Shown in pieces: positions 1-64,000 of a stretch of DNA of 64,000 bases. How positions within the stretch are numbered: position 1 is the first letter of the stretch; each line of letters starts with the position of its first letter. The stretch is from Thermodesulfobacteriota bacterium (GTDB lineage Bacteria > Desulfobacterota > Desulfobacteria > Desulfobacterales > SURF-7). The translations under genes were made by a program, and so were the position numbers. The notes under the pieces were generated by a model. The model was not told where the DNA came from. It saw only the letters and a list, made by a program, of their open reading frames with translations, and ran no database searches. The stretch lies in assembly GCA_049320885.1 (NCBI GenBank), contig JBMORA010000063.1, positions 137,737-201,736 on the forward strand. Reading direction: 5' to 3'.

Positions 1-581
1 TGGGATTCATAGGTGGTCTTGAAAAGGTCCATGCCGGCGGCATGACAGATCACTTCCGCAGCTTCAGCGACCTTGATCTTGCGGATATGAATCACGAGGT
101 CGTAGAGACTCGAATCCCAGGTATCGATGCCGTAAAGGGTTCTGCTCCACTGCTGCCTTTCCAGGTCGTCTTTTTTCAGCATTTTGATGGCCGTTTCCAC
201 GGGTATGCCGTCCCGCTCCGCCTCCAGCCTGGCGCGCTCATTGATCTCCGCGATGATCCGGACTTTCAGGGCATGGGCAACTCCCTGCAGGAAGAAATGC
301 CCCGCCAGACCGTGATACACCACGTTGTCGCGCTTGAGGTATTTCAGGAACGCGGCTTCAAAATAGGCGATATACCGCTCCCGGCCGTAGGTGAAGCGGT
401 CCAGTATGGAAGGGGCGTCATGAATCGCCCGCTCCATCCGGATCTCCGGGATGTTGAATTCCCGGGAGGCCTCCAGCAGCATTTCCCGGCCGACGCATTG
501 GAAACCCAGTTTTTTCGCCACCAGCTCCGCCACGTCTCGGCCATGACTGAAAGAACCTCTCGAAATCGTTATAATGGCCAT
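1..581 (-). CDS. cytidylate kinase-like family protein (3' end outside window)
   Basis: Not in the ORF track because it runs off the left edge. My minus-strand translation from ATG (complement of 579-581) gives MAIITISRGSFSHGRDVAELVAKKLGFQCVGREMLLEASREFNIPEIRMERAIHD... A GGAGGAG RBS lies just upstream. The N-terminal pattern resembles Cytidylate_kin2-type proteins. Confidence 0.5.
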   Translation of the reverse strand, partial: MAIITISRGSFSHGRDVAELVAKKLGFQCVGREMLLEASREFNIPEIRMERAIHDAPSILDRFTYGRERYIAYFEAAFLKYLKRDNVVYHGLAGHFFLQGVAHALKVRIIAEINERARLEAERDGIPVETAIKMLKKDDLERQQWSRTLYGIDTWDSSLYDLVIHIRKIKVAEAAEVICHAAGMDLFKTTYES

Positions 582-778
582 AGGCTCCTCCTTTTTCTTG
601 AACGAACCTTTTTATCATATTCCTCTGCCGGTGCATTGAAAAGGAAAAATATCAATCCATTTTTTTCGCTGTCGATATCACACCCGCGGAATACCGATTT
701 CAACCCGCACACGGTCGACCATGGCATTCTTTCCGGCCCCGCCTGAAAAATGGGTAACGTTTTCCTTTCCGGGATCGC

Positions 779-1798
779 ATGATTTTCGTGCTGGCGGAAC
801 TGAACAGGATGACTTATAAAGAGTTTAGCATGTATAATCGTACCTCTTTTGACGTCATGAAAGGAATGGTCGCCATGGATTCTTCACCCGGCCGTGACGG
901 AGGGAAACCGCGAATCCCTGTTTTGGCTGTTTTGTTGTCCCTGGGCGCCACCGGTCTGGGGCAGATCTACTGCGGAAAACTGACCAAAGGTCTGGTTCTC
1001 TTCTTTCTCAGTTTTGCCTTTGCCCCCATTATTGTCAATACGGCCGCGGCTAGTTCCTCCGAATGGGCTCCGGTGGCGGTTATTCTTTCCCTGGCACTAC
1101 TGTTTTCGGTCTTTTTGTATGCCATGGCGGACGCCTACCTGCTTGCGAAACGGGAACGCCGGGGCTACCAGCTGAAAGAATACAATCGCTGGTACCTCTA
1201 TCTCCTGTTCGTCCTGGTTTCCACCACCTATCCGGCCAACCTGGCCCATACCATCCGGGAGCAAATCCTCCAGGCCTATAAAATCCCTTCCGCCAGCATG
1301 GTTCCCAATATTCTGCCCGGCGACTATGTTCTGTTGAACAAAACGGTTTATCGGAAACGGTCGCCGCAAATCGGCGAAATCGTCGTTTTCATCCCCCCCA
1401 GCCAACGGCATTCGCGCCATATCAAACGCATCGCGGCCTTGCCCGGGGACACGGTGGAGATCAAGGAAAACAAGCTCCGGGTCAATGACCGTCCCGTGAT
1501 TTTCCAACCCGCCGGGGGTATCGAGGGCCTGGATATCCGGAATACTTTTCCCGGCAAATTCATCGGGGAGGTGAACGGTGAGGCCAGCTATTCCATCCGG
1601 CTCGCCAAGGAACCGCTGGCGGATTTTCCCAAAACCACCGTCCCCGACGGTCATTGCTTTCTTCTGGGCGACAACCGCCCGGACAGCCGGGACAGCCGCC
1701 ATTTCGGTCCGGTGCCGCTGGCGGATGTCAAAGGACGGGTGGACTTTATTTATTATCCGGCTGTCTCCTGGAAACGCTTCGGGTGGTATCGGGATTAA
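779..1798 (+). CDS. lepB: signal peptidase I (S26) with multi-TM N-terminal extension
   Basis: S26 boxes are present: IPSASMVPNILPGDYVLLNK (Ser box), HIKRIAALPGD (Lys box) and GDNRPDSRDSRHFGPVP. About 150 aa of hydrophobic N-terminal extension precede them. Which in-frame Met is the true start is uncertain. Confidence 0.85.
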   Translation: MIFVLAELNRMTYKEFSMYNRTSFDVMKGMVAMDSSPGRDGGKPRIPVLAVLLSLGATGLGQIYCGKLTKGLVLFFLSFAFAPIIVNTAAASSSEWAPVAVILSLALLFSVFLYAMADAYLLAKRERRGYQLKEYNRWYLYLLFVLVSTTYPANLAHTIREQILQAYKIPSASMVPNILPGDYVLLNKTVYRKRSPQIGEIVVFIPPSQRHSRHIKRIAALPGDTVEIKENKLRVNDRPVIFQPAGGIEGLDIRNTFPGKFIGEVNGEASYSIRLAKEPLADFPKTTVPDGHCFLLGDNRPDSRDSRHFGPVPLADVKGRVDFIYYPAVSWKRFGWYRD

Positions 1799-1809
1799 TG
1801 CGGATGAAA

Positions 1810-2718
1810 TCACTTATCCTGGGCGTCCATGGTTAACCGGTTGCGGCCGCCTTTTTTGCTCTGGTAGAGCAACGTATCCGCGCGTTTCAGGAGGGCAAGG
1901 GGATCGTCCGGCGATCCGGCCAGGGTGGCGCCCAGGGAAACCGTCACATGCAGCAGCTTCCCGTCGACTTTGATGCGTGTCTTTTCAACAAGCGCCCGGG
2001 TGCGCTCGCCGATATGCCGCAAAGCCGGCGCATCCACATTGCGGAAAACACCGATAAACTCTTCTCCGCCCCATCTGCCGAACAGGTCGAAGGGCCTGGT
2101 ATTGACCGCCAGGGTTTTGGACACGGTTTTCAACACCAGATCACCCGCATCATGACCATGGGTATCGTTGACCTGCTTGAAATGATCGATATCCAGCAGA
2201 ATGACGCCGAAAGCCAGGCCATCCCGTTCCTTTTCGGCGAACCGGCGTTGCAATTCCAGTTCGGCATAACGCCTGTTGGCCAGCTGGGTGAGGGTGTCCA
2301 GAAACGCCAGCCGTTCCAACTCCTCGATTTTCGACCGCATGACATCCTGGGGACTGGTGTCGCTGAAAAATTCCGCGCTGCCGATGATGTCGCCCTGCCG
2401 GTTCCGCAGGGGTGTCACCCGAACCCAGACCGGCACCCGGTGTCCGTCCTTGTGATGCAGGAACAGCTCAGCGGCCCGGTTCGCGCCGTCTTCGATGGTC
2501 CTGGCCAGCGGGCAATTCCCCAGGCACAGGGTCTCTCCCTGATCGTTCACATGCATCAGGATATCATCCCAGCAATGCATGCCGAGCACTTCCCGGGAGG
2601 CAAATCCGGTGATCCGCTCCGCCGCCTTGTTCCAGTAAATGATCCTGCGGTCGGGATCCACGAAATACAACCCGTCCTGAATATTCTCCATCAGATTGTT
2701 GAAATCGAAATCCATCAT
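1810..2718 (-). CDS. PAS-domain diguanylate cyclase (GGDEF)
   Basis: The N-terminus is PAS-like (YFVDPDRRIIYWNKAAERITGF). The C-terminal GGDEF domain has an RWGGEEF active-site motif and DIDHFKQVNDTHGHDAGD. Confidence 0.85.
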   Translation of the reverse strand: MMDFDFNNLMENIQDGLYFVDPDRRIIYWNKAAERITGFASREVLGMHCWDDILMHVNDQGETLCLGNCPLARTIEDGANRAAELFLHHKDGHRVPVWVRVTPLRNRQGDIIGSAEFFSDTSPQDVMRSKIEELERLAFLDTLTQLANRRYAELELQRRFAEKERDGLAFGVILLDIDHFKQVNDTHGHDAGDLVLKTVSKTLAVNTRPFDLFGRWGGEEFIGVFRNVDAPALRHIGERTRALVEKTRIKVDGKLLHVTVSLGATLAGSPDDPLALLKRADTLLYQSKKGGRNRLTMDAQDK

Positions 2719-2745
2719 GCCGGCCGCCTGCTCATTTCATGGTAG

Positions 2746-2769
2746 AGGGACGGCCGGACGGCCGTCCCT
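2746..2769 (-). terminator. GC-rich hairpin downstream of nrfA (possible terminator, no U-tract)
   Basis: AGGGACGGCCG / CGGCCGTCCCT is a perfect 11-nt inverted repeat with a 2-nt centre, 32 nt after the nrfA stop on the minus strand. No U-run follows on the minus strand. Confidence 0.3.
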
Positions 2770-2800
2770 TTGCTGCGAACAGTGGGAATCACCTCCCGGA

Positions 2801-4351
2801 TCAATTCGCCAATCGTTTGTTGCCTTCCCACATTTTCGCCGTCTTGGGAGACAGCGTCAGATATTGGAACCATGGATGACTCTTCAAATGTTCCGGATCC
2901 ATTTGCAGTTCCCGGCTGTGGCGCAGAATGGGGGCCACGATTTTGCGGATATCGCCGTCCAGGTCCTTGGCGATGGTGAAGGCAGCGGCCCGGACAGCCG
3001 CATCCACCGCTTTTTGACTGAACTGCTGGGATTGGGCCAATGTATGCATGGCCTTGGTCGGGTTGTGGAAACCCACGCTGTTTTCCGCGGATACATAATC
3101 CCAGAAAAATTGTCCTTTGCGGCACCACTGCCGGGCCTCAATCAGCTTCTCCTCGTAATCGGCCGGTTTTTCCCCCTGGTATTCCGACGCCAGCCGGATG
3201 GCCTCATGGGCCTTGACGGAGATGTCCTGGGCCGTCATCAGCTGTTCCCAGACCTTATGCTGGGTAAACAGCACCCGTTCCCGCAGGAAAGCGGGGGTTT
3301 TATCCGTATGGCACTGGCGGCAGGCCTTGAGATCCGGATCCTTGAGCGGCGAAGTCCAGTGATGGGAGGAGATTTTTTTCTTTCCATCCAGGCGGACATA
3401 ACTCATGTGGCAATCGGCGCAGACGACTCCGGCGGCCCCGTGGACCCCGTTGGACCACATTTCGTATTCCGGGTGCTGGGCCTTGAGCATGGGCGTCTTG
3501 GAAACCGGATGGGTCCAATCCACGAAATTGCCTTCAAAACCCTTGAGGGCGCATTCGCCGTGCGTTTTGTAATACGTATAGATTTGTTCCGGGTCGAACC
3601 CTTCGGTCCAGGGGAAAACCGGTTTTTTGGCCGGACCGAAACTCTTGTCCTGAAAATAATATTCCACATGGCACTGCCCGCAGACCAATGCGCGCTGTTC
3701 GTTGCGCGGCAGGCTCTTGAACTCCTTGCCCTGGCCAGCCAGATAGTCCTTCAACGGAACGCTGTACAGCCGCAGTTCCATATTCCGGGGATCATGGCAG
3801 TTGGCGCAGCCGATGGTGTCCTCCTCCAGGTCGACTTTTTCCCGGAATTCGTTGAAATCCTTTGCCCAGTAATCGTCCCCGTTCTCCTTGAGAAAAGTGT
3901 TCATCTTGGCGGTTTTGCAGTTCATGCAGGTGGCGGGAAGCCCGGCCTTCACGTCATAGCGGTTCAGGCGGTCGATGTTCAGGATATCCTTCATGGCGTA
4001 GGTATGGCCCCGGGCGGCCCGGTATTCGTAGCTGAAGGGGTAGCCCAGCCAGAGATTTTTCAAATAGGGCTGGGCGTGTTTATACCCCTCGGGCAGGGGA
4101 TTGACATTGTCATGTTTGTTATAGGCCACGGAGCCGCCGTACTCGGTCATGATCTCCGATTCATTGTTCCGGAGGTAGGTTTCATAGTGCAGGGGGAATT
4201 CCGGTTTGAAGGCGGAGTTGCGGATTTCCTCCTCGGACAGCTCGGTCTGATATACGGGCGTCGCCGGTTCCTGGACATCCGCGCATCCGTTGACGAAAGG
4301 CAAAGCGGTAAGGATCAGAACGAGAATCATGGGGATAGCGGTGTTACGCAT
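2801..4351 (-). CDS. nrfA: ammonia-forming cytochrome c nitrite reductase, pentahaem catalytic subunit
   Basis: There are five haem sites: CMNCK (the CXXCK site diagnostic of NrfA), CANCH, CGQCH(VEYYF), CADCH and CRQCH. It has an N-terminal signal/lipobox-like sequence (LPFVNGCA). The start overlaps the nrfH stop by 8 nt. Confidence 0.93.
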   Translation of the reverse strand: MRNTAIPMILVLILTALPFVNGCADVQEPATPVYQTELSEEEIRNSAFKPEFPLHYETYLRNNESEIMTEYGGSVAYNKHDNVNPLPEGYKHAQPYLKNLWLGYPFSYEYRAARGHTYAMKDILNIDRLNRYDVKAGLPATCMNCKTAKMNTFLKENGDDYWAKDFNEFREKVDLEEDTIGCANCHDPRNMELRLYSVPLKDYLAGQGKEFKSLPRNEQRALVCGQCHVEYYFQDKSFGPAKKPVFPWTEGFDPEQIYTYYKTHGECALKGFEGNFVDWTHPVSKTPMLKAQHPEYEMWSNGVHGAAGVVCADCHMSYVRLDGKKKISSHHWTSPLKDPDLKACRQCHTDKTPAFLRERVLFTQHKVWEQLMTAQDISVKAHEAIRLASEYQGEKPADYEEKLIEARQWCRKGQFFWDYVSAENSVGFHNPTKAMHTLAQSQQFSQKAVDAAVRAAAFTIAKDLDGDIRKIVAPILRHSRELQMDPEHLKSHPWFQYLTLSPKTAKMWEGNKRLAN

Positions 4352-4817
4352 CGGCGGCGCTCCTTTTGGCTACGGGGATTCTGAGGGTATGGGGTACATG
4401 GCGGTGACAATCCGTGCAATAAGGCTTGGCGGTCATGTTCACCCCTTCAAAAACGGCTCCGTGACATCGCCGGCAGTTTTCCCGGACAACCGCTCGGGTC
4501 TCAACGCCGGCATGAATCAGATCGGGAATGCTGCTGGTCGCCGTCGCTGCGATATCACGCAGGCCTTCCTTGGTCTTGAAGGGAATCTTGGCGGCCAGGT
4601 TATGGGGCGCATGACATTCGTTGCAGGACAACTTGGCATGCAATGACTTGGAGTGGGTCAGCATTGCTTCGGACATGGAATGGCAGCCACCGCAGAAACC
4701 GGGCTGATCCGTGGTCGTCATCGCCAGGGAGGAACCGATGGTGATTCCGGCGCCGGCAATCAACGCCAGGAAGATGACGCCCCATATTGCGGCGCCTCCT
4801 GTTGGTTTCAAGCTCAT
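4344..4817 (-). CDS. nrfH: cytochrome c nitrite reductase small subunit, tetrahaem NapC/NirT-type
   Basis: It has one N-terminal TM helix and four CXXCH sites (CGGCH, CNECH, CRRCH, CTDCH). I prefer the ATG at 4817 (MSLKP...), which is preceded by GGAGGG, over the track start at 4832. Confidence 0.88.
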   Translation of the reverse strand: MSLKPTGGAAIWGVIFLALIAGAGITIGSSLAMTTTDQPGFCGGCHSMSEAMLTHSKSLHAKLSCNECHAPHNLAAKIPFKTKEGLRDIAATATSSIPDLIHAGVETRAVVRENCRRCHGAVFEGVNMTAKPYCTDCHRHVPHTLRIPVAKRSAADA

Positions 4818-5076
4818 ATTCCCTCCATGCATGGATGTAACGCCGGTCTTCCGGCAGTTAGGGCACTCCCGTCATCAGGATAAACACGGATTTCCGCCGA
4901 TCGGACTCCGCCCGATGGTCGCTGCGCAATTTGGTTTCGGGATGGAAAAGACGGTGGCTCTTCCGTACGCCGCCACTGCGGGAGAAGCAGAAAAGCCCGG
5001 CTTGAAATGGTTTTTTAACAGGTTGAAAATCTAGTGTCAATTCAAAAAATGCAGGCACCTGCCCCACTCCGGCCCG

Positions 5077-6504
5077 TCACCCGGCCGGCGAAAGGGACTT
5101 GACGATGTCACCGAGAAGGCGGATGCCGTTTTCCATTTCCGCGGTAAAGGGATGACCGCAGCTGATACGGAGGCAGTTCCGGTATTTCCCGGTTCCGGAA
5201 CAGATCAGGCCCGGGGCGACGAAAATCCGGTTTTCCTTGGCCAGTTCGAACACCTGCATTCCGTCAACGCCCGGCTCCATTTCCACCCACAGCACAAATC
5301 CGCCCCTGGGAGCGGTCAGCCGGGTTTGGGCGGGAAAATACCGGGCCACCGCCTGGGCCGTGTTGGCCATCTGGTGCTTCACGTTTTTTCGCAACTTGCG
5401 CAGATGCCGATCATAGGCGCCTTCCTTCAGAAAAGCGGCGATGATCAATTGGTTCAATTTGGAAGTGGTCATGGAGGAATTGATTTTCAGCCGTTTGACC
5501 TGGGGCATGAAGCGTCCCGGCAGGGTCCAGCCGATGCGCAGATCCGGGGCCAAAGTTTTGGAAAAGGAGGAGCAATGCAGCACCATGCCTTTCCGGTCGT
5601 GACTTTTCAAGGTCGCGGGCCGGGAATCGCCGAAATACAGATCGCCGTATATGTCGTCTTCGATGATGGGGATGTTCCGGCGAGCCATCATGGCCACCAG
5701 TTCCTGCTTGGCCGCGTCGGGCATTTCAAAACCCAGCGGATTCTGAAAATTGGGATTGAGAATGCAGGCACTGACCCGGTTTTTCTTGATGGCCTGTCCC
5801 ACGGAAGCCAAATCGATTCCGGTTTCCGGATCGGTGGGCGTCTCCAGGGCATACATATTCAGGTCCTCGATGAGTTGCAGGTAGCAGACAAACGTCGGCG
5901 ACTCCACCAGGACCGTGTCTCCGGTTCTGGCAACGGCCCGCAGGCAAAGCTGGACCGCCTCCATGCAGCCGCTGGTGATCAGGATGTCGTCCTCATGGGT
6001 TTCGGGATGGAATCCGACGGATCTTCTGCTGATCTGCCGCCGGAGCAGAGGACTGCCGGTGGGCGGGCCGTAACCGATGTCCGCATTTCGAATGTAGCGG
6101 CCGCAGACGGAACGTATGGTTTTGGCCAGGGCCTTGACGGGCATCAATTCCGCCGCCGCCACGGCGGTTCCCAGCGGCAGCAGGCCCGGGTCGGCGGCGG
6201 ACTCCAGGATAAACTCCACCAGCGCGTTGACCGACACCTTCCTGGGACCTGCAGATGGTCTTTTCATCGTCGGCCGGGGCAGGATCGCGTCCATGCGGGG
6301 CCGGACATAAAAACCGGATTTATGGCGCGCCTCCACCATGCCGCGCTTTTCCAGCTCGATATAGGCGTGATAGACCGTGGAAAGACTCAGGCCCGTGTTG
6401 GCGTGCAAATCCCGGAGGGAAGGCAGTTTTTCCCCGGCCCGGAAGCCGCCGTTTTCGATTTTTCCCCCGATTTCATCCGCGAGACCGATGTACCGGAACG
6501 ACAT
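5077..6504 (-). CDS. MocR/GabR/PdxR-type transcriptional regulator (GntR wHTH fused to aminotransferase-fold domain)
   Basis: The N-terminal wHTH is LPSLRDLHANTGLSLSTVYHAYIELEKRGMV. The C-terminal fold-type I PLP domain contains SFSKTLAPDLRIGW. It is divergent from an aminotransferase gene. Confidence 0.85.
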   Translation of the reverse strand: MSFRYIGLADEIGGKIENGGFRAGEKLPSLRDLHANTGLSLSTVYHAYIELEKRGMVEARHKSGFYVRPRMDAILPRPTMKRPSAGPRKVSVNALVEFILESAADPGLLPLGTAVAAAELMPVKALAKTIRSVCGRYIRNADIGYGPPTGSPLLRRQISRRSVGFHPETHEDDILITSGCMEAVQLCLRAVARTGDTVLVESPTFVCYLQLIEDLNMYALETPTDPETGIDLASVGQAIKKNRVSACILNPNFQNPLGFEMPDAAKQELVAMMARRNIPIIEDDIYGDLYFGDSRPATLKSHDRKGMVLHCSSFSKTLAPDLRIGWTLPGRFMPQVKRLKINSSMTTSKLNQLIIAAFLKEGAYDRHLRKLRKNVKHQMANTAQAVARYFPAQTRLTAPRGGFVLWVEMEPGVDGMQVFELAKENRIFVAPGLICSGTGKYRNCLRISCGHPFTAEMENGIRLLGDIVKSLSPAG

Positions 6505-6522
6505 CTTGCCCCATCATCTGTT

Positions 6523-6598
6523 ATGATATTTTATGTCATTTTCTGTGTCTGTTATTATTTATGCCGGCGGATACCATATTTCAACAATAAAATATCAT
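6523..6598. promoter_or_regulatory. candidate MocR operator: 12-nt perfect inverted repeat pair in divergent spacer
   Basis: ATGATATTTTAT (6523-6534) and its exact reverse complement ATAAAATATCAT (6587-6598) lie 52 nt apart. An ATACCA hexamer sits at 6571-6576. Confidence 0.3.
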
Positions 6599-6608
6599 TG
6601 ACAGCGAA

Positions 6609-7835
6609 ATGGATTTTGAGCGCATACCCATCCACAACCAGAGAGACGTAAGAACCATGCGAACCGAACAACTCCTTGCCCGTCGAACCCGGAACATGAA
6701 TGTCAATTTCCTGCGGGAAATTCTGAAAACCGCCTCCCAACCCGGCATGATGTCCCTTGCCGGCGGAGTGCCGGCACCGGAAAGTTTTCCCCTGGAAATG
6801 ATCATCGAGCTGTCCGCTTCCGTCCTGCGTAAATACGGGGCCGGCGCCTTGCAATACGGCCCTTCCGAAGGTTTTGGTCCGCTGCGGGAAGCCTTGTCCC
6901 GCCATCTGGAGCAAAACAGCATCCCCGCCGCACCGGACGACATCTTGATTTCCAGCGGTTCCCAGGGCGCCCTGGACGCGGTGGCCAAAATTCTGGTTTC
7001 CAGGGGGGACAGGGTGGCGATCGAATCCCCCACCTATCTGGGGGCATTGCATGCCTTCAATCCCTACGAACCGGAATATGTGCGGCTGGAAGCCGACGAG
7101 CACGGGCCGACACCGGAAGGCCTGCGGCGGATTCTAAAACAGGGGAAGATAAAATTTATCTACCTGGTTCCCACCTTCCAGAACCCCACGGGCAAGACCA
7201 TCCCGCTTCACCGGCGACAGGAGATCGCCGAGGTGATCAAGACCGGCAACGCTCTGTTGATCGAGGACGATCCCTACAGCGCCCTGCGATACGAGGGTGA
7301 TCCCATCCCGGCCATCCGGACCATGGCACCGGATCAAGTCATTTATCTGGGAACCCTCTCCAAAGTCCTGGCGCCCGGACTCCGGGTGGGATTCTGCCTG
7401 GCTCCGAACTGGGTGAAACGCTGGCTGGTGATCGCCAAACAGGGCATCGATCTGCACACCGGCTCATTGAGCCAGGCTCTGGCGGCGGAGTATCTTTCCG
7501 GAGGACATCTGGAGCGGCACCTGCCGAAAATCATCGCCCTTTACGCCCCGCGGCGGCAAGCCATGCTGGAATCGCTGGAAGCCTGTTTCCCGAAAAACTA
7601 TTCCTGGTCACGGCCCGATGGAGGGATGTTTGTGTGGGTCATGGGACCGAAAGAAATGGATATGGAACCGGTTTACGCGGAGGCATTGAAACGCGGGGTC
7701 GCCTTTGTTCCGGGACGATTTTTCCATATCGACGGAGGCGAGGGCCGGGAAACCATGCGGTTGAACTTCACCATGTTCGGCGAACGGGAGATCCGCCGGG
7801 CGGTGAAAACCATCGCGGATATCCTGGCCGGATGA
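6609..7835 (+). CDS. PLP-dependent aminotransferase, class I/II (2-aminoadipate/LysN-like)
   Basis: It contains NFLREILK, LSKVLAPGLRVGF (PLP-lysine region) and GGMFVW. An alternative start is at 6657 (MRTEQ). Confidence 0.8.
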   Translation: MDFERIPIHNQRDVRTMRTEQLLARRTRNMNVNFLREILKTASQPGMMSLAGGVPAPESFPLEMIIELSASVLRKYGAGALQYGPSEGFGPLREALSRHLEQNSIPAAPDDILISSGSQGALDAVAKILVSRGDRVAIESPTYLGALHAFNPYEPEYVRLEADEHGPTPEGLRRILKQGKIKFIYLVPTFQNPTGKTIPLHRRQEIAEVIKTGNALLIEDDPYSALRYEGDPIPAIRTMAPDQVIYLGTLSKVLAPGLRVGFCLAPNWVKRWLVIAKQGIDLHTGSLSQALAAEYLSGGHLERHLPKIIALYAPRRQAMLESLEACFPKNYSWSRPDGGMFVWVMGPKEMDMEPVYAEALKRGVAFVPGRFFHIDGGEGRETMRLNFTMFGEREIRRAVKTIADILAG

Positions 7836-7838
7836 TCG

Positions 7839-9932
7839 TCAGATGCCTTCTTCCGGATCGGCGACCACTTCCCAGGCATTCGGCGGATGCGGGAGAGCGG
7901 CCCGTTCCGCTGCGCGCGGAAGTTCGGCGGAGGAACTCGTTTCCTGCCGCCGCAGGGTGAAATGACGCAGCAAAGCCTTGACCTGGGCGGCCTGGGAAGC
8001 CAGCTCCTCGGCGGCTGACGAGGTTTCCTCCGCATGGGCCGTGTTCTGCTGGGTCACGCCGTCGATCTGGGACAGCCCCTGGTTGATCTGGGAAATCCCC
8101 TGGGCCTGCTCGTTGCTGGCGGAGGCGATTTCGCCCACCAGTTGGGCCACCCGGGAGACATCGGCATGGATCTGGGACAAGGTCTGGGATGTGGTGGCGA
8201 CAACGGCATCCCCGTCGGCGATGCGCTTCACGGTTTTCTCGATGAGTTGGGAAGTCTCTTCCGCCGCCTTGGCGCTTCGGCCTGCCAGGCTGCGGACCTC
8301 CTGGGCGACGACGGCAAATCCCTTGCCGTGTTTTCCGGCCCGGGCCGCCTCCACCGCCGCATTGAGAGCCAGCAGGTTGGTCTGAAACGCAATTCCTTCA
8401 ATGGCGCCGATGATCTTGCGGATCTCCTTGCTGGATTCGGTAATGGCGGTCATGGCCTCCGTGACGGATTGCATCTGCCGGACTCCTTCCTGGGCCGCCT
8501 GACTCGCCTTGACGGTCAAGGTCTCCGCCTGGCCGGCGCTGGCGGCGTTAACCGTTGTCTGGGAGCCGATCTCCGACATGGAGCTGGTGATCTCCTCCAG
8601 GGAAGAAGCCTGCTCGGTGGCGCCCTGGGAAAGGGACTGGCTGGAATCCGACACCTGGGCGGAACCCGCGGTCACCTGATTCACGGCGCCGGCGATCCGG
8701 GACAACACCCGGTTCAGGTTGTTGTTCATGGCCTGCAAGGATTTACCTAGACTGTCCTCTTCCGAACTGAGTTGGATCTCGTGGGTCAAATCGCCGTTGG
8801 CGATGTTTTCGGCCAGCCGTCCCTTGGCCTCCAGGCTGTCGGCCATGGCATCCAGCATGTCGGAGAGACGCCCGATCTCGTCGCTGCGGCCCAGTTTCAA
8901 CCGCCGGGACAGATCTCCCCGGCGGATGGCCTCGGCCAGTTCGATGGTGCGGGCAATCGGTCCGGCCAGCGAATGATAGATCAGGAAACCGATGCCTCCC
9001 AGCAGTGCAACCACCAGCGCCACGGAAACGATAATGATCAACTTGCTGATCCGTGCCGCTTTCCTGCCTTCGGTCTTTCCCAGTTCGACGATCTGATTGG
9101 CGACGGTTTTGGCTTTCTCCCCCGAGTCAACAATGCGGGCTATGGCCGCCTGGTTTTTCTGCCATAACCCGGTAATCGTTTGCTCAACGGCTTCGATCTC
9201 CTTCATATGATCGGCCGCTTTCCTCCAGTTGTCGCTGAAGGCTTCGACCTTGACGGCTTGAATGACAATCTCCGCGTTTTTGATTTCCACGTCGATTTTT
9301 TTCTTCAGGTCTTCCCGCACGGACTGATAGCGGCCCAGGTCGCCCGCCAGAAAAAGGTTTTCGGTAAGGTTGAGCATGACCTCGTTGCGGATGCCTAACA
9401 ACTGCCTGGCCTGCTTGCGGACGGCATCCTTCTCCGGCGGAATGACATCGCCGTTCAGGGAAAGTTCCGCCTCCTCGTCTTCTATCTTCTTGATCGTATC
9501 CTTCAAACGGGCGTCGAATTGCTGCAAGATGGCGCCAATTCTTTCCCGGGCCGCATTCATGTCCGTTGTGTCGGTGACGATGGCGTCGAAGAGCGGCGCG
9601 CTGTCCGATTCCGTCTGTTTCATCGCTTCGCACAACTCCCGTACCTTGGCATCTTCCGTAACCGCGACGGTTCTGTCGATGATGTCCCGGAAACGTTTTC
9701 GTTGCAGCCTGGATTCCTCGATCCGTTTGGTCTCCGGGGAGCGGATATAGCGTTCCTCGGTTCGGATGATGTCGGCGATCACGCCGGCCGCTTCGAGGCT
9801 GAGCAGGCCGATTTCATTGACCCGCTGGATGAAGCCTTGCGCATACTGCCCGATGCCGCCGATGACCAGCATGCCGAAAATCCCGATGACGGAAAGAAAG
9901 ACGATTTTCGCTTTGACGGAATGAAGGTTCAT
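7839..9932 (-). CDS. methyl-accepting chemotaxis protein
   Basis: It has an N-terminal TM, a long helical sensor region, a second TM and a HAMP domain. The conserved MCP hairpin is present: [45 protein letters not shown]. Confidence 0.9.
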
Positions 9933-9969
9933 GTTACCGATTCCATTTTCATGTAGATGGGGAGAGCGA

Positions 9970-10010
9970 CCGTCAACTGATCGGCGTAAAACGCCGGCAT
10001 CAGTTGACGG
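9970..10010 (-). other. strong bulged hairpin between Cache gene and MCP gene
   Basis: CCGTCAACTGAT-CGGCG-taaaa-CGCCG-(gc)-ATCAGTTGACGG forms 12+5 bp of perfect pairing. No U-tract follows on either strand. Confidence 0.35.
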
Positions 10011-10074
10011 CGGTGATGGGGATTATTAACCGCCACCTGTCTGGTGGTGGCTCCAATGCGGGTCCGACCGGTGG

Positions 10075-10536
10075 TTATAGATAAACACCCGCCGCCATCA
10101 GCACGTTGGTGCCGGGGACCCGGTAGATATACGTGGATTTGGGCACCGGTTCATTGGAGCCGGGTTTGGGCCACAGATAATCCACCCAGCCCTCGCCTTT
10201 ATCCCTGGCCGTATTGATGAAATCCGCGAAAAAAAGCTTGCCGTTCTTGTCCTTGATGTTGAAAAGATTCTTGCCGATAAGCTGGGGCCTTTCCGGATGG
10301 GCGATATTGGCCTGTTTGTCCATATCGATGCAGAAGACATAACTGTCCTTCCAGACGAACGGCCCCTTCATGTCGTTGATCACTTTCAGGGTTTCCTCCA
10401 GACCTTTTTCCTGGGCCATTTTGGCTGCCTCCTTGCATTTGGCCACCGCCTCTTCCTTTGTGGCCGAATCCTGGGCGAAAGCAAGGGCCGTGACACACAT
10501 CAGCATGGTTGCCATCAACACTACCATCTTTTTCAT
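10075..10536 (-). CDS. secreted single-Cache (sCache_2-like) domain protein
   Basis: The signal peptide is MKKMVVLMATMLMCVTALAFA. The Cache-type C-terminus is GEGWVDYLWPKPGSNEPVPKSTYIYRV. The ATG at 10536 is preceded by AAGGAGG, so the track start at 10608 is probably an extension. Confidence 0.7.
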   Translation of the reverse strand: MKKMVVLMATMLMCVTALAFAQDSATKEEAVAKCKEAAKMAQEKGLEETLKVINDMKGPFVWKDSYVFCIDMDKQANIAHPERPQLIGKNLFNIKDKNGKLFFADFINTARDKGEGWVDYLWPKPGSNEPVPKSTYIYRVPGTNVLMAAGVYL

Positions 10537-10947
10537 GAAAAACCTCCTTGAAATGTTGCTTCGGGTTACGGGAATTGCGGCGGTCATCCGCCGAACCGTT
10601 TTCATCACTCATTCCGCCCGCGGCCGCCCATCCCGGGGCGCCGGTGTCGGAAATCATGGGCTGTTCCATACGAAGTTTCCATCTTCATTGTTACATGCTG
10701 ATTTTTCAGAAAAACAGAGAGTATAAACGGGACAAGGTTGCATTCAGAAAGTTTTGAATTTATAGTATAAATAAATGTTTTTCACCTTTCTGTCAACTTA
10801 TAATTGATGGAATCGTAACAAGCCCCTGCTCCGTTGCTCCCGTGAAAGCGGAAGCCCATACTTGACATATCGGCTGCTGCTTACTAATTACGTAAACAGG
10901 ATTGTACCCCATAGACCGGAACAGCTTAACAAAGGAAACACCAGAAA

Positions 10948-11652
10948 ATGGAAACACCCATCGACCCCGCAACCCTTTCCCCCACTGCCGTCATCGACAG
11001 CGATAACGAAACCATCATCGCCTTTGCCGCCGAAACCATCCGCAATCCGGGGGCGGACGACATCGAAAAAGCCGTGGCTCTGTTTTATGCGGTGCGGGAC
11101 GGGATTTACTATGACCCGTATTATCCGTTTTACCTTCCCGAACATTACCGGGCCAGCAACGTGCTGAAAAGCGGCAAAGGCTACTGCGTCAGCAAGGCGG
11201 TGCTGCTGTGCGCCCTCGGACGGGCCGCCGGCATCCCGTCCAGGCTCGGGTTCGCCACCGTCACCAACCATCTCGCCACCAAACAGCTTGTGGAAACCCT
11301 GGGGTCGAATATTTTCGTCTACCACGGGTTCACCGAATTGCATCTGGACGGCAAATGGGTCAAGGCCACGCCGACCTTCAACATCGAACTCTGCCATCGT
11401 CACAACGTGGCGCCCCTGGATTTCAACGGCCGGGAGGATTCCATTTTTCATGCCTATGACCGCAGCCACAAACGCTTCATGGAATATCTGGAATTTCACG
11501 GTTCCTATGCGGATCTGCCCCTGGAGCAGATTCTATCCGCCTGGAAAAAGGTGTACGGCGAAGACCGCGTCAACCTGTGGATTCAGATGTTTGAAAATGC
11601 CAAACCGGGCACTGAGCGCAATTTCATGGAAGAAGATGTCCACCAATCGTAA
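10948..11652 (+). CDS. transglutaminase-like cysteine protease-fold protein
   Basis: The transglutaminase core contains SGKGYCVSKAVLLCALGRAAGIPSRLGF, followed by conserved His and Asp positions (YHGFTELHLDGKW). Confidence 0.7.
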   Translation: METPIDPATLSPTAVIDSDNETIIAFAAETIRNPGADDIEKAVALFYAVRDGIYYDPYYPFYLPEHYRASNVLKSGKGYCVSKAVLLCALGRAAGIPSRLGFATVTNHLATKQLVETLGSNIFVYHGFTELHLDGKWVKATPTFNIELCHRHNVAPLDFNGREDSIFHAYDRSHKRFMEYLEFHGSYADLPLEQILSAWKKVYGEDRVNLWIQMFENAKPGTERNFMEEDVHQS

Positions 11653-11669
11653 CAGCCGCCGCGGAACCT

Positions 11670-14600
11670 TCACGTTGATTTGTCGAGCACGCTTCGAACC
11701 ACATGCGCCATCGTCTGTTGCCGGACAGGTTTCATGATCATTGCGGCAGCTCCGGCTTTCAGGGGTTTTTCCGGTGCAATCCGTTCACTGAACCCGGTAC
11801 ATAATATCACCGGCAGTCCGGGCCGGATTCTCCGGATCTGTTCCGCCAGTTCATCACCGGTCATGTACGGCATGGTGACATCGGAAATCACCAGATCGAA
11901 TTGCCCGGCCCTGGCGCGGATCGCTTCCAGGGCCTCGGCGCTGCCGTTGCAGGAAGACACCTGATATCCCAGATCCTCCAGCATTTCCCGCAACATTTCG
12001 ACGATCATGGGCTCGTCGTCCACGATCAGGACATGCTCCGTCCCGGTGGGCAGCGGAAGGACCGCGCCCTCGGTTTCAAGACCTTTTTCCTTGCCGAACA
12101 CGGGAAAATAAATCGTGAAAACCGTCCCCTTTCCGGGTTCGCTTTCCACGAGAAGACTGCCGCCGTGTTCCTTGACGATCCCGTGAACCAGGGACAATCC
12201 CAGCCCTGTGCCCTTGCCTTCCGGTTTGGTGGTGAAAAACGGATCGAAAATTTTGCCGATAATGTCGGCTGAAATGCCGCATCCCGAGTCCTGCACCGTC
12301 AGCCGGGCGTAACGACCGGGCGCCGTATCGATCAGTTCCCGGGCGACCTCGGGGCCGAGTTCCACTTCCTTCAGGGACACCTCCAGCCGTCCGCCGGCTT
12401 CCTCCATGGCATGATAGGCGTTGGTGCACAGATTCATGATAATCTGATGAATCTGGGTCGGATTCCCCAACACGGGCCTGCAATCGGTATCGATGTCCTG
12501 GACGATCTCGATGGTCGTTGGTATCGATGCCCGTAGCAATTTCATGCCCTCCTTGATAACCGGATGCAGGAGCATGGGTTTCATTTCATGCTCGCTCCGG
12601 CGACTGAAGGTCAGAATCTGTTGAACCAGTTCCCCCGCTCTCCCGGCGGCGGCCAGCACCCGCTCCAGATAATTCCGCGGCCGGCTGTCCCCTTCCGGCA
12701 AGTGCCGCATGGCCACTTCGGTATACCCGATGATGGGATACAAGATATTGTTGAAATCATGGGCGATGCCGCCCGCCAGGGTGCCGATGGATTCCATCCG
12801 CTGGGCTTGCAGGAGCTGTTTCTCCATCCTTTTGCTTTCAGTGACATCCCGCGCGAAACAGAGAACCGCCTTGTATTCCTCCCAGGAGATGAGGACGGCG
12901 TTCATCTGCACCCAGATGACGTCCTTGCTCGGATTGACGATGCGAAATGTCCATGGGCTGGCAATCCCTTCCCCCCGGGAGCATTTTGCCAGATGTTCCA
13001 AGACCGCCGGTGCATCGTCGGGATGGAGGAGTTCGAGCAAGGAAGTCCGCGACAACGCTTCGGCGGTGAATCCCAGTAGTTCGAGGGTTCTGGGGTTGCC
13101 GAACAGAAAGTGACCGTTCTGCAAAAGGAAGATGGCGTCCTGGGCGTTTTCCACCAGCAGACGATATTTTTCTTCGGAACGTTTCAGGGTTTCCATGGCC
13201 CGTTTCCGATCGGTGATATCAGGAAAAACCACCACGCCGGCGGCGATTCCCCCGCTCTCATCCCTCACCGGCGCTGCATTCCCCAGCACCCACCGTTCCT
13301 CCCCATCCCTGCGCTTGATGACGATTTCCGCATTTTGAATGATCTTGCCTTCCTTGACGGCCTGAAGCAGCGGCAGTTCGTCATGGGTCATCAGACGCCC
13401 ATCGGGATGAAACCCTTCCCATTGATCCGGATGCAGATCACCCAGGATCTCAACCGCCGCCTTGTTGGCAATACGCAGTTTCAAATTCGGTGCATCCACG
13501 ATGATAATACCGGCGGGTGTTTGCTCCACGGCGGCTGTCAACAGGGCCTGGGCCCTTCCCAACTCCTCCTCGGCTTGCCTTCTTTTGGCGACATCCTCTA
13601 CCAGATCCTGGTTCACCTTTTCCAGTTCCATGGTTTTCGTCTGCAGTTTCGCCAGCATCTGGTTGAACGTATCCGCCAGGATGCCGATCTCATCCATCCG
13701 TCGCAGGTTCAACCGGGCGGAAAGATCGCCGCTGGTTCCGATCGCCTGGACGTGCTGAATGAGTTTCATGATGGGATCGAGCAGAATCCGCCGGGTCAGG
13801 AACAGGACGATCATCAGCATGAAAAAAGCGGCCGCTGCGATGGAGGATACGGCGTATCGGACGGTGATGTCCCCCTGTCTTGATATTTTCCTCGGGATGG
13901 TGGCCTGCAACAACAGGGCTGTTTTTTGATCTATGTCCGGAAACGTGCCATAAATATTCAAGTGATCCTTATCCGCATTCCGGATGATATGCCGGCTGCC
14001 GGACTCCATCAGCTGGAGGACCTCGCGCTTCTCGCCCGTAAATTCCTCCAGTCCAATGGGGAAGATGTCAAAGTCAACCTGGGCCTGCGCCATCAGGGCT
14101 GAAACCAGCTCACGGCCCAGGAACCGGCACATGATGACGGCCCCCCGGACAGGGCCTTCATTTTTACTGGTGATAATCGGCCGGGAAGCCACCAATAACG
14201 GCCCCCGTTGCGTCATCATCACGCCGATCACCGATTTTTCCGTCAGCGGTTTCCGTATCGATTCCCAGGCGACCAGCGGATGATCCGGGGGTAACTGATC
14301 CGGCAGGATATCCTGCCGCGTTATCTGTTCCCCGGTATCCGGATGAACCATATTCCCCCAAACCAGGGCGCCACCTTCGTTGTAAAAACAGATGAGGTTC
14401 AGCTTGTTGGTAACGAAGGTTTCAACGGGCAGGTTGGTTTCAATATACGCAGGCGTCATGGATCGAACGAATTCGATGGTGTCGTCCCAGGCGGACCAGT
14501 CATGACACAAGGAGTCCAGGTGGTAGACCTCCCGCCTCAGGGATTGAAGACAGCGGTTGAGATCCCGCACCGCCTCCTGGTGTTCCAGCGCCAGGAAACT

Positions 14601-14705
14601 GGGATAGACAATGAAGCGTTGGACAGCGTAATCCGCCGTTCCATAGAGGATGAACAACCCCAGGAATATGGCCGGGAGCTTGGTTTTTATGGAGTTCAAG
14701 TTCAC
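11670..14705 (-). CDS. hybrid sensor histidine kinase/response regulator (CHASE4-HAMP-PAS-PAS-HisKA-HATPase-REC)
   Basis: It has a CHASE4-like periplasmic segment (DSLCHDWSAWDDTIEFV), a HAMP domain, two PAS modules, an H-box (GGIAHDFNNIL), a G-box (GKGTGLGLSLVHGIV) and a C-terminal REC (DLVISDVTMPYMTG). The proposed GTG start at 14705 overlaps the glgP stop as GTGA. The track start at 14912 would overlap glgP by about 210 nt. Confidence 0.85.
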   Translation of the reverse strand: MNLNSIKTKLPAIFLGLFILYGTADYAVQRFIVYPSFLALEHQEAVRDLNRCLQSLRREVYHLDSLCHDWSAWDDTIEFVRSMTPAYIETNLPVETFVTNKLNLICFYNEGGALVWGNMVHPDTGEQITRQDILPDQLPPDHPLVAWESIRKPLTEKSVIGVMMTQRGPLLVASRPIITSKNEGPVRGAVIMCRFLGRELVSALMAQAQVDFDIFPIGLEEFTGEKREVLQLMESGSRHIIRNADKDHLNIYGTFPDIDQKTALLLQATIPRKISRQGDITVRYAVSSIAAAAFFMLMIVLFLTRRILLDPIMKLIQHVQAIGTSGDLSARLNLRRMDEIGILADTFNQMLAKLQTKTMELEKVNQDLVEDVAKRRQAEEELGRAQALLTAAVEQTPAGIIIVDAPNLKLRIANKAAVEILGDLHPDQWEGFHPDGRLMTHDELPLLQAVKEGKIIQNAEIVIKRRDGEERWVLGNAAPVRDESGGIAAGVVVFPDITDRKRAMETLKRSEEKYRLLVENAQDAIFLLQNGHFLFGNPRTLELLGFTAEALSRTSLLELLHPDDAPAVLEHLAKCSRGEGIASPWTFRIVNPSKDVIWVQMNAVLISWEEYKAVLCFARDVTESKRMEKQLLQAQRMESIGTLAGGIAHDFNNILYPIIGYTEVAMRHLPEGDSRPRNYLERVLAAAGRAGELVQQILTFSRRSEHEMKPMLLHPVIKEGMKLLRASIPTTIEIVQDIDTDCRPVLGNPTQIHQIIMNLCTNAYHAMEEAGGRLEVSLKEVELGPEVARELIDTAPGRYARLTVQDSGCGISADIIGKIFDPFFTTKPEGKGTGLGLSLVHGIVKEHGGSLLVESEPGKGTVFTIYFPVFGKEKGLETEGAVLPLPTGTEHVLIVDDEPMIVEMLREMLEDLGYQVSSCNGSAEALEAIRARAGQFDLVISDVTMPYMTGDELAEQIRRIRPGLPVILCTGFSERIAPEKPLKAGAAAMIMKPVRQQTMAHVVRSVLDKST

Positions 14706-17209
14706 CTGCTTTTTTTGGATTTCAAATGGATGGGAACTTTTTCGATCCTCCAGATTCCATCGCAGTATTCCCGGATGGCCCGATCCGACGAGAACTGCCC
14801 CATGCGGGCGACATTCGCCATGGACATGCGCGTCCACAGTTCCGGGTCCAGGTATGTCCGGTTGACCCTGTCCTGGGCCTCGATGTACGCCTGATAATCC
14901 GCCAGAAGACAATAGGAATCATGATTCAGGAGGGATTCAACCAGGTTCCTGAACAGATCCCGGTCTCCGCCGGCCAGGGCTCCCGAAGCGATCAAATCCA
15001 GAACCTCGCGCAGCTGAGCGTTGTGCTCATAATACTCCCGCGGCCGGTAGCCCCGCGCGTGGAGATCCTGAATCTCATCGGCCGTGAGACCGAACAGGAA
15101 AAAATTGTCGGGCCCGACCTCCCGGCGAATCTCGACATTGGCTCCGTCCAGGGTGCCGATGGTCAGGGCGCCGTTCATGGAAAACTTCATGTTGCCGGTG
15201 CCGGAGGCTTCCTTTCCGGCCGTGGAAATCTGTTCGGAAAGATCCGCGGCCGGATAGATGGCGTGGCTGTTTTTGACATTGAAATCCGGAAAGAAGACGA
15301 CTTTCAAGCGTCCCCGGATATCCGGATCGTTGTTCACCAGCTCGGCGGTGGAGTTGATCAGCTTGATCATGAGTTTGGCCGTGACATAGCCCGGCGCCGC
15401 TTTCCCCCCGAAGATACATGTCCGGGGAGGCGCCTCCAGCCGGGGATCCCGCTTGAGTCTCAGGTACAGCGTCAGGATATGCAGCACATTCAAATGCTGG
15501 CGCTTGTATTCATGGATCCGTTTGACGTGGATATCGAAGAGGGAATGCGGGTCGACCGGGATACCGGTCCTTTTATGGATCAGGGCGGCCAGGGATTGCT
15601 TGTTGGTCAATTTGGCATTGCGCCATTCCGCGCGGAAATCGGGATCGTCCATGAATTCCTCGATGGCGTTGATCCGGCTGAGATCGCTGATCCATCCCCG
15701 GCCGATCCGGGAGGAAATCAGCTCGGTCAGGCAAGGATTCGCCAGGACCATGAACCGGCGCTGGGTAACGCCGTTGGTAACATTGGTGAACTTCTCCGGC
15801 CAGAGCCTGAAAAAATCCCGTAAAACATCCCGCTTCAGCAATTCGCTGTGAAGCCCGGCCACGCCGTTGATGGTATGGCTGCCGACGCAGGCAAGGTTGG
15901 CCATGCGCACATAGCGTTCTCCGGCTTCATCGATCAGGGACAGTCTTTCCGCGAGTCCGGAATCTTCCGGATATCGCTCCCGGACATCGGCCAGGAAACG
16001 GGCGTTGATCTCATGGATGATCTCAAGATGACGCGGCAACAGGCGCTGAAAGAGCGGAAGCGGCCATTTTTCCAAGGCTTCCGGAAGCAGGGTATGGTTG
16101 GTGTAGGAGAACGTGCCCTGCACGATCTCCCAGGCCGGCTCCCATTTCATACCGCGTTCATCGATGAAAATCCTCATCAGTTCGGCAACGGCGACGGCGG
16201 GATGGGTGTCGTTCAATTGCACGGCGTACTTGACGTGAAAGCTGGAGAGATCGGCTTTTTTCTGCTCATAAATCCGCAGCATGTCCTGCAGGGAGCAGGA
16301 AACGAAAAAATACTGCTGCAACAACCGAAGTTCCTTGCCCGCGGCCGGCTCATCGTTGGGATAGAGGACTTTGGTGATATTTTCCGACACCATCTTGTCT
16401 TCCACCGAACCGTAATAATCCCCCACGTTGAAGGCCTGAAGATCGAAGGATTCGCAAGCTTCGGCCTTCCACAGCCGCAACAGGTTGGCCGTATTGACGG
16501 CATACCCTAAAATGGGGGTGTCATAGGGGATGCCCCGGATAACCCGGTCCGGAATCCAGCGGACTTTATAGCGTCCATTCTCGTCATGATACGCCTCGGT
16601 TCGTCCCCCGGCCTTTACTTCCAGGGCCAGCTCCGGATGGGCGATCTCCCATGGATTTCCCAGGCGCAGCCATTTATCCGTGACCTCGACCTGCCAGCCG
16701 TCCTTGATTTCCTGATCAAATATACCGAATTCATAGCGGATGCCGTAACCGATGGCGGGGATGCTCAGGGTGGCGAGGGAATCCATGTAGCATGCGGCGA
16801 GGCGTCCCAAACCGCCGTTTCCCAGCCCGGGCTCCTCCTCTTGCTCGATCAGGCGGTCCAGATGGAGGCCCAGCTCCTTCAGGGCCCGGCGGGTTTGATG
16901 GTCGATACCGAGGTTGATCAAATTGTTGGCCAGATGAGGCCCCAGCAGGAATTCGGCGGAAAGGTAACACACGGTCCGGCTGGCCTTTTCGCGGTAGGTC
17001 TCGGCGGTGTTGATCCAGCGGTACAGCAACCTGTCACGCACGGTATAGGCCAGGGCGAGATAATAATCGTTGGGCGTGGCCACCGCCGGAAACCTGGCCT
17101 GATGATAAAACAGATTATCGATGAAATCCTGTTTGATGGCCTTTACGCTGCAGCCGGTGCGCGCGTTCTCCGGTTCCCGGTAAGCAGGTTTGACGGGTTT
17201 TACGGTCAT
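14702..17209 (-). CDS. glgP: glycogen/alpha-glucan phosphorylase
   Basis: It is 835 aa with GT35 hallmarks, including the PLP-lysine motif EASGTGNMKFSMNGALTIGTLDGANVE and LGNGGLGRLAAC. Confidence 0.93.
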   Translation of the reverse strand: MTVKPVKPAYREPENARTGCSVKAIKQDFIDNLFYHQARFPAVATPNDYYLALAYTVRDRLLYRWINTAETYREKASRTVCYLSAEFLLGPHLANNLINLGIDHQTRRALKELGLHLDRLIEQEEEPGLGNGGLGRLAACYMDSLATLSIPAIGYGIRYEFGIFDQEIKDGWQVEVTDKWLRLGNPWEIAHPELALEVKAGGRTEAYHDENGRYKVRWIPDRVIRGIPYDTPILGYAVNTANLLRLWKAEACESFDLQAFNVGDYYGSVEDKMVSENITKVLYPNDEPAAGKELRLLQQYFFVSCSLQDMLRIYEQKKADLSSFHVKYAVQLNDTHPAVAVAELMRIFIDERGMKWEPAWEIVQGTFSYTNHTLLPEALEKWPLPLFQRLLPRHLEIIHEINARFLADVRERYPEDSGLAERLSLIDEAGERYVRMANLACVGSHTINGVAGLHSELLKRDVLRDFFRLWPEKFTNVTNGVTQRRFMVLANPCLTELISSRIGRGWISDLSRINAIEEFMDDPDFRAEWRNAKLTNKQSLAALIHKRTGIPVDPHSLFDIHVKRIHEYKRQHLNVLHILTLYLRLKRDPRLEAPPRTCIFGGKAAPGYVTAKLMIKLINSTAELVNNDPDIRGRLKVVFFPDFNVKNSHAIYPAADLSEQISTAGKEASGTGNMKFSMNGALTIGTLDGANVEIRREVGPDNFFLFGLTADEIQDLHARGYRPREYYEHNAQLREVLDLIASGALAGGDRDLFRNLVESLLNHDSYCLLADYQAYIEAQDRVNRTYLDPELWTRMSMANVARMGQFSSDRAIREYCDGIWRIEKVPIHLKSKKSR

Positions 17210-17255
17210 AAGCGGATATCCTTGCAGGTAAGCCGCCCGTTATGCGGGCGGCGGT

Positions 17256-19934
17256 TCACTCCACCGGACGGCCTTCGGAATAGGAAACCGTCTCGACTAC
17301 CGGCATGTCACCCATGCCGTGCTCCGTATAGATCGGGATATCCGTCAGGCTGATCGCCCAGGACTCGTCCATCTCCAGCCCGCCGGGATCGTCGACCGAA
17401 AGCAGGAACAGACTTCTCTCCAGGGGTTTGACGACGTAGACCGCGCCGGTGGTTGTTTCCGTCAGCAGGGTGCCGGCCGGCAGGTTGATGATCTTATCCC
17501 GGATGGCCCGGGTCACGACCCACCCGGACTTTTCCAGTTCTTCATACAAATCCGGCAGCCCCATCATCCAGCCGTCATACCCCAGGGACAAAGTCCGGGC
17601 CTGTCCGGCGCCGTTTGTTAAGGCGATGTCATCGAACCTCAGGGGGTCGTCCAGCAGTTTGTAATCGTTCCCCTCCATCAGATAGGTCACCCCGCCCGCT
17701 CCCGAAGCGTCATATTCCCAGTTGAAGGACACGCTCTCGCCGCCGATGACCGCCTCAATCCCCCACAGCGCGGGCGCGATATCCCCCTTGGCGGCCAAGG
17801 GGACGCCGTTGGCATCGATATCGTTGTCGCCGATGCGGTCGTATACCAGCATCATATAATCCGGATGAGTCGGATCGGTGACGAACCGGTAGGTCGAATT
17901 GGCGTCCGGATTCCACTGGTCATAAAAAACCGTCGTGTTTCCTTCCGGTAACACGGACGCGAGGTTCACCGGATTGCAGGCCGTCTGGATTTCGTTTTTG
18001 ACGGTGATAACGCCGGCGCTTTTCCGGACCACATAGGCCGTTCCCTGCATGTCCATATACACTTCCAGTCCCTCCGGGAACAGGAACGCCCGGTCCGCGC
18101 CTTCCACGAATTTGGGCGTCCACGTGAATTCGTCGAAATAATCCAGCTGTTTTTCCACCCAGCCGACGGCGGCGCCTTTGTATTCAATGAAAATTCGGCC
18201 CCAGATATCGACCCAGAGCCGATCGACGCTGTCGGTATCGATGGGCACCCTGGGGAAGAACGGCTGTGCGATGATTCCCGAATCGCCCTGGATTTCTTCC
18301 GCCTCGTAAAAGCCGGCTTTGCCGCCATTCACCGCGGCGGCTTCCTCGTAAACGTAGATTTTTTCCTCCATGGTCTGCCAGTCCCAGCCCCGGATGGAGA
18401 CGGCTTTACCGGAACCGGTTGCACCGCCCACCAGGGTATTCAGCCCCACAGTCGCGTCGAAGTCTTCGAATTTTCCGGATGCGCAGACCGGAGGATCGGC
18501 GGCCCAGTCCATCCGGGAGCAATATTCCCAGGCGCCGTCGTTATAGAACAGGTTGTAGTTCTGATTGATCATGACCTCTGCGGGAATATTCTGGATATCG
18601 ATGAGATCGGCTTCCTGATAAGTCCTTTTCACCAGAACCCCGCCGAATGACCTTCCCACCGTATATTCCTCCGCCGGCCGGTTCGGCGGAAGATCTTCGC
18701 GGGAAACCACGATTCCCATGGAGACAGGGCTCCCGTCATGGGTCCAGATCTCGTGACGTCCCCGCCAGACGCCGTAATAGGCGTGCTTTTCGACGCCTTC
18801 TTCCGTGTAGCGGATGGGGAAACCGAAGGATTTGGTCTTCAGGACATCGTCGCCGCTTTCGGCCTGATACACGCCGTAGCGGTGGGTCATCATGACCATG
18901 TGATTTCTGTCCCGGTACTCCACCTCTCCGTCCTGGCCCTCCTGGACGGCCAGATAGCCGTCGTTGTAGGCATAAACGGCCGTGCGGTGGGGCACGCCCC
19001 CTGATTGATCGCAATCCGGACAGAAATAGGCGTCATAATCCGGATAGTAAATCTTCCCGTATCCGCGGGAGGCCGACCGGTACATCACGGCCTTGGTTTT
19101 GACATCCAGTCCCTCTTCCCCGATCTGTCCCATGCCCGACAATTTCTGATACAATCGGATTTTGGCGAATCCGTTTTGCGCCGGCCGGCAATCGGCCACG
19201 AAATAGTCTTCGTCGCCGATTTCATCCAGTTTGACGTTCATGTCCCATACACCGTAATCCTGATAGGTGCCGTCGGTGTTCAGCACCGGAGGAGAGTAAA
19301 TTCTGAATTCCGCCTTGATGACCGGCGTGGCGGATTCAGAGATTTTTTCAATCCAGGCCTGCACCAGCAGGTATGGTTGCTCACCGTCCGTCACCGCTTC
19401 GGATTGGACCAGCCAGTTCTCCAGTTTCTTCTGAGTGCGGCCCTCGTTTTTCTCCTCGACCGCCACCATGGCTCTGTAGGGTCCGTTGCCGATCTCCTTT
19501 TCGTATTCCGTCTGGTCGATGGCCCTCAGGATCTCCTCCAGCATGGCGAACTGTTCCAAGGTGTTTTCCTCGACATAGGTCCGGGTGACGGCGGTGGCGT
19601 AATCCGTTCCGGGATCAGCGGCGTCATGCGGAATCCCGTCCGCGGCTTCCATTCCGGAAGGAGATTCCGCCCCGCTCGATACCGGAACCGCCGACAGTTC
19701 GCTCGGCATGGTATACCGCGCCAGCTGGCTCCGGACCTCATCGGGATTGACGGGAACCGTGCCGCTGTCGCTCAATACATTGGCGCCGTGGTCGACGCTG
19801 CAGGCGTTCAAGGCCGCGACCGTCAGCAGCAGCAATCCAAGACGGACAGCCCGTCCGGCAAGGCGCAACAGCCCACCGGATTCGTCATTCCCAAATGAAT
19901 CATTGCCCGCCGGTTTCCATCCTTGTAACATCAT
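17256..19934 (-). CDS. large acidic lipoprotein of unknown function (892 aa)
   Basis: A lipobox is present (LLLLTVAALNAC|S). The ATG at 19934 is preceded by GAGGGAGG. I recognise no catalytic or repeat motif. The protein is rich in aromatic and acidic residues. Confidence 0.6.
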   Translation of the reverse strand: MMLQGWKPAGNDSFGNDESGGLLRLAGRAVRLGLLLLTVAALNACSVDHGANVLSDSGTVPVNPDEVRSQLARYTMPSELSAVPVSSGAESPSGMEAADGIPHDAADPGTDYATAVTRTYVEENTLEQFAMLEEILRAIDQTEYEKEIGNGPYRAMVAVEEKNEGRTQKKLENWLVQSEAVTDGEQPYLLVQAWIEKISESATPVIKAEFRIYSPPVLNTDGTYQDYGVWDMNVKLDEIGDEDYFVADCRPAQNGFAKIRLYQKLSGMGQIGEEGLDVKTKAVMYRSASRGYGKIYYPDYDAYFCPDCDQSGGVPHRTAVYAYNDGYLAVQEGQDGEVEYRDRNHMVMMTHRYGVYQAESGDDVLKTKSFGFPIRYTEEGVEKHAYYGVWRGRHEIWTHDGSPVSMGIVVSREDLPPNRPAEEYTVGRSFGGVLVKRTYQEADLIDIQNIPAEVMINQNYNLFYNDGAWEYCSRMDWAADPPVCASGKFEDFDATVGLNTLVGGATGSGKAVSIRGWDWQTMEEKIYVYEEAAAVNGGKAGFYEAEEIQGDSGIIAQPFFPRVPIDTDSVDRLWVDIWGRIFIEYKGAAVGWVEKQLDYFDEFTWTPKFVEGADRAFLFPEGLEVYMDMQGTAYVVRKSAGVITVKNEIQTACNPVNLASVLPEGNTTVFYDQWNPDANSTYRFVTDPTHPDYMMLVYDRIGDNDIDANGVPLAAKGDIAPALWGIEAVIGGESVSFNWEYDASGAGGVTYLMEGNDYKLLDDPLRFDDIALTNGAGQARTLSLGYDGWMMGLPDLYEELEKSGWVVTRAIRDKIINLPAGTLLTETTTGAVYVVKPLERSLFLLSVDDPGGLEMDESWAISLTDIPIYTEHGMGDMPVVETVSYSEGRPVE

Positions 19935-19950
19935 GGTGCGCCTCCCTCTT

Positions 19951-21243
19951 TCAATTGCTGTAGGATGCGGAAATATAGACCCGGAGGTTCTGGATATCCG
20001 CATCCTGTATCACCGGGGTACTACTGATGGCCTGGGCCTCGCCCGCGCCGAATGCGTAAGAGACCCCCAGGGTAACGCTCGTCAGCCGGTGGAACAGGGT
20101 GTAGCTCAGACTCAGTCCGTAAATGTCGATATGCTCTTCCTGGTTGACTTTCCCGGACTCCAGATCCGGCGTGTTGGCGAAATCCGTGTAGAATCCCGCC
20201 CGGACGGCCATGTCGTCCCGGAAATAATATTCAGTGCCCAGAAAGACGTTGCACACGGACTCCTTTTCATCCGCCGAGCTGTGCCAGCCCACATCGCCCG
20301 AGAACAACAGGCTGGGGGAAACGAAATAGGCGGCGCCGAATGTCAGGCTCACGGGCAGGGTCGGTTTGTCGCTGGTATTTTCGCTCTTGAAATAGATCGT
20401 GTCCGGATCGCTGAAATCATAGCTCAGCCCGTCGATATTGACCGGCTGCGCCGCCGCCGTGTTCCGGTAGATGTCATGCCGGGTGGTCTCGTTGTTGAGC
20501 ACAACCACCTGGGACATGGAAAGCCCCAGGGCCAGTTTTTCCATGGGTTCCCAGATGGCGCCCAGGGAAGGTCTGATACCCCAGTCGTTGCGGGTTTCAT
20601 AATAATTGATCAGAATATGCTGCCCCTGGTTGAACTGGATCAACTGGTTGCGGATGATTTCCCGATCCCTGAAATAGGCGTATACCGTCGCCCCCATGGC
20701 CAGGGAATCGGAAAAGCGGTAGGCGTAGGAGGGTCCGAACAGATAGGTCCGGTCACTGTCGTTGATGTTGATCATGACGGTATCCGCCGGGTTGTCGGCG
20801 AATTCCGTGCGGATATCCTGGAAATACTGTTTCTGGCGGCGCTGGATGGAATCCGTCACCGCATAGGACATACCGAGCATGCCGTTGCCCCCGAACTGCC
20901 GCACCAGACCGAAAAAATTCGGCAGCAGGCTGGAAGACACCTGCTCCCAGTCCTGGGTCCCGCCGTCGGTTCCGGTCAGCACGTCCCGATAGGTCTTGAC
21001 CTCCGAATTATAGGCGTTCACACTGGCGGAAAGGCTGAGATTCGGCGCAAAGGCAATGCCCGCGGGATTGTAAAAGCAACCCGCGGGATCATCCGCCAGC
21101 GCCGTGTAGGCCCCTCCCATTCCAGCAGCCCGGTCGCCGATGATCATGTTGACGTAATGCTGCTCGTCCGCGACCGAAACGCTTGACGCCAGGAGCCACA
21201 GCAAGCCGGACACCATCCATTTTCTAGTGGATAACATTTTCAT
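19951..21243 (-). CDS. outer-membrane beta-barrel protein (FadL/PorV-like)
   Basis: It has a signal peptide (LLWLLASSVSVADE) and the N-terminal motif GDRAAGMGGAYTALADDPAGCFYNPAGIAF, typical of FadL/PorV-type barrels. Alternating beta-strand patterns run to the C-terminus. The ATG at 21243 follows GGAGAGG. Confidence 0.6.
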   Translation of the reverse strand: MKMLSTRKWMVSGLLWLLASSVSVADEQHYVNMIIGDRAAGMGGAYTALADDPAGCFYNPAGIAFAPNLSLSASVNAYNSEVKTYRDVLTGTDGGTQDWEQVSSSLLPNFFGLVRQFGGNGMLGMSYAVTDSIQRRQKQYFQDIRTEFADNPADTVMININDSDRTYLFGPSYAYRFSDSLAMGATVYAYFRDREIIRNQLIQFNQGQHILINYYETRNDWGIRPSLGAIWEPMEKLALGLSMSQVVVLNNETTRHDIYRNTAAAQPVNIDGLSYDFSDPDTIYFKSENTSDKPTLPVSLTFGAAYFVSPSLLFSGDVGWHSSADEKESVCNVFLGTEYYFRDDMAVRAGFYTDFANTPDLESGKVNQEEHIDIYGLSLSYTLFHRLTSVTLGVSYAFGAGEAQAISSTPVIQDADIQNLRVYISASYSN

Positions 21244-22054
21244 GGAACCTCTCCGCAACCGTTGCGTTTTTCATCTGCGCCAGGCCGCCCGCTGTCAGCA
21301 CCGCATCCATTGCCGCGAATCTGACCCGATGAAGCGGGTAATCTCCCTGGTAGTTCCGATCCTCGACCTCAAACCGCCCGGCCTCCGTCAGGAATTGCTT
21401 GAGGGCGGCGGGATCGTATCCAGCCGAGGCCGCCATGAGCATGCCGATACGATCGGCCTCGATTTCATCCGTCACCTTATACCCTTCCCGGAACAGAATG
21501 TCGGCGGCCCGGTCCATGGCCTGCTCCAGGGACTTCACGGCGCCGCCGGTGGCGCCGCCGATCAGGCCGGCAATACCGGCCACGGCCGAACGGTCTTCTC
21601 CTTTGATATTCAACTCCCGAATGACGTGCCGCTCCGTAATATGGGCGATTTCATGCCCCAGCACACCGGCCAGCTGGGCTTCGTTGGCCATTTTCAGCAA
21701 CGCTCCCCGGGTGATGAACACATACCCGCCCGGAGCCGCATAGGCATTGATATCATCGGAAGCAAGCACCCCGAAATAATAGATCAGTTCCGGCCGTCCG
21801 GAATGCAGGGCCGTGGCCCGGCCCACCAGGTTGACATAGCGGTTCAGTTCCGTATCCTCATCCAGGCCGTAGGCGCCGAGGATCCTGGCCGCCAGTTCCC
21901 GTCCGAAGAGGATCTCCGCCTCGATGGCTTCCGCCTCCCCGGAACTTTGGGCCATGCTCGAAATCCGTTTCCGCCCGTCACCGGCAACGGCGGGGATGGT
22001 CGGAAGCCAGACGATCAGCAGTAAAATCGACATCCAGTTACCGGTGCGTTTCAT
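21224..22054 (-). CDS. secreted M48-family zinc metalloprotease
   Basis: It has a signal peptide, the HEIAHITERH (HEXXH) motif and a downstream EIEADRIG third-ligand region. It lacks the multi-TM HtpX architecture. Confidence 0.8.
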   Translation of the reverse strand: MKRTGNWMSILLLIVWLPTIPAVAGDGRKRISSMAQSSGEAEAIEAEILFGRELAARILGAYGLDEDTELNRYVNLVGRATALHSGRPELIYYFGVLASDDINAYAAPGGYVFITRGALLKMANEAQLAGVLGHEIAHITERHVIRELNIKGEDRSAVAGIAGLIGGATGGAVKSLEQAMDRAADILFREGYKVTDEIEADRIGMLMAASAGYDPAALKQFLTEAGRFEVEDRNYQGDYPLHRVRFAAMDAVLTAGGLAQMKNATVAERFHENVIH

Positions 22055-22628
22055 GGGCCGTCCCTTCCTGTAAAAACATCAGCGCCTGGCTTTCGGTGAT
22101 GTCCACCGATTCCATTTTTTCCAGGGCCTCATAATCCAGCCGGTGCCCGGAGTGAATCCGCAGGCGGTTTTCCCTCAACCCCCTGGCCGCCGCCACGGAG
22201 GAATAGGCCGAGGATCTTCGCCGGGATCGGTCGGAAAACAATTTATATTTATTCAGCAGGGACGTGAAGGCGCCGTATATATCCCGCTTTTTCACCGGCG
22301 GCTTGACCGCCACCTGGAAGGAATAGATCCATCCGGACCGGCCTTGATGGGACACCTGATGCCAGTATTCCGCTTTTTTGAGGCCGGAGATCCGGGTACC
22401 CTGTTTCAGTTCAAACAGCTTTTCGGAACCGGTATCCGGCATCAGGTAGACCTGGGCCTTGACGCTGGCGACATACAGATCGTAAGCATTACACCGGGGC
22501 GGCGGCAACGCCGTCATGGCAGCCACGACCGCAGCCATGAGGATCAATTGGGGATATGCCGCCCCCCCCTTGCGGATTGGCCGGTCATTTTGCCGGTCAT
22601 TTTGCCATTCATTTTGATTGATGCGCAT
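22038..22628 (-). CDS. exported SH3-like domain protein
   Basis: The proposed start is MRINQNEWQNDRQNDRP... at 22628. A hydrophobic segment (LILMAAVVAAMTAL) follows, then an SH3_3-like segment (VKAQVYLMPDTGSEKLFELKQGTRISGLKKAEYWHQVSHQGRSGWIYSF). The track ORF to 22934 would overlap the cyclase gene by about 330 nt. Confidence 0.45.
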   Translation of the reverse strand: MRINQNEWQNDRQNDRPIRKGGAAYPQLILMAAVVAAMTALPPPRCNAYDLYVASVKAQVYLMPDTGSEKLFELKQGTRISGLKKAEYWHQVSHQGRSGWIYSFQVAVKPPVKKRDIYGAFTSLLNKYKLFSDRSRRRSSAYSSVAAARGLRENRLRIHSGHRLDYEALEKMESVDITESQALMFLQEGTAHETHR

Positions 22629-24789
22629 AGAACCCGTCCCAATCCTCCGGCGGAGGATTTTCCAGATAGTGTCGACACCGCGCAATAAAAAGTTCCGCCG
22701 GGACATCCCGGGGACGGAGGGCCCGAATCCGCTCATACGTCGCAATCGCTTCCGGAAACCGACGTTCGCGGTACTGCGAGAACGCCTGCTCGGAAAGCGC
22801 GACCACCGTCCGGAGCTCCGGGTCCACGGAGCCGGTTTCATCCAGAACTTCAAAAATGGCGATGGGTTTTCGCTTGCCCTTGACTTTGACGTAATCCGCC
22901 AGCCGGCAGACGATGCGATCCTTGATCCGGTCATGGGTGTCCTGGCTGACCAGGATGGTGCAGCCGTAGGTCTTGGTAAGGCCTTCCAGCCGCGAGGTCA
23001 GATTGACGCTGTCGCCGATCACCGTATAGTCCAGCTTTTTTTCCGAGCCGATGTTCCCCAGGATCACTTCCCCCGTATGGATCCCGATGCCGATCTTCAG
23101 GGGCGGCATTCCTTCGGCCTCGTTTTCCCGGTTCAGTTCCTCCAGGGCCCGGCGCATCTGCAATGCCGATAGGACCGCCCTGTGAGCGTGATCTTCGATT
23201 TTCACCGGCGCCCCCCAGAAGGCCACAATGGCGTCGCCGATGAATTTATCCAGGGTTCCCTGGTGCTCGAAAATGATGGCCACCATTTTGGACAGGTAAC
23301 GGTTCAGCAGGGCCACCACCATTTCCACCTGGTGGGTTTCGGAAATCGAAGTGAAACCCCGGATATCGGAAAAAAAGACCGTCAGTACTTCCTTGGAGCC
23401 CACCTCGGCCCGGAAATAGTCTTCCTTGTAGTGTTCCAGCACATCCCGGAGCATGGCGGGCGAAACATACTGACCCAGAATATTGCGGATCCGCCTTCTT
23501 TCCCGGCCCTCGGTGGCCATGGTAAAGACAAATCCGGAGATATAAGCCGACAGAAAGGCGACGGATGGCGCCGTTACGTTCATTACCCAGTTCCTTCGGA
23601 ACAGGTACAGACACACCCCGTAAAACAAGGCCATCACCAGAACCGGAACCACCGCCCGCAGGGTAACATTGCGGAAGAACAACACTGCCCACAGCGTCAA
23701 CGCCGCCGCCAACAATACCGTCGGCGCGGTGATGGGAAAAGCGGCAAACCGCAGGAAATCTCCGGTCATGATATTTGCGTAAACCGATGCTTGCAGCATT
23801 ACGCCCGGCAATATCGACCCCAGGGAGGTCATTTTCAGATCCTGGGCGCCCGCGGCGCTGGCACCCACGAAAACGGTTTTGCCCTTGAATTCCTCCGGCC
23901 GGAACGGCAGGTCGGTATGGTTTCCCTGATCCAGTTCCCATTTGGTTTTCAGGACCCCGCTGATGGAAAAGGCCGGGTACCGTCCATATAGATGAAGATA
24001 ATATTCGCCGTCTTTCGTCAGGGGAATGCGAATATCCCCCTCCGCTTTCCGGAGAAACAGATCGCCTTCCCGAAAAAAGGCGCTGCGGCTGCCGGTGTTG
24101 ATCAGAGCGGCTGCCAGTCCCAATGAAGGCAAGCGGTTGCCCCGGTAATCGAACACCAGGGCCTCGCTGCGGAAAACCCCGTCCCGATCCGGCACGAAGG
24201 TGACCACGCCAACACCGGCGGCGTGGGGATACAATTCTTCAAAGGGCAGATAATACTGGTTGAAAGGGATCAGCTCGGCGGCTCCCTCCATGGAAAGGGA
24301 AAAACGTTCGGTGAAATCCCGGGGCAGCGGCTCATTTTGGGTGGAATCCGGGTCATCCATCACCAGCTGGGCCGCATGGAAAACCATGGCCGCTTCCCGG
24401 GTCGACTCCGCCAGACGGCGGTCCGGTTCGCTCAAGCCGTCCGCCGCATCGAGGCCGACCTTCTGGTGCTGGGTGAACAGAATATCCATCACCACGGCCC
24501 GGGCCCCGCAATCCCTCAGGAAATCGATGAGTTCCGCATGGACATCCCGGGGCCACGGCCAGCGGCCCACCAGCGGATCCAGGGCATGCAGGGAGGCGTC
24601 GTCGATCAGGACGATGGCGATATCATCCGGCAGGGGGGTTTCCGACCTTGTCAGCTGCATGCGGAGGTCGATGCTCTTCCGTTCGAGGATATCCAGGAAT
24701 CCCGAACCATCGCCGACCATGGCGAGCAGACTGATCAGCAGGATGATCCAGACGCTTTTCGACAATTTCTGTTGCTGGGGCAACGGCAT
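22609..24789 (-). CDS. CHASE2 sensor domain adenylate/guanylate cyclase (class III) with TPR-like tail
   Basis: CHASE2 signatures are present (GRWPWPRDVHAELIDFLRDCGARAVVMDILF), followed by 3 TM helices. The cyclase core contains TVFFSDIRGFTSISE, GDAIVAFWGAP and GIGIHTGEVILGNIGS. Confidence 0.88.
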   Translation of the reverse strand: MPLPQQQKLSKSVWIILLISLLAMVGDGSGFLDILERKSIDLRMQLTRSETPLPDDIAIVLIDDASLHALDPLVGRWPWPRDVHAELIDFLRDCGARAVVMDILFTQHQKVGLDAADGLSEPDRRLAESTREAAMVFHAAQLVMDDPDSTQNEPLPRDFTERFSLSMEGAAELIPFNQYYLPFEELYPHAAGVGVVTFVPDRDGVFRSEALVFDYRGNRLPSLGLAAALINTGSRSAFFREGDLFLRKAEGDIRIPLTKDGEYYLHLYGRYPAFSISGVLKTKWELDQGNHTDLPFRPEEFKGKTVFVGASAAGAQDLKMTSLGSILPGVMLQASVYANIMTGDFLRFAAFPITAPTVLLAAALTLWAVLFFRNVTLRAVVPVLVMALFYGVCLYLFRRNWVMNVTAPSVAFLSAYISGFVFTMATEGRERRRIRNILGQYVSPAMLRDVLEHYKEDYFRAEVGSKEVLTVFFSDIRGFTSISETHQVEMVVALLNRYLSKMVAIIFEHQGTLDKFIGDAIVAFWGAPVKIEDHAHRAVLSALQMRRALEELNRENEAEGMPPLKIGIGIHTGEVILGNIGSEKKLDYTVIGDSVNLTSRLEGLTKTYGCTILVSQDTHDRIKDRIVCRLADYVKVKGKRKPIAIFEVLDETGSVDPELRTVVALSEQAFSQYRERRFPEAIATYERIRALRPRDVPAELFIARCRHYLENPPPEDWDGFYAHQSK

Positions 24790-24928
24790 GGCATCGATGA
24801 GTTGGGATCAATTGGGTTGTCAATTGCGGCAAAGGGCCTGAAACGGCCGATCATCGCCGGACTGGCTTCTGGCTTCTGACTCCTGAGTAGTTATCAAGCT
24901 TCAAAGGAAGATATCGTTTCGATAGCCC

Positions 24929-25693
24929 CTAACACATGGTCAAACCGCCACTGACGCTGATCACCTGGCCGGTGATGTACCCCGCCTCGTCGGAAGCCAG
25001 GAAGACGATGGAATGCCCGATATCCTCGGGTCGGCCCATTCGTTTCAAGGGAATGATCCGGTCCATGTCCGCCAGGATCCGGCCGGCAAATTCATCGGCG
25101 GATCTCATCTCGGCGAACAGGGGCGTCGAGGTGGGCCCCGGGCAAATCACATTGACGGTGATCCCGTTGCGCGCCAGTTCCCGGGCCATGGTTTTGCTGA
25201 ATGATATCACCGCCCCCTTGGCGCCGGCATAGACCGCCTCGCCCAGGCTGCCCACCCTGGCGGCGTCAGAGGCGATATTGATGATCCGGCCCCTGTTCCG
25301 CGCCATCATCTCCGGGGCGATGGCATACACCGTATTCAACACCCCCTTGAAATTGATGTCGATCACCTTGGCCCAAAACTCCGGCGTGGTTTTCACAAAA
25401 GGAACAACCCGGTCCCAGCCGGCGTTGTTCACGAGGATATCAATGGGCCCCAGCTCCCGGTTGATCCGCTTCACCATCTCGCGGACGGATTCGAGTTCCG
25501 TGATATCGGTTTCGACAGCCAGGGCTGTTCCCCCGGCCTTGACGATTCCGGCGGCCGTTTCCCGGGCTTCCTCCGCCGACAGGTCGGCGATGGCCACCCC
25601 GGCGTTTCGCCCGGCGAGGAGCGTGGCGATTCCCCTGCCGATCCCCCTCGCCCCGCCGGTGACGACGGCGATTTTATTCGACAGATCAAACAA
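24929..25693 (-). CDS. short-chain dehydrogenase/reductase, BadH (2-hydroxycyclohexanecarboxyl-CoA dehydrogenase)-like
   Basis: It contains TGGARGIGRGIA, NNAGWDRVVPF and IASDAARVGSLGEAVYAGAKG (YxxxK). From memory it is very similar to BadH-type SDRs. Substrate assignment is not possible from sequence alone. Confidence 0.75.
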   Translation of the reverse strand: MFDLSNKIAVVTGGARGIGRGIATLLAGRNAGVAIADLSAEEARETAAGIVKAGGTALAVETDITELESVREMVKRINRELGPIDILVNNAGWDRVVPFVKTTPEFWAKVIDINFKGVLNTVYAIAPEMMARNRGRIINIASDAARVGSLGEAVYAGAKGAVISFSKTMARELARNGITVNVICPGPTSTPLFAEMRSADEFAGRILADMDRIIPLKRMGRPEDIGHSIVFLASDEAGYITGQVISVSGGLTMC

Positions 25694-25728
25694 ATTCCAA
25701 TTCCCGTGATGTTTCGATCAGACGGCCG

Positions 25729-26469
25729 TCAGGCGTTGTCGCTGCCGTAGTCCTTCAAGATCCGGGCAACATAGTTCCGCGTCTCTTTGGGCAGGCCGCC
25801 CTCGCTGTTTTCCAGATTGCCCATGCCCCAGTTATAGGCGGCCAGGGCCATTTTCACATCTCCGCCGTAACGGTCCAGAAGACCCTTGAGGTAGCGGGTG
25901 CCGGCCATGACGTTCTGCTCCGGATCATAGGCATTGGTCACCCCCAGTTCCCGGGCCGTTTCGGGCATGAGTTGCATGAGCCCCATGGCCTTTTTGGGCG
26001 AGGTGGCCTCGGTGTCAAAACCGCTCTCGGCCCGGATGACCGCGACAATGAGATCCCGGTCGACACCGTAGGTCGCGGAGGCCTTGTCGATGACCGCGTC
26101 CAGGGATTCGTTCTTCACGGGGCTCCTGCAGGTCGCCGGGTGGTATCCGTTACCGGTTTCCACGGCCGGGCGTCTGCCGACATCGGCCATGGGAATCGCG
26201 AAAGCCGGCTCCGCCGTCGAAAGGTCACCCTCTTCCTCCGCGAAGGCCTGGAGGATCGCTTCATTCATTTGGGAGCGGATCACCTCCAGCCGGGCGGCAA
26301 GCCATTTGGCGTCCGTGGGCGCTTCCCCGCCGGCGCTTTCCAGGGCAGCATTTTTCAGCAGGGTCGCGAATTCAACCGCCCCCGGAAGGGTGTTCCGGGC
26401 TCCCGGGCGGTTCCCCGGCAATAGATTCCGGATACCGCGACCCTGGATTTCCGGTGACGATACTTTCAT
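25729..26469 (-). CDS. lytic transglycosylase (SLT domain) protein
   Basis: The SLT catalytic region contains VIRAESGFD, AMGLMQLMP and AAYNWG. The ATG at 26469 (MKVSS) follows AGGAGG. Confidence 0.8.
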   Translation of the reverse strand: MKVSSPEIQGRGIRNLLPGNRPGARNTLPGAVEFATLLKNAALESAGGEAPTDAKWLAARLEVIRSQMNEAILQAFAEEEGDLSTAEPAFAIPMADVGRRPAVETGNGYHPATCRSPVKNESLDAVIDKASATYGVDRDLIVAVIRAESGFDTEATSPKKAMGLMQLMPETARELGVTNAYDPEQNVMAGTRYLKGLLDRYGGDVKMALAAYNWGMGNLENSEGGLPKETRNYVARILKDYGSDNA

Positions 26470-26613
26470 TGGGGCCTCCTGACGGCAGGCTTGACGGGTG
26501 AAAAGCGGATAGCAGATGCCCGTAATATACGTCACAATCCGCTTTCATGTCAAGAAATACATGAATTCAGGATGTTGATGAGCGCGAGAGAAAACCGGAA
26601 CCGGGGAAACGCC

Positions 26614-27537
26614 CTATTGCCCCAGCCAGGCCTCCTTCAGCGCGCCTCTCTCACGCAAGAGGAGTTCGAGATAAACGCATTCCAGAATCACCATTTCCTC
26701 GTCCCCGGCGCGCAGCCACTCCGACAGCCAGGCAAATCGAATGGCCATGACAAGACCGATCAGGTGCCGCATGCCGATCTCCGAGCAGCAGGGAGTGAAT
26801 TCCGCCAGCAGGCTGAGTGTCAGCGGCCCCACCAAGGCGTCGGGAATTTCCATGCCGAGACATCCGATGAGGAGGGCAAGATCATAGAGCTCCGGTTTAT
26901 ACCCGCAGAATTCCCAATCGATGACCGAGACGATCGCTTTTTCCGACCAGATGACATTCAATGGATGATAATCCCCGTGACAAAACACCGTCGGTAGAAG
27001 ATCATGGGCGGCCATGAAAGCCTCCTCGAGATGACAGAGAACCGGATGGAGCCGGGTCTGGAGATCGGGGCGGTGGTCCGCCAGCCGCTGCATGAGGCTG
27101 TAAATAAAGTCCTTGATGGAAAAAGGCGCCCCCTGACTGGAATGGGGAATGCTTCGCCCTCTGGTATGAAAATCTTTTAAAAACCCCGCCAGGGCGACTC
27201 CCCGCCAAGCCTCGAAAGCATAATCCGGCCGTTTCAGGGCCCCGCCTTCGATATACGGCCGGGCCAGCCAGAACCGGCCGGCGGTTTCATGGACAAATCC
27301 TCCCTCCCGGGACCGGCGATACGGATGAATCCTCCCGAGTCCGGCACCGGAAAGATGCGCCAGCACCCCTGCCATCTCCCGTTTCCGCATGAGGCAGTCC
27401 CCCGCGATCTCCTCCAACACCAGCCGTTCTCCTGCCTGGGTTTCCACCACGGAACGCCACAGGCAGCGCTCGGGACTGCCCGCCAAGTCCAGATCATGCC
27501 GCACTTTCTTCAGCGCGGCCCCCCAGCCGCCCGTCAT
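26614..27537 (-). CDS. phosphotransferase (APH/choline kinase-like) family protein
   Basis: It has the kinase catalytic motif FCHGDYHPLNVIW and the metal-binding motif IDWEF. The ATG at 27537 follows GGAGGGG. The track's GTG at 27594 would extend into the repeat. Confidence 0.7.
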   Translation of the reverse strand: MTGGWGAALKKVRHDLDLAGSPERCLWRSVVETQAGERLVLEEIAGDCLMRKREMAGVLAHLSGAGLGRIHPYRRSREGGFVHETAGRFWLARPYIEGGALKRPDYAFEAWRGVALAGFLKDFHTRGRSIPHSSQGAPFSIKDFIYSLMQRLADHRPDLQTRLHPVLCHLEEAFMAAHDLLPTVFCHGDYHPLNVIWSEKAIVSVIDWEFCGYKPELYDLALLIGCLGMEIPDALVGPLTLSLLAEFTPCCSEIGMRHLIGLVMAIRFAWLSEWLRAGDEEMVILECVYLELLLRERGALKEAWLGQ

Positions 27538-27588
27538 AATCCCCTCCAACAGACGCTCCCGGCAGTCCGATGTCACCCCTTCACTTCT

Positions 27589-27800
27589 TCCCACTCTCTT
27601 TCAATCCAAGGACATGATTCCAGTCGACAGTGAAAAAACCTATCCATATCAGTTTGTTGACGTATTTTATTTCTTGACATGCCCGGTTGGCTCGCCTAAG
27701 CTCACTCTGGGACCCAAAGGGCCACCACGAAGAATTTGAAATCCAGGATACCGGAAACGGAAGCCGGAAGCAATTCCAAATTCCAGCTTCGGAGCCACTT
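27589..27800 (+). repeat. duplicated leader element, copy 1 (upstream of P-type ATPase)
   Basis: It is a direct repeat of 30717-30937. The core 27633-27770 differs from copy 2 at about 5 positions in my manual alignment. The flanks are much more diverged. Confidence 0.9.
27674..27702 (+). promoter_or_regulatory. sigma70-like promoter inside leader copy 1
   Basis: TTGACA (27674-27679), a 17-nt spacer, then TAAGCT (27697-27702). The same hexamers and spacing occur in copy 2. Confidence 0.4.
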
Positions 27801-27805
27801 CAACA

Positions 27806-27925
27806 ATCTTATTCCGCCATAAGGCCGATGTAAACATCCGGGCCCTCCGGGGAAAAACCGCGCTCACCAGGTCCCCGGGCATCGGGGCCCTGGGGCTGGC
27901 CCAATGGCAGATAGAGGAAAACCAT
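27806..27925 (+). pseudogene. remnant of an ankyrin-repeat gene (paralogous to 32244-32356)
   Basis: It is about 80% identical by manual alignment to an internal part of the ankyrin gene. It translates as ILFRHKADVNIRALRGKTALTRSPGIGALGLAQW, compared with ILFRHKADLNIRDPRGKTALIKSLESGALELARW. It lies in the same frame as the ATPase ORF, with the nearest upstream stop at 27737. Confidence 0.7.
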
Positions 27926-27964
27926 TTGGAAAAACAATTCGGAACCGGCCAGCAGAAGGATGGT

Positions 27965-30670
27965 ATGAACTGGCATTTAATGGAAACCGCCGCCGCATTG
28001 GCTGAACTTCAGTCCAGTGACCAAAACGGCTTGGACGCAACGGAAGCCCGGGACCGGCAAGGCCGATCCGGTTATAATGAGCTGATCGAAAAAGGCGCCC
28101 GTTCGCCGTGGCGCATTTTCTGGGAACAGATCACCGCCACCATGGTCCTGATCCTGCTGGCCGCAGCCGTTGCCGCAGGCTTCCTGGGAGACACCAAAAA
28201 CGCCGTGGCCATCACCGCCATTGTCGTCCTCTTCACCATTCTGGGTTTTTTTCAGGAATACCGCGCCGAGAAAGCCATCGCTTCCCTCAAGCGCATGTCC
28301 ACACCGAATGTGCGGGTCATCCGGGACGGCATCCTCATGGAAATTCCCGCAAGAGAGCTTGTGCCGGGCGACATCATCGCCCTGGAAGCCGGCAACGTGG
28401 TTCCAGCGGATGTCCGCTTGACCGAAGCGGTGAACCTGCGCATCCAGGAAGCGGCGCTGACGGGCGAATCCGAACCCATTGAGAAGCAGACCGCAGCCCT
28501 TGCCGGCGATGATCTGCCGTTGGGGGATCGCCGCAACATGGCCTACATGGGAACGATTGTCACCCAAGGCCGCGGACGTGCGCTGGTGGTGGCCACGGGC
28601 ATGCAGACGGAACTCGGGAAAATCGCCAACCTGATTCAGCGCTCCGCCACCGAGCAGACGCCGCTGCAGCGCCGCCTCGATCAATTGGGAAACCAGCTGG
28701 CCGTCATCGGCGGCGTCATCGCCCTGCTCATTTTTGGGCTAGGGATTTGGCGCGGCGACGACGTCCGTCACATGCTGCTGACGGCCATTTCGGTGGCGGT
28801 CGCCATCATTCCGGAAGGCCTGCCGGCCGTCGTCACCATCACCCTGGCCCTCGGCGCTCAGCGCATGTTGCGCCACCATGCCTTGATTCGCAAGCTGCCG
28901 GCCGTGGAAACCCTCGGTTCGGTTACCGTCATCTGTTCCGACAAAACCGGCACGCTGACGGAGAACAGAATGACCGTCGTGGTGCTGGATGTCGCCGGGC
29001 ACGAGATCGATTTGACCGAGGACATGAAAAAAGACTCGGTTCGGCTCATGCAGAACACCGGGATTCCTTCGCCATCGCCGCTTTCCCTGCTGGCCGTCGG
29101 CGGCGTGCTGTGCAACGACGCCCGGCTGGTGATGGACGGGGACGACAAATATCACACCATCGGCGATCCCACGGAAGGCGCCCTGATCGCTGCGGCCGCC
29201 CGGCTGGGATACTGGAAATCCTCCCTGGATGCCGATTTTCCCCGCGTGGCGGAATTGCCCTTCGACTCGGATCGCAAACGCATGACCACGGTTCATCGTC
29301 TGCAGGCCGAACGTCTTCACGCCCTCACCGGCTGGAATCCGGATCATGGGGAAGGCATCGCCTTCGTCAAGGGCAGCGTGGACGGCCTGCTGGGAATTTC
29401 CAGCCGCATCGAGGCGCAGGGTACGCCGCAGCCCATGGACGATGGCTGGCGGACGCACATTCAAACCGCCAACGAGCGTCTCGCCCGCAAAGGCATGCGG
29501 GTTCTCGGCCTTGCCTATCGCCTGGTGGATCCCGTCGCGGATGTCCGGCAGGACGACCTGGAGCGCGATCTCGTTTTCGTGGGCCTCTTCGGCATGATCG
29601 ATCCGCCGCGGCCGGAAGTGCGCGAAGCCGTGCGCGTCACCCGGACAGCCGGGATCCGGACGGTCATGATCACCGGCGACCACCCGCTGACCGCCCTGGA
29701 GATCGCCCGGCAACTGGGGATTTCCGAAAACGGCCGCGCACTGACGGGCAAGGACATCGACAGTCTACCGTTTGACAACCTGAAAAGCGTGCTGGAGGAT
29801 GTCTGCGTCTTCGCGCGTGTCTCGCCGGAGCATAAACTGACGATTGTCCAGGCGCTGCAGGAAAAAGGTCACATCGTATCCATGACCGGTGACGGCGTCA
29901 ACGACGCACCGGCCCTGCGGAAAGCCGACATCGGGGTGGCCATGGGGATAACCGGCACGGATGTGTCCAAGGAAGCCGCCGACATGGTCCTCATGGACGA
30001 CAATTTCGCGACCATCGTCGCCGCCGTGAAGGAGGGACGCACCATTTATGACAATATCCGCAAGTTCGTCCGCTTTTCAGTGGCCGGAAACATCGGCAAG
30101 GTGTTGGTCATGCTGCTGGCGCCGTTTCTAGGCAAGCCCGTTCCGCTGCTTCCGCTGCAGCTCTTATGGCTGAACCTTATGACCGACGGACTGCTGGGTC
30201 TGGGTCTGGGGGTGGAGCCGGCGGAAAAAGACACCATGAACAGACCGCCGTACTCGCCGCAGGAGGGGGTTTTCAATCGCGGCGCCGGCATGCAGACTGC
30301 ACTGAACGGCCTGATGATCGGCGGCATGGCGCTGGCGGTGGGCGCCTGGTATTATTTCCGCGGACACGCCAATTGGCAGACCATGGTTTTCACCTCGCTG
30401 ACGTTTGTCCAGATCGCGCAGGCCCTCGCTTCCCGTTCCAGCGGTGAGTCCCTGTTCCGGATCGGTATCCGCTCCAATCCATTGATGCTGGGGATGATCC
30501 TGGCCGTGGTCGTCCTGCAGCTGCTGGTGATCTATGTGCCGCCGTTGCAGACGATTTTCAACACCGTGCCCCTGGCCCCCATGGATCTGGGAATCACCGC
30601 GGGCATCGGCGTGCTATTTCTGGTCATGACCGAGGTCCAGAAGGTCCGCCGCAAATCGTCGAAGCCGTGA
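27965..30670 (+). CDS. cation-translocating P-type ATPase (type II, Ca2+/SERCA-like)
   Basis: P-type motifs are present: LTGESEP, ICSDKTGTLT, MITGDH, TGDGVNDAPAL, IPEGLPAVVT and NLMTDGL. The ATG at 27965 (MNWHLMETAAALAEL) fits the usual N-terminus. The track start is a TTG at 27926. Confidence 0.88.
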   Translation: MNWHLMETAAALAELQSSDQNGLDATEARDRQGRSGYNELIEKGARSPWRIFWEQITATMVLILLAAAVAAGFLGDTKNAVAITAIVVLFTILGFFQEYRAEKAIASLKRMSTPNVRVIRDGILMEIPARELVPGDIIALEAGNVVPADVRLTEAVNLRIQEAALTGESEPIEKQTAALAGDDLPLGDRRNMAYMGTIVTQGRGRALVVATGMQTELGKIANLIQRSATEQTPLQRRLDQLGNQLAVIGGVIALLIFGLGIWRGDDVRHMLLTAISVAVAIIPEGLPAVVTITLALGAQRMLRHHALIRKLPAVETLGSVTVICSDKTGTLTENRMTVVVLDVAGHEIDLTEDMKKDSVRLMQNTGIPSPSPLSLLAVGGVLCNDARLVMDGDDKYHTIGDPTEGALIAAAARLGYWKSSLDADFPRVAELPFDSDRKRMTTVHRLQAERLHALTGWNPDHGEGIAFVKGSVDGLLGISSRIEAQGTPQPMDDGWRTHIQTANERLARKGMRVLGLAYRLVDPVADVRQDDLERDLVFVGLFGMIDPPRPEVREAVRVTRTAGIRTVMITGDHPLTALEIARQLGISENGRALTGKDIDSLPFDNLKSVLEDVCVFARVSPEHKLTIVQALQEKGHIVSMTGDGVNDAPALRKADIGVAMGITGTDVSKEAADMVLMDDNFATIVAAVKEGRTIYDNIRKFVRFSVAGNIGKVLVMLLAPFLGKPVPLLPLQLLWLNLMTDGLLGLGLGVEPAEKDTMNRPPYSPQEGVFNRGAGMQTALNGLMIGGMALAVGAWYYFRGHANWQTMVFTSLTFVQIAQALASRSSGESLFRIGIRSNPLMLGMILAVVVLQLLVIYVPPLQTIFNTVPLAPMDLGITAGIGVLFLVMTEVQKVRRKSSKP

Positions 30671-30801
30671 TAAATCCGGCTTGAGAATACAATATTGGGC
30701 CAATAGGTGGTTATCATTCCACTCTCTTTCAAGCACGGATAGCATCCCGGCCGACAGTAAAAAAAACCTATCCATATCAGTTTGTTGACGTATTTTATTT
30801 C

Positions 30802-30830
30802 TTGACATGCCCGGTTGGTTCGCCTAAGCT
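30802..30830 (+). promoter_or_regulatory. sigma70-like promoter inside leader copy 2
   Basis: TTGACA (30802-30807), a 17-nt spacer, then TAAGCT (30825-30830). Confidence 0.4.
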
Positions 30831-30878
30831 CGCTCCGTAACCCAAAGGGCCACCACGAAGAATTTGAAATCCAGGATA

Positions 30879-30930
30879 CCGGAAACGGAAGCCGGAAGGC
30901 ATTCCGAATTCCGGCTTCGGAATGCCTTCC
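30879..30930 (+). promoter_or_regulatory. perfect 15-bp stem-loop with competing upstream pairing (candidate expression platform)
   Basis: GGAAGGCATTCCGAA (30894-30908), loop TTCCGGC, then TTCGGAATGCCTTCC (30916-30930). The loop TTCCGGC is also the exact complement of GCCGGAA at 30891-30897. No U-tract follows. In copy 1 the stem is degenerate. Confidence 0.5.
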
Positions 30931-30968
30931 ACTGGAAGCAGTGACCCAAAAACCCAAGGTATCGCCGT

Positions 30969-32582
30969 TTGACTCCGGAAAGCGCCAAAGAAAAAACCTA
31001 CACCCGCCAAGCCGCAGTGCTCACCCTCACGTCCATGGCCTCCACCGGCATCCTTCTGCTGTTTTACGCCGTAGGCCCCCAATCCGGCATGGAAGCGCTT
31101 GTGCTGATCGTCCCTTGGTTCCTATCCCTGATCGTTCATCTGGTGCTGACGGTACCGGCCCTGATCTTCGCCTGGAAAAGCCGGGCACACCTGAGACTAT
31201 CCTGGATCTATACCTATTTCCTCCTTTTCTGGGGTCTGACAGGCTGGTATCTTGTGCTTGCGAACAACATCGACATCCTCATCGCCAGGCAGTTCGATAC
31301 CTGGCAGCATCCCGGGGAAGCGGATTTGTTCAACGACCTGGAACAGCTGCGAATGGCGGCGCTCCAGCGGCATCCCCTGGATCCGGCCGTGCTGGACCGG
31401 ACAAAAAAACTTATCCGGAACGGGGCCGATGTCAACCACCGGCAGCCGGGCAGCCGTCGCTCCCTGCTGGCGGAGGCAGCGGCCATCGGTGATTCGGACC
31501 TGGTGGCGGCAATGATTGCCGCGGGAGCCGAAATCCAGGGGAATGAAGCCGAGGGGGCTGACCCGCTCATGGAGGCGGTTCGTAATCGGCATGCAACGGT
31601 AACCCGGATGTTGCTAAAATACGGTGCAAACCCCGAACATGCCCGTTATGCCGCGGAAACGCCCCTGATAACCGCCGTCCGGAATCAAGACCCGGAAACC
31701 GTTGGCTACCTCCTGGAAGGCGGCGCCCTGCCGGACCACCACCCGGAGAGCGGTCTTCCGGCCTTGCAGATCGCGGCCGTCAACGGGGATGCCGTCACCG
31801 TCCGCTTGCTGGTGGATGCCGGCGCCGACCCGCACCGGAGCCTTTTCGGGAGTTCCACGGCCATGATCCGGGCCGTGGAAGCGGACTGCAGCGCCTGTGT
31901 CCGCATCCTTCTGGATGCCGGGGCCGGATTCTCGGGTAAAACCGGTGACGGCGACGGCCCCCTGGCCCTGGCTTTCAAACGCCACCGGCCGGATATGACA
32001 GCGGTCATTCTGAATGCCGGGCAGGACCGGCTTCATGCCCCGACCCGCTTCGGAACCGATGCGTACAACGACATGTTCGCCGCCATCCGCAAGACGGACC
32101 GGGAGGCCCTGGAATTCTATCTGCAGGCCGGAGTTCCCCCGGATCTCCTGGATGCCAACCGCCAGACACTGCTCCTGGATCTGGCCGGACGACAATACCA
32201 GCGGCCGGAGATATCCCCGGAATCGGAGGTGGCGGCCGCGGAAATCCTGTTCCGCCATAAGGCCGACCTGAACATCCGGGACCCCCGGGGAAAAACCGCG
32301 CTCATCAAGTCCCTGGAATCCGGCGCCCTGGAACTGGCCCGATGGCTGATTGAAAACGGCGCGGATGTGAATGCAGCCGCGGAGGAAGGGGTGACGGCCC
32401 TGCATACGGCTGTCTGGCACGGACATGAGCGCCTGGCTCTGACGCTCATGGACGCCGGTGCGGATGTCAATGCCCGGACCCGCATGGGGATGAACAGCGA
32501 AACGCCGCTGGAAGCCGCCATGAAAAAAGGAACCCCCGGTCTGGTCGCCCGTATGCGCAAAGTCGGGTCTGCTGGCATTTAA
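30969..32582 (+). CDS. membrane-anchored ankyrin-repeat protein
   Basis: About 4 N-terminal hydrophobic helices are followed by at least 10 ANK-like repeats. Recurrent motifs include GADVNHRQ, GANPEH, GALPDH, GADPHR and GVTALHTAVWHGHERLALTLMDAGADVNA. The start is uncertain: TTG at 30969 in the track, or ATG at 31035. Confidence 0.75.
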   Translation: MTPESAKEKTYTRQAAVLTLTSMASTGILLLFYAVGPQSGMEALVLIVPWFLSLIVHLVLTVPALIFAWKSRAHLRLSWIYTYFLLFWGLTGWYLVLANNIDILIARQFDTWQHPGEADLFNDLEQLRMAALQRHPLDPAVLDRTKKLIRNGADVNHRQPGSRRSLLAEAAAIGDSDLVAAMIAAGAEIQGNEAEGADPLMEAVRNRHATVTRMLLKYGANPEHARYAAETPLITAVRNQDPETVGYLLEGGALPDHHPESGLPALQIAAVNGDAVTVRLLVDAGADPHRSLFGSSTAMIRAVEADCSACVRILLDAGAGFSGKTGDGDGPLALAFKRHRPDMTAVILNAGQDRLHAPTRFGTDAYNDMFAAIRKTDREALEFYLQAGVPPDLLDANRQTLLLDLAGRQYQRPEISPESEVAAAEILFRHKADLNIRDPRGKTALIKSLESGALELARWLIENGADVNAAAEEGVTALHTAVWHGHERLALTLMDAGADVNARTRMGMNSETPLEAAMKKGTPGLVARMRKVGSAGI

Positions 32583-32595
32583 AAAGGAAGCAGTT

Positions 32596-34077
32596 GTGAG
32601 GATCAAGAAACCATTGAGATCCGCGAATCCCGGAAATGATCTTTTCAGAGCAGCCGAAAGATATATGCGGCATCCTCAACATGCAACCACGGGCCCGTCA
32701 TCAGCAGGCAGTTGGCTGCAGCATCTTCGGAAAAATCCGACCCGCTTGCTCGTAGGCTGTTTTGCCGCGGCCATTCTGGCGGGCGGAGTACTACTCAGCC
32801 TGCCTTGTTCAGCGTCCGGAAAACGAATCAGCTTACTGGACGCGGTCTTCACGGCCACAAGCGCAGTATGCGTAACCGGCCTCACGGTTTGCGATACAGG
32901 GAAAGAGTATTCGACCTTCGGACATGCCGTGATCTTGCTGCTGATCCAGTTGGGCGGGTTGGGGATCACCACGCTGTCGACAGCCCTGTTCATGCTCTTC
33001 GGCCAGCAGGCCTCCCTGTCTACGAACGATGCCGTGGAGGGCAGCTTTCTCGCGCGTCCCAAGGGCAGACTGAAACCCTTGTTGATCCAGGTATTCCTTT
33101 GGACCATCACAATCGAGACCATCGGCGCGGCGGCGCTGCTGCCGGCGGAACTCGGCCGCCTGCCGGTGTTGCAGGCCGTCTGGAACGCGATGTTTCATGC
33201 CGTAAGCGCCTTCTGCAACGCCGGTTTCTCGCTCCGGTCTGACAATCTGATGAGCGCGCGTTCCAGTGCCGCCACTATCCTACCCATCGCCGGTTTGATC
33301 ATCCTCGGGGGATTGGGATTCGGCGTATTGACGGAGATAACCGGAAATCTTTGGAACCGGGTCCGCGGACGGCAAGCGATACGGCTCTCCCTGCAAGCCA
33401 AAACAGTCCTGACGACCACCGGTCTTCTGTTGCTGGCCGGAACCCTCGGTTTCTGGATTCTGGAAAATGGCAATCTGCTTCACGGCAACAATCTGTCGAG
33501 TCGGTTTCTGACCAGTTTTTTTGCTTCGGTCACACCGCGAACCGCGGGCTTCAACTCCATCGATTACGGTCAAGCCACAACCGCCACAATTTTCTTTACC
33601 ATGCTGCTGATGGCCATTGGTGGCGCTCCGGGGTCAACGGCCGGAGGAATCAAGGTCACCACCCTGGCCGTGCTGTTCGCTTTAGCCCGCGGGCGGTTGC
33701 ACGGCAGGCGCTTTGTGAATCTTTTCGGCCGCGGCATTCCTGAAATGGCTGTGGACAAAGCGTTTGCCGTCGTCGCCTTGTTGACAATCCTGGTGGCCGG
33801 AGGGACGCTGCTGTTAGCCGCCGTCGGATTCAGCCATATGCCCCACGTCCAGACACCTGGACAACCGGTGGGTCTGCTGTTTGAAGTGATCTCGGCCCTA
33901 TGCACCGTGGGTCTGAGTACGGGGATCACGCCGACCCTGGCGGCAGGGGGTAAAATCATCGTCATTCTGCTGATGTTTGTCGGGCGCCTCGGACCGCTGA
34001 CCATCGCGGTGGCCATCGCCAGACAGTCGCCGGCAGCCAGTGTGCGTTTGGCCGAGGAGCCGATCATGATCGGTTGA
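32596..34077 (+). CDS. trkH: TrkH/KtrB-family potassium transporter membrane subunit
   Basis: It is a multi-TM protein with repeated selectivity-filter-like segments (TGLTVCDT, NAGFSL, RTAGFNSID, TVGLSTG). The GTG at 32596 follows AAGGAAG. Confidence 0.85.
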   Translation: MRIKKPLRSANPGNDLFRAAERYMRHPQHATTGPSSAGSWLQHLRKNPTRLLVGCFAAAILAGGVLLSLPCSASGKRISLLDAVFTATSAVCVTGLTVCDTGKEYSTFGHAVILLLIQLGGLGITTLSTALFMLFGQQASLSTNDAVEGSFLARPKGRLKPLLIQVFLWTITIETIGAAALLPAELGRLPVLQAVWNAMFHAVSAFCNAGFSLRSDNLMSARSSAATILPIAGLIILGGLGFGVLTEITGNLWNRVRGRQAIRLSLQAKTVLTTTGLLLLAGTLGFWILENGNLLHGNNLSSRFLTSFFASVTPRTAGFNSIDYGQATTATIFFTMLLMAIGGAPGSTAGGIKVTTLAVLFALARGRLHGRRFVNLFGRGIPEMAVDKAFAVVALLTILVAGGTLLLAAVGFSHMPHVQTPGQPVGLLFEVISALCTVGLSTGITPTLAAGGKIIVILLMFVGRLGPLTIAVAIARQSPAASVRLAEEPIMIG

Positions 34078-34121
34078 TGAATTCCGGCAACCCGATTTTC
34101 ATAACATGGAGGAAAACTCGA

Positions 34122-34790
34122 ATGAAAGGAAAAACCCGTGTCGCCGTGCTTGGCCTGGGAGATTTCGGCTATCACTTCGCCTGCGAACTCTACAAGTTAG
34201 GCCACGAAGTGCTGGCCGTGGACAGCAATGAGGACAAGGTGCAGCAAATTCTGGTCAACGCCACCAAAGCGGCTGTGGCCGACGTCGGTGACCGCTCGGC
34301 GCTGGAAGAGCTGGGCATCGCCGGCTTCGATATCGTGGCCGTTTGCCTCCCCGAGAAGCTGGAAACAACCGTGTTGTTGGTGCATTACCTCCACCAAGTG
34401 TATAACGCGCCCCAGATTCTGGTCAAGGTGGCCAACCAGGAACAGGCCGCGATTGTCAAACTGGTGGGAGCCGACGAGGTCATTCTGCCGGATCAGAGCG
34501 CGGCCCGGAAAGCAGCCATGATGATTCATCATCCCCGGGCCGTGGACTATCTGGAACTGGGCGGGGGGTACATGGTCGTCGCCGGCCACCCCCCTTCCAG
34601 CGCAATCGGGAAGGCGGCAAAAACCTGGTCCTCGCTGGAACACCTCGGCGTCAGCCTGCTGGGGGTTTGGCAATCCAACCCAGATGGCCCACCCCGGCCG
34701 CCGGCGCCCGACCAAGTCATCGCCGAAACCGATATTCTGCTCATAGCCGGGCATCTCGACCGCCTTCGCGAACTGAGGAGGTTGAAATAA
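34122..34790 (+). CDS. trkA: TrkA/KtrA-type RCK (NAD-binding) regulatory subunit
   Basis: It has a Rossmann motif (VAVLGLGDFGYHFA) and a C-terminal RCK_C-like part. The ATG at 34122 follows GGAGGA. Confidence 0.8.
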   Translation: MKGKTRVAVLGLGDFGYHFACELYKLGHEVLAVDSNEDKVQQILVNATKAAVADVGDRSALEELGIAGFDIVAVCLPEKLETTVLLVHYLHQVYNAPQILVKVANQEQAAIVKLVGADEVILPDQSAARKAAMMIHHPRAVDYLELGGGYMVVAGHPPSSAIGKAAKTWSSLEHLGVSLLGVWQSNPDGPPRPPAPDQVIAETDILLIAGHLDRLRELRRLK

Positions 34791-34836
34791 GAGTTCCCGC
34801 AACATAGTACTTGCTTCAACGAGCGATTGCGGGAAA

Positions 34837-35628
34837 TCATCGGAACTTTGAAAAATCCGGCCTGCGCTTCTCCATGAAGGCGTTTCTGCCTTCCAAAGAT
34901 TCTTCCGTATTGTAAAACATGCTCAGTCCACCGACGCCAAGATTGGTAATACCCACCACTCCGTCAGTTTCGGCATGAAAGGCATATTTCAACATCTTCA
35001 GGGCCGTGGGGCTCTTTTCCAGAAGCTCGGCGCACCACCTGCCCACTTCCTCGTCCAGCTTTTCATGGGGCACCACCGCGTTCACCAGCCCCATGGCAAG
35101 GGCCTCGGCCGCCGTATAACGCCGGCATAGAAACCAGATCTCCTTGGCCTTTTTCAGGCCCACGGCCCGCACCAGGTCACCGGTGCCGAACCCCGGATCA
35201 AAACTGCCCACTCTTGGTCCGGCCTGGCCGAACTGGGCCTTTTCCGAAGCGATGGAAAAATCGCAGACCACATGGAACACATGCCCGCCGCCGATGGCGA
35301 ACCCGTTCACCCGGGCGATGACCGGCTTGGGAATGGAGCGGATCAAGCCGGTTACCTGCTGCCAGCCGACTTCCAGCGGCAGGGAAGCCACCGTGCCGGA
35401 ATACCCGCCGGCCTCCCGGATGGACTGATCCCCGCCCGTGCAGAACGCCTTGTCACCGGCGCCGGTGAGCACCACCACTCCCACGGCCTTGTCCACCCAG
35501 GCATCCGTAAAGGCCCGGTTGAGTTCGTAGATGGTGGTCGTGGTGCAGGCGTTGTACTTCTCCGGCCGGTTGATGGTGATCCGGGCCACGCCTTCTTTTT
35601 TCTCAAACAGGATTTCCCTATAGTCCAT
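34837..35628 (-). CDS. menB: 1,4-dihydroxy-2-naphthoyl-CoA synthase
   Basis: From memory it has strong MenB-specific similarity: AFCTGGDQSIRE, GQAGPRVGSFDPGFG, KKAKEIWFLCRRYTA and a C-terminal EGRNAFMEKRRPDFSKF. The ATG at 35628 follows GGAGGGAG. Confidence 0.85.
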   Translation of the reverse strand: MDYREILFEKKEGVARITINRPEKYNACTTTTIYELNRAFTDAWVDKAVGVVVLTGAGDKAFCTGGDQSIREAGGYSGTVASLPLEVGWQQVTGLIRSIPKPVIARVNGFAIGGGHVFHVVCDFSIASEKAQFGQAGPRVGSFDPGFGTGDLVRAVGLKKAKEIWFLCRRYTAAEALAMGLVNAVVPHEKLDEEVGRWCAELLEKSPTALKMLKYAFHAETDGVVGITNLGVGGLSMFYNTEESLEGRNAFMEKRRPDFSKFR

Positions 35629-35658
35629 TATAACTCCCTCCGCTTCCATCAAAACCCA

Positions 35659-36690
35659 TCAGCCGTTTTTCGAACGATAACCCGTTCTCTTTTCGTACTT
35701 GATGAGTTCCTTGAGATAGGCCCGGCGGGTGTCCGGGTCCGCGCCGGAAAGCTCCAGGCCGGTGGGGATGCTCTTTTTGCGGCCGGAACGGTCGTAATTC
35801 AGAACCGTAAAAAGGCCCTTGTTGGTCATATGGGATTTTCCCGCATCGAAGAAGTCCTCACCCTTGACGGTGATTTCCACCACCAGGGTGGTGTTGGCCA
35901 CGAAAATAACCCGGGCGCGCATCTCCACGATATCATCCAGCAGCAGGGGCTTCAGGAACAGCACGTCCTCCATGGCGATGGTGACCATGCGGAAATTTCC
36001 CGTGAACTGCCGGGCCGCCGCCAGAGCCAGCTCCTCCATCATTTCCACCGTGTCGCCGCCGAAAACATTGCCCAGGGCGTTGGCGTTCCGCGGCAGGAAT
36101 TTCTTGCGGATGACCAGTTCCGTTTCTAGCGGCGAAACCCGGGTGTTTCTCTCAAAGACATCCGCCGGCCGTTCCAGTGCCTGGGTATCCATGCCGTCGA
36201 CGGCGGCGATCATCCTGCGACGATTCTCCAGCAGTCGCTGCCGGGATTCGGCCAGGGCCTTGCGCTCGAGATCCGCGGGGGTGACGTATTCCAGGCCAGG
36301 GATATTCCGGTTGGGCCGGCGTTGCTGATCCACAGCCACCATGGTGATCACGCCGCCGTGACCGGACCGGCCGTTCATTTCATCCGGCGCCTTGGAATAA
36401 CCGTCCACCTTGACCACCATGGACGATCTGCCCACCTGGATGACATAGGCGTCATAGCGCACATAATCCATGTGATAAATGAAATCCAGCAGCTCGATGC
36501 GGTCGAAGGCCAGGGTCACGATGGTGCTTTCCGCATGCCTGGCCGCGGCGCTGGCGGCCGCCATGTCCATCATGTGCAGCAGTCTGCCGGCCGACATACG
36601 CTGGCCCATCAGGCTTTCCTCGCCGACGATCTCGGCGATGAAGCATTCCGACTCCGCCGGTGTCTTGATTCTTCTTTCCATACACAGCAC
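35659..36690 (-). CDS. acyl-CoA thioesterase with two hotdog domains
   Basis: It has two tandem hotdog-fold (BFIT/BACH-like) halves. The first contains GRLLHMMDMAAASAAARHAE and the second GGDTVEMMEELALAAARQ. It lies immediately upstream of menB on the same strand. Confidence 0.7.
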   Translation of the reverse strand: MLCMERRIKTPAESECFIAEIVGEESLMGQRMSAGRLLHMMDMAAASAAARHAESTIVTLAFDRIELLDFIYHMDYVRYDAYVIQVGRSSMVVKVDGYSKAPDEMNGRSGHGGVITMVAVDQQRRPNRNIPGLEYVTPADLERKALAESRQRLLENRRRMIAAVDGMDTQALERPADVFERNTRVSPLETELVIRKKFLPRNANALGNVFGGDTVEMMEELALAAARQFTGNFRMVTIAMEDVLFLKPLLLDDIVEMRARVIFVANTTLVVEITVKGEDFFDAGKSHMTNKGLFTVLNYDRSGRKKSIPTGLELSGADPDTRRAYLKELIKYEKRTGYRSKNG

Positions 36691-36778
36691 TCATTTCCGT
36701 TTGCCGGTCAGCCTGTTGATCCGATATAATGATCCCCATCCACCATTCGTAATTCGTAATTCGTAATTCCTAATTGTT

Positions 36779-37327
36779 TTATCTCTGGTACAGCCCCACC
36801 AGCTCGGCTTCGGCCAGGATATGGCCCTCCATGGCTTTTTCCAGCACCGCCTTGGTGGGACGCTTCAGGTCCGGCAGAACCGTATCCAGGGCATACAGCT
36901 TGTGAAAATACCGGTGTTTGCCGATGGGCGGACACGGCCCGCCGTATCCGGTCCGTTTCCAATCGTTGAGGCCCTCCAGCGTGCCCCGGGGCAGCGCCGC
37001 CGGACGGACGGCCTCCGGCAGCATCCGGGTATCCGCAGGTATATTGTAGAGGACCCAATGCACCCAGGTCATGCGCGGATGCGCCGGATCCGGTGCATCC
37101 GGATCATCCACGATCAGGACAAAACTCCTGACGCCGGCAGGCTCCTCCGACCAGGCCAACGCCGGAGAAATGTCCTTGCCGTCACAAGTGAATTGCCCGG
37201 GAATGTCGCCCTGGTGCCGGAAATTCGTCGATGTCAGTTTCATGGCCGGGATTCCCTCCTTTCCGTCGAGTGGTATGGCCAACAAAATCAACAGACCGGA
37301 AAATATAACCTTCCACCTTGGTTCCAT
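36779..37327 (-). CDS. YbhB/YbcL (PEBP/Raf kinase inhibitor-like) family protein, secreted
   Basis: It has a signal peptide and the PEBP motifs DPDAP and GYGGPCPPIGKHRYFHKLYALD. Confidence 0.8.
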   Translation of the reverse strand: MEPRWKVIFSGLLILLAIPLDGKEGIPAMKLTSTNFRHQGDIPGQFTCDGKDISPALAWSEEPAGVRSFVLIVDDPDAPDPAHPRMTWVHWVLYNIPADTRMLPEAVRPAALPRGTLEGLNDWKRTGYGGPCPPIGKHRYFHKLYALDTVLPDLKRPTKAVLEKAMEGHILAEAELVGLYQR

Positions 37328-37340
37328 CCCTTCCTCCCCG

Positions 37341-37694
37341 CTATTCGGTTCCTTCGCGGTCCATCCGGTTCCCGATCACGTAGGCGTCCACGGTTCCCGC
37401 CAGCCAGCAGACCATGAGCAGAACCAGGCAGGCGCTCACGATCAGGTTGTCCGAACCGGTGGACGCATTGGCGGCCGCGCTTGAGATGGCCTGCAGATCG
37501 ATGGCGCCTCCGGTTGATTCCAACTGGTTCAGAATGCCGAGGGCCTGCTGGACAACCTGCCGGATCATCACGCTCAAACAAAACAGAACAACCGTCATCC
37601 AGGCAAATCCCCGAAGATACCGTTTCAACATCAATTGCCCCAGACCCGGAAAAATCAACCCGGAAAAAAGGGCACCCTTGATAGCCTTTTTCAT
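37341..37694 (-). CDS. small two-TM membrane protein (GLGQ-motif family)
   Basis: MKKAIKGALFSGLIFPGLGQLMLKRYLRG...VDAYVIG has the same motif pattern as the N-terminal extension of the lepB product in this window. Confidence 0.5.
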   Translation of the reverse strand: MKKAIKGALFSGLIFPGLGQLMLKRYLRGFAWMTVVLFCLSVMIRQVVQQALGILNQLESTGGAIDLQAISSAAANASTGSDNLIVSACLVLLMVCWLAGTVDAYVIGNRMDREGTE

Positions 37695-37809
37695 GACCCT
37701 GTTTCCTCGTATATTATGGAACCGTCTTGTCTTCGATTGCCATCAGTGGAGATGAGCTCCATTAGTATGGCATTTCCCCATTCTTTTCAATGAAATTTGA
37801 AAAAAGTTC

Positions 37810-37839
37810 TTGAAATCATCCGTCAAAATTCAGTAAAAT
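37810..37839 (+). promoter_or_regulatory. possible sigma70 promoter for the HDOD-kinase-regulator genes
   Basis: TTGAAA (37810-37815), an 18-nt spacer, then TAAAAT (37834-37839). It lies in an AT-rich spacer about 135 nt upstream of the HDOD start. Confidence 0.3.
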
Positions 37840-37972
37840 AGCACTGATTTTCAAAAGGGAACTCAAACAAGCGGCTTCCATCACACCCCGGCCCCTTTCC
37901 GGCGGGACGATCTAACCCCAGATTCGTTACATCCGAATTTCCACGCAAAACCCATGGTCACAGGAGCGCGGG

Positions 37973-38836
37973 ATGAGCGACAAGGCTCACAGCTTTCTTA
38001 AGAAATTTAATAATCTGAAGACCTTGCCGCATGTCGCCATCCGTCTGACACAACTCATCGCCGATGAAAGGACAACCGTTCGCGAACTGGAAGAAATCAT
38101 TCGCCTCGACCCCACCCTCGTTCTGCGCCTGCTGCGGATGGTGAACAGCCCGTATTACGGTCTTCGCCAAAAAGTCGGCAGCATTGCCGAAGCCGTCACG
38201 TTTCTGGGCATCGACAATCTGAGGAATATTGTCGTGGTGGAAGCCATGAAGGATATTTTCAAGTCCGGCCGGCAAGATCACCGCTTTTCCTTCAGCAAGC
38301 TGTGGCTGCACAGCGCCGTTGTCGCCATCTGCTGCCAGATGGTGGCGGAACGCGTTTTCCGGCAGAAGGGTGAAAATGCCTTTCTCTGTGGAATATTGCA
38401 TGATATCGGTTTGATCGCCGCGGCCCAGGTGGAACCGGACCTTTTTTTCCAAATCTGGGAGCATGATATACCGGATTCAGGAACCATGATCGCGCGGGAA
38501 AGGGAAACCCTGGGCACGGACCACTGCGACCTGGGCTACCATTTGACCGGAGAATGGAAAATTGCGGCGCCGGTACGCGAGGGAATCCGTCAACATCATA
38601 ATTCCGAGCGGAAGCTCTCGGCTTCGGACATCGGCGGTATCCTGCAGATCTCCGAATACCTCTCCTCCCGGCTGGAGTACACCATGATTCCCGGCCTGCG
38701 GCCGGGCCTCCCCCAAATCCTGCTTCAGCATTTGCGGGAGAACATCATGGAATACCGGGTTATTACGGGAGATCTGCCTGAGGAAATCGCCAAGGCCAGG
38801 GAAATGTATCAATCGCCGGAGGAACCGCAGCCATGA
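37973..38836 (+). CDS. HDOD domain protein
   Basis: HDOD pattern: [62 protein letters not shown] and LHDIG. Confidence 0.85.
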
Positions 38837-41070
38837 TGCCAGCGAATGATATTCTCAGCGAGCTCGAAGATCGGGACGACTTCCCCAGGCGCTTCCTCCA
38901 TTATATGGAAACCCGAATGCCCGATACTTGTTTTTTCATCGAAACCGCCGACGGCGGTTCTTTCGCTTCCCCGAACGCCCCGCCGGACATGGCAGCCCGG
39001 TGGGAGAAAATGCGAAGGAATGTCATCCTTCCAAAAAATCCGGCAACAATCCCGGGACCCGGTGATTCATTCATCGGCGTAATACCGGTTGACGCATTCA
39101 ATGGCTTTCTGTTTTTTTCCTGCTCGGGCGACTCGCCCATTGCCAGGAGCCTGGAAAACCGGTTGGTTGAATTGTATTTGGAGCATTTTTTTACCCGAAA
39201 GGAACTCGGCGACGAAAAAGAACGGTTGCAGTATGCCAAGAAACAGTATGAACGCCAGCATGAGGTCATGCAGTCCAAATACCGCGATCTCCTGGAAGAA
39301 AATCAAAACAACTTCAACATGATACAGGAGAAAGAACGGAATTACGCCCAGAAGCTGAAACTGGAAATCGACCACCAGACCGCCGAACTCCGCCGGGCCA
39401 ACAAGCAACTGGAAGAGGCCATCGCCCATGCCAATTTGATGACGGAAAAGGCGGAATCCGCCAGCAGAAGTAAAAGCGATTTTCTGGCCAACATGAGCCA
39501 TGAGATCCGGACGCCCATGAACGGCGTCATCGGCCTGACCTCCCTCCTCCTGGAGACGGTTCTTGATGAAAAGCAACGTCTCTACGCCTCCCGCATCTTG
39601 GGCAGCGCCGAAGCCCTGCTGGCCATTATCAACGACATTCTCGACATTTCCAAAATCGAGGCCGGAAAACTTGTCCTGGAAAAAACCGACTTCAATCTAA
39701 GTCTGGTTTTGAAAGATCTGAATGAACTATTTGCCATGAGCGCCAAAGCTAAGGGACTGCAATACAGTTGTTATTTGCATCCGCACGTCCCTGTGAATCT
39801 GATGGGAGATCCTGTCAGACTGCGCCAGATATTGACCAATCTGGTGGGCAATGCCGTCAAGTTCACCACGGAAGGAAGTGTTTCCGTTCAGGTCGTTTTG
39901 GAAAGTGAAGACGATCGCCAGGCCCTGCTTCGATTCTCTGTGGCTGATACGGGAATCGGCATTCCCAAGGATAAGCAAGAAATCATTTTCCGGAAATTCA
40001 CCCAGGTGGATACTTCCATCACCAGAAAATTTGGTGGTACGGGGCTGGGTCTTTCCATCGTCAAACAGCTTTGTGAAATGATGTCCGGCAATGTCTGGAT
40101 CGAGCCGGAAAAGACAACGGGGGCGACCTTCCGCTTTACGGCGTTGTTTGAAAAACAGTCTGCAGATAAATTCCTTCAAAGCAAGGGGATCGACGGAACG
40201 TGGTCCCCGCCCATTCAGGAGCGACAAAAGCGCGCCGTCCGGATCCTGCTGGCGGAAGACGATGAAACCAACCGGATTGTGGCGCTTGAATTACTCAAGG
40301 CGGCGGGCTATGCGGCGGATGTGGCGGAAAACGGCAGGGAGGCATTGGAAGCACTTGCAAATAGAGACTATGACCTTGTATTAATGGATATCCAGATGCC
40401 GGAGATGGATGGGATCACGGCGACCAGGCAGATCCGTGAGTGGGAAGAGTTGCGGATGAAGCAGGAGGAATCAGACCCGAATCATTCGACCCGGGATGAA
40501 AAAAACCGGCATCACCATCGACCCGCCAGGATTCCCATCATCGCCATGACGGCCCAGGCCATGAAAGAAGACCGGAAGCGCTGCCTCGAATCCGGGATGG
40601 ACGATTATATCACCAAACCCATCCATCGCAGCGAATTGGAGGCGGCCATCAAGCGCCGACTCTTTGATGAAACATCCGTTCGGCAGGCGCTGCCCCTTGA
40701 AACGGGATTATCCGAATCCACCAATTGCCGCACCGGTTTCGACTATCACGAAATGTCGACGCGGCTGCAGATCAACCAAGGCACGGCCAAAAAATTACTG
40801 GGAACGTACATTACCGTAATTCCAAAATATTTCGACCAATTAACCAATTCATTGGCCACAGGGGATCGCGAAACCTTCACGCGCATCTCCCATTCCATCA
40901 AAGGGGCGTCCGCGAACTACGGCATCTCCGGCATGCAAAAAATCGCACAGGAAATGGAGTCCGCCGGGAGAGCAGAAAACATGGAAAAAGCGGCCGCCAT
41001 GCTCCCCGTGCTTACGAAAGAATTCGAAACCGTGAAAACAGTTCTTGAAAATTTTATTCAAAGCCCCTGA
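38833..41070 (+). CDS. hybrid sensor histidine kinase (HisKA-HATPase-REC-Hpt)
   Basis: It has an H-box ([15 protein letters not shown]), an N/G-box ([13 protein letters not shown]), a REC domain ([14 protein letters not shown]) and a C-terminal Hpt ([11 protein letters not shown]). Its ATG overlaps the HDOD stop as ATGA. Confidence 0.88.
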
Positions 41071-41122
41071 CAGGTTCATGGGGGAAGATCGGGAAACTTA
41101 ATGTCCGGAGAGGAGAATCGCC

Positions 41123-41815
41123 ATGCAACAACTGCAATCCATGAAAATCACGATCATCGACGATGACCTGATGAGCATCGAGTTGATGAGATCGATATTG
41201 GAAGAAAACGGATTCACCGATATCCGGGCCTTCTCCTCCGCGCCGGAAGCACTTGAAGCCATCCAGGCCCATCGGCCCGATCTGGTGCTGCTGGATATCG
41301 TCATGCCTGAAATGGACGGATTCACCTTTTGCAAATGCCTGCGGGAAAAAGAACCCATGCGCCACCTTCCGGTCATCATGATTTCCGGGGCAGGCCTGGA
41401 AGCGGATGAGACCATCCGCAAAACCTTTGAAGTCGGCTCGACGGATTTCATCTTCAAACCCATCCGCGCCGTGGATTTTCTGGCCCGCGTGCGCTCGGCC
41501 CTGACCCTCAAGCAAGCCTATGACGGCATGGAGGCGGAACTCGTCAAACGCCGGGAGGCTGAAAAAGAACAGCAGCGGCTCATCGAGGAATTGCGGGCCG
41601 CGCTGGCAAAAGTGAAAACCCTCAGCGGTTTTCTGCCCATCTGTTCGGCCTGCAAAAAAATCCGGGACGACAAGGGGTACTGGAAACAGATCGAAAATTA
41701 CATCTGCGAGCATTCGGAGGCCGAATTCAGCCACAGCATCTGCCCGGAATGCGCCCGCAAGCGCTATCCGGAATTCAACCTGTACGGCGAAACCGCTAAG
41801 CCGGCAGGCGGATAA
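41123..41815 (+). CDS. response regulator: REC + coiled coil + Cys-rich C-terminal module
   Basis: The REC domain contains DLVLLDIVMPEMDGF. The C-terminus is LPICSACKKIRDDKGYWKQIENYICEHSEAEFSHSICPECARKRYPE (CxxC...H...CPxC). Confidence 0.85.
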   Translation: MQQLQSMKITIIDDDLMSIELMRSILEENGFTDIRAFSSAPEALEAIQAHRPDLVLLDIVMPEMDGFTFCKCLREKEPMRHLPVIMISGAGLEADETIRKTFEVGSTDFIFKPIRAVDFLARVRSALTLKQAYDGMEAELVKRREAEKEQQRLIEELRAALAKVKTLSGFLPICSACKKIRDDKGYWKQIENYICEHSEAEFSHSICPECARKRYPEFNLYGETAKPAGG

Positions 41816-41842
41816 TACTCCGCCAGCTTCAGGGAAAAATTG

Positions 41843-41928
41843 AAATAGTAAGGGTTCTCCATATTAGCCCCGATTTCACCCTGGTTCAACAGGTTGTATT
41901 CACAACATCATTGACACACAATCGCCTT
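41843..41928 (+). repeat. repeat junction A: 20-nt unit X (41843-41862) overlapping 71-nt unit Y (41858-41928)
   Basis: X is aaatagtaagggttctccat and recurs at 45171-45190. Y is tccatattagcccc...cacacaatcgcctt and recurs at 45041-45111 with 3 mismatches. Confidence 0.9.
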
Positions 41929-41953
41929 GAAAGAAACCCGTAGCGGGTGCTCC

Positions 41954-43195
41954 CTACGCCTTTTTTTTCTTTTTCTTCCGTTTGTTCTTCTCCCACTCCT
42001 CCTGCGCCCGGATGAGATCTTCCAGGTTTGCTTCTTCGGGAGGACGATCAATGGTTCGGGAGTAATCCTTTTTGCTGATCCTGATCTCTTCGATCTGCTT
42101 ATTCAGCAGACCCTGAATGGTGTCAAGCTTCTCCTTCTCCTCGCTGCTGCAAAAGGAGATGGCCACGCCTTTGTTGAACCCCCGTCCTGTTCTTCCGATC
42201 CGGTGAACATAGTTTTCAGGTTCATCCGGCATATCATAGTTGATCACATAATGAACATCCGGGATATCAATTCCTCTTGCGCTCACATCTGTGGCGATCA
42301 GGATTTGACTCTCTCCTTTTTTAAATCCTTCCATCACCTGGGTTCGAAGGGTCTGATCCTTTTCTCCATGGATGGAAAAAACAGGTATTCCCACCCGCTC
42401 CATGGCCTTGGCTACTCTTTCCGCCCGGACACGGGTCCGGACAAATACAATTATTCTGCTGTCCGGGTGTTCCTGGATAAACCGTTCCAGGAAAAACCGT
42501 TTGTCATCCATCTCCACATACATCACAAAGTGGGTGACATTTTTGGAAACCGGATCTTCCGGAGAGATCTGGATACGAATCGCCGTGCTTTTCACTTGGG
42601 AATAAGCCAGTTTTTTGATCTCTTTGTTGATGGTGGCTGAGAAAAAAAGAGTCTGGTGTTTTTCCGGAAGCATTTTTTTGACAGACTGGATATCCTTGAT
42701 AAATCCCTTATCCAGCATCCGGTCAGCCTCATCCAGCACAAGGGTGTGTATGCCTTTGATATTGATATATCCCTGGTGGATCAGGTCAAACATCCGCCCC
42801 GGGGTAGTGATCAGGATATCAATGCCATCCTGCAATTTTTTGATCTGGGCATCCTGCTCAACCCCGCCGTAGACCACAAAAGTCTTTACCCTGGTATGCC
42901 GGGACAACCGGTTGAAAACATCATGGATCTGTATAGCCAGCTCTCTTGTGGGAACCATCACAAGGCATTTAATACCCATCGTGCGGTTGCTGGTTTTGAA
43001 ACTGTGGATCCTGTCGATCACCGGAATGGCAAACGCAAGGGTTTTCCCTGTACCGGTCTGGGCAATGGCAAGCACATCCTCACCTTTGAGTATGGACGGG
43101 ATGGATTTAAACTGAATATCCGTGGGCTTTTTAAACCCCAGTCCGGCAAGATTACTCTTAATATCTTCTGAAATATAATACTGATCAAATTTCAT
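41954..43195 (-). CDS. rhlE: DEAD-box ATP-dependent RNA helicase (RhlE-like) with poly-Lys tail
   Basis: Motifs present: AQTGTGKT, PTRELA, VLDEADRM, SAT and HRIGRTGR. The C-terminus is KNKRKKKKKKA. G+C is visibly lower than in the flanking genes. Confidence 0.88.
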   Translation of the reverse strand: MKFDQYYISEDIKSNLAGLGFKKPTDIQFKSIPSILKGEDVLAIAQTGTGKTLAFAIPVIDRIHSFKTSNRTMGIKCLVMVPTRELAIQIHDVFNRLSRHTRVKTFVVYGGVEQDAQIKKLQDGIDILITTPGRMFDLIHQGYINIKGIHTLVLDEADRMLDKGFIKDIQSVKKMLPEKHQTLFFSATINKEIKKLAYSQVKSTAIRIQISPEDPVSKNVTHFVMYVEMDDKRFFLERFIQEHPDSRIIVFVRTRVRAERVAKAMERVGIPVFSIHGEKDQTLRTQVMEGFKKGESQILIATDVSARGIDIPDVHYVINYDMPDEPENYVHRIGRTGRGFNKGVAISFCSSEEKEKLDTIQGLLNKQIEEIRISKKDYSRTIDRPPEEANLEDLIRAQEEWEKNKRKKKKKKA

Positions 43196-43306
43196 GGAAC
43201 AGACCTTCGACGATTTTCAGAACTTCAACCCACATCTGCATATCATTGCAACCGACGGCTGCTTTTCCGACGATGGAACATTTCAGGTGGTCTTTAAACC
43301 GATTGC
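43194..43306 (+). mobile_element. relic of an IS91-family (Y2-type) transposase, about 37 codons
   Basis: It translates to TFDDFQNFNPHLHIIATDGCFSDDGTFQV. From memory this matches the conserved FG..LNFHPHLH..VTDG.F..DG.F block of IS91/Y2 transposases. It is truncated on both sides, by the helicase start and the ABC-F stop. Confidence 0.5.
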
Positions 43307-44932
43307 TCAGGCGGCATTCGGGATCATGGTATCTCGTCTGTCCGCCACTTTTGTACTTTCAATATACTCCTCGAAAGTCATGAGCCGATCGATAACACCG
43401 CCAGGGATGATCTCGATAATCCGGTTCACTATGGTATTCAAGAACTCGTGGTCATGAGAGGTGAAAAGAATCACCTCCTGGAAATTGATCAGGCTGTTGT
43501 TTAAGGACGTGATGGATTCCAGGTCAAGATGGTTGGTCGGCTCATCCAATATCAGGACATTGGATTCGGAAAGCATCATCCGTGAGAGCATGCAGCGAAC
43601 TTTTTCCCCACCGGAAAGCACACTGACTTTTTTAACAGACTCTTCTCCGGAAAAGAGCATGCGCCCCAGGAAGGCCCGGGCAAAGCTCTCGCCCTCCGTG
43701 GGAGGAGAGAACTGCAGGAGCCACTCGATAAGGTTCCTGTCGCCGTTGAAATAGGCGCTGTGTTCCTTGGGAAAATACGAGTGGGTAATGGTAAGCCCCC
43801 AATTGAAAGTACCGCTGTCCGGTTTCATTTCCCCGGCCAGAATTTGAAAAAGGGTTGTCTTGGCCACGCTGTTTTTGCCCATAAAGGCGATCTTATCTCC
43901 TCCGTTTACAGTAAAACTCACGTTGTCCAGTACTTTTTCACCATCAATGGACTTGGTGAGTCCTTCCACTCGTAAAATCACGTTGCCACAGGGTCGTTCC
44001 GGCTTGAAGCAGATAAACGGGTATTTTCTTGATGATACCGGCATGTCATCGACGGTGAGTTTCTCCAAGAGTTTCTTTCGGGAAGTGGCTTGCTTGGATT
44101 TGGAGGCGTTGGCACTGAACCGCTGGATAAAGGCCTTCAGTTCATCGGCCCTGTCGGCGCTCTTTTTATTCTCCGCCTGTTTTTGATTCAGGTTCAGCTG
44201 GCTGGCCTGATACCAGAAATCATAGTTCCCCTGGTAGACCGAGATTTTACCAAAATCGATATCCGCAATATGGGTGCATACCTGGTTCATGAAATGACGG
44301 TCATGTGATACGACGATTACCGTATTTTGGAATCTGTAAAGAAATTCCTCAAGCCAGGCAATGGATTTGATGTCCAAATTGTTGGTGGGCTCGTCCATGA
44401 GCAAAACATCCGGATTTCCGAAAAGGGCCTGGGCAAGGAGCACGCGCACCTTTTCGCCACCTTCGAGTTCCTTCATCCTTCTCAGATGCATTTCTTCGGG
44501 AATCCCTAGATTTTTTAAAAGAACCGCTGCTTCAGAATCAGCTTCATAGCCGTTCAATTCCTCGAATTCAACCTCAAGCTCGCTTGACCTGATTCCGTCC
44601 TCTTCGGAGAAATCGGGTTTTGCATACAGAGAATCCCTTTCCGTCATAATTCCGTGCAGTCTTTCATGCCCCATTATGACGGTGTTTAAGACCGTCTCCT
44701 CGTCAAAGGCAAAGTGGTCTTGTCGTAAAACCGCGACCCTCTCCCTGGGTCCCACGGAGACGGTCCCTGAGTCCGATTCGATTTCTCCGGCAAGAATTTT
44801 CAGGAACGTGGATTTCCCTGAACCATTGGCGCCGATTAGTCCGTAACAGTTGCCTGGCGTAAATTTTATCGTAACATCTTTGAACAGAATCCTCTTGCCG
44901 TAGGCGAGAGCGACGTTGGTTGCGCAAATCAT
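43307..44932 (-). CDS. ybiT: ABC-F family ATPase (YbiT-like)
   Basis: It has two ABC cassettes (GLIGANGSGKST, LSGGEKVR and LLMDEPTNNLD; then GKNSVAKTT, LSGGEKVR and ILDEPTNHLD) and no TM domain. From memory it is collinear with E. coli YbiT. The ATG at 44932 (MICATNV) is preferred over the track start at 45019. Confidence 0.85.
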   Translation of the reverse strand: MICATNVALAYGKRILFKDVTIKFTPGNCYGLIGANGSGKSTFLKILAGEIESDSGTVSVGPRERVAVLRQDHFAFDEETVLNTVIMGHERLHGIMTERDSLYAKPDFSEEDGIRSSELEVEFEELNGYEADSEAAVLLKNLGIPEEMHLRRMKELEGGEKVRVLLAQALFGNPDVLLMDEPTNNLDIKSIAWLEEFLYRFQNTVIVVSHDRHFMNQVCTHIADIDFGKISVYQGNYDFWYQASQLNLNQKQAENKKSADRADELKAFIQRFSANASKSKQATSRKKLLEKLTVDDMPVSSRKYPFICFKPERPCGNVILRVEGLTKSIDGEKVLDNVSFTVNGGDKIAFMGKNSVAKTTLFQILAGEMKPDSGTFNWGLTITHSYFPKEHSAYFNGDRNLIEWLLQFSPPTEGESFARAFLGRMLFSGEESVKKVSVLSGGEKVRCMLSRMMLSESNVLILDEPTNHLDLESITSLNNSLINFQEVILFTSHDHEFLNTIVNRIIEIIPGGVIDRLMTFEEYIESTKVADRRDTMIPNAA

Positions 44933-45040
44933 TGCCGATTCCTTTTCATGAAAATAAAAAAAACCACAGGAACTTCGATCCCGTGGCTCAAAAGAGGAGA
45001 GTCGTATAGCATTTAACAAAGTGAAAGGGAATCTTTTTTT

Positions 45041-45190
45041 TCCATATTAGCCCCAAATTCACCCTGGTTCAACAGGTTGTATTCACAACATCATTGACAC
45101 ACAATCACCTTTCGAATATAGTCCGATACGAAAAAAGCAAGGTCTTATCCCTTTTATCCCCATCCCTTAAAAATAGTAAGGGTTCTCCAT
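45041..45190 (+). repeat. repeat junction B: 71-nt unit Y (45041-45111), 59-nt spacer, 20-nt unit X (45171-45190)
   Basis: This is the second copy of the units seen at 41843-41928. Here the order is Y then X, whereas at junction A it is X then Y. Confidence 0.9.
45094..45122 (+). promoter_or_regulatory. near-consensus sigma70 promoter for the glycosyltransferase genes
   Basis: TTGACA (45094-45099), a 17-nt spacer, then TATAGT (45117-45122). The -35 hexamer lies inside repeat Y and the -10 just outside it. It is about 165 nt upstream of the ATG at 45289. Confidence 0.45.
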
Positions 45191-45288
45191 AGCCTTGCAA
45201 AGTTGGATGGAGATGGATTGAAATCCGAAACGGGCTTACCTTCAGCGAACGAAAAACAGAACATTACGGAAAAAAATAGATCGTCCGA

Positions 45289-46425
45289 ATGGAAATCTGC
45301 TTTTACGCACCTCTCAAACCCCTCGGACACGCGAATCCGTCCGGGGACCTGGTGACGGCCGGGGGGATCGTCGATTTTCTGTCCCGGCGGAATCATTCCG
45401 TCATCACGGCCAGCCGGTTGCGCTGCCGCTGGATATACTGGCAGCCCTGGCAATGGCCCTTGATCCTGCGGGATATCCGGCGCTGCATCAGGCGCCTTCC
45501 GGCCTTGCGGCCGGAGTTGTGGTTGACCTATCATACGTATCACAAGGCCCCGGATCTGATCGGCCCATCGGTCTCGAAACGCCTGGGCATTCCCTATGTC
45601 CTCTTTCAGGGGATCTACGCGACCAAACGGAAAAAACAAATCCGCACCGCCCCCGGCTTCTACCTGAACCGCCGGGCTCTCCTGTCCGCCGCGCATGTGT
45701 TCACCAACAAACGGGTGGATTTCGCCAACCTGAAACGTCTCCTGCCGGAAAACCGCATCACCTATGTGGCCCCCGGCATCCGGCCCGCGGAGTTCCGCTT
45801 CGACGAGGCTGCCCGCGAGCGCCTGCGGCGGGAGTGGGGCTGCGCCGACGCGCCGGTGGTGCTTGCCGCAGCCATGTTCCGGCCGGGGGTCAAGACCCGG
45901 GGACTGGAATGGGTGATCCGTTCCTGCGGACGTCTTTCCAGAAACGGCCAGCGCTTTACACTCGTGGTTGTCGGTGACGGCAAAAAAAGAAGCTATCTGG
46001 AACAACTGGCCCATGACCACCTGCCCCGTCAGACAGTGTTCACCGGAAAGATCAGCCGGGAGGAACTCCATGCGTTTTACAGCGCCGCCGACCTGTTCGC
46101 CTTTCCCGGCATGGAGGAATCCCTGGGTCTGGTGTACCTGGAAGCCCAGGCCTGCGGCCTGCCGGTGGTGGCGTTTAAAACCGCCGGCGTTCCTGAAGCG
46201 GTGATCAACGGAGAAACAGGCTTGCTGACGACTCCCTTTGCAGCGGATGAATTCGATGACGCCCTGGCGACCCTGCTGAACAACCCCGCAATTCGACGGG
46301 AAATGGGCGAGACGGCCATGCGCCGCATCATCCGGGAGCACGATCTGGAAACCAACTATCGCGTCATGGAAGAGACGCTACAGGAAATCGTGAGGGCATG
46401 GAAACACCCCGACTGGACCTGCTGA
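45289..46425 (+). CDS. glycosyltransferase family 4 (GT-B)
   Basis: C-terminal GT4 signature: FAFPGMEESLGLVYLEAQACGLPVVAFKTAGVPEAVINGETGLL. Confidence 0.8.
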   Translation: MEICFYAPLKPLGHANPSGDLVTAGGIVDFLSRRNHSVITASRLRCRWIYWQPWQWPLILRDIRRCIRRLPALRPELWLTYHTYHKAPDLIGPSVSKRLGIPYVLFQGIYATKRKKQIRTAPGFYLNRRALLSAAHVFTNKRVDFANLKRLLPENRITYVAPGIRPAEFRFDEAARERLRREWGCADAPVVLAAAMFRPGVKTRGLEWVIRSCGRLSRNGQRFTLVVVGDGKKRSYLEQLAHDHLPRQTVFTGKISREELHAFYSAADLFAFPGMEESLGLVYLEAQACGLPVVAFKTAGVPEAVINGETGLLTTPFAADEFDDALATLLNNPAIRREMGETAMRRIIREHDLETNYRVMEETLQEIVRAWKHPDWTC

Positions 46426-47570
46426 TTTACGCCCACGACGGCCGGGGCCTCGGCCATGTCAGCCGCAGCGCGGCCATCGGCATGGCCTGCCGGCGGCTGT
46501 TTCCGGGCCTGAAGGTGCTGCTGGTCTCCGGTTCGAGAATGACGGGCGACCTGATCGGGCCGGCCCCCCTGGACTGGGTGAAGCTGCCGGCCTATCAGAC
46601 CACAGTCGTTAAAGGCCTCTCCCACGGCCGTACGAGTCCGGCCAATTTTTCAGACGCGGAACTCGGCTGCCTGCGGACCGGCTTGCTCGCCGATCTCATG
46701 AACCGTTGCCGCCCCCGCTGTGTCCTCAGCGACCACCTGCCCCAGGGAAAACACCGGGAACTGCAGGGCGCCCTGGACGTAACAGCCGGTTTGGACACCC
46801 GATGGATTCTGGGAGTACGCGGAATCGTGGGACAGGTCCCCGGATTCTGGTCGGAGTTGTCGATTTCGGTTTTCCAGTCCCGCTATCAGGGCATATTCTG
46901 GTATGGCGACGAAGGGGTGCTGGGAAGCGAGCCCCGGAAAACCCTCGGCGACACTTTCGGCGTGCCGCCCGTGGAAACCGGCTACGTTTCCCGGCCCGCC
47001 GAGCTGAGCCATTGGCAACCCGGAAAAGCCCCAAAAACTCCCGGCCCGGCGGTCACGGTTTCCGTGCCGTGGATCGGCGAGAATACCCTGCCGATGCTCC
47101 AGCGCCTTTCCGGGGCCATCAGCGGCATCGGCCCTCATTTCGGTGAGTTTCATATCTATATCGGCTTTGGCGAGCATCTGGAAGCCTTCCGGATCGTTCA
47201 TGAACTGTTTGATCCCCTGCCCTTCTGCCAGGTATCTCCCATGGGCGAGGCCTATTTCCCCTCCCTGCTCCGATCCAGGGCCGCGCTGATATATGGCGGA
47301 TATAACAGTCTGACCGATGTGATGTTCGCCGGCATTCCGGCGCTTGTCATCCTGCGGGGCATGCAGGACCGGGAACAGGAGAGCCATGTCCGGCTGCTGA
47401 ACCGCCATGGCCTGGATTTTTCCGTTCTGCCCGAAGGGGATGCCGACGAACGGTCCCTCCGGGATTCGCTGGGGAATCTGTTGACGAAAACATCCTCCCC
47501 CAGAACACGCATCCGGCTCCAGGGGGCTGAAAACAGCGCCCGGGAACTGGCCCGGATACTCTCCACTTGA
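46398..47570 (+). CDS. putative GT-B glycosyltransferase (MurG/GT28-like)
   Basis: The N-terminus LLIYAHDGRGLGHVSRSAAIGMA resembles the glycine-rich loop of MurG/UDP-glycosyltransferase-like proteins. It overlaps the upstream GT4 gene by 28 nt. Confidence 0.45.
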   Translation: METPRLDLLIYAHDGRGLGHVSRSAAIGMACRRLFPGLKVLLVSGSRMTGDLIGPAPLDWVKLPAYQTTVVKGLSHGRTSPANFSDAELGCLRTGLLADLMNRCRPRCVLSDHLPQGKHRELQGALDVTAGLDTRWILGVRGIVGQVPGFWSELSISVFQSRYQGIFWYGDEGVLGSEPRKTLGDTFGVPPVETGYVSRPAELSHWQPGKAPKTPGPAVTVSVPWIGENTLPMLQRLSGAISGIGPHFGEFHIYIGFGEHLEAFRIVHELFDPLPFCQVSPMGEAYFPSLLRSRAALIYGGYNSLTDVMFAGIPALVILRGMQDREQESHVRLLNRHGLDFSVLPEGDADERSLRDSLGNLLTKTSSPRTRIRLQGAENSARELARILST

Positions 47571-47680
47571 AAAAACGGATCAATTTCTATAAAGAGCAAT
47601 AGCGTCCGACAGTTCGGCGGCCGGAGAAGGTTCTTCCGCCAACCGGCCGGAACCACAAATCCGACAATGCAAAGGCAACC

Positions 47681-49405
47681 ATGACAACACAAACGCCAGC
47701 CATCCAGGGAACGGACTTTGTCCGCACCATCATCCGTGAGGATCTGCAGCAGAATAAAAACAACGGCCGCGTGGCCACCCGGTTTCCTCCGGAACCCAAC
47801 GGGTATCTGCATATCGGGCACGCCAAATCGATCTGCCTGAACTTCGGCGTCGCCGCGGAATTCAACGGCACCTGCAATTTGCGTTTCGACGACACCAATC
47901 CGAGCAAGGAAGAGGTGGAATATGTCGAGTCCATCCAGGAAGATGTCCACTGGCTTGGGTTCGATTGGGGAGATCGTCTCTATTATGCCTCCGATTATTT
48001 CGAGCGGTTGTACGGATACGCCGTCCAGCTGATCCAAAAAGGCAAGGCCTATGTCTGCAGCCTGAGTCCGGAGGAAATCCGGGAATATCGCGGCACCCTG
48101 ACCCGGCCCGGCAAGGACAGTCCCTTCCGGGAACGCGGCATCGAGGAGAATCTCGATCTGTTCCGGCGCATGCGGGCAGGCGAGTTTGCCGAAGGAACCC
48201 ATGTGCTGAGGGCGAAAATCGACATGGCGTCTCCCAACCTGACCTTGCGCGACCCGGCCCTGTATCGCATCAAGCATGTACATCATCATCGCACCGGGGA
48301 CGCCTGGTGCATCTATCCCATGTATGATTTCGCCCACTGTCTCTCGGACAGCATCGAAGGGGTGACGCATTCCATCTGCACCCTGGAGTTCGAGAACAAC
48401 CGCCCTCTATACCATTGGATTCTCGATCAACTGGATGTTTCCTGCCACCCGCAGCAGATCGAGTTCGCACGGCTGAATCTCACCCACACCGTGCTGAGCA
48501 AGCGGAAACTGATTCAGCTGGTGGAAGAAGGAAGGGTATCGGGCTGGTCCGACCCGCGGATGCCGACCTTGTCCGGACTTCGCAGGCGCGGTTATCCGCC
48601 CCGGGCCATCCGAAATTTCTGTGAACGCATCGGCGTCGCCAAACGGGACAGCGTCGTGGACATGGGACTTCTGGAACACTGCGTCCGGGAGGACCTGAAC
48701 CGCAGCGCCCCGCGGGTCATGGCGGTCCTGAAACCAGTGAAGGTCATCATCGAAAACTACCCCCAAGACCAGGTGGAATGGTTCGAATTTCCGAATCATC
48801 CGGAGGACCCCTCCCTGGGAACCCGATCCGTGCCTTTCAGCCGGGAGCTCTACATCGAGCAGGAAGATTTCATGGAAAATCCTCCCAAAAAGTTTTTCCG
48901 GCTGAGTCCCGGCCGGGAAGTACGGCTGCGGTACGCTTATTTCATCACCTGCCGGGAGGTGATCAAGGACGAGGCCGCCGGCGACATCATGGAGCTGCGC
49001 TGCACCTATGACCCCGACACCAAAGGCGGAGACCCTCCGGACGGCCGCAAGGTCAAGGCCACGCTCCACTGGGTATCGGCCGCCCACGCCGTGGAAGCCG
49101 AGGTCCGGCTCTATGAGCATCTGTTGAAAGCCGATGAAGCCGCGGAAGACGACGCGGCGGACGATTCAACGGAGGAAAACGGCAGCCCGGATTTTCTGAC
49201 GCGGCTTAATCCGAATTCCCTGGAAGTTCTGACCGGCTGCCGCGTGGAGCCCTTTCTCGCCGATTCCAAGCCCGGAAGCCGCTTTCAGTTCGAGCGCCTG
49301 GGGTATTTCTGCGCCGATACGACGGATTTCTCCCCGGCGAAACCGGTATTCAACCGGACCGTCACCCTGCGGGATGCCTGGGCCAAAATCCAGAAGAATG
49401 CATGA
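47681..49405 (+). CDS. glnS: glutamine--tRNA ligase
   Basis: It has the HIGH motif ([14 protein letters not shown]), [17 protein letters not shown]-like VLSKRKL, and GlnRS-typical length and C-terminal beta-barrel region. Confidence 0.92.
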
Positions 49406-49429
49406 TTCAAGGCCAGTAAAGGAGACAGG

Positions 49430-49840
49430 ATGTTCTTATCCCAGGATCGGCGACTCAACATCGGTTTGCTCTGCATGCGAATCGGGCCCGCTGCGGGCCT
49501 GCTCTATCATGCCGGCCCGCGGCTGCTTTCCGGGGCAATTTCCTGGGAACAGACGGGAAAAAGCCTGTATTTCCTCAAAACGGGATTGCCCCTGAAATGG
49601 ATCGGCCTCGCCGTTTTGTTGATCGAGGCCGCAGGCGCGTTGAGCCTGATCAGCGGGTACGTAATCCGCGTCCTGTGTTTCCTGCTGGCCGGGCTGTTCG
49701 CCCTCCACTGCTACACCTACTTCCTTGCCGGCAACAAAGCCCTTTTGCTCTATGCCCTGGGACTTTTTTCCGTTTTCCTCGGTTTGGTTTTCACCGGCCC
49801 CGGCGGCTATGCGCTGACGGTGAAATTGAAAAACTCATAA
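49430..49840 (+). CDS. DoxX-like membrane protein
   Basis: It has four hydrophobic helices and ends ...GLVFTGPGGYALT, as in DoxX family members. Confidence 0.45.
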   Translation: MFLSQDRRLNIGLLCMRIGPAAGLLYHAGPRLLSGAISWEQTGKSLYFLKTGLPLKWIGLAVLLIEAAGALSLISGYVIRVLCFLLAGLFALHCYTYFLAGNKALLLYALGLFSVFLGLVFTGPGGYALTVKLKNS

Positions 49841-49850
49841 GGGGGATTCC

Positions 49851-50549
49851 ATGCGGATCCAACAATTCCGTTACAGCACGGACAATTTCAGTTATCTGTT
49901 GCACGGCCGGAAATCGGCACTGGCCGTGGATCCGGGAGCGGTGGACGATATTCTGGCCTATCTGGACGGCAAGGATCTTACCCTCGAACACGTCGTCAAT
50001 ACCCACCTGCATCCCGATCATACCATCGGCAATCATGAAATCCTTCAGCGGACAAAGGCCCGGTTTATCGAAAACCGGGACCTTCATGGCATGGAAAGTA
50101 TGGCGGTGGACGATGAACCCGTGCGGATATTCCATACCCCCGGTCATACGGAAGATTCCTTCACCTTCCACAGTGGAACGACCCTGATCACCGGCGATAC
50201 GCTGTTTAACGGCACGGTGGGCAACTGCTTCTCCGGCGACCTGGAATCCTTTTACCGCTCCATCAAAATCCTGACCGGCTTCGGCGGCGGGACGACGATA
50301 TACGCCGGCCACGATTATGTCGAATACAGCATGGCTTTTGCGCGCAGCCTCGAGCCGGACAACCGGGACATCGATGAGTTCCTGAAACGGTATGATCCGC
50401 GCCATGTGCGCTCCACGTTGGCGGATGAGCTGAAGATCAATCCCTACCTGCGATTCAATGATCCGACGATGATCGCCCTGCTGGAAAACAAGGGGCTGCC
50501 CGTGGAAACCGAACTCAAGCGGTGGAAATCCCTGATGGAATGTTATTGA
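49851..50549 (+). CDS. MBL-fold hydrolase, hydroxyacylglutathione hydrolase (GloB)-like
   Basis: It has the HxHxDH motif (NTHLHPDHTIGN), TPGHTEDS, GDTLF and a GloB-like C-terminal (NPYLRF). Confidence 0.7.
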   Translation: MRIQQFRYSTDNFSYLLHGRKSALAVDPGAVDDILAYLDGKDLTLEHVVNTHLHPDHTIGNHEILQRTKARFIENRDLHGMESMAVDDEPVRIFHTPGHTEDSFTFHSGTTLITGDTLFNGTVGNCFSGDLESFYRSIKILTGFGGGTTIYAGHDYVEYSMAFARSLEPDNRDIDEFLKRYDPRHVRSTLADELKINPYLRFNDPTMIALLENKGLPVETELKRWKSLMECY

Positions 50550-50564
50550 ACGACTATCGGAGCA

Positions 50565-51011
50565 TTACAGGGTCACCCGGCAGCTGGTGCCGCAGTTCGG
50601 GCATTCTATCACCACCGGTCGTTCGTTCGAGAGGACTTCGATTGGATTCTTGCAGTGCGAGCATTTGATGACGGTCCTGGCGCCTTCCGTCCTGGCCGCG
50701 GCCGCCGGTGCCATGGAGCCCCCCGTCTTTCCGATATATTCCATGACGGCCTGCCGCAGACACTCCCTTTCTTCATTACCCCCGCCCTTCTGGATCAGCC
50801 TGGCGTAATCGTCCGCGGGGATGACCAGGTTCACTTCCAGAATATGGGTATTTTCCAGAGCGCGGTTGAGCGTCTCCAAGGCCACTGCCAGATCGGCGAT
50901 CTTCATGTCGCCGGCGGCCATCCGGTCCTGAATGATTTTCGACAGGGCCCCGGAAGTATACCACTGCCCGTTGTACTCGATCGTACCATCATCCAGACGA
51001 ATCTTGCTCAC
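50565..51011 (-). CDS. hypothetical protein with C-terminal zinc-ribbon
   Basis: A CSHCKNPIEV...CPNCGTSC pair of CxxC motifs lies at the C-terminus. I recognise no other domain. Confidence 0.4.
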   Translation of the reverse strand: MSKIRLDDGTIEYNGQWYTSGALSKIIQDRMAAGDMKIADLAVALETLNRALENTHILEVNLVIPADDYARLIQKGGGNEERECLRQAVMEYIGKTGGSMAPAAAARTEGARTVIKCSHCKNPIEVLSNERPVVIECPNCGTSCRVTL

Positions 51012-51065
51012 GCTGCCCCCTTGGTTTGTTGCCCGAAACAGGCGGTCGGTTTTGGTTGCGGTTGA

Positions 51066-51413
51066 TCATTCGGTCGTCAGCTCACTGACGTTTTGCATCA
51101 ATGTTTTTATGGGAAAAGGTTTGGGAAGGATTTTGTTGAAATTATTGTCCTTGAAAAGCCAGGGAGTGCCGGACATGCCGATGATGGGCGTGGCCCCCCT
51201 TGCCGAACCCCGGATGTGGCTGGCAATCCGGTTGCCGTCGATTCCCGGCATGAGAATATCCGTTATGACGAGGTCATAGGAATCGTTGTCGAATTTATGG
51301 AGCCCTTCGCTTCCGGTGTGCGCCACGTCCACTGTAAAACCAAACCGGGTCAGCACTTCCTTGATCATCCTCAGCACCATGGCTTCGTCTTCGATAACCA
51401 GGATCTTTCCCAT
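51066..51413 (-). CDS. single-domain response regulator (CheY-like)
   Basis: ILVIEDE, DLVITDILMPGIDG and the PKPF motif. Confidence 0.8.
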   Translation of the reverse strand: MGKILVIEDEAMVLRMIKEVLTRFGFTVDVAHTGSEGLHKFDNDSYDLVITDILMPGIDGNRIASHIRGSARGATPIIGMSGTPWLFKDNNFNKILPKPFPIKTLMQNVSELTTE

Positions 51414-51532
51414 TTGCTTACCATTTCCTTACAACCGCTGCTGATGATTCCCGCTTTGTAACGCCGCAACTATCGCACACCGCCAAATCAGTGTCAACAA
51501 CATATTGTGTATGGAAATAAAGCAATATACAA

Positions 51533-52174
51533 TTACCGTTGCAACAGCCGGGCTGCCTGTCGCTGCATGTTCTCAAACGCCGCTTCCGGCAATCCGGCCC
51601 CACGGACCACCCGCCTGGCCTGCTCGTCATCCACCAGATCGCCGGGGGAATGGGTATCCGTATTGATCACCATCCTGGCTCCGATTCTCTCCGCCAGACG
51701 CGCCACATGCCCGTTGGTCAACGAGTGGCCCTTCCTGGCGGTTATTTCCAGACAAATGCCCCTGTCCCTTGCCAGGGCGACCTCTTCCGGAGTGATCAGT
51801 CCGGGATGGGCGAGGATGTCGATATCCGCTTCCAGGGCCGCGCGGTTCGTTCCCGGCGCCACCGGCTCCACGATGGTCTCACCGTGCACGACAACCAGTT
51901 TGGCCCCGAGAGCGCGGGCCTGCCTGGCCACATCTCCAATCAGGGCCGGGGGTACATGGGTGATTTCAATGCCGGGCACGATCCGGATCCCGAGGATCGG
52001 ATTCAGTTCCTCCGCCACCGCAACAATCCGGGGAATGATGAAAGCGATGTTCGATGTATCACCGTGGTCCGTCAAACCGATCCCGGTTATTCCTTTGCTC
52101 TCCGCCCGCCGGATCAGCTCCGACGGAATCAGTTCCCCGTCGCTGAACAGGGTGTGCGTATGCAGATCGATCAT
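51533..52174 (-). CDS. PHP-domain (histidinol-phosphatase-like) metal-dependent phosphoesterase
   Basis: N-terminal MIDLHTHTLFSDG, and further His/Asp motifs (HGE, DTHSPGD). Confidence 0.75.
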   Translation of the reverse strand: MIDLHTHTLFSDGELIPSELIRRAESKGITGIGLTDHGDTSNIAFIIPRIVAVAEELNPILGIRIVPGIEITHVPPALIGDVARQARALGAKLVVVHGETIVEPVAPGTNRAALEADIDILAHPGLITPEEVALARDRGICLEITARKGHSLTNGHVARLAERIGARMVINTDTHSPGDLVDDEQARRVVRGAGLPEAAFENMQRQAARLLQR

Positions 52175-52177
52175 GGA

Positions 52178-52675
52178 TTACACCTTGTATTTTCCGAAAT
52201 CGTCCGGATTCAGTTTCTCGAGATATTCGGCCCATTTCTTTCCCTCATCGGTATTGTCGAGGACTTCGCCGGTCACATCGCCTGACTTGAATTTCTGCAA
52301 CACCTTGTCATCCACGAAAATCGGCGCTTTAAACCGCAGGGCCATGGCGATGGCGTCGCTCGGCCGGGCATCCATGCAGAAATCCCTCTCCTGGGCCTTG
52401 AAATAAATTTTGGCGAAAAACGTGTTGTCGCGCAGATCGCAGACAGCGACTTTTTCCACGGCCACCGCCATTTCCACGATGAAGTTCTTGAAAAGATCGT
52501 GGCTCATGGGACGGTCGAAATGAATCTCCTGCAGCACCGAGGCGATGGAAGTTGCTTCCAGAAGCCCGATCCAGATCGGGATGGAATCCTCCATATCAAT
52601 GGTCTTGAGGATGATAATGGGTGTATTGGAAGCCTGATCCAGGGTCAGTCCGGCAATATTCACCTCATGCAGCAT
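52178..52675 (-). CDS. bifunctional nuclease (BFN/DUF151) family protein
   Basis: It contains PIIILK, IWIG.LEA and ARPSDAIAMAL, typical of DUF151. It overlaps the miaB stop by 11 nt. Confidence 0.7.
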   Translation of the reverse strand: MLHEVNIAGLTLDQASNTPIIILKTIDMEDSIPIWIGLLEATSIASVLQEIHFDRPMSHDLFKNFIVEMAVAVEKVAVCDLRDNTFFAKIYFKAQERDFCMDARPSDAIAMALRFKAPIFVDDKVLQKFKSGDVTGEVLDNTDEGKKWAEYLEKLNPDDFGKYKV

Positions 52676-54086
52676 GGGTCTTTTCTCCTTCTTTACGGGA
52701 ATTCGAAGAGATAACCTTCACTGGTTTCCCCAGCAGCGAATGAGAATGCGCCTTTTCAATCCGTACATCCACCATCGCGCCGATCAAATTCCCTGCACAG
52801 GACGATTCTTCCGCATAGAAATGCACGATTTTATTGGCAGAAGTCCTCCCGGTCCACTGGGTTCCCGGGACCGCCTCCGGCTTGACGGCGTTTGGCTCCT
52901 GCTGTTTACCGAATCCTTCAACGAGCACTGAAACCGTTTTGCCGATCAAGGCCTGGTTTTTCTTACTCGTATAGGTTTCCTGGAGGTCCAGAAGCTCCAA
53001 CAGTCTTTCGTGGCGTTCGCCTTCGGAAACCTTGTCGGGCAGATCGGCCGCCGGTGCATTCGGTCGATCCGAATAGGCGAAAGCGAAGAGGCCGTCGAAT
53101 TCGATTTCCCGGACAAGATCCAGCGTGGCTTCAAAATCGGTTCTGGTCTCACCGGGGAAACCGACGATCATATCGGCGGTAATGGCTATATCCGGGCATT
53201 TCCTGCGCAGTTTTTCCACTTTTTCGCAATAGCCTTCCCTGGTATAATGCCGGTTCATTCTGGCCAGAATCCGGTTGGATCCGGACTGAACCGGAAGATG
53301 CATATGGTGGCAGAGTTTGGATAAAGCGCCAAACGCTTCCACCAACCCATCCGACAGGTCCTTGGGGTGGGATGTCGTAAAGCGCAGGCGCCACAGGCCC
53401 TCCATGTCGTTGACCCGGGCCAGCAACTCCGGGAAAGAGCAAAGCCCTTGCTTTTTCCCATAGCTGTTGACATTCTGCCCCAACAACGTCACCTCCCGCA
53501 TACCGGCGGCCACCCGGGACCGAATCTCGGCCACGATCTCTTCGGGCGGCCGGCTGATTTCCCTCCCCCGGACATACGGCACCACACAGTAGGTACAGAA
53601 ATTATCGCATCCCCGCATGATGGTGACAAAGCCGGATACCGTTTCCCGGTCACTGCTCCTGCGGTCGTGGGAAACCGGCTGCCCATCCCCGGTCATGTCC
53701 AGATCCGCCAGTCGATTTCCAGTCCGCTCGATTTTCTGAATCAAATCCGGCAACCGTCCGATGGCGCGGGTCCCCAGGACAAAATCAACCACCGGGACCC
53801 GGCTGAAAATTCGCTTGCCTTCCTGTTGGGCGACGCATCCGGCCACCCCGATGATCAACTGCGGATTTTTCCGTTTCATCCCCGCCAGTCGCCCCAGAAA
53901 ACTGAACACTTTCTGTTCCGCCTTTTCCCGCACCGAACAGGTATTGACGAGAATGAGATCCGCCTGTTTGATATCGTCGGTTCTGTGGTAGCCGCATTTC
54001 CACAGCTCCTCCGCCATCAGATCGGAATCATAGACATTCATCTGGCATCCGATGGTCAATAGATACACGTATTTCCGCTGCATCAA
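52665..54086 (-). CDS. miaB: tRNA-2-methylthio-N6-dimethylallyladenosine synthase
   Basis: It has the UPF0004 N-domain (TIGCQMNVYDS, NTCSVREKAEQKV), the radical-SAM motif CDNFCTYCVVPYVRG and a C-terminal TRAM-like domain. Confidence 0.88.
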   Translation of the reverse strand: MMQRKYVYLLTIGCQMNVYDSDLMAEELWKCGYHRTDDIKQADLILVNTCSVREKAEQKVFSFLGRLAGMKRKNPQLIIGVAGCVAQQEGKRIFSRVPVVDFVLGTRAIGRLPDLIQKIERTGNRLADLDMTGDGQPVSHDRRSSDRETVSGFVTIMRGCDNFCTYCVVPYVRGREISRPPEEIVAEIRSRVAAGMREVTLLGQNVNSYGKKQGLCSFPELLARVNDMEGLWRLRFTTSHPKDLSDGLVEAFGALSKLCHHMHLPVQSGSNRILARMNRHYTREGYCEKVEKLRRKCPDIAITADMIVGFPGETRTDFEATLDLVREIEFDGLFAFAYSDRPNAPAADLPDKVSEGERHERLLELLDLQETYTSKKNQALIGKTVSVLVEGFGKQQEPNAVKPEAVPGTQWTGRTSANKIVHFYAEESSCAGNLIGAMVDVRIEKAHSHSLLGKPVKVISSNSRKEGEKTHAA

Positions 54087-54180
54087 CCCGTTTTTCTTCC
54101 TTTATAAATCATGGCTGATCATCCGCCGCCTTTGAGGACGGTACCCCTTCCATTACCCATATCGGTCAGCATCAAATAAA

Positions 54181-54426
54181 TCAAGCCCCCCATATGGATT
54201 CTTTTTCCCCCGGGTCGGGTATTTCCTCCAGCAGGATTTGCCGCGCCATCTCGCTGACGATCTCTTCAACCGCCGGCAGGCTCCCGGGGGCTACGATGAG
54301 GGCGACAATCCCCTTTCCGGCATCCAGCGTGGATACCATGGCAAGTCCCTCCCAGGCCTCGAAAACATATTTCAGAAAAGAAATATCCCGGCGGCCGATG
54401 CGGAAACACTTCCGGATGGTTTTCAA
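54181..54426 (-). CDS. small conserved hypothetical protein (possibly DUF4911-like)
   Basis: LKTIRKCFRIGRRDISFLKYVFEAWEGLAMVSTLD... The TTG start at 54426 follows GGGGGA. The track start at 54555 would overlap the recJ start. Confidence 0.3.
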   Translation of the reverse strand: MKTIRKCFRIGRRDISFLKYVFEAWEGLAMVSTLDAGKGIVALIVAPGSLPAVEEIVSEMARQILLEEIPDPGEKESIWGA

Positions 54427-54510
54427 TTCCGTCCCCCTTTTACATGTCGTTTTCCAGTCAGTCTCAGAATGGGCTTGTCCTGGACTGATGAATACGCTAT
54501 CTCCTGGCCT

Positions 54511-56277
54511 ATGAAAAAACAATGGGAAATTCTTCAGCCGGAACCTCGGGTTCAACAGACCATTCGCCGCCTTACCGGATGCAGTCCCACCATCGCCGCC
54601 TTACTGGCGAATCGAAAAGTCGACCAGCCTGACCGGATCCGTCAATTCTGGTCGCCCAGTTTTCAGGATCTGAGACCGCCCTTTTCCATCCGCGATATGG
54701 ACAAGGCCGTTGCGTTAATAGTTCAAACAATTGAATCCAAAAATAAAATAATGGTTTTTGGCGATTACGACGTCGACGGCGTCACCGCCACCGTCATCCT
54801 GTACGAATTCCTACGGTCCACCGGCGCTGACGTTTGTTACTATATTCCCCATCGCCTTACCGAAGGGTATGGATTGCGATCCAGCCATATCACCGGCAAG
54901 GCCGAGCTGGAAAATATCCGCTTGATCATCACCGTCGATTGCGGTTCCGCCGACCACGACGCCGTCAATGCCGCCAATGAGGCCGGGATTCAAATCGTCG
55001 TGACCGATCACCATCAGATCACCACCGATATCCCGGCGGCCGAGGCCGTTATCAATCCCAAACGGGAAGACTGCGGGGCCGGGCTGGCGCATTTGGCCGG
55101 CGTGGGCGTGGCGTTTTATCTGATCATTGCCCTGCGGAAGCAGCTGCGGGACCGCCAGCACTGGAAAACCGTTCCGGAGCCGAACCTGAAGGCGCTCTGC
55201 GACCTCGTGTGCCTGGGCACCATTGCCGATATGGTGCCGCTCATCGATGAAAACAGAATCTTCAGTAAAATCGGATTGGAAATCATTACCGGCAATTCCC
55301 GGCCCGGTCTGAAAGCCCTCATGGAGGTCTGTCGGATCGGCGCGCCGGCCGTTGACTCCGAAGACGTGGCTTATCGGCTGGCCCCCCGCTTGAACGCCGC
55401 CGGCCGCATGGGGCATGCCGATCTTGCCGCAAAATTGCTCATCACCACCGATCCCGACGAAGCCCGCGAACTTACCCGGCGATTGTGCAGTCTGAACGAT
55501 ATCCGGCAGGCCACCGAGCAGGAAATCATGAAGGCGGTCCATAGTTATCTGCAGGACAATCCCAACTTACTGAAAAAACATTCCATCGTGCTGCATCATC
55601 ACGGCTGGCACGCGGGCGTTCTGGGTATTGTGGCGGCCAAACTGGTGGAAAAATACGGCCGCCCCGCCATGCTCATTTCAACCGCGGGAGGCATCGGGAA
55701 AGGCTCCGGCCGCAGCATTCCCGGTTTCGATATCCACGCCGCCCTGAAGTCCTGCGAAGCCCATCTGCTGGCTTTCGGCGGCCACCAAATGGCGGCGGGC
55801 CTCACGATCAGGCCCGAATCCATCGAGGCATTTCAGGAACAGTTCGACCAACAGGCAGCCCTGGGGACAGGTCCGGGGGGACTGCCACCCAAAATGTGGA
55901 TCGACTGTGTGCTGGATTTCCATCTCATTACCGACAACCTGTTGGACGAGCTCACCGCCCTGGAACCGTTCGGGGTGCAGAATCCGGAGCCGCTCTTCCT
56001 TGCGCGCAATATCCGGATTCAGTCGGTTGCCGAGGTCGGTGGAAGCCATAAGCGTCTTCGCCTGGCCCAGAACAACGGCCGCCATCAGCAACTCCATGAC
56101 GCCATTTTATTCAACGCCGGAAACAGGGATTGCTCCGCTGAGAAATCTCATGAAGTGGCCTATCGTCTGCGCTGGAATCACTGGAACGGGAAAAAGAAAG
56201 CGCAGATGATCATCGAAGACATGCGGCCCATGGAACCGGTGGGTCAGGCGTCCCTGCCAGCACCGCCCATGCAATAA
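54511..56277 (+). CDS. recJ: single-stranded-DNA-specific exonuclease RecJ
   Basis: It has DHH motifs (VFGDYDVDGVTAT, VDCG, VVTDHH) and a DHHA1 region (GGHQMAAG). The ATG at 54511 (MKKQWEIL) is preferred over the track start at 54238. Confidence 0.88.
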   Translation: MKKQWEILQPEPRVQQTIRRLTGCSPTIAALLANRKVDQPDRIRQFWSPSFQDLRPPFSIRDMDKAVALIVQTIESKNKIMVFGDYDVDGVTATVILYEFLRSTGADVCYYIPHRLTEGYGLRSSHITGKAELENIRLIITVDCGSADHDAVNAANEAGIQIVVTDHHQITTDIPAAEAVINPKREDCGAGLAHLAGVGVAFYLIIALRKQLRDRQHWKTVPEPNLKALCDLVCLGTIADMVPLIDENRIFSKIGLEIITGNSRPGLKALMEVCRIGAPAVDSEDVAYRLAPRLNAAGRMGHADLAAKLLITTDPDEARELTRRLCSLNDIRQATEQEIMKAVHSYLQDNPNLLKKHSIVLHHHGWHAGVLGIVAAKLVEKYGRPAMLISTAGGIGKGSGRSIPGFDIHAALKSCEAHLLAFGGHQMAAGLTIRPESIEAFQEQFDQQAALGTGPGGLPPKMWIDCVLDFHLITDNLLDELTALEPFGVQNPEPLFLARNIRIQSVAEVGGSHKRLRLAQNNGRHQQLHDAILFNAGNRDCSAEKSHEVAYRLRWNHWNGKKKAQMIIEDMRPMEPVGQASLPAPPMQ

Positions 56278-56299
56278 GAACGGTTTCCACCCGAGGAGT

Positions 56300-57184
56300 T
56301 TAACCTGCCGATTGGAATCGACCGTTTTCCGCAACGATCCGCTTTTCATTCAACAGTTTTTCCAGATGTTTCCGCATCAGGGCGCGCTCGCCGAATTCGA
56401 AAAAAGCCTTCGGCTCTCTTTTCTTTCTGTAAATGATGCAGGCGTCGACAATTTCCTCCATGCTTCGCGCTTCGCGCAGAAAGTGGAGCAATTTCTCTTC
56501 CCGGATGTCGATGACTTGGAGATACTGGTCCCATAACTTTCCGGGGTTGTTCTCGAAAACGCCCTCTTCATGGCTGCACAGCCATACGGCAGCCGGAATC
56601 CGTTGCAGCCGTCGCACGGAATCAATGGTGCTGCTGATGCTTGATGCGACATCGCCGTACCATGGGCCGAACGGGGTCAGATCGTAATCCCCCAGGAATA
56701 AAATATCCGGGCCTTTAAATAAAAACGCCAGATGTCCGGGAGTATGTCCGGGTGCGGCAATGATCTCCACCTGGATGTCTTCCAAGGAAAGTGTTGTTCC
56801 GCCGCGCAGATGCCGTGAAGGAACTCGCGGCTTGAAATGAAACAAATCCTGAAACAGGGCGTGCCAGTGTTCCCGATATTCATGGTCCAATCCGTAAGCG
56901 TCCGACAACCTGTCGAGGCTGGCAAGGGGCGCCGCGTCCTGCTCAGAAACGGCCAGTGGCAGGTCATCGAACAGATCCAGGTGCATGAAATGATCTTCAT
57001 GCCAGTGACTGAGCCAGATTTCCCGGACGCCGTTTTCCTCCCGCAGCCGCGCCAATCTTTCCCGATTGGAAGCCGGATCGATCAATATCCCCTGCCCCGC
57101 GATATATACACTGTTGCAATACGGATATTTGCCGTTGTTGTCACCCGGCAGGAACCATACGGGGCCAAAATGTCTCTCCTCCAT
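56300..57184 (-). CDS. MBL-fold metallo-hydrolase
   Basis: It has the HxHxDH motif (LSHWHEDHFMH) and APGHTPGH. Confidence 0.7.
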   Translation of the reverse strand: MEERHFGPVWFLPGDNNGKYPYCNSVYIAGQGILIDPASNRERLARLREENGVREIWLSHWHEDHFMHLDLFDDLPLAVSEQDAAPLASLDRLSDAYGLDHEYREHWHALFQDLFHFKPRVPSRHLRGGTTLSLEDIQVEIIAAPGHTPGHLAFLFKGPDILFLGDYDLTPFGPWYGDVASSISSTIDSVRRLQRIPAAVWLCSHEEGVFENNPGKLWDQYLQVIDIREEKLLHFLREARSMEEIVDACIIYRKKREPKAFFEFGERALMRKHLEKLLNEKRIVAENGRFQSAG

Positions 57185-57222
57185 TGTTTTATCCCTCCCC
57201 CACCGGATCGTTCATGCCCTCT

Positions 57223-58386
57223 TCATCTCAGCGCCACCGCTGTCGTCAACAATTCCACCACCTCGTTGATCTCAGCGGTCTTGTCAAACCGTGCGGCCTT
57301 CCCCACAACCAGCCAGCGCAGCGCCAGATGGCTGAAGGCACCAACGAACAGATTCCGGAAGATCCGGTTGTTCACGGAGGACCGGATACTGCCGTCCGAT
57401 TTGCCTTCATCTAGAATTCGATCCAGCATATGCAGGTACTTTACAAAATCGGAATACACGTCGGATTGATAAAATTCCCGATTGAAAATCCCGTTGAGAA
57501 TGAACGCCTTGGTAAAAGCGGGGCGGCTCAGGTAGACGGAGTAATGATGCCGCACGAATCGTCGCAGTTTGCGCAAGGGGGTTTTGACCGAAAACAGTTC
57601 CTCCAATGAGTTCAGGTGCTGGCCCAAACGAGCACGCATGATGGAGAACAGCAACTCTTGTTTGTTCGGGAAAAAATCGTAAATGGTCCCCTCGGCCACC
57701 CGTGCTGCCCGTGATATCTCGGATATGGTCGCATGATCAAATCCCTCGCGGGCGAAAACTTCCTCGGCCGCCTTCCATATTCTGGTATATTTGTCGGCCG
57801 GGGACCGGGATGTATCGGTCAACAGCGGATTCAACAGGGCCCAGATTTCATCCAGATCCTTCCGGGCATCCTCTTTTTGCAGGCCGGTAAGATAGAGAAT
57901 GTTTTCCATGTCCAGGAGTCCCAGGATCATATCCCGAACCACCAACAGGTTCAGTTCATCGGGGAATGCGCCGGCTTTCTGCCCATCCTCCAGGATCTCC
58001 CTCAGCAGACGGCTCCATTCCCGGAAATATTGGAATGAATCATGGGAAAAAAATTGTATTTTCGAACGGCATTCAAAGATGGTGAAATCGGCGTAGCGGC
58101 TGTTGGTGTCGTGATAAAAAAGCTGAAACCAGATGAATTTACGCAATCGCTCAGTGGGCTCCGTTATTCCCTTCAAGTGCCGTGAAAGTTCTCGGACACC
58201 GGCCTTCAGATGCTCACCGGCCGCCTGGAAGAGGAGATCCTCCTTGTTCTTGTAATAATGATACAGAACCGAATCCGTCACGTCGGCGGCCGCCGCGATT
58301 TCGGCGATGGTGAACTCAATGCCCTTGCGCGCGATCATCTCGACAGCGACGTCCAGAATATCTTGTTTCCTGTCGATTTGTTTCAT
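57223..58386 (-). CDS. tandem (duplicated) TetR/AcrR-family regulator
   Basis: Two TetR_N HTH modules sit in one chain. The first contains FTIAEIAAAADVTDSVLYHYYKNKEDLL (residues about 25-52). The second contains ATISEISRAARVAEGTIYDFFPNKQELL (residues about 215-245). Confidence 0.8.
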   Translation of the reverse strand: MKQIDRKQDILDVAVEMIARKGIEFTIAEIAAAADVTDSVLYHYYKNKEDLLFQAAGEHLKAGVRELSRHLKGITEPTERLRKFIWFQLFYHDTNSRYADFTIFECRSKIQFFSHDSFQYFREWSRLLREILEDGQKAGAFPDELNLLVVRDMILGLLDMENILYLTGLQKEDARKDLDEIWALLNPLLTDTSRSPADKYTRIWKAAEEVFAREGFDHATISEISRAARVAEGTIYDFFPNKQELLFSIMRARLGQHLNSLEELFSVKTPLRKLRRFVRHHYSVYLSRPAFTKAFILNGIFNREFYQSDVYSDFVKYLHMLDRILDEGKSDGSIRSSVNNRIFRNLFVGAFSHLALRWLVVGKAARFDKTAEINEVVELLTTAVALR

Positions 58387-58432
58387 GAAATCCAGTGAGA
58401 TGGATTTAAATCAGGATGCTGCTCTGTCGGGG

Positions 58433-59587
58433 TTAGAACCCCAGATCAAACTGGAAGGAGACGTCATCCAGCATCAGGTCTTTCTTCACTCTTTCGCGGC
58501 GATGGCTCAGATCCGAGCCCAGTCTCGTGCCCGATACGGACATCTTTAGATATTCATTGAAGTTGTAGCTGAAGCCGAAGGACATATCCAATGTTTTCCA
58601 GCTGCTGTGGGACAATTTCGACCATTCAAGCGATTCATCCGGCAGGGTGGCGTAGGATGCCGACATCATGAGCGCCCAACTGGCGTTTTGCGGCGCCATC
58701 CGGGCTCCCAAGCCCAGAATCTGTCGTGTGCCGTCCTTTTCATATACGGTGGACCGTCCTTCCACATATCCCACCGAGGGTGAAATGGCGAGCCATTGGA
58801 AAATCCTCGCATCCGTGGAAACCCAGGCGCCTTTCCGGAATCCCAGATCATAGGAGTTATACAACGGATCGAAACCTGCATACGATAATCCGCCGGTTGG
58901 GTCATCCTGGTTGAATTCCGTGAAAGCCCCGAGGTTCAGATCCATAACGGTCCCAATCAGCGGAGTATTGTAGCCCAATTCAAATACCCGGTTGGTTTCG
59001 TATTTGGAACCCCGTTCCCGGGAAGCGAACATCTCCGTATTGACATAGGAAGCCAGCCCTTTAACGCGCTTGGAACCGATAAACCGGTTGCGCCAATACC
59101 GGTTGGAAAGGCTGGAAATCGTGACTCCCGCCTTGCGGGAGGCATGAATAAATTTGCCGTCGGCCAGATAAATCCCAACGTGGTTGATACGTTTTTTCCC
59201 CGGACCATAGAAAACAAGATCACCGGGGCGCAGGTCTTTCATGGGAACGCTTTCCAAAATGGGAAGGCGGCTCTGACGGGTGGAATTATGAGGGATATTA
59301 ATACCGAACAACCTGGAATATAACTGGCTTGTCAGCCCCGAACAGTCAATGCCTTTGGCACTGGTCCCGCCCGCCCGGTAAGGGGTGCCGAGAAATTTTT
59401 CCGCTTCCTCCCGGAGTCGCGTTTCAACGATATCATCATACTGGTTGAAAGCGGTTGGGTTTTGTGAATAGGTTTCACGGGAATACCGGTTCAGGGTGTT
59501 TTTCCCGGCCGTTACAACCGAAGGGAGAAACAACAACAGTATGAATAAGAAATGAGCGTAAGAACCTGGTCTTCCTTTTTCAGTCAT
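58433..59587 (-). CDS. NlpC/P60 (C40) peptidase fused to C-terminal beta-barrel-like domain
   Basis: It has a signal peptide (FLFILLLFLPSVVTAG) and the NlpC/P60 Cys-His core (GGTSAKGIDCSGLTSQLY, INHVGIYLADGKFIHAS). About 230 C-terminal residues have alternating-hydrophobic strands and end in FQFDLGF. I prefer the ATG at 59587. Confidence 0.75.
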   Translation of the reverse strand: MTEKGRPGSYAHFLFILLLFLPSVVTAGKNTLNRYSRETYSQNPTAFNQYDDIVETRLREEAEKFLGTPYRAGGTSAKGIDCSGLTSQLYSRLFGINIPHNSTRQSRLPILESVPMKDLRPGDLVFYGPGKKRINHVGIYLADGKFIHASRKAGVTISSLSNRYWRNRFIGSKRVKGLASYVNTEMFASRERGSKYETNRVFELGYNTPLIGTVMDLNLGAFTEFNQDDPTGGLSYAGFDPLYNSYDLGFRKGAWVSTDARIFQWLAISPSVGYVEGRSTVYEKDGTRQILGLGARMAPQNASWALMMSASYATLPDESLEWSKLSHSSWKTLDMSFGFSYNFNEYLKMSVSGTRLGSDLSHRRERVKKDLMLDDVSFQFDLGF

Positions 59588-60204
59588 GTCCACTTGTATT
59601 TCCGGTCTTTGTTCGGCACAATCCCCAAAACAGATGGCGCGCCGCAACGAGAACAACTGCATCAAACCGATCTTGAACCTTCGACGCTTGATTACCCCGG
59701 GTGGAGACCTATCCACAGCCATGGCGTCCGAATTTTGGTTTCATACTACCAGCATGAAACCTCGTGTCAAGACTTTTTTCTTTCCAAGCCAATTTGTTAC
59801 ACCTCCCCTGATGAAACAAACGCAGACAAGCGAGACCCCCATCTAATTCATAACAATTTGATTTATAAGTATTTATATAGATTCGAACGGCTTTCTATTT
59901 TATTTTTCCTGACCGTTTTTTAACAGACCAGCCAAATTCAACCGAGAATATCATATTATTTATTCAATATTAGCATATTATATATATTTACCCATACGGA
60001 TTGCAACCTATGGATCCTTTTCCCGATAATAGAATATCGCTCATTCCACTGCCTTGCCTTTTTGAAAAACGGGATTGAAAAAGCGTTCCAAGCCAAAGAA
60101 AGCCAGGCCCGAAAGATGGCGGGACGTTTTCGGCCCATGGACCGATCACGGAGAAAACGATAAAATAAGCTCCCAAATGGGATGATATCTGATATGGTTT
60201 TACG

Positions 60205-61515
60205 ATGCGCAAGATGGAAACGAAAACCAAAACAACCAAAGTCTTTTACGGCTGGTACATCGTCGGTATCGCATTCTGGGCCAACTTCATGTCCGTAGGT
60301 ACCGGTTTCTATGCCTTGAACGCGTTCATGGAGCCGCTCTGCAATCTGCGGGGGTGGACGCGGACCGACATCAACCTGGCTCTTGTGATCGGCACGTTTT
60401 TCGGCTTCCTGGGACAATTTGTCTACGGCACCCTGGTTCGCCGGGGTGGTGTCCGCCGCTTGATGCTGCTGGGCGCCCTCAGCAGCGGGGTTTCTTTCGT
60501 TTTCATCCCCCGGGCGGAAACCCTGTGGGGTTTTTATTTGGTTTACACCCTGCTCTTCATCGGTAACGGGGCTTATGGGGGCATCGTAGCCGCCACCGCC
60601 GTCAACAACTGGTTCATTCAAAAACGAGGGCAGGCCCTCGGCCTTTCCACTTCGGGAATCTCGCTCTCCGGCGCTGTTCTGCCCATGACCGCCCTGTATG
60701 CCATCACCCGGGCCGGGATAGAGGAGGCGGCCCTGATTCTCGGGGCCTCGGTGCTGCTGGTGGCTCCGCTGGCCTGGTCACTGGTCAGGGACTGGCCGGA
60801 AGATCTGGGCTTGCAACCGGATGGCCTGCCCGGACACGCCCCTGCTGAATTGCAACGGCATACCGCCGTTCCGACCAACCACCGCCCATCGGAGTCGCTT
60901 GCCGGTTCTTACACCCCCTGGACACTTGCACGGCTTTTGCGCAACGGCTCTTTCTGGAAAATGGGCTGTTCCTTTGGCTTGCTCATGATCGGAACGGTGG
61001 GTGTCATGTCCCAGCTCAAGCCCAGATTTTCCGACCTCGGTTTCAACGATCTGCATGCCATGGGATTGATGTCCGTAACTGCCCTTGTCGGCGCCATGGG
61101 AAAATATTTCTGGGGGTCCTTCTGTGACCGCTTTGAACCGACCCGCGTTGCCGTCATTCTATCCCTGGCCAACGCAGCCGGCCTGGGGCTGGCGCTGTTT
61201 CACGACTCTTTTGTCGCGCTGACATTGTTCATGGTGGTTTTCGGGTTTACCATGGGCGGCATCATGTCAATTTATCCGGTCATGGTAGCGCACCTGTTCG
61301 GCCGCGAATCCTTTCCCTCGGTCCTTCGCTACATCTCCATTTTCCTGATATCCCAGCTGCTGGGCTACATCATAGCCGGCCAGAGCTTTGACCGCGCAGG
61401 GTCCTATGATCCGGCATATGGGATCTTCATGATCCTGGATTGCATTGCCGCCATATTGCTGCTGTCCATGAAACCAACTACGCCCCAAGACTACCGCAGT
61501 CAGGTTTCTCCATGA
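60205..61515 (+). CDS. MFS transporter (oxalate/formate antiporter-like)
   Basis: It has 12 predicted hydrophobic segments, a central loop after TM6, and an N-terminus (YGWYIVGIAFWANFMSVG) typical of OFA-like MFS proteins. Confidence 0.7.
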   Translation: MRKMETKTKTTKVFYGWYIVGIAFWANFMSVGTGFYALNAFMEPLCNLRGWTRTDINLALVIGTFFGFLGQFVYGTLVRRGGVRRLMLLGALSSGVSFVFIPRAETLWGFYLVYTLLFIGNGAYGGIVAATAVNNWFIQKRGQALGLSTSGISLSGAVLPMTALYAITRAGIEEAALILGASVLLVAPLAWSLVRDWPEDLGLQPDGLPGHAPAELQRHTAVPTNHRPSESLAGSYTPWTLARLLRNGSFWKMGCSFGLLMIGTVGVMSQLKPRFSDLGFNDLHAMGLMSVTALVGAMGKYFWGSFCDRFEPTRVAVILSLANAAGLGLALFHDSFVALTLFMVVFGFTMGGIMSIYPVMVAHLFGRESFPSVLRYISIFLISQLLGYIIAGQSFDRAGSYDPAYGIFMILDCIAAILLLSMKPTTPQDYRSQVSP

Positions 61516-61755
61516 ATTTTTCCGCCGCCATGGCAAATCCTCCCCCAGCAACCCCCTGCAACTTTCAAGGTCAATGGATAGTTTTTTTTGACAAAATGAA
61601 TTCTCTGGGATATGACGGAACGGCATAATTCTCCACAAACAGGGTTTTATTCAAGAAACACGCGACATACAACTGTCGGACAGCGACATTCCATCCGGAA
61701 TCGGTGGTGCCTAAGGAAGAGGAATTTCATATAATCGTGACAGAAAGGAGCGTAA

Positions 61756-63531
61756 ATGAAAACAACGGTCATGGAAACAATGCAAAAGACGGTCGCCAAA
61801 TATGGAAACAAAACAGCTCTGAAAACCAAGATCGGAGGTGTGTGGAAAGAAATGACCTGGAATGAGTATCACAGTCAGATCCGGACGACTGCCCGTGCCT
61901 TCATCTCTTTAGGCCTGGAACAAAAGAAGGCGGTAAGCATTCTAGGCAACAACTGCCCGCAATGGTTTATCAGCAATATGGCCGGCATTTTCGCAGGCGC
62001 CGTTCCCGGCGGCATATACACCACCAACAGTCCGGAACAGTGCCAGTACATTGCCGAACACAGCGAGGCCAATATCGCCGTGGTGGAGAATGCCGAACAA
62101 CTGGCAAAATTCAAAAAGGTATGGCAAAACCTGCCGGAATTGAGGGCCATCGTTCTGATGAACGGCTCGGATTCGGACAAGAACGTCTATTCCTGGAGCG
62201 ACCTGCCCAAACTCGCGGAAAAAACCAGCGAGGCCGAACTGGAAAAACGCATCAAGGCGCAGAACCCGGATGACTGCTGCACCCTGATTTACACATCCGG
62301 CACTACGGGAAATCCCAAGGGAGTCATGATCAGCCACGACAACATCACCTGGACCGCCGGCCAGGTCATCAATCTGATCAACGGCAATGATGAAGATCAG
62401 ATCATCAGCTATCTTCCCCTGAGTCACATCGCCGAGCAGGTCGTCAGCATGCATGGGCCCGTCATCATGGGCGCCACCAGCTGGTTTGCGGAGAGCCTGG
62501 ATCTGTTGGGCGACAATCTCCGGGAAGTCCGTCCAACCATTTTTGTCGGTGTACCCCGGGTCTGGGAAAAAATTCAGGCCAAAATGGTTGCCGCCGGCGC
62601 ACAGAACCCGCCGTTGAAAAAGAAGATCGCCGCCTGGGCCCGTAAAAAAGGCCTTGCCGCCGGATATGCCGACCAGGAAGGCAAACCCAGACCATTCATG
62701 TATGGCCTGGCACAAAAACTGGTGTTTTCGAAGGTGCGGGAAAAATTGGGGCTGGACCGCTGCCGCCTGTTCATTTCCACAGCCGCCCCGATTTCCATGG
62801 ACACGCTGGAATTCTTTCACAGCCTGGCCGTACCCATCACGGAAGTGTACGGCATGAGCGAGTGCACCGGACCCGGCACGGTTTCACTGCCCGAGCCCTT
62901 CAAATACCGGATCGGCTGGGCTGGACCATGCGTCCCCGATACGGAAATATCCATTGCCGAGGACGGCGAAGTGCTGATGCGCGGCCGGCATGTATTCAAG
63001 GGCTATTTTAAAAATGAGGCCGCCACCGAGGAAGCCTTGGATAAAGACGGTTGGCTCCATTCCGGCGATGTGGGCATCATCGACGACAAAGGCTTCCTGA
63101 AAATCACCGACCGCAAAAAGGAATTGATCATCACGGCCGGCGGCGAAAATATCCCACCGCAGGTTCTGGAGGGGAAACTCAAGGCCATTCCGGTGATCAG
63201 CCAGGCCGTGGTGGTGGGTGATCGGCGCAAATTCATGACCGCCCTTTTCACCCTCGACCCGGAAAAGGTAAAAGCAGAGGCCCAGGCTGCCGGAAGCTCG
63301 GCGACGACGGCAAAAGAAGCCTCCAAATGCGAAAAGTTCAAAGCTCACCTGCAAAAACAGGTGGACCAGGTTAACACGACCCTGGCCAGGGTCCAGTCCA
63401 TTAAAAAATGGGTCATTCTGCCGGAGGAATTGTCCATCGAGGGCCAGGAATTGACGCCGACCATGAAATTGAAAAGACGGATCATCTATTCCAAATACGC
63501 CCAGGAAATCGAAGCGATGTACAAAGAATAA
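61756..63531 (+). CDS. long-chain acyl-CoA synthetase (AMP-forming)
   Basis: It has the AMP-binding motif YTSGTTGNPKGVMISH, GDVG..D..GFL.ITDRKKE and the length typical of FAA1/FadD-type ligases. Confidence 0.8.
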   Translation: MKTTVMETMQKTVAKYGNKTALKTKIGGVWKEMTWNEYHSQIRTTARAFISLGLEQKKAVSILGNNCPQWFISNMAGIFAGAVPGGIYTTNSPEQCQYIAEHSEANIAVVENAEQLAKFKKVWQNLPELRAIVLMNGSDSDKNVYSWSDLPKLAEKTSEAELEKRIKAQNPDDCCTLIYTSGTTGNPKGVMISHDNITWTAGQVINLINGNDEDQIISYLPLSHIAEQVVSMHGPVIMGATSWFAESLDLLGDNLREVRPTIFVGVPRVWEKIQAKMVAAGAQNPPLKKKIAAWARKKGLAAGYADQEGKPRPFMYGLAQKLVFSKVREKLGLDRCRLFISTAAPISMDTLEFFHSLAVPITEVYGMSECTGPGTVSLPEPFKYRIGWAGPCVPDTEISIAEDGEVLMRGRHVFKGYFKNEAATEEALDKDGWLHSGDVGIIDDKGFLKITDRKKELIITAGGENIPPQVLEGKLKAIPVISQAVVVGDRRKFMTALFTLDPEKVKAEAQAAGSSATTAKEASKCEKFKAHLQKQVDQVNTTLARVQSIKKWVILPEELSIEGQELTPTMKLKRRIIYSKYAQEIEAMYKE

Positions 63532-63538
63532 TCCGGAC

Positions 63539-63575
63539 AAAAAAGCCGGGGTGTTTGACGAAAAAACACCCCGGC
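63539..63575. terminator. intrinsic terminator between convergent genes (best on minus strand)
   Basis: An A-run (63539-63544) is followed by the stem GCCGGGGTGTT (63545-63555), a 9-nt loop and AACACCCCGGC (63565-63575). Read on the minus strand, the stem is followed by TTTTTT. Confidence 0.6.
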
Positions 63576-63609
63576 TGGTCCGGAATCCGTAACCTCTCCG
63601 CTTTTCGGA

Positions 63610-64000
63610 TCAGGGTTTCATTTCATAAGCGCCTTTCAGCGGCACCACATGCGTTTCCCAGATATGGTTGAACCGCTTCGGGTCGACAACCGCCTTTTTG
63701 ATCATCCGCAGGCAGAGCCCCATCTGCTGGTCCGTGCTGCTCGGCTTGGAATACAGCTGCAGGGAGAATTTGGAAAAATCCCGCACCATGAAATCAAAAA
63801 TCTGGTCCAGCAGCTGATCCTCAATGGCGTAAATTTTCGCGTTTTCGATGATCAGCTGCCCATAGGCCACCAGGGTAAAAAGCTCTCCCAGAATCAACAG
63901 ATAATCGATATCCTGCTGTTGTTCCTTGCTGGGGGGCGCCGTCATCAAAAATTCCTTCAACACCTCGATCTGCTCCTTGAAGACCCGGATATTGGGCAGA
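63610..64000 (-). CDS. acyl-CoA dehydrogenase, C-terminal region (5' end outside window)
   Basis: The frame stays open to the window edge (...LPNIRVFKEQIEVLKEFLMTAPPSKEQQQDIDYLLILGELFTLVAYGQLIIENA...). It resembles the extra C-terminal domain of FadE-type acyl-CoA dehydrogenases. It is convergent with the acyl-CoA ligase gene. Confidence 0.5.
   Translation of the reverse strand, partial: LPNIRVFKEQIEVLKEFLMTAPPSKEQQQDIDYLLILGELFTLVAYGQLIIENAKIYAIEDQLLDQIFDFMVRDFSKFSLQLYSKPSSTDQQMGLCLRMIKKAVVDPKRFNHIWETHVVPLKGAYEMKP

Follow-up and report, generated by a model that had tools for sequence, protein, structure and literature searches.

The window, i.e., the entire stretch of 64,000 nucleotides of DNA which was analysed, carries on its minus strand five densely packed genes coding for a CHASE2 cyclase, an SH3 protein, an M48 protease, a FadL-type barrel and a large lipoprotein (Table 1). 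We re-derived all junctions and they match the preliminary description exactly: the genes for the cyclase and the SH3 protein overlap by 20 nt, those for the SH3 protein and M48 by 17 nt, those for M48 and the barrel by 20 nt, and a gap of 16 nt separates the barrel from the lipoprotein gene. Shine-Dalgarno-like purine-rich stretches are located upstream of the starts of the M48, barrel and lipoprotein genes; ahead of the lipoprotein ATG at 19934 this is an AGGGAGG ribosome-binding site. At least 20 independent loci show the order cyclase-SH3-M48-barrel again, and their reading frames abut or overlap as well. Thus, the tight packing exceeds what is expected by chance. A scan for promoters and terminators inside the five-gene block returned counts no better than those from shuffled sequence, and the block contains no gene for a cAMP receptor. 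The domains initially assigned to the cyclase, the SH3 protein, the M48 protease and the FadL-type barrel proved correct by Pfam, AlphaFold2 and Foldseek. In the following, these four genes are termed the cassette.

Table 1. Genes and features of the locus (window coordinates)
Feature	Position	Strand	Remark
CHASE2 cyclase	22609-24789	-	ORF, 726 aa
SH3 protein	22038-22628	-	ORF, 196 aa from ATG at 22628
SH3 protein, hinge stretch (residues 136-151)	22176-22223	-	most conserved part of the protein
M48 protease	21224-22054	-	ORF, 276 aa
FadL-type barrel	19951-21243	-	ORF, 430 aa from ATG at 21243
Lipoprotein	17256-19934	-	ORF, 892 aa from ATG at 19934

The cyclase consists of an N-terminal TM helix, a periplasmic CHASE2 domain, three TM helices, the cyclase domain and a short TPR-like C-terminus. 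The CHASE2 sensor (PF05226) extends from residue 19 to 369 with a Pfam score of 173.9 bits (cut-off 26.3; E 6e-51) and is flanked on either side by hydrophobic segments. The Guanylate_cyc domain scores 97.1 bits (E 1.3e-27, Pfam). In the PDB the protein is matched best by CyaB, CyaC and Cya2, in each case by the cyclase domain; CyaB and CyaC are class IIIb, and a solved CHASE2 structure is not among the matches. D475, K515, D519, T589, N596 and R600 are invariant across 12 cassette cyclases. From what is known about class III enzymes we take these to be the two metal-binding Asp, the adenine-specifying Lys, the Thr which replaces the second specificity Asp, and the transition-state Asn and Arg. 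With the full D/K/D/T/N/R set the protein looks like a catalytically intact adenylate cyclase of class IIIb and, because it does, its predicted output is cAMP. The preliminary description had allowed for cAMP or cGMP; on the Lys/Thr specificity residues the latter was rejected.

In the tree the cassette cyclases group together with 100/100 support, and the stem of this clade measures 1.65 substitutions per site; five CHASE2 cyclase paralogues from the same genome fall outside of it. Identities among cassette cyclases are 44-48% even across phyla versus 30-33% to the paralogues in the same genome. Tree and identities point to the cassette cyclase as a dedicated lineage.

The SH3 protein, which is secreted, matches SH3_3 with 24.9 bits, just below the Pfam cut-off of 27 (E 2.3e-05). 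In the AlphaFold2 model the SH3 core has a pLDDT of about 96, the tail helices range from 55 to 82. Using Foldseek, the core superimposes on SH3b domains with a probability of 1.0 and an rmsd of 1.3-1.8 Å over about 60 residues; the matching domains belong to cell-wall hydrolases, i.e., NlpC/P60 enzymes and endolysins. Model and structural matches together place the protein in the SH3b fold. A flexible hinge of the pattern R-x-R-x-S-...-A-x-A-R-G-L joins the SH3 domain to the tail helices. R136, R138, S140, A146, A148, R149, G150 and L151 are invariant in 15 SH3 proteins; the model confidence of the hinge motif R136-L151 is low (pLDDT 55-61). SH3-M48 pairs which lack a CHASE2 neighbour keep a shorter tail motif, (R/K)G(L/I/F). 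Thus, the RGL-type tail motif tracks the protease. The M48 gene adjoins the SH3 orthologue in 25 of the 29 best profile matches. SH3-tail protein and M48 protease are the closest-knit pair of the cassette and are found also without CHASE2, then next to CHAT-TPR giants, Lnt or PrmA.

The protease is recognized by Peptidase_M48 with 86.4 bits (E 2.9e-24, Pfam). The motif H134-E135-I-A-H138 and E197, the downstream Glu ligand (E-x-x-A-D), are invariant among 28 homologues, which makes the protein a member of the M48 family; with its zinc site (HExxH + Glu) intact it looks active. A signal peptide without a lipobox suggests a soluble, periplasmic enzyme. The top PDB matches are BepA (6SAR/6AIT) and an M48 protease from Geobacter (3C37), and the protein corresponds to the protease domain of BepA minus its TPR domain. 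Orthology to BepA (NF052400) was rejected: the protein reaches 106.7 bits where the cut-off demands 570, the alignment spans no more than positions 10-225 of the 483 in the profile, and TPRs are missing. The same genome has a second pairing in which the gene of an M48 lipoprotein is followed by that of a CHASE2 cyclase (C38:40864-44040). Thus, M48 and CHASE2 are linked independently of the cassette.

The barrel scores 37.7 bits with Toluene_X/FadL (PF03349; Pfam cut-off 29.7, E 1.1e-09). Members of the FadL/OMPP1/TodX family form 14-stranded barrels with a lateral opening which is created by a kinked strand. The mature N-terminus is strongly conserved (G-x-G-G-A-Y..D-D..N-P-A) and includes the FadL-family NPA motif, with N59-P60-A61 invariant in 27 sequences. 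A search of the PDB with the single sequence yielded nothing useful; FadL was reached only by a 27-sequence profile, which retrieved exclusively FadL-family chains (3DWO, 1T16 and others) at E ~1e-3 and aligned ..DP.G.YYNPAG.. onto the NPA region of the structure 3DWO. The profile match and the N-terminal NPA hatch segment place the barrel in the FadL/OMPP1/TodX family. Of the initial label FadL/PorV-like the first half stands, with PF03349 above its cut-off. The second half fails: a PorV/PorQ protein of type IX secretion is rejected by NCBIfam, with 41.6 bits against 90 for PorV_fam and 19.2 against 250 for T9SS_OM_PorV. The barrel subfamily has 520 cluster representatives (50% identity) at E<=1e-30 and, therefore, is not a curiosity of one genome.

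The lipoprotein has a lipobox, L-N-A-C, and the consensus L-x-x-C-G-G-G prevails across 52 homologues, which identifies a bacterial lipoprotein family; lipidation and surface exposure are putative. It was initially described as devoid of recognisable domains, and indeed neither Pfam nor NCBIfam has a match; a lenient Pfam scan of the 52 homologues detected no family common to more than two of them. AlphaFold2 confidently predicts an all-beta protein (pLDDT 84, pTM 0.79). A Foldseek search of the PDB found no match to this fold (best E 2e-3, TM <0.13). A glycoside hydrolase or beta-propeller enzyme was considered and rejected, the top matches DDB1, GH32 and GH43 having TM scores of 0.07-0.13 and probabilities of <=0.2. 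Nor is the protein an orphan, as there are at least 117 full-length homologues.

How far is this assembly of genes conserved? At the genus level identities of the cassette are 59-81%. The gene order is kept in Desulfosudaceae, Desulfobacteraceae, a Gallionella MAG and metagenomic contigs, with SH3 identities down to 32-39%. In a sample of 400 evenly drawn Thermodesulfobacteriota genomes all 12 close barrel homologues flank M48, SH3 or cyclase genes; among these are two rearranged layouts with the barrel on the opposite strand. In an even sample of 350 genomes from the class of the Gallionella MAG again all 12 close homologues are positioned directly after M48, 10 of them also with SH3. The barrel is specific to the cassette. 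The slot 3' of the barrel is variable: it is occupied by a GAF-HD_5 protein, by an HDOD protein plus one with a metallo-beta-lactamase fold, by a receiver-domain match, or by nothing. One Geobacteraceae locus has SH3-M48-barrel and no cyclase.

Conserved gene order and sequence argue that cyclase, SH3, M48 and barrel behave as one inherited unit in two phyla, and very probably they are one functional unit as well. Co-occurrence outside of this genome had been set beforehand as the test on which the proposal could fail; the four genes do co-occur, in both phyla. The original claim of a unit of five thus holds for cyclase, SH3, M48 and barrel and is lost for the lipoprotein, which is mostly located elsewhere. 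That no system of such composition has been described agrees with the searchable literature, in which we found no description of a cassette of a CHASE2 cyclase, an SH3 protein, an M48 protease and a FadL-type barrel.

What, then, is the position of the lipoprotein? The preliminary description had in effect proposed an obligate machine of all five genes, in which barrel and surface lipoprotein capture a signal, the protease processes and CHASE2 reads it. The short gap to the lipoprotein gene, with its own ribosome-binding site, fits such a machine. The lipoprotein gene also comes next after the barrel gene in two metagenomic contigs and, at 47-68% identity, in genomes of Desulfosudaceae. Elsewhere it lies close to the cassette in another layout, which is divergent in L032 and L043, upstream in L072 and convergent in L099. 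These are nine loci in four arrangements at several separate tree positions, far above chance considering that the cassette is present in about 3.5% of the sampled genomes. Against an obligate machine stands that 14 of 14 other barrel-carrying genomes in the 400-genome sample have no lipoprotein and that the two genomes with a lipoprotein have no barrel. Further, most of 87 lipoprotein loci have unrelated neighbours and appear monocistronic, and other lineages place cytoplasmic signaling proteins into the slot after the barrel or leave it empty. A sister genus contains distant lipoprotein-like sequences (L005-L008/L012-L015) which align over the N-terminal half at 27-30% identity; cassette genes are absent from their surroundings. 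We therefore consider an obligate five-gene machine quite improbable. Because most homologues are located elsewhere and the other barrel genomes do without it, the lipoprotein is no core part but fills the variable slot behind the barrel in a lineage-specific way. Here it is probably co-expressed with the cassette. In view of the nine loci, four arrangements and several tree positions it may even work with the cassette in this lineage as a facultative add-on, an option which we hold to be a little short of even. Alternatively, the lipoprotein might belong to alpha-glucan metabolism and sit between two units by chance. Here the lipoprotein gene is followed at a distance of 46 nt by glgP, a glycogen phosphorylase gene, which follows it in L018 too; in four loci (L051-L053, L056) a gene for a GH77 4-alpha-glucanotransferase is located 37-96 nt downstream, and in L029 the lipoprotein gene is inside a glgB/glgC/GH57/GH77 cluster. 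However, the four GH77 loci are a single clade on the lipoprotein tree and therefore may reflect one inherited arrangement. The lipoprotein is exported whereas GlgP and MalQ are cytoplasmic, and it carries no glycoside-hydrolase or carbohydrate-binding signature, the Foldseek scores to GH32 and GH43 being negligible. A glucan connection thus is very unlikely.

A different objection concerns the cassette itself. SH3 and M48 might be an envelope quality-control or biogenesis pair akin to BepA, with the barrel as its client and a cyclase which is only co-regulated and receives no signal. BepA, a beta-barrel assembly-enhancing protease, is the closest characterised relative of the M48 protease, the barrel always adjoins M48, SH3-M48 pairs exist without CHASE2, and the best structural matches for the SH3b domain are domains of cell-wall enzymes. 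Yet the barrel is missing from most SH3-M48 pairs, and the pair therefore cannot be a chaperone dedicated to the barrel. A cyclase clade of its own has been inherited along with the cassette in more than one phylum, the same genome contains the independent M48-CHASE2 pairing, and the protease has no BepA TPR domain and an NCBIfam BepA score far below cut-off. On balance we regard this explanation as unlikely. Some observations do count against the cassette as a signaling device. SH3-M48 pairs are common without CHASE2 or barrel; therefore, the pair may serve a general envelope function which the cyclase merely accompanies. The cyclase-less Geobacteraceae locus and the block devoid of a cAMP receptor gene are further such observations. 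FadL channels, moreover, are known to transport hydrophobic compounds and are not known to transduce signals.

The best explanation, and one which we favour by a small measure, is a trans-envelope receptor cassette consisting of four co-inherited genes and one lineage-specific extra. The barrel would inform the periplasm of a cue from the outer membrane or of a hydrophobic ligand. There, the M48 protease would act on the SH3 protein at its exposed tail. Whether intact or processed, the SH3 protein would then bind to the CHASE2 domain and switch the cyclase. A periplasmic co-sensor would in this way be controlled by proteolysis, in the manner of ExoR/JspA-ExoS or CpxP/DegP-CpxA, and the outer-membrane input would be comparable to NsrA-CyaK or FecA-FecR. 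The proteolytic step, M48 acting on the SH3 tail, is proposed tentatively. Speculative too is the complete route, which would be undescribed: what the FadL-type channel has bound, or the state of its hatch, would be relayed to CHASE2 through the processing of the conserved SH3b tail by M48. The adaptor itself or one of its fragments would be the direct ligand of CHASE2, and in Desulfosudaceae the 892-aa lipoprotein with its novel fold would extend the input. We consider this doubtful in its entirety.

Individual elements of such a relay have precedents. In FecA-FecR-FecI and CpxP/DegP-CpxA, envelope information reaches an inner-membrane signaling protein through an outer-membrane barrel or a periplasmic adaptor, with proteolysis as the switch. 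The logic of the cassette may be similar, by analogy; these systems use unrelated protein families and have a sigma factor or a two-component system as their output, not cAMP. Closer in output are the CHASE2 adenylate cyclases CyaK, CyaD1 and CyaD2 from Sinorhizobium meliloti, which need the outer-membrane protein NsrA (PMC7529298, PMC13001267). There, inner-membrane CHASE2 cyclases perceive an external signal via an outer-membrane beta-barrel protein, with cAMP as output, and the cassette would do likewise. Yet NsrA has about 1200 aa and its C-terminal half forms the barrel (residues 600-1200; PMC7529298), whereas the barrel here, with 430 aa and of the FadL type, is not an NsrA-type partner. 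Neither an SH3 protein nor an M48 protease has been reported for the NsrA pathway.

For the protease a parallel is JspA, an M48 enzyme from S. meliloti which lowers the periplasmic inhibitor ExoR (PMC10659215). In the JspA/LppA-ExoR-ExoS/ChvI system an extracytoplasmic M48 protease lowers a periplasmic protein which controls an inner-membrane sensor (PMC10659215), as is proposed here; a module of the peptidoglycan-binding type is attached in either case, LysM in JspA and SH3b in the cassette. There are differences: ExoS is a histidine kinase without CHASE2, JspA has its LysM fused to a protease which is itself a lipoprotein, ExoR consists of Sel1 repeats, and an outer-membrane barrel is not involved. 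Escherichia coli BepA (YfgC) shares with the cassette protease the periplasmic location and the HExxH + E zinc site, and ranks first among the matches to its protease domain, in sequence as well as in the PDB. In contrast to BepA the cassette protease has no C-terminal TPR (276 aa versus 487) and is paired with an SH3-tail protein. The cassette barrel resembles FadL, TodX and TbuX (PF03349) in its score above the Pfam cut-off, in its FadL-only profile matches and in the shared N-terminal motif. Unlike these proteins it represents a distinct subfamily, with profile E-values of ~1e-3 to solved FadL, and it always resides beside M48/SH3 partners and not beside genes for degradation or beta-oxidation.

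The 892-aa lipoprotein defines a sizeable protein family for which there is neither a Pfam model nor a fold match in the PDB. For CHASE2, a widespread extracytoplasmic sensor domain for which the searchable literature names neither a direct ligand nor a solved structure, the cassette offers concrete candidate partners. If the proposed route is true, the direct ligand of a CHASE2 sensor, which has long been sought, would be the SH3b adaptor or a fragment thereof.

The block comprises five minus-strand genes, and the ORF coordinates bear out the close packing noted in the preliminary description: in gene order, the first three junctions are overlaps of 20, 17 and 20 nt, and a gap of 16 nt separates barrel and lipoprotein. 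Purine-rich, Shine-Dalgarno-like stretches are positioned 5' of the M48, barrel and lipoprotein starts. An SDR gene is located 139 nt upstream of the block; downstream, glgP follows after 46 nt and then a CHASE4 hybrid kinase ORF. All five genes are found in identical order in two congeneric genomes.

Coordinates of the five-gene block (window positions)
Gene	Position	Strand	Basis
Cyclase (CHASE2 + class III cyclase)	22609-24789	-	ORF
SH3 protein	22038-22628	-	ORF
M48 protease	21224-22054	-	ORF
Barrel (FadL/Toluene_X)	19951-21243	-	ORF
Lipoprotein	17256-19934	-	ORF

The cyclase consists of a CHASE2 domain (173.9 bits, Pfam) and a class III cyclase domain. The residue set D475, K515, D519, T589, N596 and R600 is complete and shows no variation among 12 orthologues. 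By the established residue rules for class III cyclases, this intact set marks an active-looking class IIIb adenylate cyclase. Thus, of the two outputs considered initially, cAMP is predicted and cGMP is disfavored. A PDB search with the cyclase yielded no match to a CHASE2 structure; the matches span the cyclase domain alone. The window genome encodes eight CHASE2 proteins. In a phylogenetic tree the cassette cyclases form a single clade (support 100/100), and five paralogous CHASE2 cyclases from the window genome fall outside; the long branches of these paralogues leave their mutual order unsure and do not affect their exclusion.

Searching 185,579 species genomes by motif, and looking up two metagenomic homologues, retrieved loci from Desulfosudaceae, Desulfobacteraceae, MAGs of Desulfobacterium, Gallionella and Geobacteraceae, and a contig binned as an archaeon. 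SH3, M48 and barrel genes occur in this order at all of them, and the cyclase precedes SH3 in 8 of 11 loci. Four of the five genes of the block hence co-occur outside the window genome. The supposedly archaeal locus (L020, JAEOSO010000138.1) is on a contig of 2.9 kb assigned to 'Candidatus Borrarchaeota archaeon', which ends 320 nt before SH3; its three genes share 41-57% identity with those of the window, and the contig is probably bacterial and mis-binned. The Geobacteraceae locus (L025, 8250-15081) is cyclase-less, with a LeuA-like gene upstream of SH3-M48-barrel; its SH3 tail motif is degenerate, and 3' of the barrel reside two ORFs of 166 and 630 aa, the latter with a weak DUF6055 match.

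The barrel scores above the Pfam FadL/Toluene_X cut-off. The FadL NPA motif is located in its mature N-terminus, which shows extremely high conservation. A profile of 27 barrel sequences matched exclusively FadL-family structures, and retrieved 520 proteins at E<=1e-30 when run against 1.84 billion cluster representatives. PorV models remain far below their cut-offs, and this assignment was rejected. Among 400 genomes drawn evenly from the phylum, 14 besides the window's possess a barrel homologue. Those with at least 37% identity are all situated beside cassette genes (12/12; two of these loci are rearranged, the barrel being encoded on the other strand), and the two distant homologues (31-32% identity) have no adjacent cassette genes. 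In 350 genomes of the Gallionella MAG's class, the barrel matches lie directly 3' of M48 in 12/12 loci, with SH3 also present in 10/12.

In the AlphaFold2 model the core of the SH3 protein is a confident SH3b domain, which superposes on SH3b domains of cell-wall hydrolases (Foldseek); the helical tail that follows is modeled with lower confidence. Residues 136-151 (R-x-R-x-S...A-x-A-R-G-L), where core and tail meet at a hinge, constitute the best-conserved stretch of the entire protein. An N-terminal extension preceding the signal peptide (window 22562-22628), which includes a Q-N-D-R repeat, is confined to the genus (window, L018 and L019); the remaining orthologues begin about 23 residues further on. 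The M48 protease has a signal peptide, lacks a lipobox and aligns with the protease domain of BepA; H134-E-x-x-H138 and E197 are invariant in 28 homologues. It is not a BepA equivalog, being without a TPR domain and below the equivalog cut-off.

Within the cassette, SH3 and M48 form the tightest unit. M48 is adjacent in 25 of the 29 best SH3-profile matches from the phylum sample; within 1.5-kb flanks a CHASE2 or cyclase gene accompanies 13 of them and the barrel 10. Larger regions were fetched for twelve pairs without a full CHASE2-cyclase gene in these flanks, and none contained a CHASE2 adenylate cyclase nearby (0/12). One has a nearby CHASE2 protein without recognizable cyclase domain; others have CHAT-TPR giants, Lnt or PrmA next to them. 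At L143 (7719-14909) the pair is directly 3' of a 2396-aa protein with TPR and CHAT domains, which were read in this locus alone; comparably large ORFs (2409 and 2210 aa) take the same position at L150 (63-7292) and L149 (77-6709). The SH3 proteins of CHASE2-less pairs retain the C-terminal helices and a shorter tail motif (..S-I-R-G-L.., ..G-G-R-G-I.., ..A-G-K-G-F.., ..G-V-R-G-L..). Because it is kept in these pairs, the motif tracks the protease rather than CHASE2; we read it as a putative recognition or cleavage site of the protease.

In the main rival explanation, the SH3-M48 pair would serve envelope maintenance in general; the barrel would be its client and the cyclase merely co-regulated. 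Elsewhere in the window genome, outside the window (C38:40864-44040), there is a second, paralogous pairing, in which the gene of an M48 lipoprotein (312 aa) immediately precedes that of a further CHASE2 adenylate cyclase (716 aa), and no SH3 gene was detected there; this is an independent M48-CHASE2 link.

The lipoprotein is no orphan: it has at least 117 full-length homologues from Desulfobacterales, Nitrospirota, Gammaproteobacteria and others, all unnamed and all without Pfam matches. In the family consensus a run of glycines comes after the lipobox. AlphaFold2 predicts with confidence (pLDDT 84, pTM 0.79) a structure made up almost entirely of beta strands, for which Foldseek found no PDB analogue (TM below 0.13). 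At 87 loci the neighbors are mostly unrelated and the gene is frequently alone. Two associations stand out. One is the cassette, at nine loci that occupy several distinct places in the lipoprotein tree. In five of them the gene is 3' of the barrel in the same orientation, in two it diverges from the cyclase, in one it is located 3.4 kb upstream, and in one it converges with the barrel. The other association is with alpha-glucan enzymes (window 14702-19934; L018, L029, L051, L052, L053, L056): glgP is 3' of the gene in the window and L018, a GH77 4-alpha-glucanotransferase follows directly after 37-96 nt in L051, L052, L053 and L056, which are one clade, and in L029 the gene resides inside a glgB/glgC/GH57/GH77 glycogen cluster. 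A polytopic membrane protein of about 199 aa without Pfam match is encoded directly 5' of the lipoprotein gene in L032 (4599-5198), L043 (2475-3074), L039, L045, L046 and L091; in L032 and L043 the two are divergent from the cassette cyclase. The most distant homologue (L030, 628-11107; 1000 aa, 30% identity) is encoded immediately after an entire type II secretion operon (T2SS F to N); some family members might be T2SS cargo.

The position after the barrel is variable. In L171 a GAF + HD_5 (HD-GYP-like) protein follows after 4 nt, and post-barrel proteins with similar N-termini in L167, L170 and L172 bring this to four genomes. Desulfobacteraceae have HDOD plus a metallo-beta-lactamase-fold protein (L023 12551-14491, L024 6484-8282), one genome a match to a response-regulator receiver domain, and Gallionella nothing. 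Such cytoplasmic signaling proteins are possibly cAMP effectors or degraders. Since the slot content differs between lineages, the lipoprotein is a facultative occupant. In the phylum sample it was found in two genomes alone, neither with a barrel, and in 0/14 of the other barrel genomes. Its proposed fifth membership therefore stands as a recurrent link above chance, yet not as an obligatory one.

Taken together, the sequences show a cAMP cyclase that looks active and carries a periplasmic CHASE2 domain; it is co-inherited with three exported proteins, which together span periplasm and outer membrane. In the signaling scheme we favor, the FadL-type barrel would provide the input, which could be either a hydrophobic ligand or outer-membrane state. 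The exposed SH3b tail would be the target of M48, and the state of the SH3b protein would set cyclase activity via CHASE2. The full-text literature on CHASE2 with M48 or SH3, and CHASE2 papers since 2021, with few subscription journals covered, contain no description of the cassette, in agreement with the initial view that no such system had been reported. New here are the cassette specificity of the barrel (24/24 in two defined samples, phylum and class, the phylum count being homologues of at least 37% identity), a dedicated cyclase clade, a tail motif tracking M48, a variable fifth slot and a characterized lipoprotein family. FecA-FecR and CpxP-DegP-CpxA are analogous systems. Precedents are NsrA with CyaK, CyaD1 and CyaD2 (PMC7529298, PMC13001267) and JspA/LppA with ExoR-ExoS (PMC10659215). 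In this scheme the cassette would belong to a known class, in which receptor signaling is coupled to accessory proteins and the outer membrane.

Follow-up and report, generated by a model that had tools for sequence, protein, structure and literature searches.

A putative sigma-70-type promoter, duplicated together with the first ~60 bases of its predicted transcript, precedes two cation-transport units in the 64,000-nt stretch of DNA analysed here (the window), namely a P2A-type cation ATPase gene and the genes ank, trkH and trkA. With slightly better than even confidence, we read this arrangement as a promoter capture, in which the core common to the two copies is held by selection, probably aided by gene conversion.

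The duplicated leader flanking the ATPase gene, on which the original prediction rested, was recovered both by repeat search and by MAFFT alignment. Copies A and B, of ~215 bp each, are direct repeats offset by 3,128 bp and bracketing the ATPase gene (Table 1). The repeat search returned a 172-nt direct repeat (27633-27804 versus 30761-30932, 92% identity) and a second match at 82% between 27805-27915 and 32243-32353, and the MAFFT alignment pushed homology leftward to 27589/30717.

Table 1. Features of the two repeat copies and of the surrounding genes (positions in the window).
Feature	Position	Strand	Remarks
APH-family kinase gene	26614-27594	-	divergent, abuts copy A
Repeat copy A (promoter and leader)	27589-27804	+	5' of the ATPase gene; repeat search, MAFFT
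Block 0 (left end)	27589-27604	+	15/16 identical to 30717-30732, then ~30 nt at ~66%; MAFFT
Block 1	27633-27690	+	58 nt, 100% match with 30761-30818
IHF-like match TATCAGTTTGTTG	27647-27659	+	also 30775-30787; about -62 to -50 from the predicted start; consensus match only
Putative -35 box TTGACA	27674-27679	+	copy B: 30802-30807
Putative -10 box TAAGCT	27697-27702	+	copy B: 30825-30830; spacer 17, same in both copies
Variable patch	27704-27711	+	4 mismatches/8 nt, at the predicted transcript start; copy B: 30832-30839
Block 2, copy A	27712-27770	+	59/59 identical to copy B
Diverged tail, copy A	27771-27804	+	25/34 identical to copy B
Ankyrin-gene remnant	27805-27915	+	91/111 identical (82%) to 32243-32353
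P2A-type (LMCA1 / SPCA / PMR1-like) cation ATPase	27965-30670	+	NCBI start TTG 27926
Repeat copy B (promoter and leader)	30717-30932	+	5' of ank-trkH-trkA; repeat search, MAFFT
Block 2, copy B	30840-30898	+	
Perfect 15-bp hairpin, copy B only	30894-30930	+	without U-tail; fold analysis
Membrane protein with ankyrin repeats	30969-32582	+	MFZ5573213.1
TrkH	32596-34077	+	
TrkA/KtrA-like RCK subunit	34074-34790	+	

Conservation along the repeat is sharply non-uniform, as had been claimed: perfect blocks of 58 and 59 nt stand against flanks of 66-74% identity and a remnant of 82%. When copy A is mapped against copy B, 133 of the 138 positions of the core (27633-27770) are identical, and the announced "about 5" mismatches are exactly five (27691, 27704, 27708, 27710 and 27711). 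The end of the core is indeed invariant, over 59 nt instead of the ~60 first estimated, and the coding remnant is indeed diverged, at 82% instead of about 80%. Block 1 is AT-rich and contains TTGACG and TTGACA, 17 nt apart, plus most of the promoter spacer. Block 2 is purine-rich, with three CGGAA units, and its 59-mer has exactly two exact occurrences in the window, for 0 expected in shuffles.

Judging from the divergence of the ankyrin remnant and of the flanks, the duplication is old. With neutral divergence at 18-30%, 59 nt would stay free of mismatches with a probability of 8e-6 to 7e-10, so that selection or gene conversion must act on the core, in agreement with the original prediction. 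Four of the five core mismatches fall in 8 nt at the expected transcription start, and a mismatch span of <=21 nt has P = 0.0016 under uniform placement; by our own estimate, this clustering is not significant (P about 0.07) if 27708, 27710 and 27711 represent one event.

Whether conversion could suffice by itself has to be considered here. In this alternative, which is doubtful but carries real weight, the promoter works, the ~135-nt core is homogenised by gene conversion acting most strongly mid-way in the 216-nt shared segment, and Block 2 is just early 5' UTR without special constraint. An operator or aptamer would not depend on every position of the perfect 58- and 59-nt blocks, and such identity exceeds the usual effect of purifying selection on promoters and operators; conversion may therefore account for most of it, with Block 2 possibly devoid of any function. 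Dyad symmetry and predicted RNA folding of the core are not above controls either, and a stretch of 4 nt contains three of the five mismatches, possibly as one event; the mismatch patch nevertheless falls precisely where the -10 box gives way to Block 2, and the -10 hexamer is intact inside this variable zone. The core is centred in the contiguous homology (27589-27804), as if conversion tracts needed homologous flanks, but the mosaic of Block 0 (15/16), ~30 nt at 66% and the core requires a minimum of two or three distinct tracts. Moreover, conversion starts at stretches of perfect identity, which are no longer available in flanks at 66-82%, and the core must thus have stayed alike throughout. 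Under the promoter-capture reading, purifying selection on the promoter architecture (AT-rich upstream element with the IHF-like site, -35 box, spacer and -10 box) and on the initial transcribed region would keep the core near-identical, with conversion between the copies probably assisting.

The conserved core holds a plausible sigma-70 promoter. Both copies contain -35 and -10 hexamers with a spacer within 16-18 nt (TTGACA-N17-TAAGCT), as originally predicted. The -35 box agrees with the consensus at 6/6 positions, whereas TAAGCT shares only 3/6 with the E. coli TATAAT, TA...T being retained, and falls below the promoter-scan threshold. Relatives of trkH (79% amino-acid identity) carry TTGACA-N18-TAGCCT or TACGCT immediately 5' of trkH, and TAnnCT thus appears to be a usual -10 form in this lineage. 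Transcripts would start at about 27709 in copy A and about 30837 in copy B; the 59 invariant nucleotides begin where the transcript should start, consistent with their predicted role as the mRNA 5' end. Matches to the IHF-like consensus number 4 in the 64 kb, for 2.6 expected. No operator dyads or repeats above Markov simulations were found within the blocks. A sigma-54 promoter was considered and rejected, since TTGGCTCGCCTAAGC has GG-N9-GC and not GG-N10-GC (TGGCAC-N5-TTGC) and its -12 element is poor.

The gene calls of the original prediction (P-type ATPase, ankyrin membrane protein, TrkH and TrkA) are all correct. The genes ank, trkH and trkA plausibly form an operon; the GTG start of trkH lies 13 nt past the ank stop and is preceded by an AAGGAAG Shine-Dalgarno sequence. 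No terminator-like site was detected on the + strand from the end of the ATPase gene to the start of ank. Copy A is followed by ank codons ~425-462, then by 49 nt with a GAAGGA Shine-Dalgarno sequence, then by the ATPase ATG, and the ankyrin remnant is open and in frame with the ATPase gene.

From this layout, we infer the following order of events. A tandem duplication would have copied, as one segment, the promoter with its leader and the 5' portion of ank, and most of the ankyrin copy would then have been deleted, leaving the 111-nt remnant and placing the P2A-type ATPase shortly behind the ank-trkHA promoter. Later divergence has blurred any microhomology at the deletion junction. One promoter type would drive both the ATPase gene and the ank-trkH-trkA operon, and with the same promoter both units would answer to the same regulators. 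The outcome would be a promoter capture co-regulating K+ uptake and cation export.

The ATPase is 70-75% identical to proteins of Chloroflexota, Zhuqueibacterota and others. This dispersion of its nearest relatives over several phyla suggests a horizontal origin. The gene context of the relative that was fetched (L017, 75% identity) is unrelated, which also points to acquisition; on the other side, the GC content of the ATPase gene is similar to that of the neighbouring genes. No record of the exact product was found, as either the 901-aa or the 914-aa version. Orthologues of ank (51-56%) and relatives of trkHA (74-79%) are never adjacent to each other in the genomes compared; on this comparison, the ank-trkHA linkage is peculiar to the source genome.

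The original prediction went further and proposed a structured leader, possibly a riboswitch. A cis-regulatory RNA common to the two units (riboswitch or ion/second-messenger leader), formed by Block 2 alone or jointly with the hairpin, is very unlikely, and the riboswitch reading is not supported. Both downstream units transport cations and the invariant block begins directly past the predicted transcript start, as such an RNA would have it, but Block 1, which lies 5' of this start, is equally invariant, and its invariance cannot be explained by RNA function. Rfam 15 gave 0 matches at gathering score over the whole window, and no relevant match at E<=10 in the 3.8 kb region or in each copy singly. 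The matches at E<=10 are far sub-threshold and nearly all to eukaryotic miRNA, snoRNA and lncRNA models. Besides these, there are Ms_AS-4, an actinobacterial sRNA, and a single cis-regulatory family, COG3860 RNA, whose match (30933-31009) does not overlap the repeat and reaches 11.1 bits versus a gathering score of 42.5. The leader thus has no match to the Rfam 15 models of the ydaO/c-di-AMP, Na+, Li+, Mn2+ and Mg2+ classes, which had been singled out for this check.

Folding of Block 2, the core and both full leaders, each on both strands, is not more favourable to an RNA device. Block 2 and the 135-nt core do not fold significantly compared with shuffles on either strand (z = -1.0 to +1.4), and 0 of the 22 consensus pairs given by RNAalifold for the two copies are compensatory, two sequences giving covariation little power. 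Only the copy-B hairpin is significant among the folded segments (z -3.9 for 30839-30940). It competes with a 10-bp helix, GAAGCCGGAA / UUCCGGCUUC, and two mutually exclusive helices would suit a regulatory RNA, but it lacks a U-tail and the tail of copy A (27771-27804) retains only 10/15 of its pairs (counted by eye), without compensatory change. Terminator-like sites are absent from the + strand of either leader, and copy A has neither a terminator nor a Shine-Dalgarno-sequestering platform. As a REP-like element, the hairpin was discarded because the window holds no second copy of it. In favour of an RNA function, GGA/CGGAA motifs occur at about 2-3 times their background in the window. Two coding explanations were rejected: (i) a TTG-started small ORF (26/28 codons, both copies), whose non-identical part is mostly amino-acid-changing and whose Shine-Dalgarno is poor, and (ii) a minus-strand frame open across Block 2 in both copies, for which coding constraint predicts synonymous differences, none of which is present.

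Homologues of the leader were not found either, which again argues against a cis-regulatory RNA. No similar leader lies near the ank orthologues (L002-L004, 51-56%; blastn and nhmmer --max), or near the ATPase relative L017 and the TrkH relatives L018-L023 (75% and 74-79%; nhmmer --max, upstream regions read), where the best nhmmer E-value, 0.14, falls within a gene. Exact-seed scans with 12-26-mers covered genome, metagenome and viral contigs. The 20-mer had 12 matches in genome contigs, all by chance, the contigs being those of species representatives, among which the source MAG is not included; in metagenome contigs, a 26-mer had 0 matches and a Block-1 20-mer 4 chance matches; in viral contigs, three patterns had 0 matches. 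Distant blastn against plasmid and phage records gave no homologue.

These results make it unlikely that Block 2 is a folded ligand-binding aptamer. Most likely, it acts either as DNA, in the form of an operator or a nucleoprotein footprint 3' of the start, or at the RNA level, as a purine-rich 5' UTR without structure to which a protein or a small RNA binds. A more specific proposal, which we regard as unlikely, is that Block 2, with or without Block 1, is an undescribed lineage-specific regulatory element, either a purine-rich CGGAA leader read by its bases, one possible reader being an RNA-binding protein or an antisense/small RNA, or an operator spanning the start. Such an element would account for all 59 bases of Block 2 being kept, and would place Ca2+-type cation export and K+ uptake under a single signal, ionic or from a second messenger.

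The least probable explanation, in our judgement, is a mobile or dispersed element (MITE, REP-like or mobile promoter), or structural repeats serving excision or amplification of the ATPase cassette. Two perfect stretches of at least 58 bp, 3,128 bp apart, do bracket an acquired-looking gene, and the Logan contig L001 ends exactly 30 nt into Block 2, where a k=31 graph would be broken by a repeat. The window nevertheless holds only two copies, even with 3 mismatches allowed on sub-blocks, and no terminal inverted repeat, so that the generic repeat or MITE considered in the original prediction is not seen there; the viral, plasmid and phage collections are equally empty, and the adjoining ankyrin remnant indicates that the repeat arose as a segmental duplication rather than as an inserted element. 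Being flanked by two perfect direct repeats of 58-59 bp, the ATPase gene would be liable to be lost or amplified through homologous recombination, and excision or amplification by way of these repeats is plausible, but this would be a likely side effect and not evidence of function.

If promoter capture is the right reading, the locus is a clear natural example of a bacterium connecting a newly gained transporter to regulation that was already in place, by copying promoter and leader and trimming the gene between, the relic of which is still visible. It predicts co-expression of a Ca2+-type ATPase and Trk K+ uptake in an uncultured Thermodesulfobacteriota lineage. At present, no new class of RNA sensor is opened.

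Riboswitches for cations and second messengers precede transporter genes, as in ydaO/kimA for c-di-AMP, the DUF1646 motif for Na+, nhaA-I for Li+, yybP-ykoY for Mn2+ and the M-box for Mg2+. The present leader shares with them its conservation 5' of K+-uptake and P-type ATPase genes, but has no relevant covariance-model match and no significant fold, covariation, copy-A expression platform or homologue found outside the genome. Gene conversion drives the concerted evolution of short intragenomic duplicates, such as tufA/tufB in enterobacteria. Here too, part of a duplication has remained near-identical while the rest diverged, although over only ~135 bp that are non-coding and broken by a mismatch patch at the predicted transcript start. 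MITE and REP-like repeats are dispersed, unlike these two copies in 64 kb without terminal inverted repeats.

Another parallel is promoter reuse, or "putative mobile promoters" (Matus-Garcia, Nijveen & van Passel 2012; commentary PMC3575422): within one genome, genes without homology to each other share at least 80% identity over at least 50 nt of their upstream regions, and the authors leave open whether selection or recent duplication is the cause. The 133/138 identity 5' of the ATPase and ankyrin protein genes is of this kind. However, independent mobility implies no adjacent paralogous coding sequence, whereas copy A is followed by the 111-nt remnant of the original downstream gene, and the promoter would thus have moved within a segmental duplication and not alone. 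The core is also farther from the start codons (-332..-195 for the ATPase, -208..-71 for ank) than the window of that screen (-150..-50). Finally, genes received by horizontal transfer can be activated by promoter capture, through tandem duplication or deletion (Li & Bock 2019, PMC6614815; PMC11111574). Here too, a promoter is duplicated, the intervening gene is trimmed and a foreign-looking ATPase lies behind a resident promoter. The known cases are laboratory events caught at once, whereas this one is old (18-34% neutral divergence), with an order of events and a foreign ATPase origin that are reconstructed. It nevertheless looks like ordinary promoter capture, of a kind already known.

The duplicated leader is a real feature, for which a chance match is ruled out. 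The repeat search of the window returns a direct repeat of 172 nt (27633-27804 and 30761-30932, 92% identity) and a second repeat pair (27805-27915 and 32243-32353, 82% identity), and the MAFFT alignment extends the homology leftward to 27589/30717. The copies, A in front of the ATPase gene and B in front of ank-trkH-trkA, are offset by 3,128 bp and enclose a single gene. The original prediction of two leaders sharing a highly conserved core is correct to within a few bases, as shown by repeat search, alignment and mismatch map (see the table for the subdivision into blocks). The window contains exactly two instances of the Block 2 59-mer, against 0 expected in shuffles, and a search of sub-blocks tolerating as many as 3 mismatches gives the same two places and no third site in the 64 kb. 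In the independent Logan assembly (SRR32167788), the contig of this region starts at window position 30869 and so includes exactly the last 30 nt of the 59-nt block; this is the k-1 overhang expected where a k=31 graph meets a repeat, and the repeat is thus confirmed in the reads.

Genes around the repeat and segments of the leader (segments in copy-A coordinates, from the mismatch map)
Feature	Position	Strand or length	Remarks
APH-family kinase	26614-27594	minus	abuts copy A
Left flank of core			15/16-identical block (Block 0, 27589-27604), then ~30 nt at ~66%
Identical stretch (Block 1)	27633-27690	58 nt	
Spacer mismatch	27691		C/T, within promoter spacer
Identical stretch	after 27691	12 nt	includes hexamer TAAGCT
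Mismatch cluster	27704-27711	8 nt	4 mismatches
Identical stretch (Block 2)	27712-27770	59 nt	
Tail right of Block 2	27771-27804		25/34 identical
P2A-type cation ATPase	27965-30670	plus	closest solved relatives Listeria LMCA1 and human SPCA1
Membrane protein with ankyrin repeats (ank)	30969-32582	plus	
TrkH	32596-34077	plus	
TrkA	34074-34790	plus	single-RCK

Gene identities come from Pfam, NCBIfam and PDB comparisons (protein accessions at the locus, which belongs to a Thermodesulfobacteriota MAG: MFZ5573212, MFZ5573213 and MFZ5573214); the top NCBIfam model for the ATPase is of PMR1 type, with a score under that model's cut-off. The 13 nt from the ank stop to the GTG of trkH contain an AAGGAAG Shine-Dalgarno, and the terminator scan finds no terminator-like site on the plus strand from the end of the ATPase gene to the beginning of ank; ank-trkH-trkA is therefore plausibly one operon, into which transcription of the ATPase gene may read through. 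Three different starts are called for TrkH, giving 443 aa (NCBI), 470 aa (Logan) or 493 aa (longest ORF, GTG 32596), so that the ank-trkH gap ranges from 13 to ~160 nt; in the alignment with relatives, the conserved part of the long form begins around residue 36-40. The gap (32583-32750) shows no TTGACA-type promoter. Signalling genes lie nearby (22609-24789, minus strand; 37973-41815, plus strand), encoding a CHASE2-adenylate/guanylate cyclase, an HDOD protein, an Hpt-domain hybrid histidine kinase and a stand-alone receiver protein. Among the larger ORFs scanned between 14702 and 43195, from ~13 kb upstream to ~12 kb downstream of the repeat region, none is identified as a DNA-binding regulator.

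The 111 nt directly 3' of copy A form an open frame, whose translation (ILFRHKADVNIR...GALGLAQWQIEEN) corresponds to residues ~425-462 of the ankyrin protein; between them and the ATPase ATG lie 49 unrelated nt, which include a GAAGGA Shine-Dalgarno. From this remnant, we infer that the copied unit would have comprised promoter, leader and ankyrin gene, and that the ankyrin copy would have been mostly deleted afterwards. The remnant is open and in frame with the ATPase gene (27740-27964 considered), and the ATPase start annotated by NCBI (TTG 27926, 914 aa) lies just past the recognisable end of the remnant (27915). The start at 27965 is likelier, since homologues are 895-909 aa long and the N-terminal domain begins at ATG 27965, preceded by the Shine-Dalgarno. 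The ATPase is 70-75% identical to proteins of Chloroflexota, Zhuqueibacterota and other phyla, and the gene context of one fetched relative (75% identity) is unrelated to that of the window, which fits horizontal acquisition and does not prove it; its GC content is similar to that of neighbouring genes. Elsewhere, ank orthologues reach only 51-56% identity and never adjoin trkHA, and TrkH relatives (74-79% identity) have trkH-trkA directly behind a short upstream region of their own, without ank. The ank-trkHA arrangement is therefore, among the loci compared, specific to this lineage. In the relatives L002, L003 and L004, the ank orthologues are longer (685-725 aa versus 537) and trkHA is not adjacent; L002 (GCA_041740615.1, 1138-5479) retains the ank...enoyl-CoA hydratase neighbourhood of the window, and upstream of its ank gene has a very AT-rich region of 650 nt without similarity to the leader.

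The suggestion that the leader is a structured RNA, possibly a riboswitch, is not borne out. Rfam 15 gives 0 matches at gathering score over the whole window and nothing relevant at E<=10, also in searches of either copy by itself under lax filters; the c-di-AMP, Na+, Li+, Mn2+ and Mg2+ classes thus yield no match, as far as this release models them. The folds of Block 2 (z = -1.0 versus shuffles) and of the 135-nt core (z = +0.3 to +1.4, either strand) resemble those of shuffled sequences, and RNAalifold finds 0 compensatory pairs between the two copies. Only one structure reaches significance, a perfect hairpin of 15 bp at 30894-30930 (z = -3.9 for 30839-30940). It occurs once in the window, in copy B only and without a U-tail; copy A retains 10 of its 15 pairs with 0 compensatory changes, and shows neither a terminator-like nor a Shine-Dalgarno-sequestering feature. 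In copy B, this hairpin is followed by a 5-bp one (CACUG-GAAG-CAGUG; both within 30894-30941), and the long hairpin competes with an alternative helix of 10 bp (GAAGCCGGAA/UUCCGGCUUC). Furthermore, Block 1, upstream of the inferred transcript start (~27709), equals Block 2 in invariance, which an RNA function would not explain. Membership tests were negative for all Rfam families, a generic riboswitch, a MITE/REP element and a sigma-54 promoter, the latter being rejected for its wrong spacing (GG-N9-GC).

Both copies carry TTGACA-N17-TAAGCT. Its -10 box matches TATAAT at 3/6 positions, under the threshold of the promoter scan, which therefore missed it. As related trkH upstream regions contain TTGACA-N18-TAGCCT (L018) and TTGACA-N18-TACGCT (L019), TAnnCT seems to be a usual form of the -10 box in this lineage. 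Block 1 further includes A- and T-tracts, a second TTGAC located 17 nt upstream and, at 27647-27659, a sequence that matches the IHF core consensus WATCARNNNNTTR perfectly; this pattern has 4 matches in the 64 kb versus 2.6 expected, and the putative site is a lead, not evidence. An imperfect AT-rich inverted repeat, TATTTTATTTCTT/AAGAATTTGAAAT (27664-27676 and 27730-27742), flanks the core promoter, Block 1 and Block 2 carrying one arm each; the arms are paired by RNAfold in a fold no better than shuffles, and they could be a pair of protein-binding half-sites. On the minus strand of the ankyrin remnant (27834-27806), a promoter-like TTTACA-N17-TAAGAT (9/12) is directed through copy A to the APH-kinase gene and, if active, would produce RNA antisense to leader A.

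Neutral parts of the duplication have diverged by 18-34%, the lower divergence of the remnant being due to its comparison with a constrained gene. At 18-30% neutral divergence, 59 identical bases have a probability of 8e-6 to 7e-10; some force therefore keeps the core alike. Selection would account for a pattern in which Block 0, Block 1, the -10 box and Block 2 stand apart as a mosaic, and for the variable patch falling at the one position where a promoter tolerates change. The 4 clustered mismatches lie exactly in the discriminator and start region, and the -10 hexamer within this zone is unchanged. All 5 core mismatches lie inside 21 nt (P = 0.0016 if independent), and the flanks no longer offer the perfect seeds required by gene conversion. 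Conversion is in turn favoured by the identity of 117/117 positions, beyond the needs of operators or aptamers, and by the central position of the core in 216 nt of contiguous homology; moreover, 3 mismatches in 4 nt are perhaps one event, in which case the clustering has an estimated P of ~0.07. Selection and conversion probably both act, in shares that two sequences do not separate.

No leader homologue is found at the ank-orthologue loci L002-L004 (blastn, and nhmmer --max with a profile of the two copies), nor at the ATPase-relative locus L017 and the TrkH-relative loci L018-L023 (nhmmer --max, upstream regions read), where the best nhmmer E-value, 0.14, is located inside a gene. The 20-mer scan of 185,579 species-representative genomes gives 12 matches, 0 with extended similarity; in JGI metagenomes, a Block 2 26-mer has 0 matches and a Block 1 20-mer has 4, all chance, and no homologue is found in viral contigs, plasmids and phages. 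As exact seeds detect near-identical copies only and the closest sampled relatives are distant, these searches speak to spread and not to function: the element does not appear widespread, from which lack of function does not follow.

Block 2 contains three CGGAA units spaced by 6-7 nt and GGA motifs at 2-3x the window background, and its short dyads (ATTTGAAAT and ATCCAGGAT), not above chance, are unable to form RNA hairpins. Action as an aptamer is thus less likely for Block 2 than a role at the DNA level or as a purine-rich 5' UTR without structure; that it is a lineage-specific regulatory element of undescribed type is improbable. Most likely, the feature is an ordinary duplicated promoter/leader cassette, and promoter capture is its best-supported account: a resident promoter, together with the first stretch transcribed from it, would have been duplicated and would now drive the ATPase gene as well as ank-trkHA, both consequently answering to the same regulators. 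As a side effect, the direct repeats are predicted to expose the ATPase gene to loss or amplification through homologous recombination. The case is in line with promoter reuse, a phenomenon reported for >4,000 families in which very similar upstream regions precede unrelated genes; its cause, selection or recent duplication, was left open (PMC3575422). It also fits promoter capture as seen experimentally, where duplication or deletion activates transferred genes (PMC6614815; PMC11111574).
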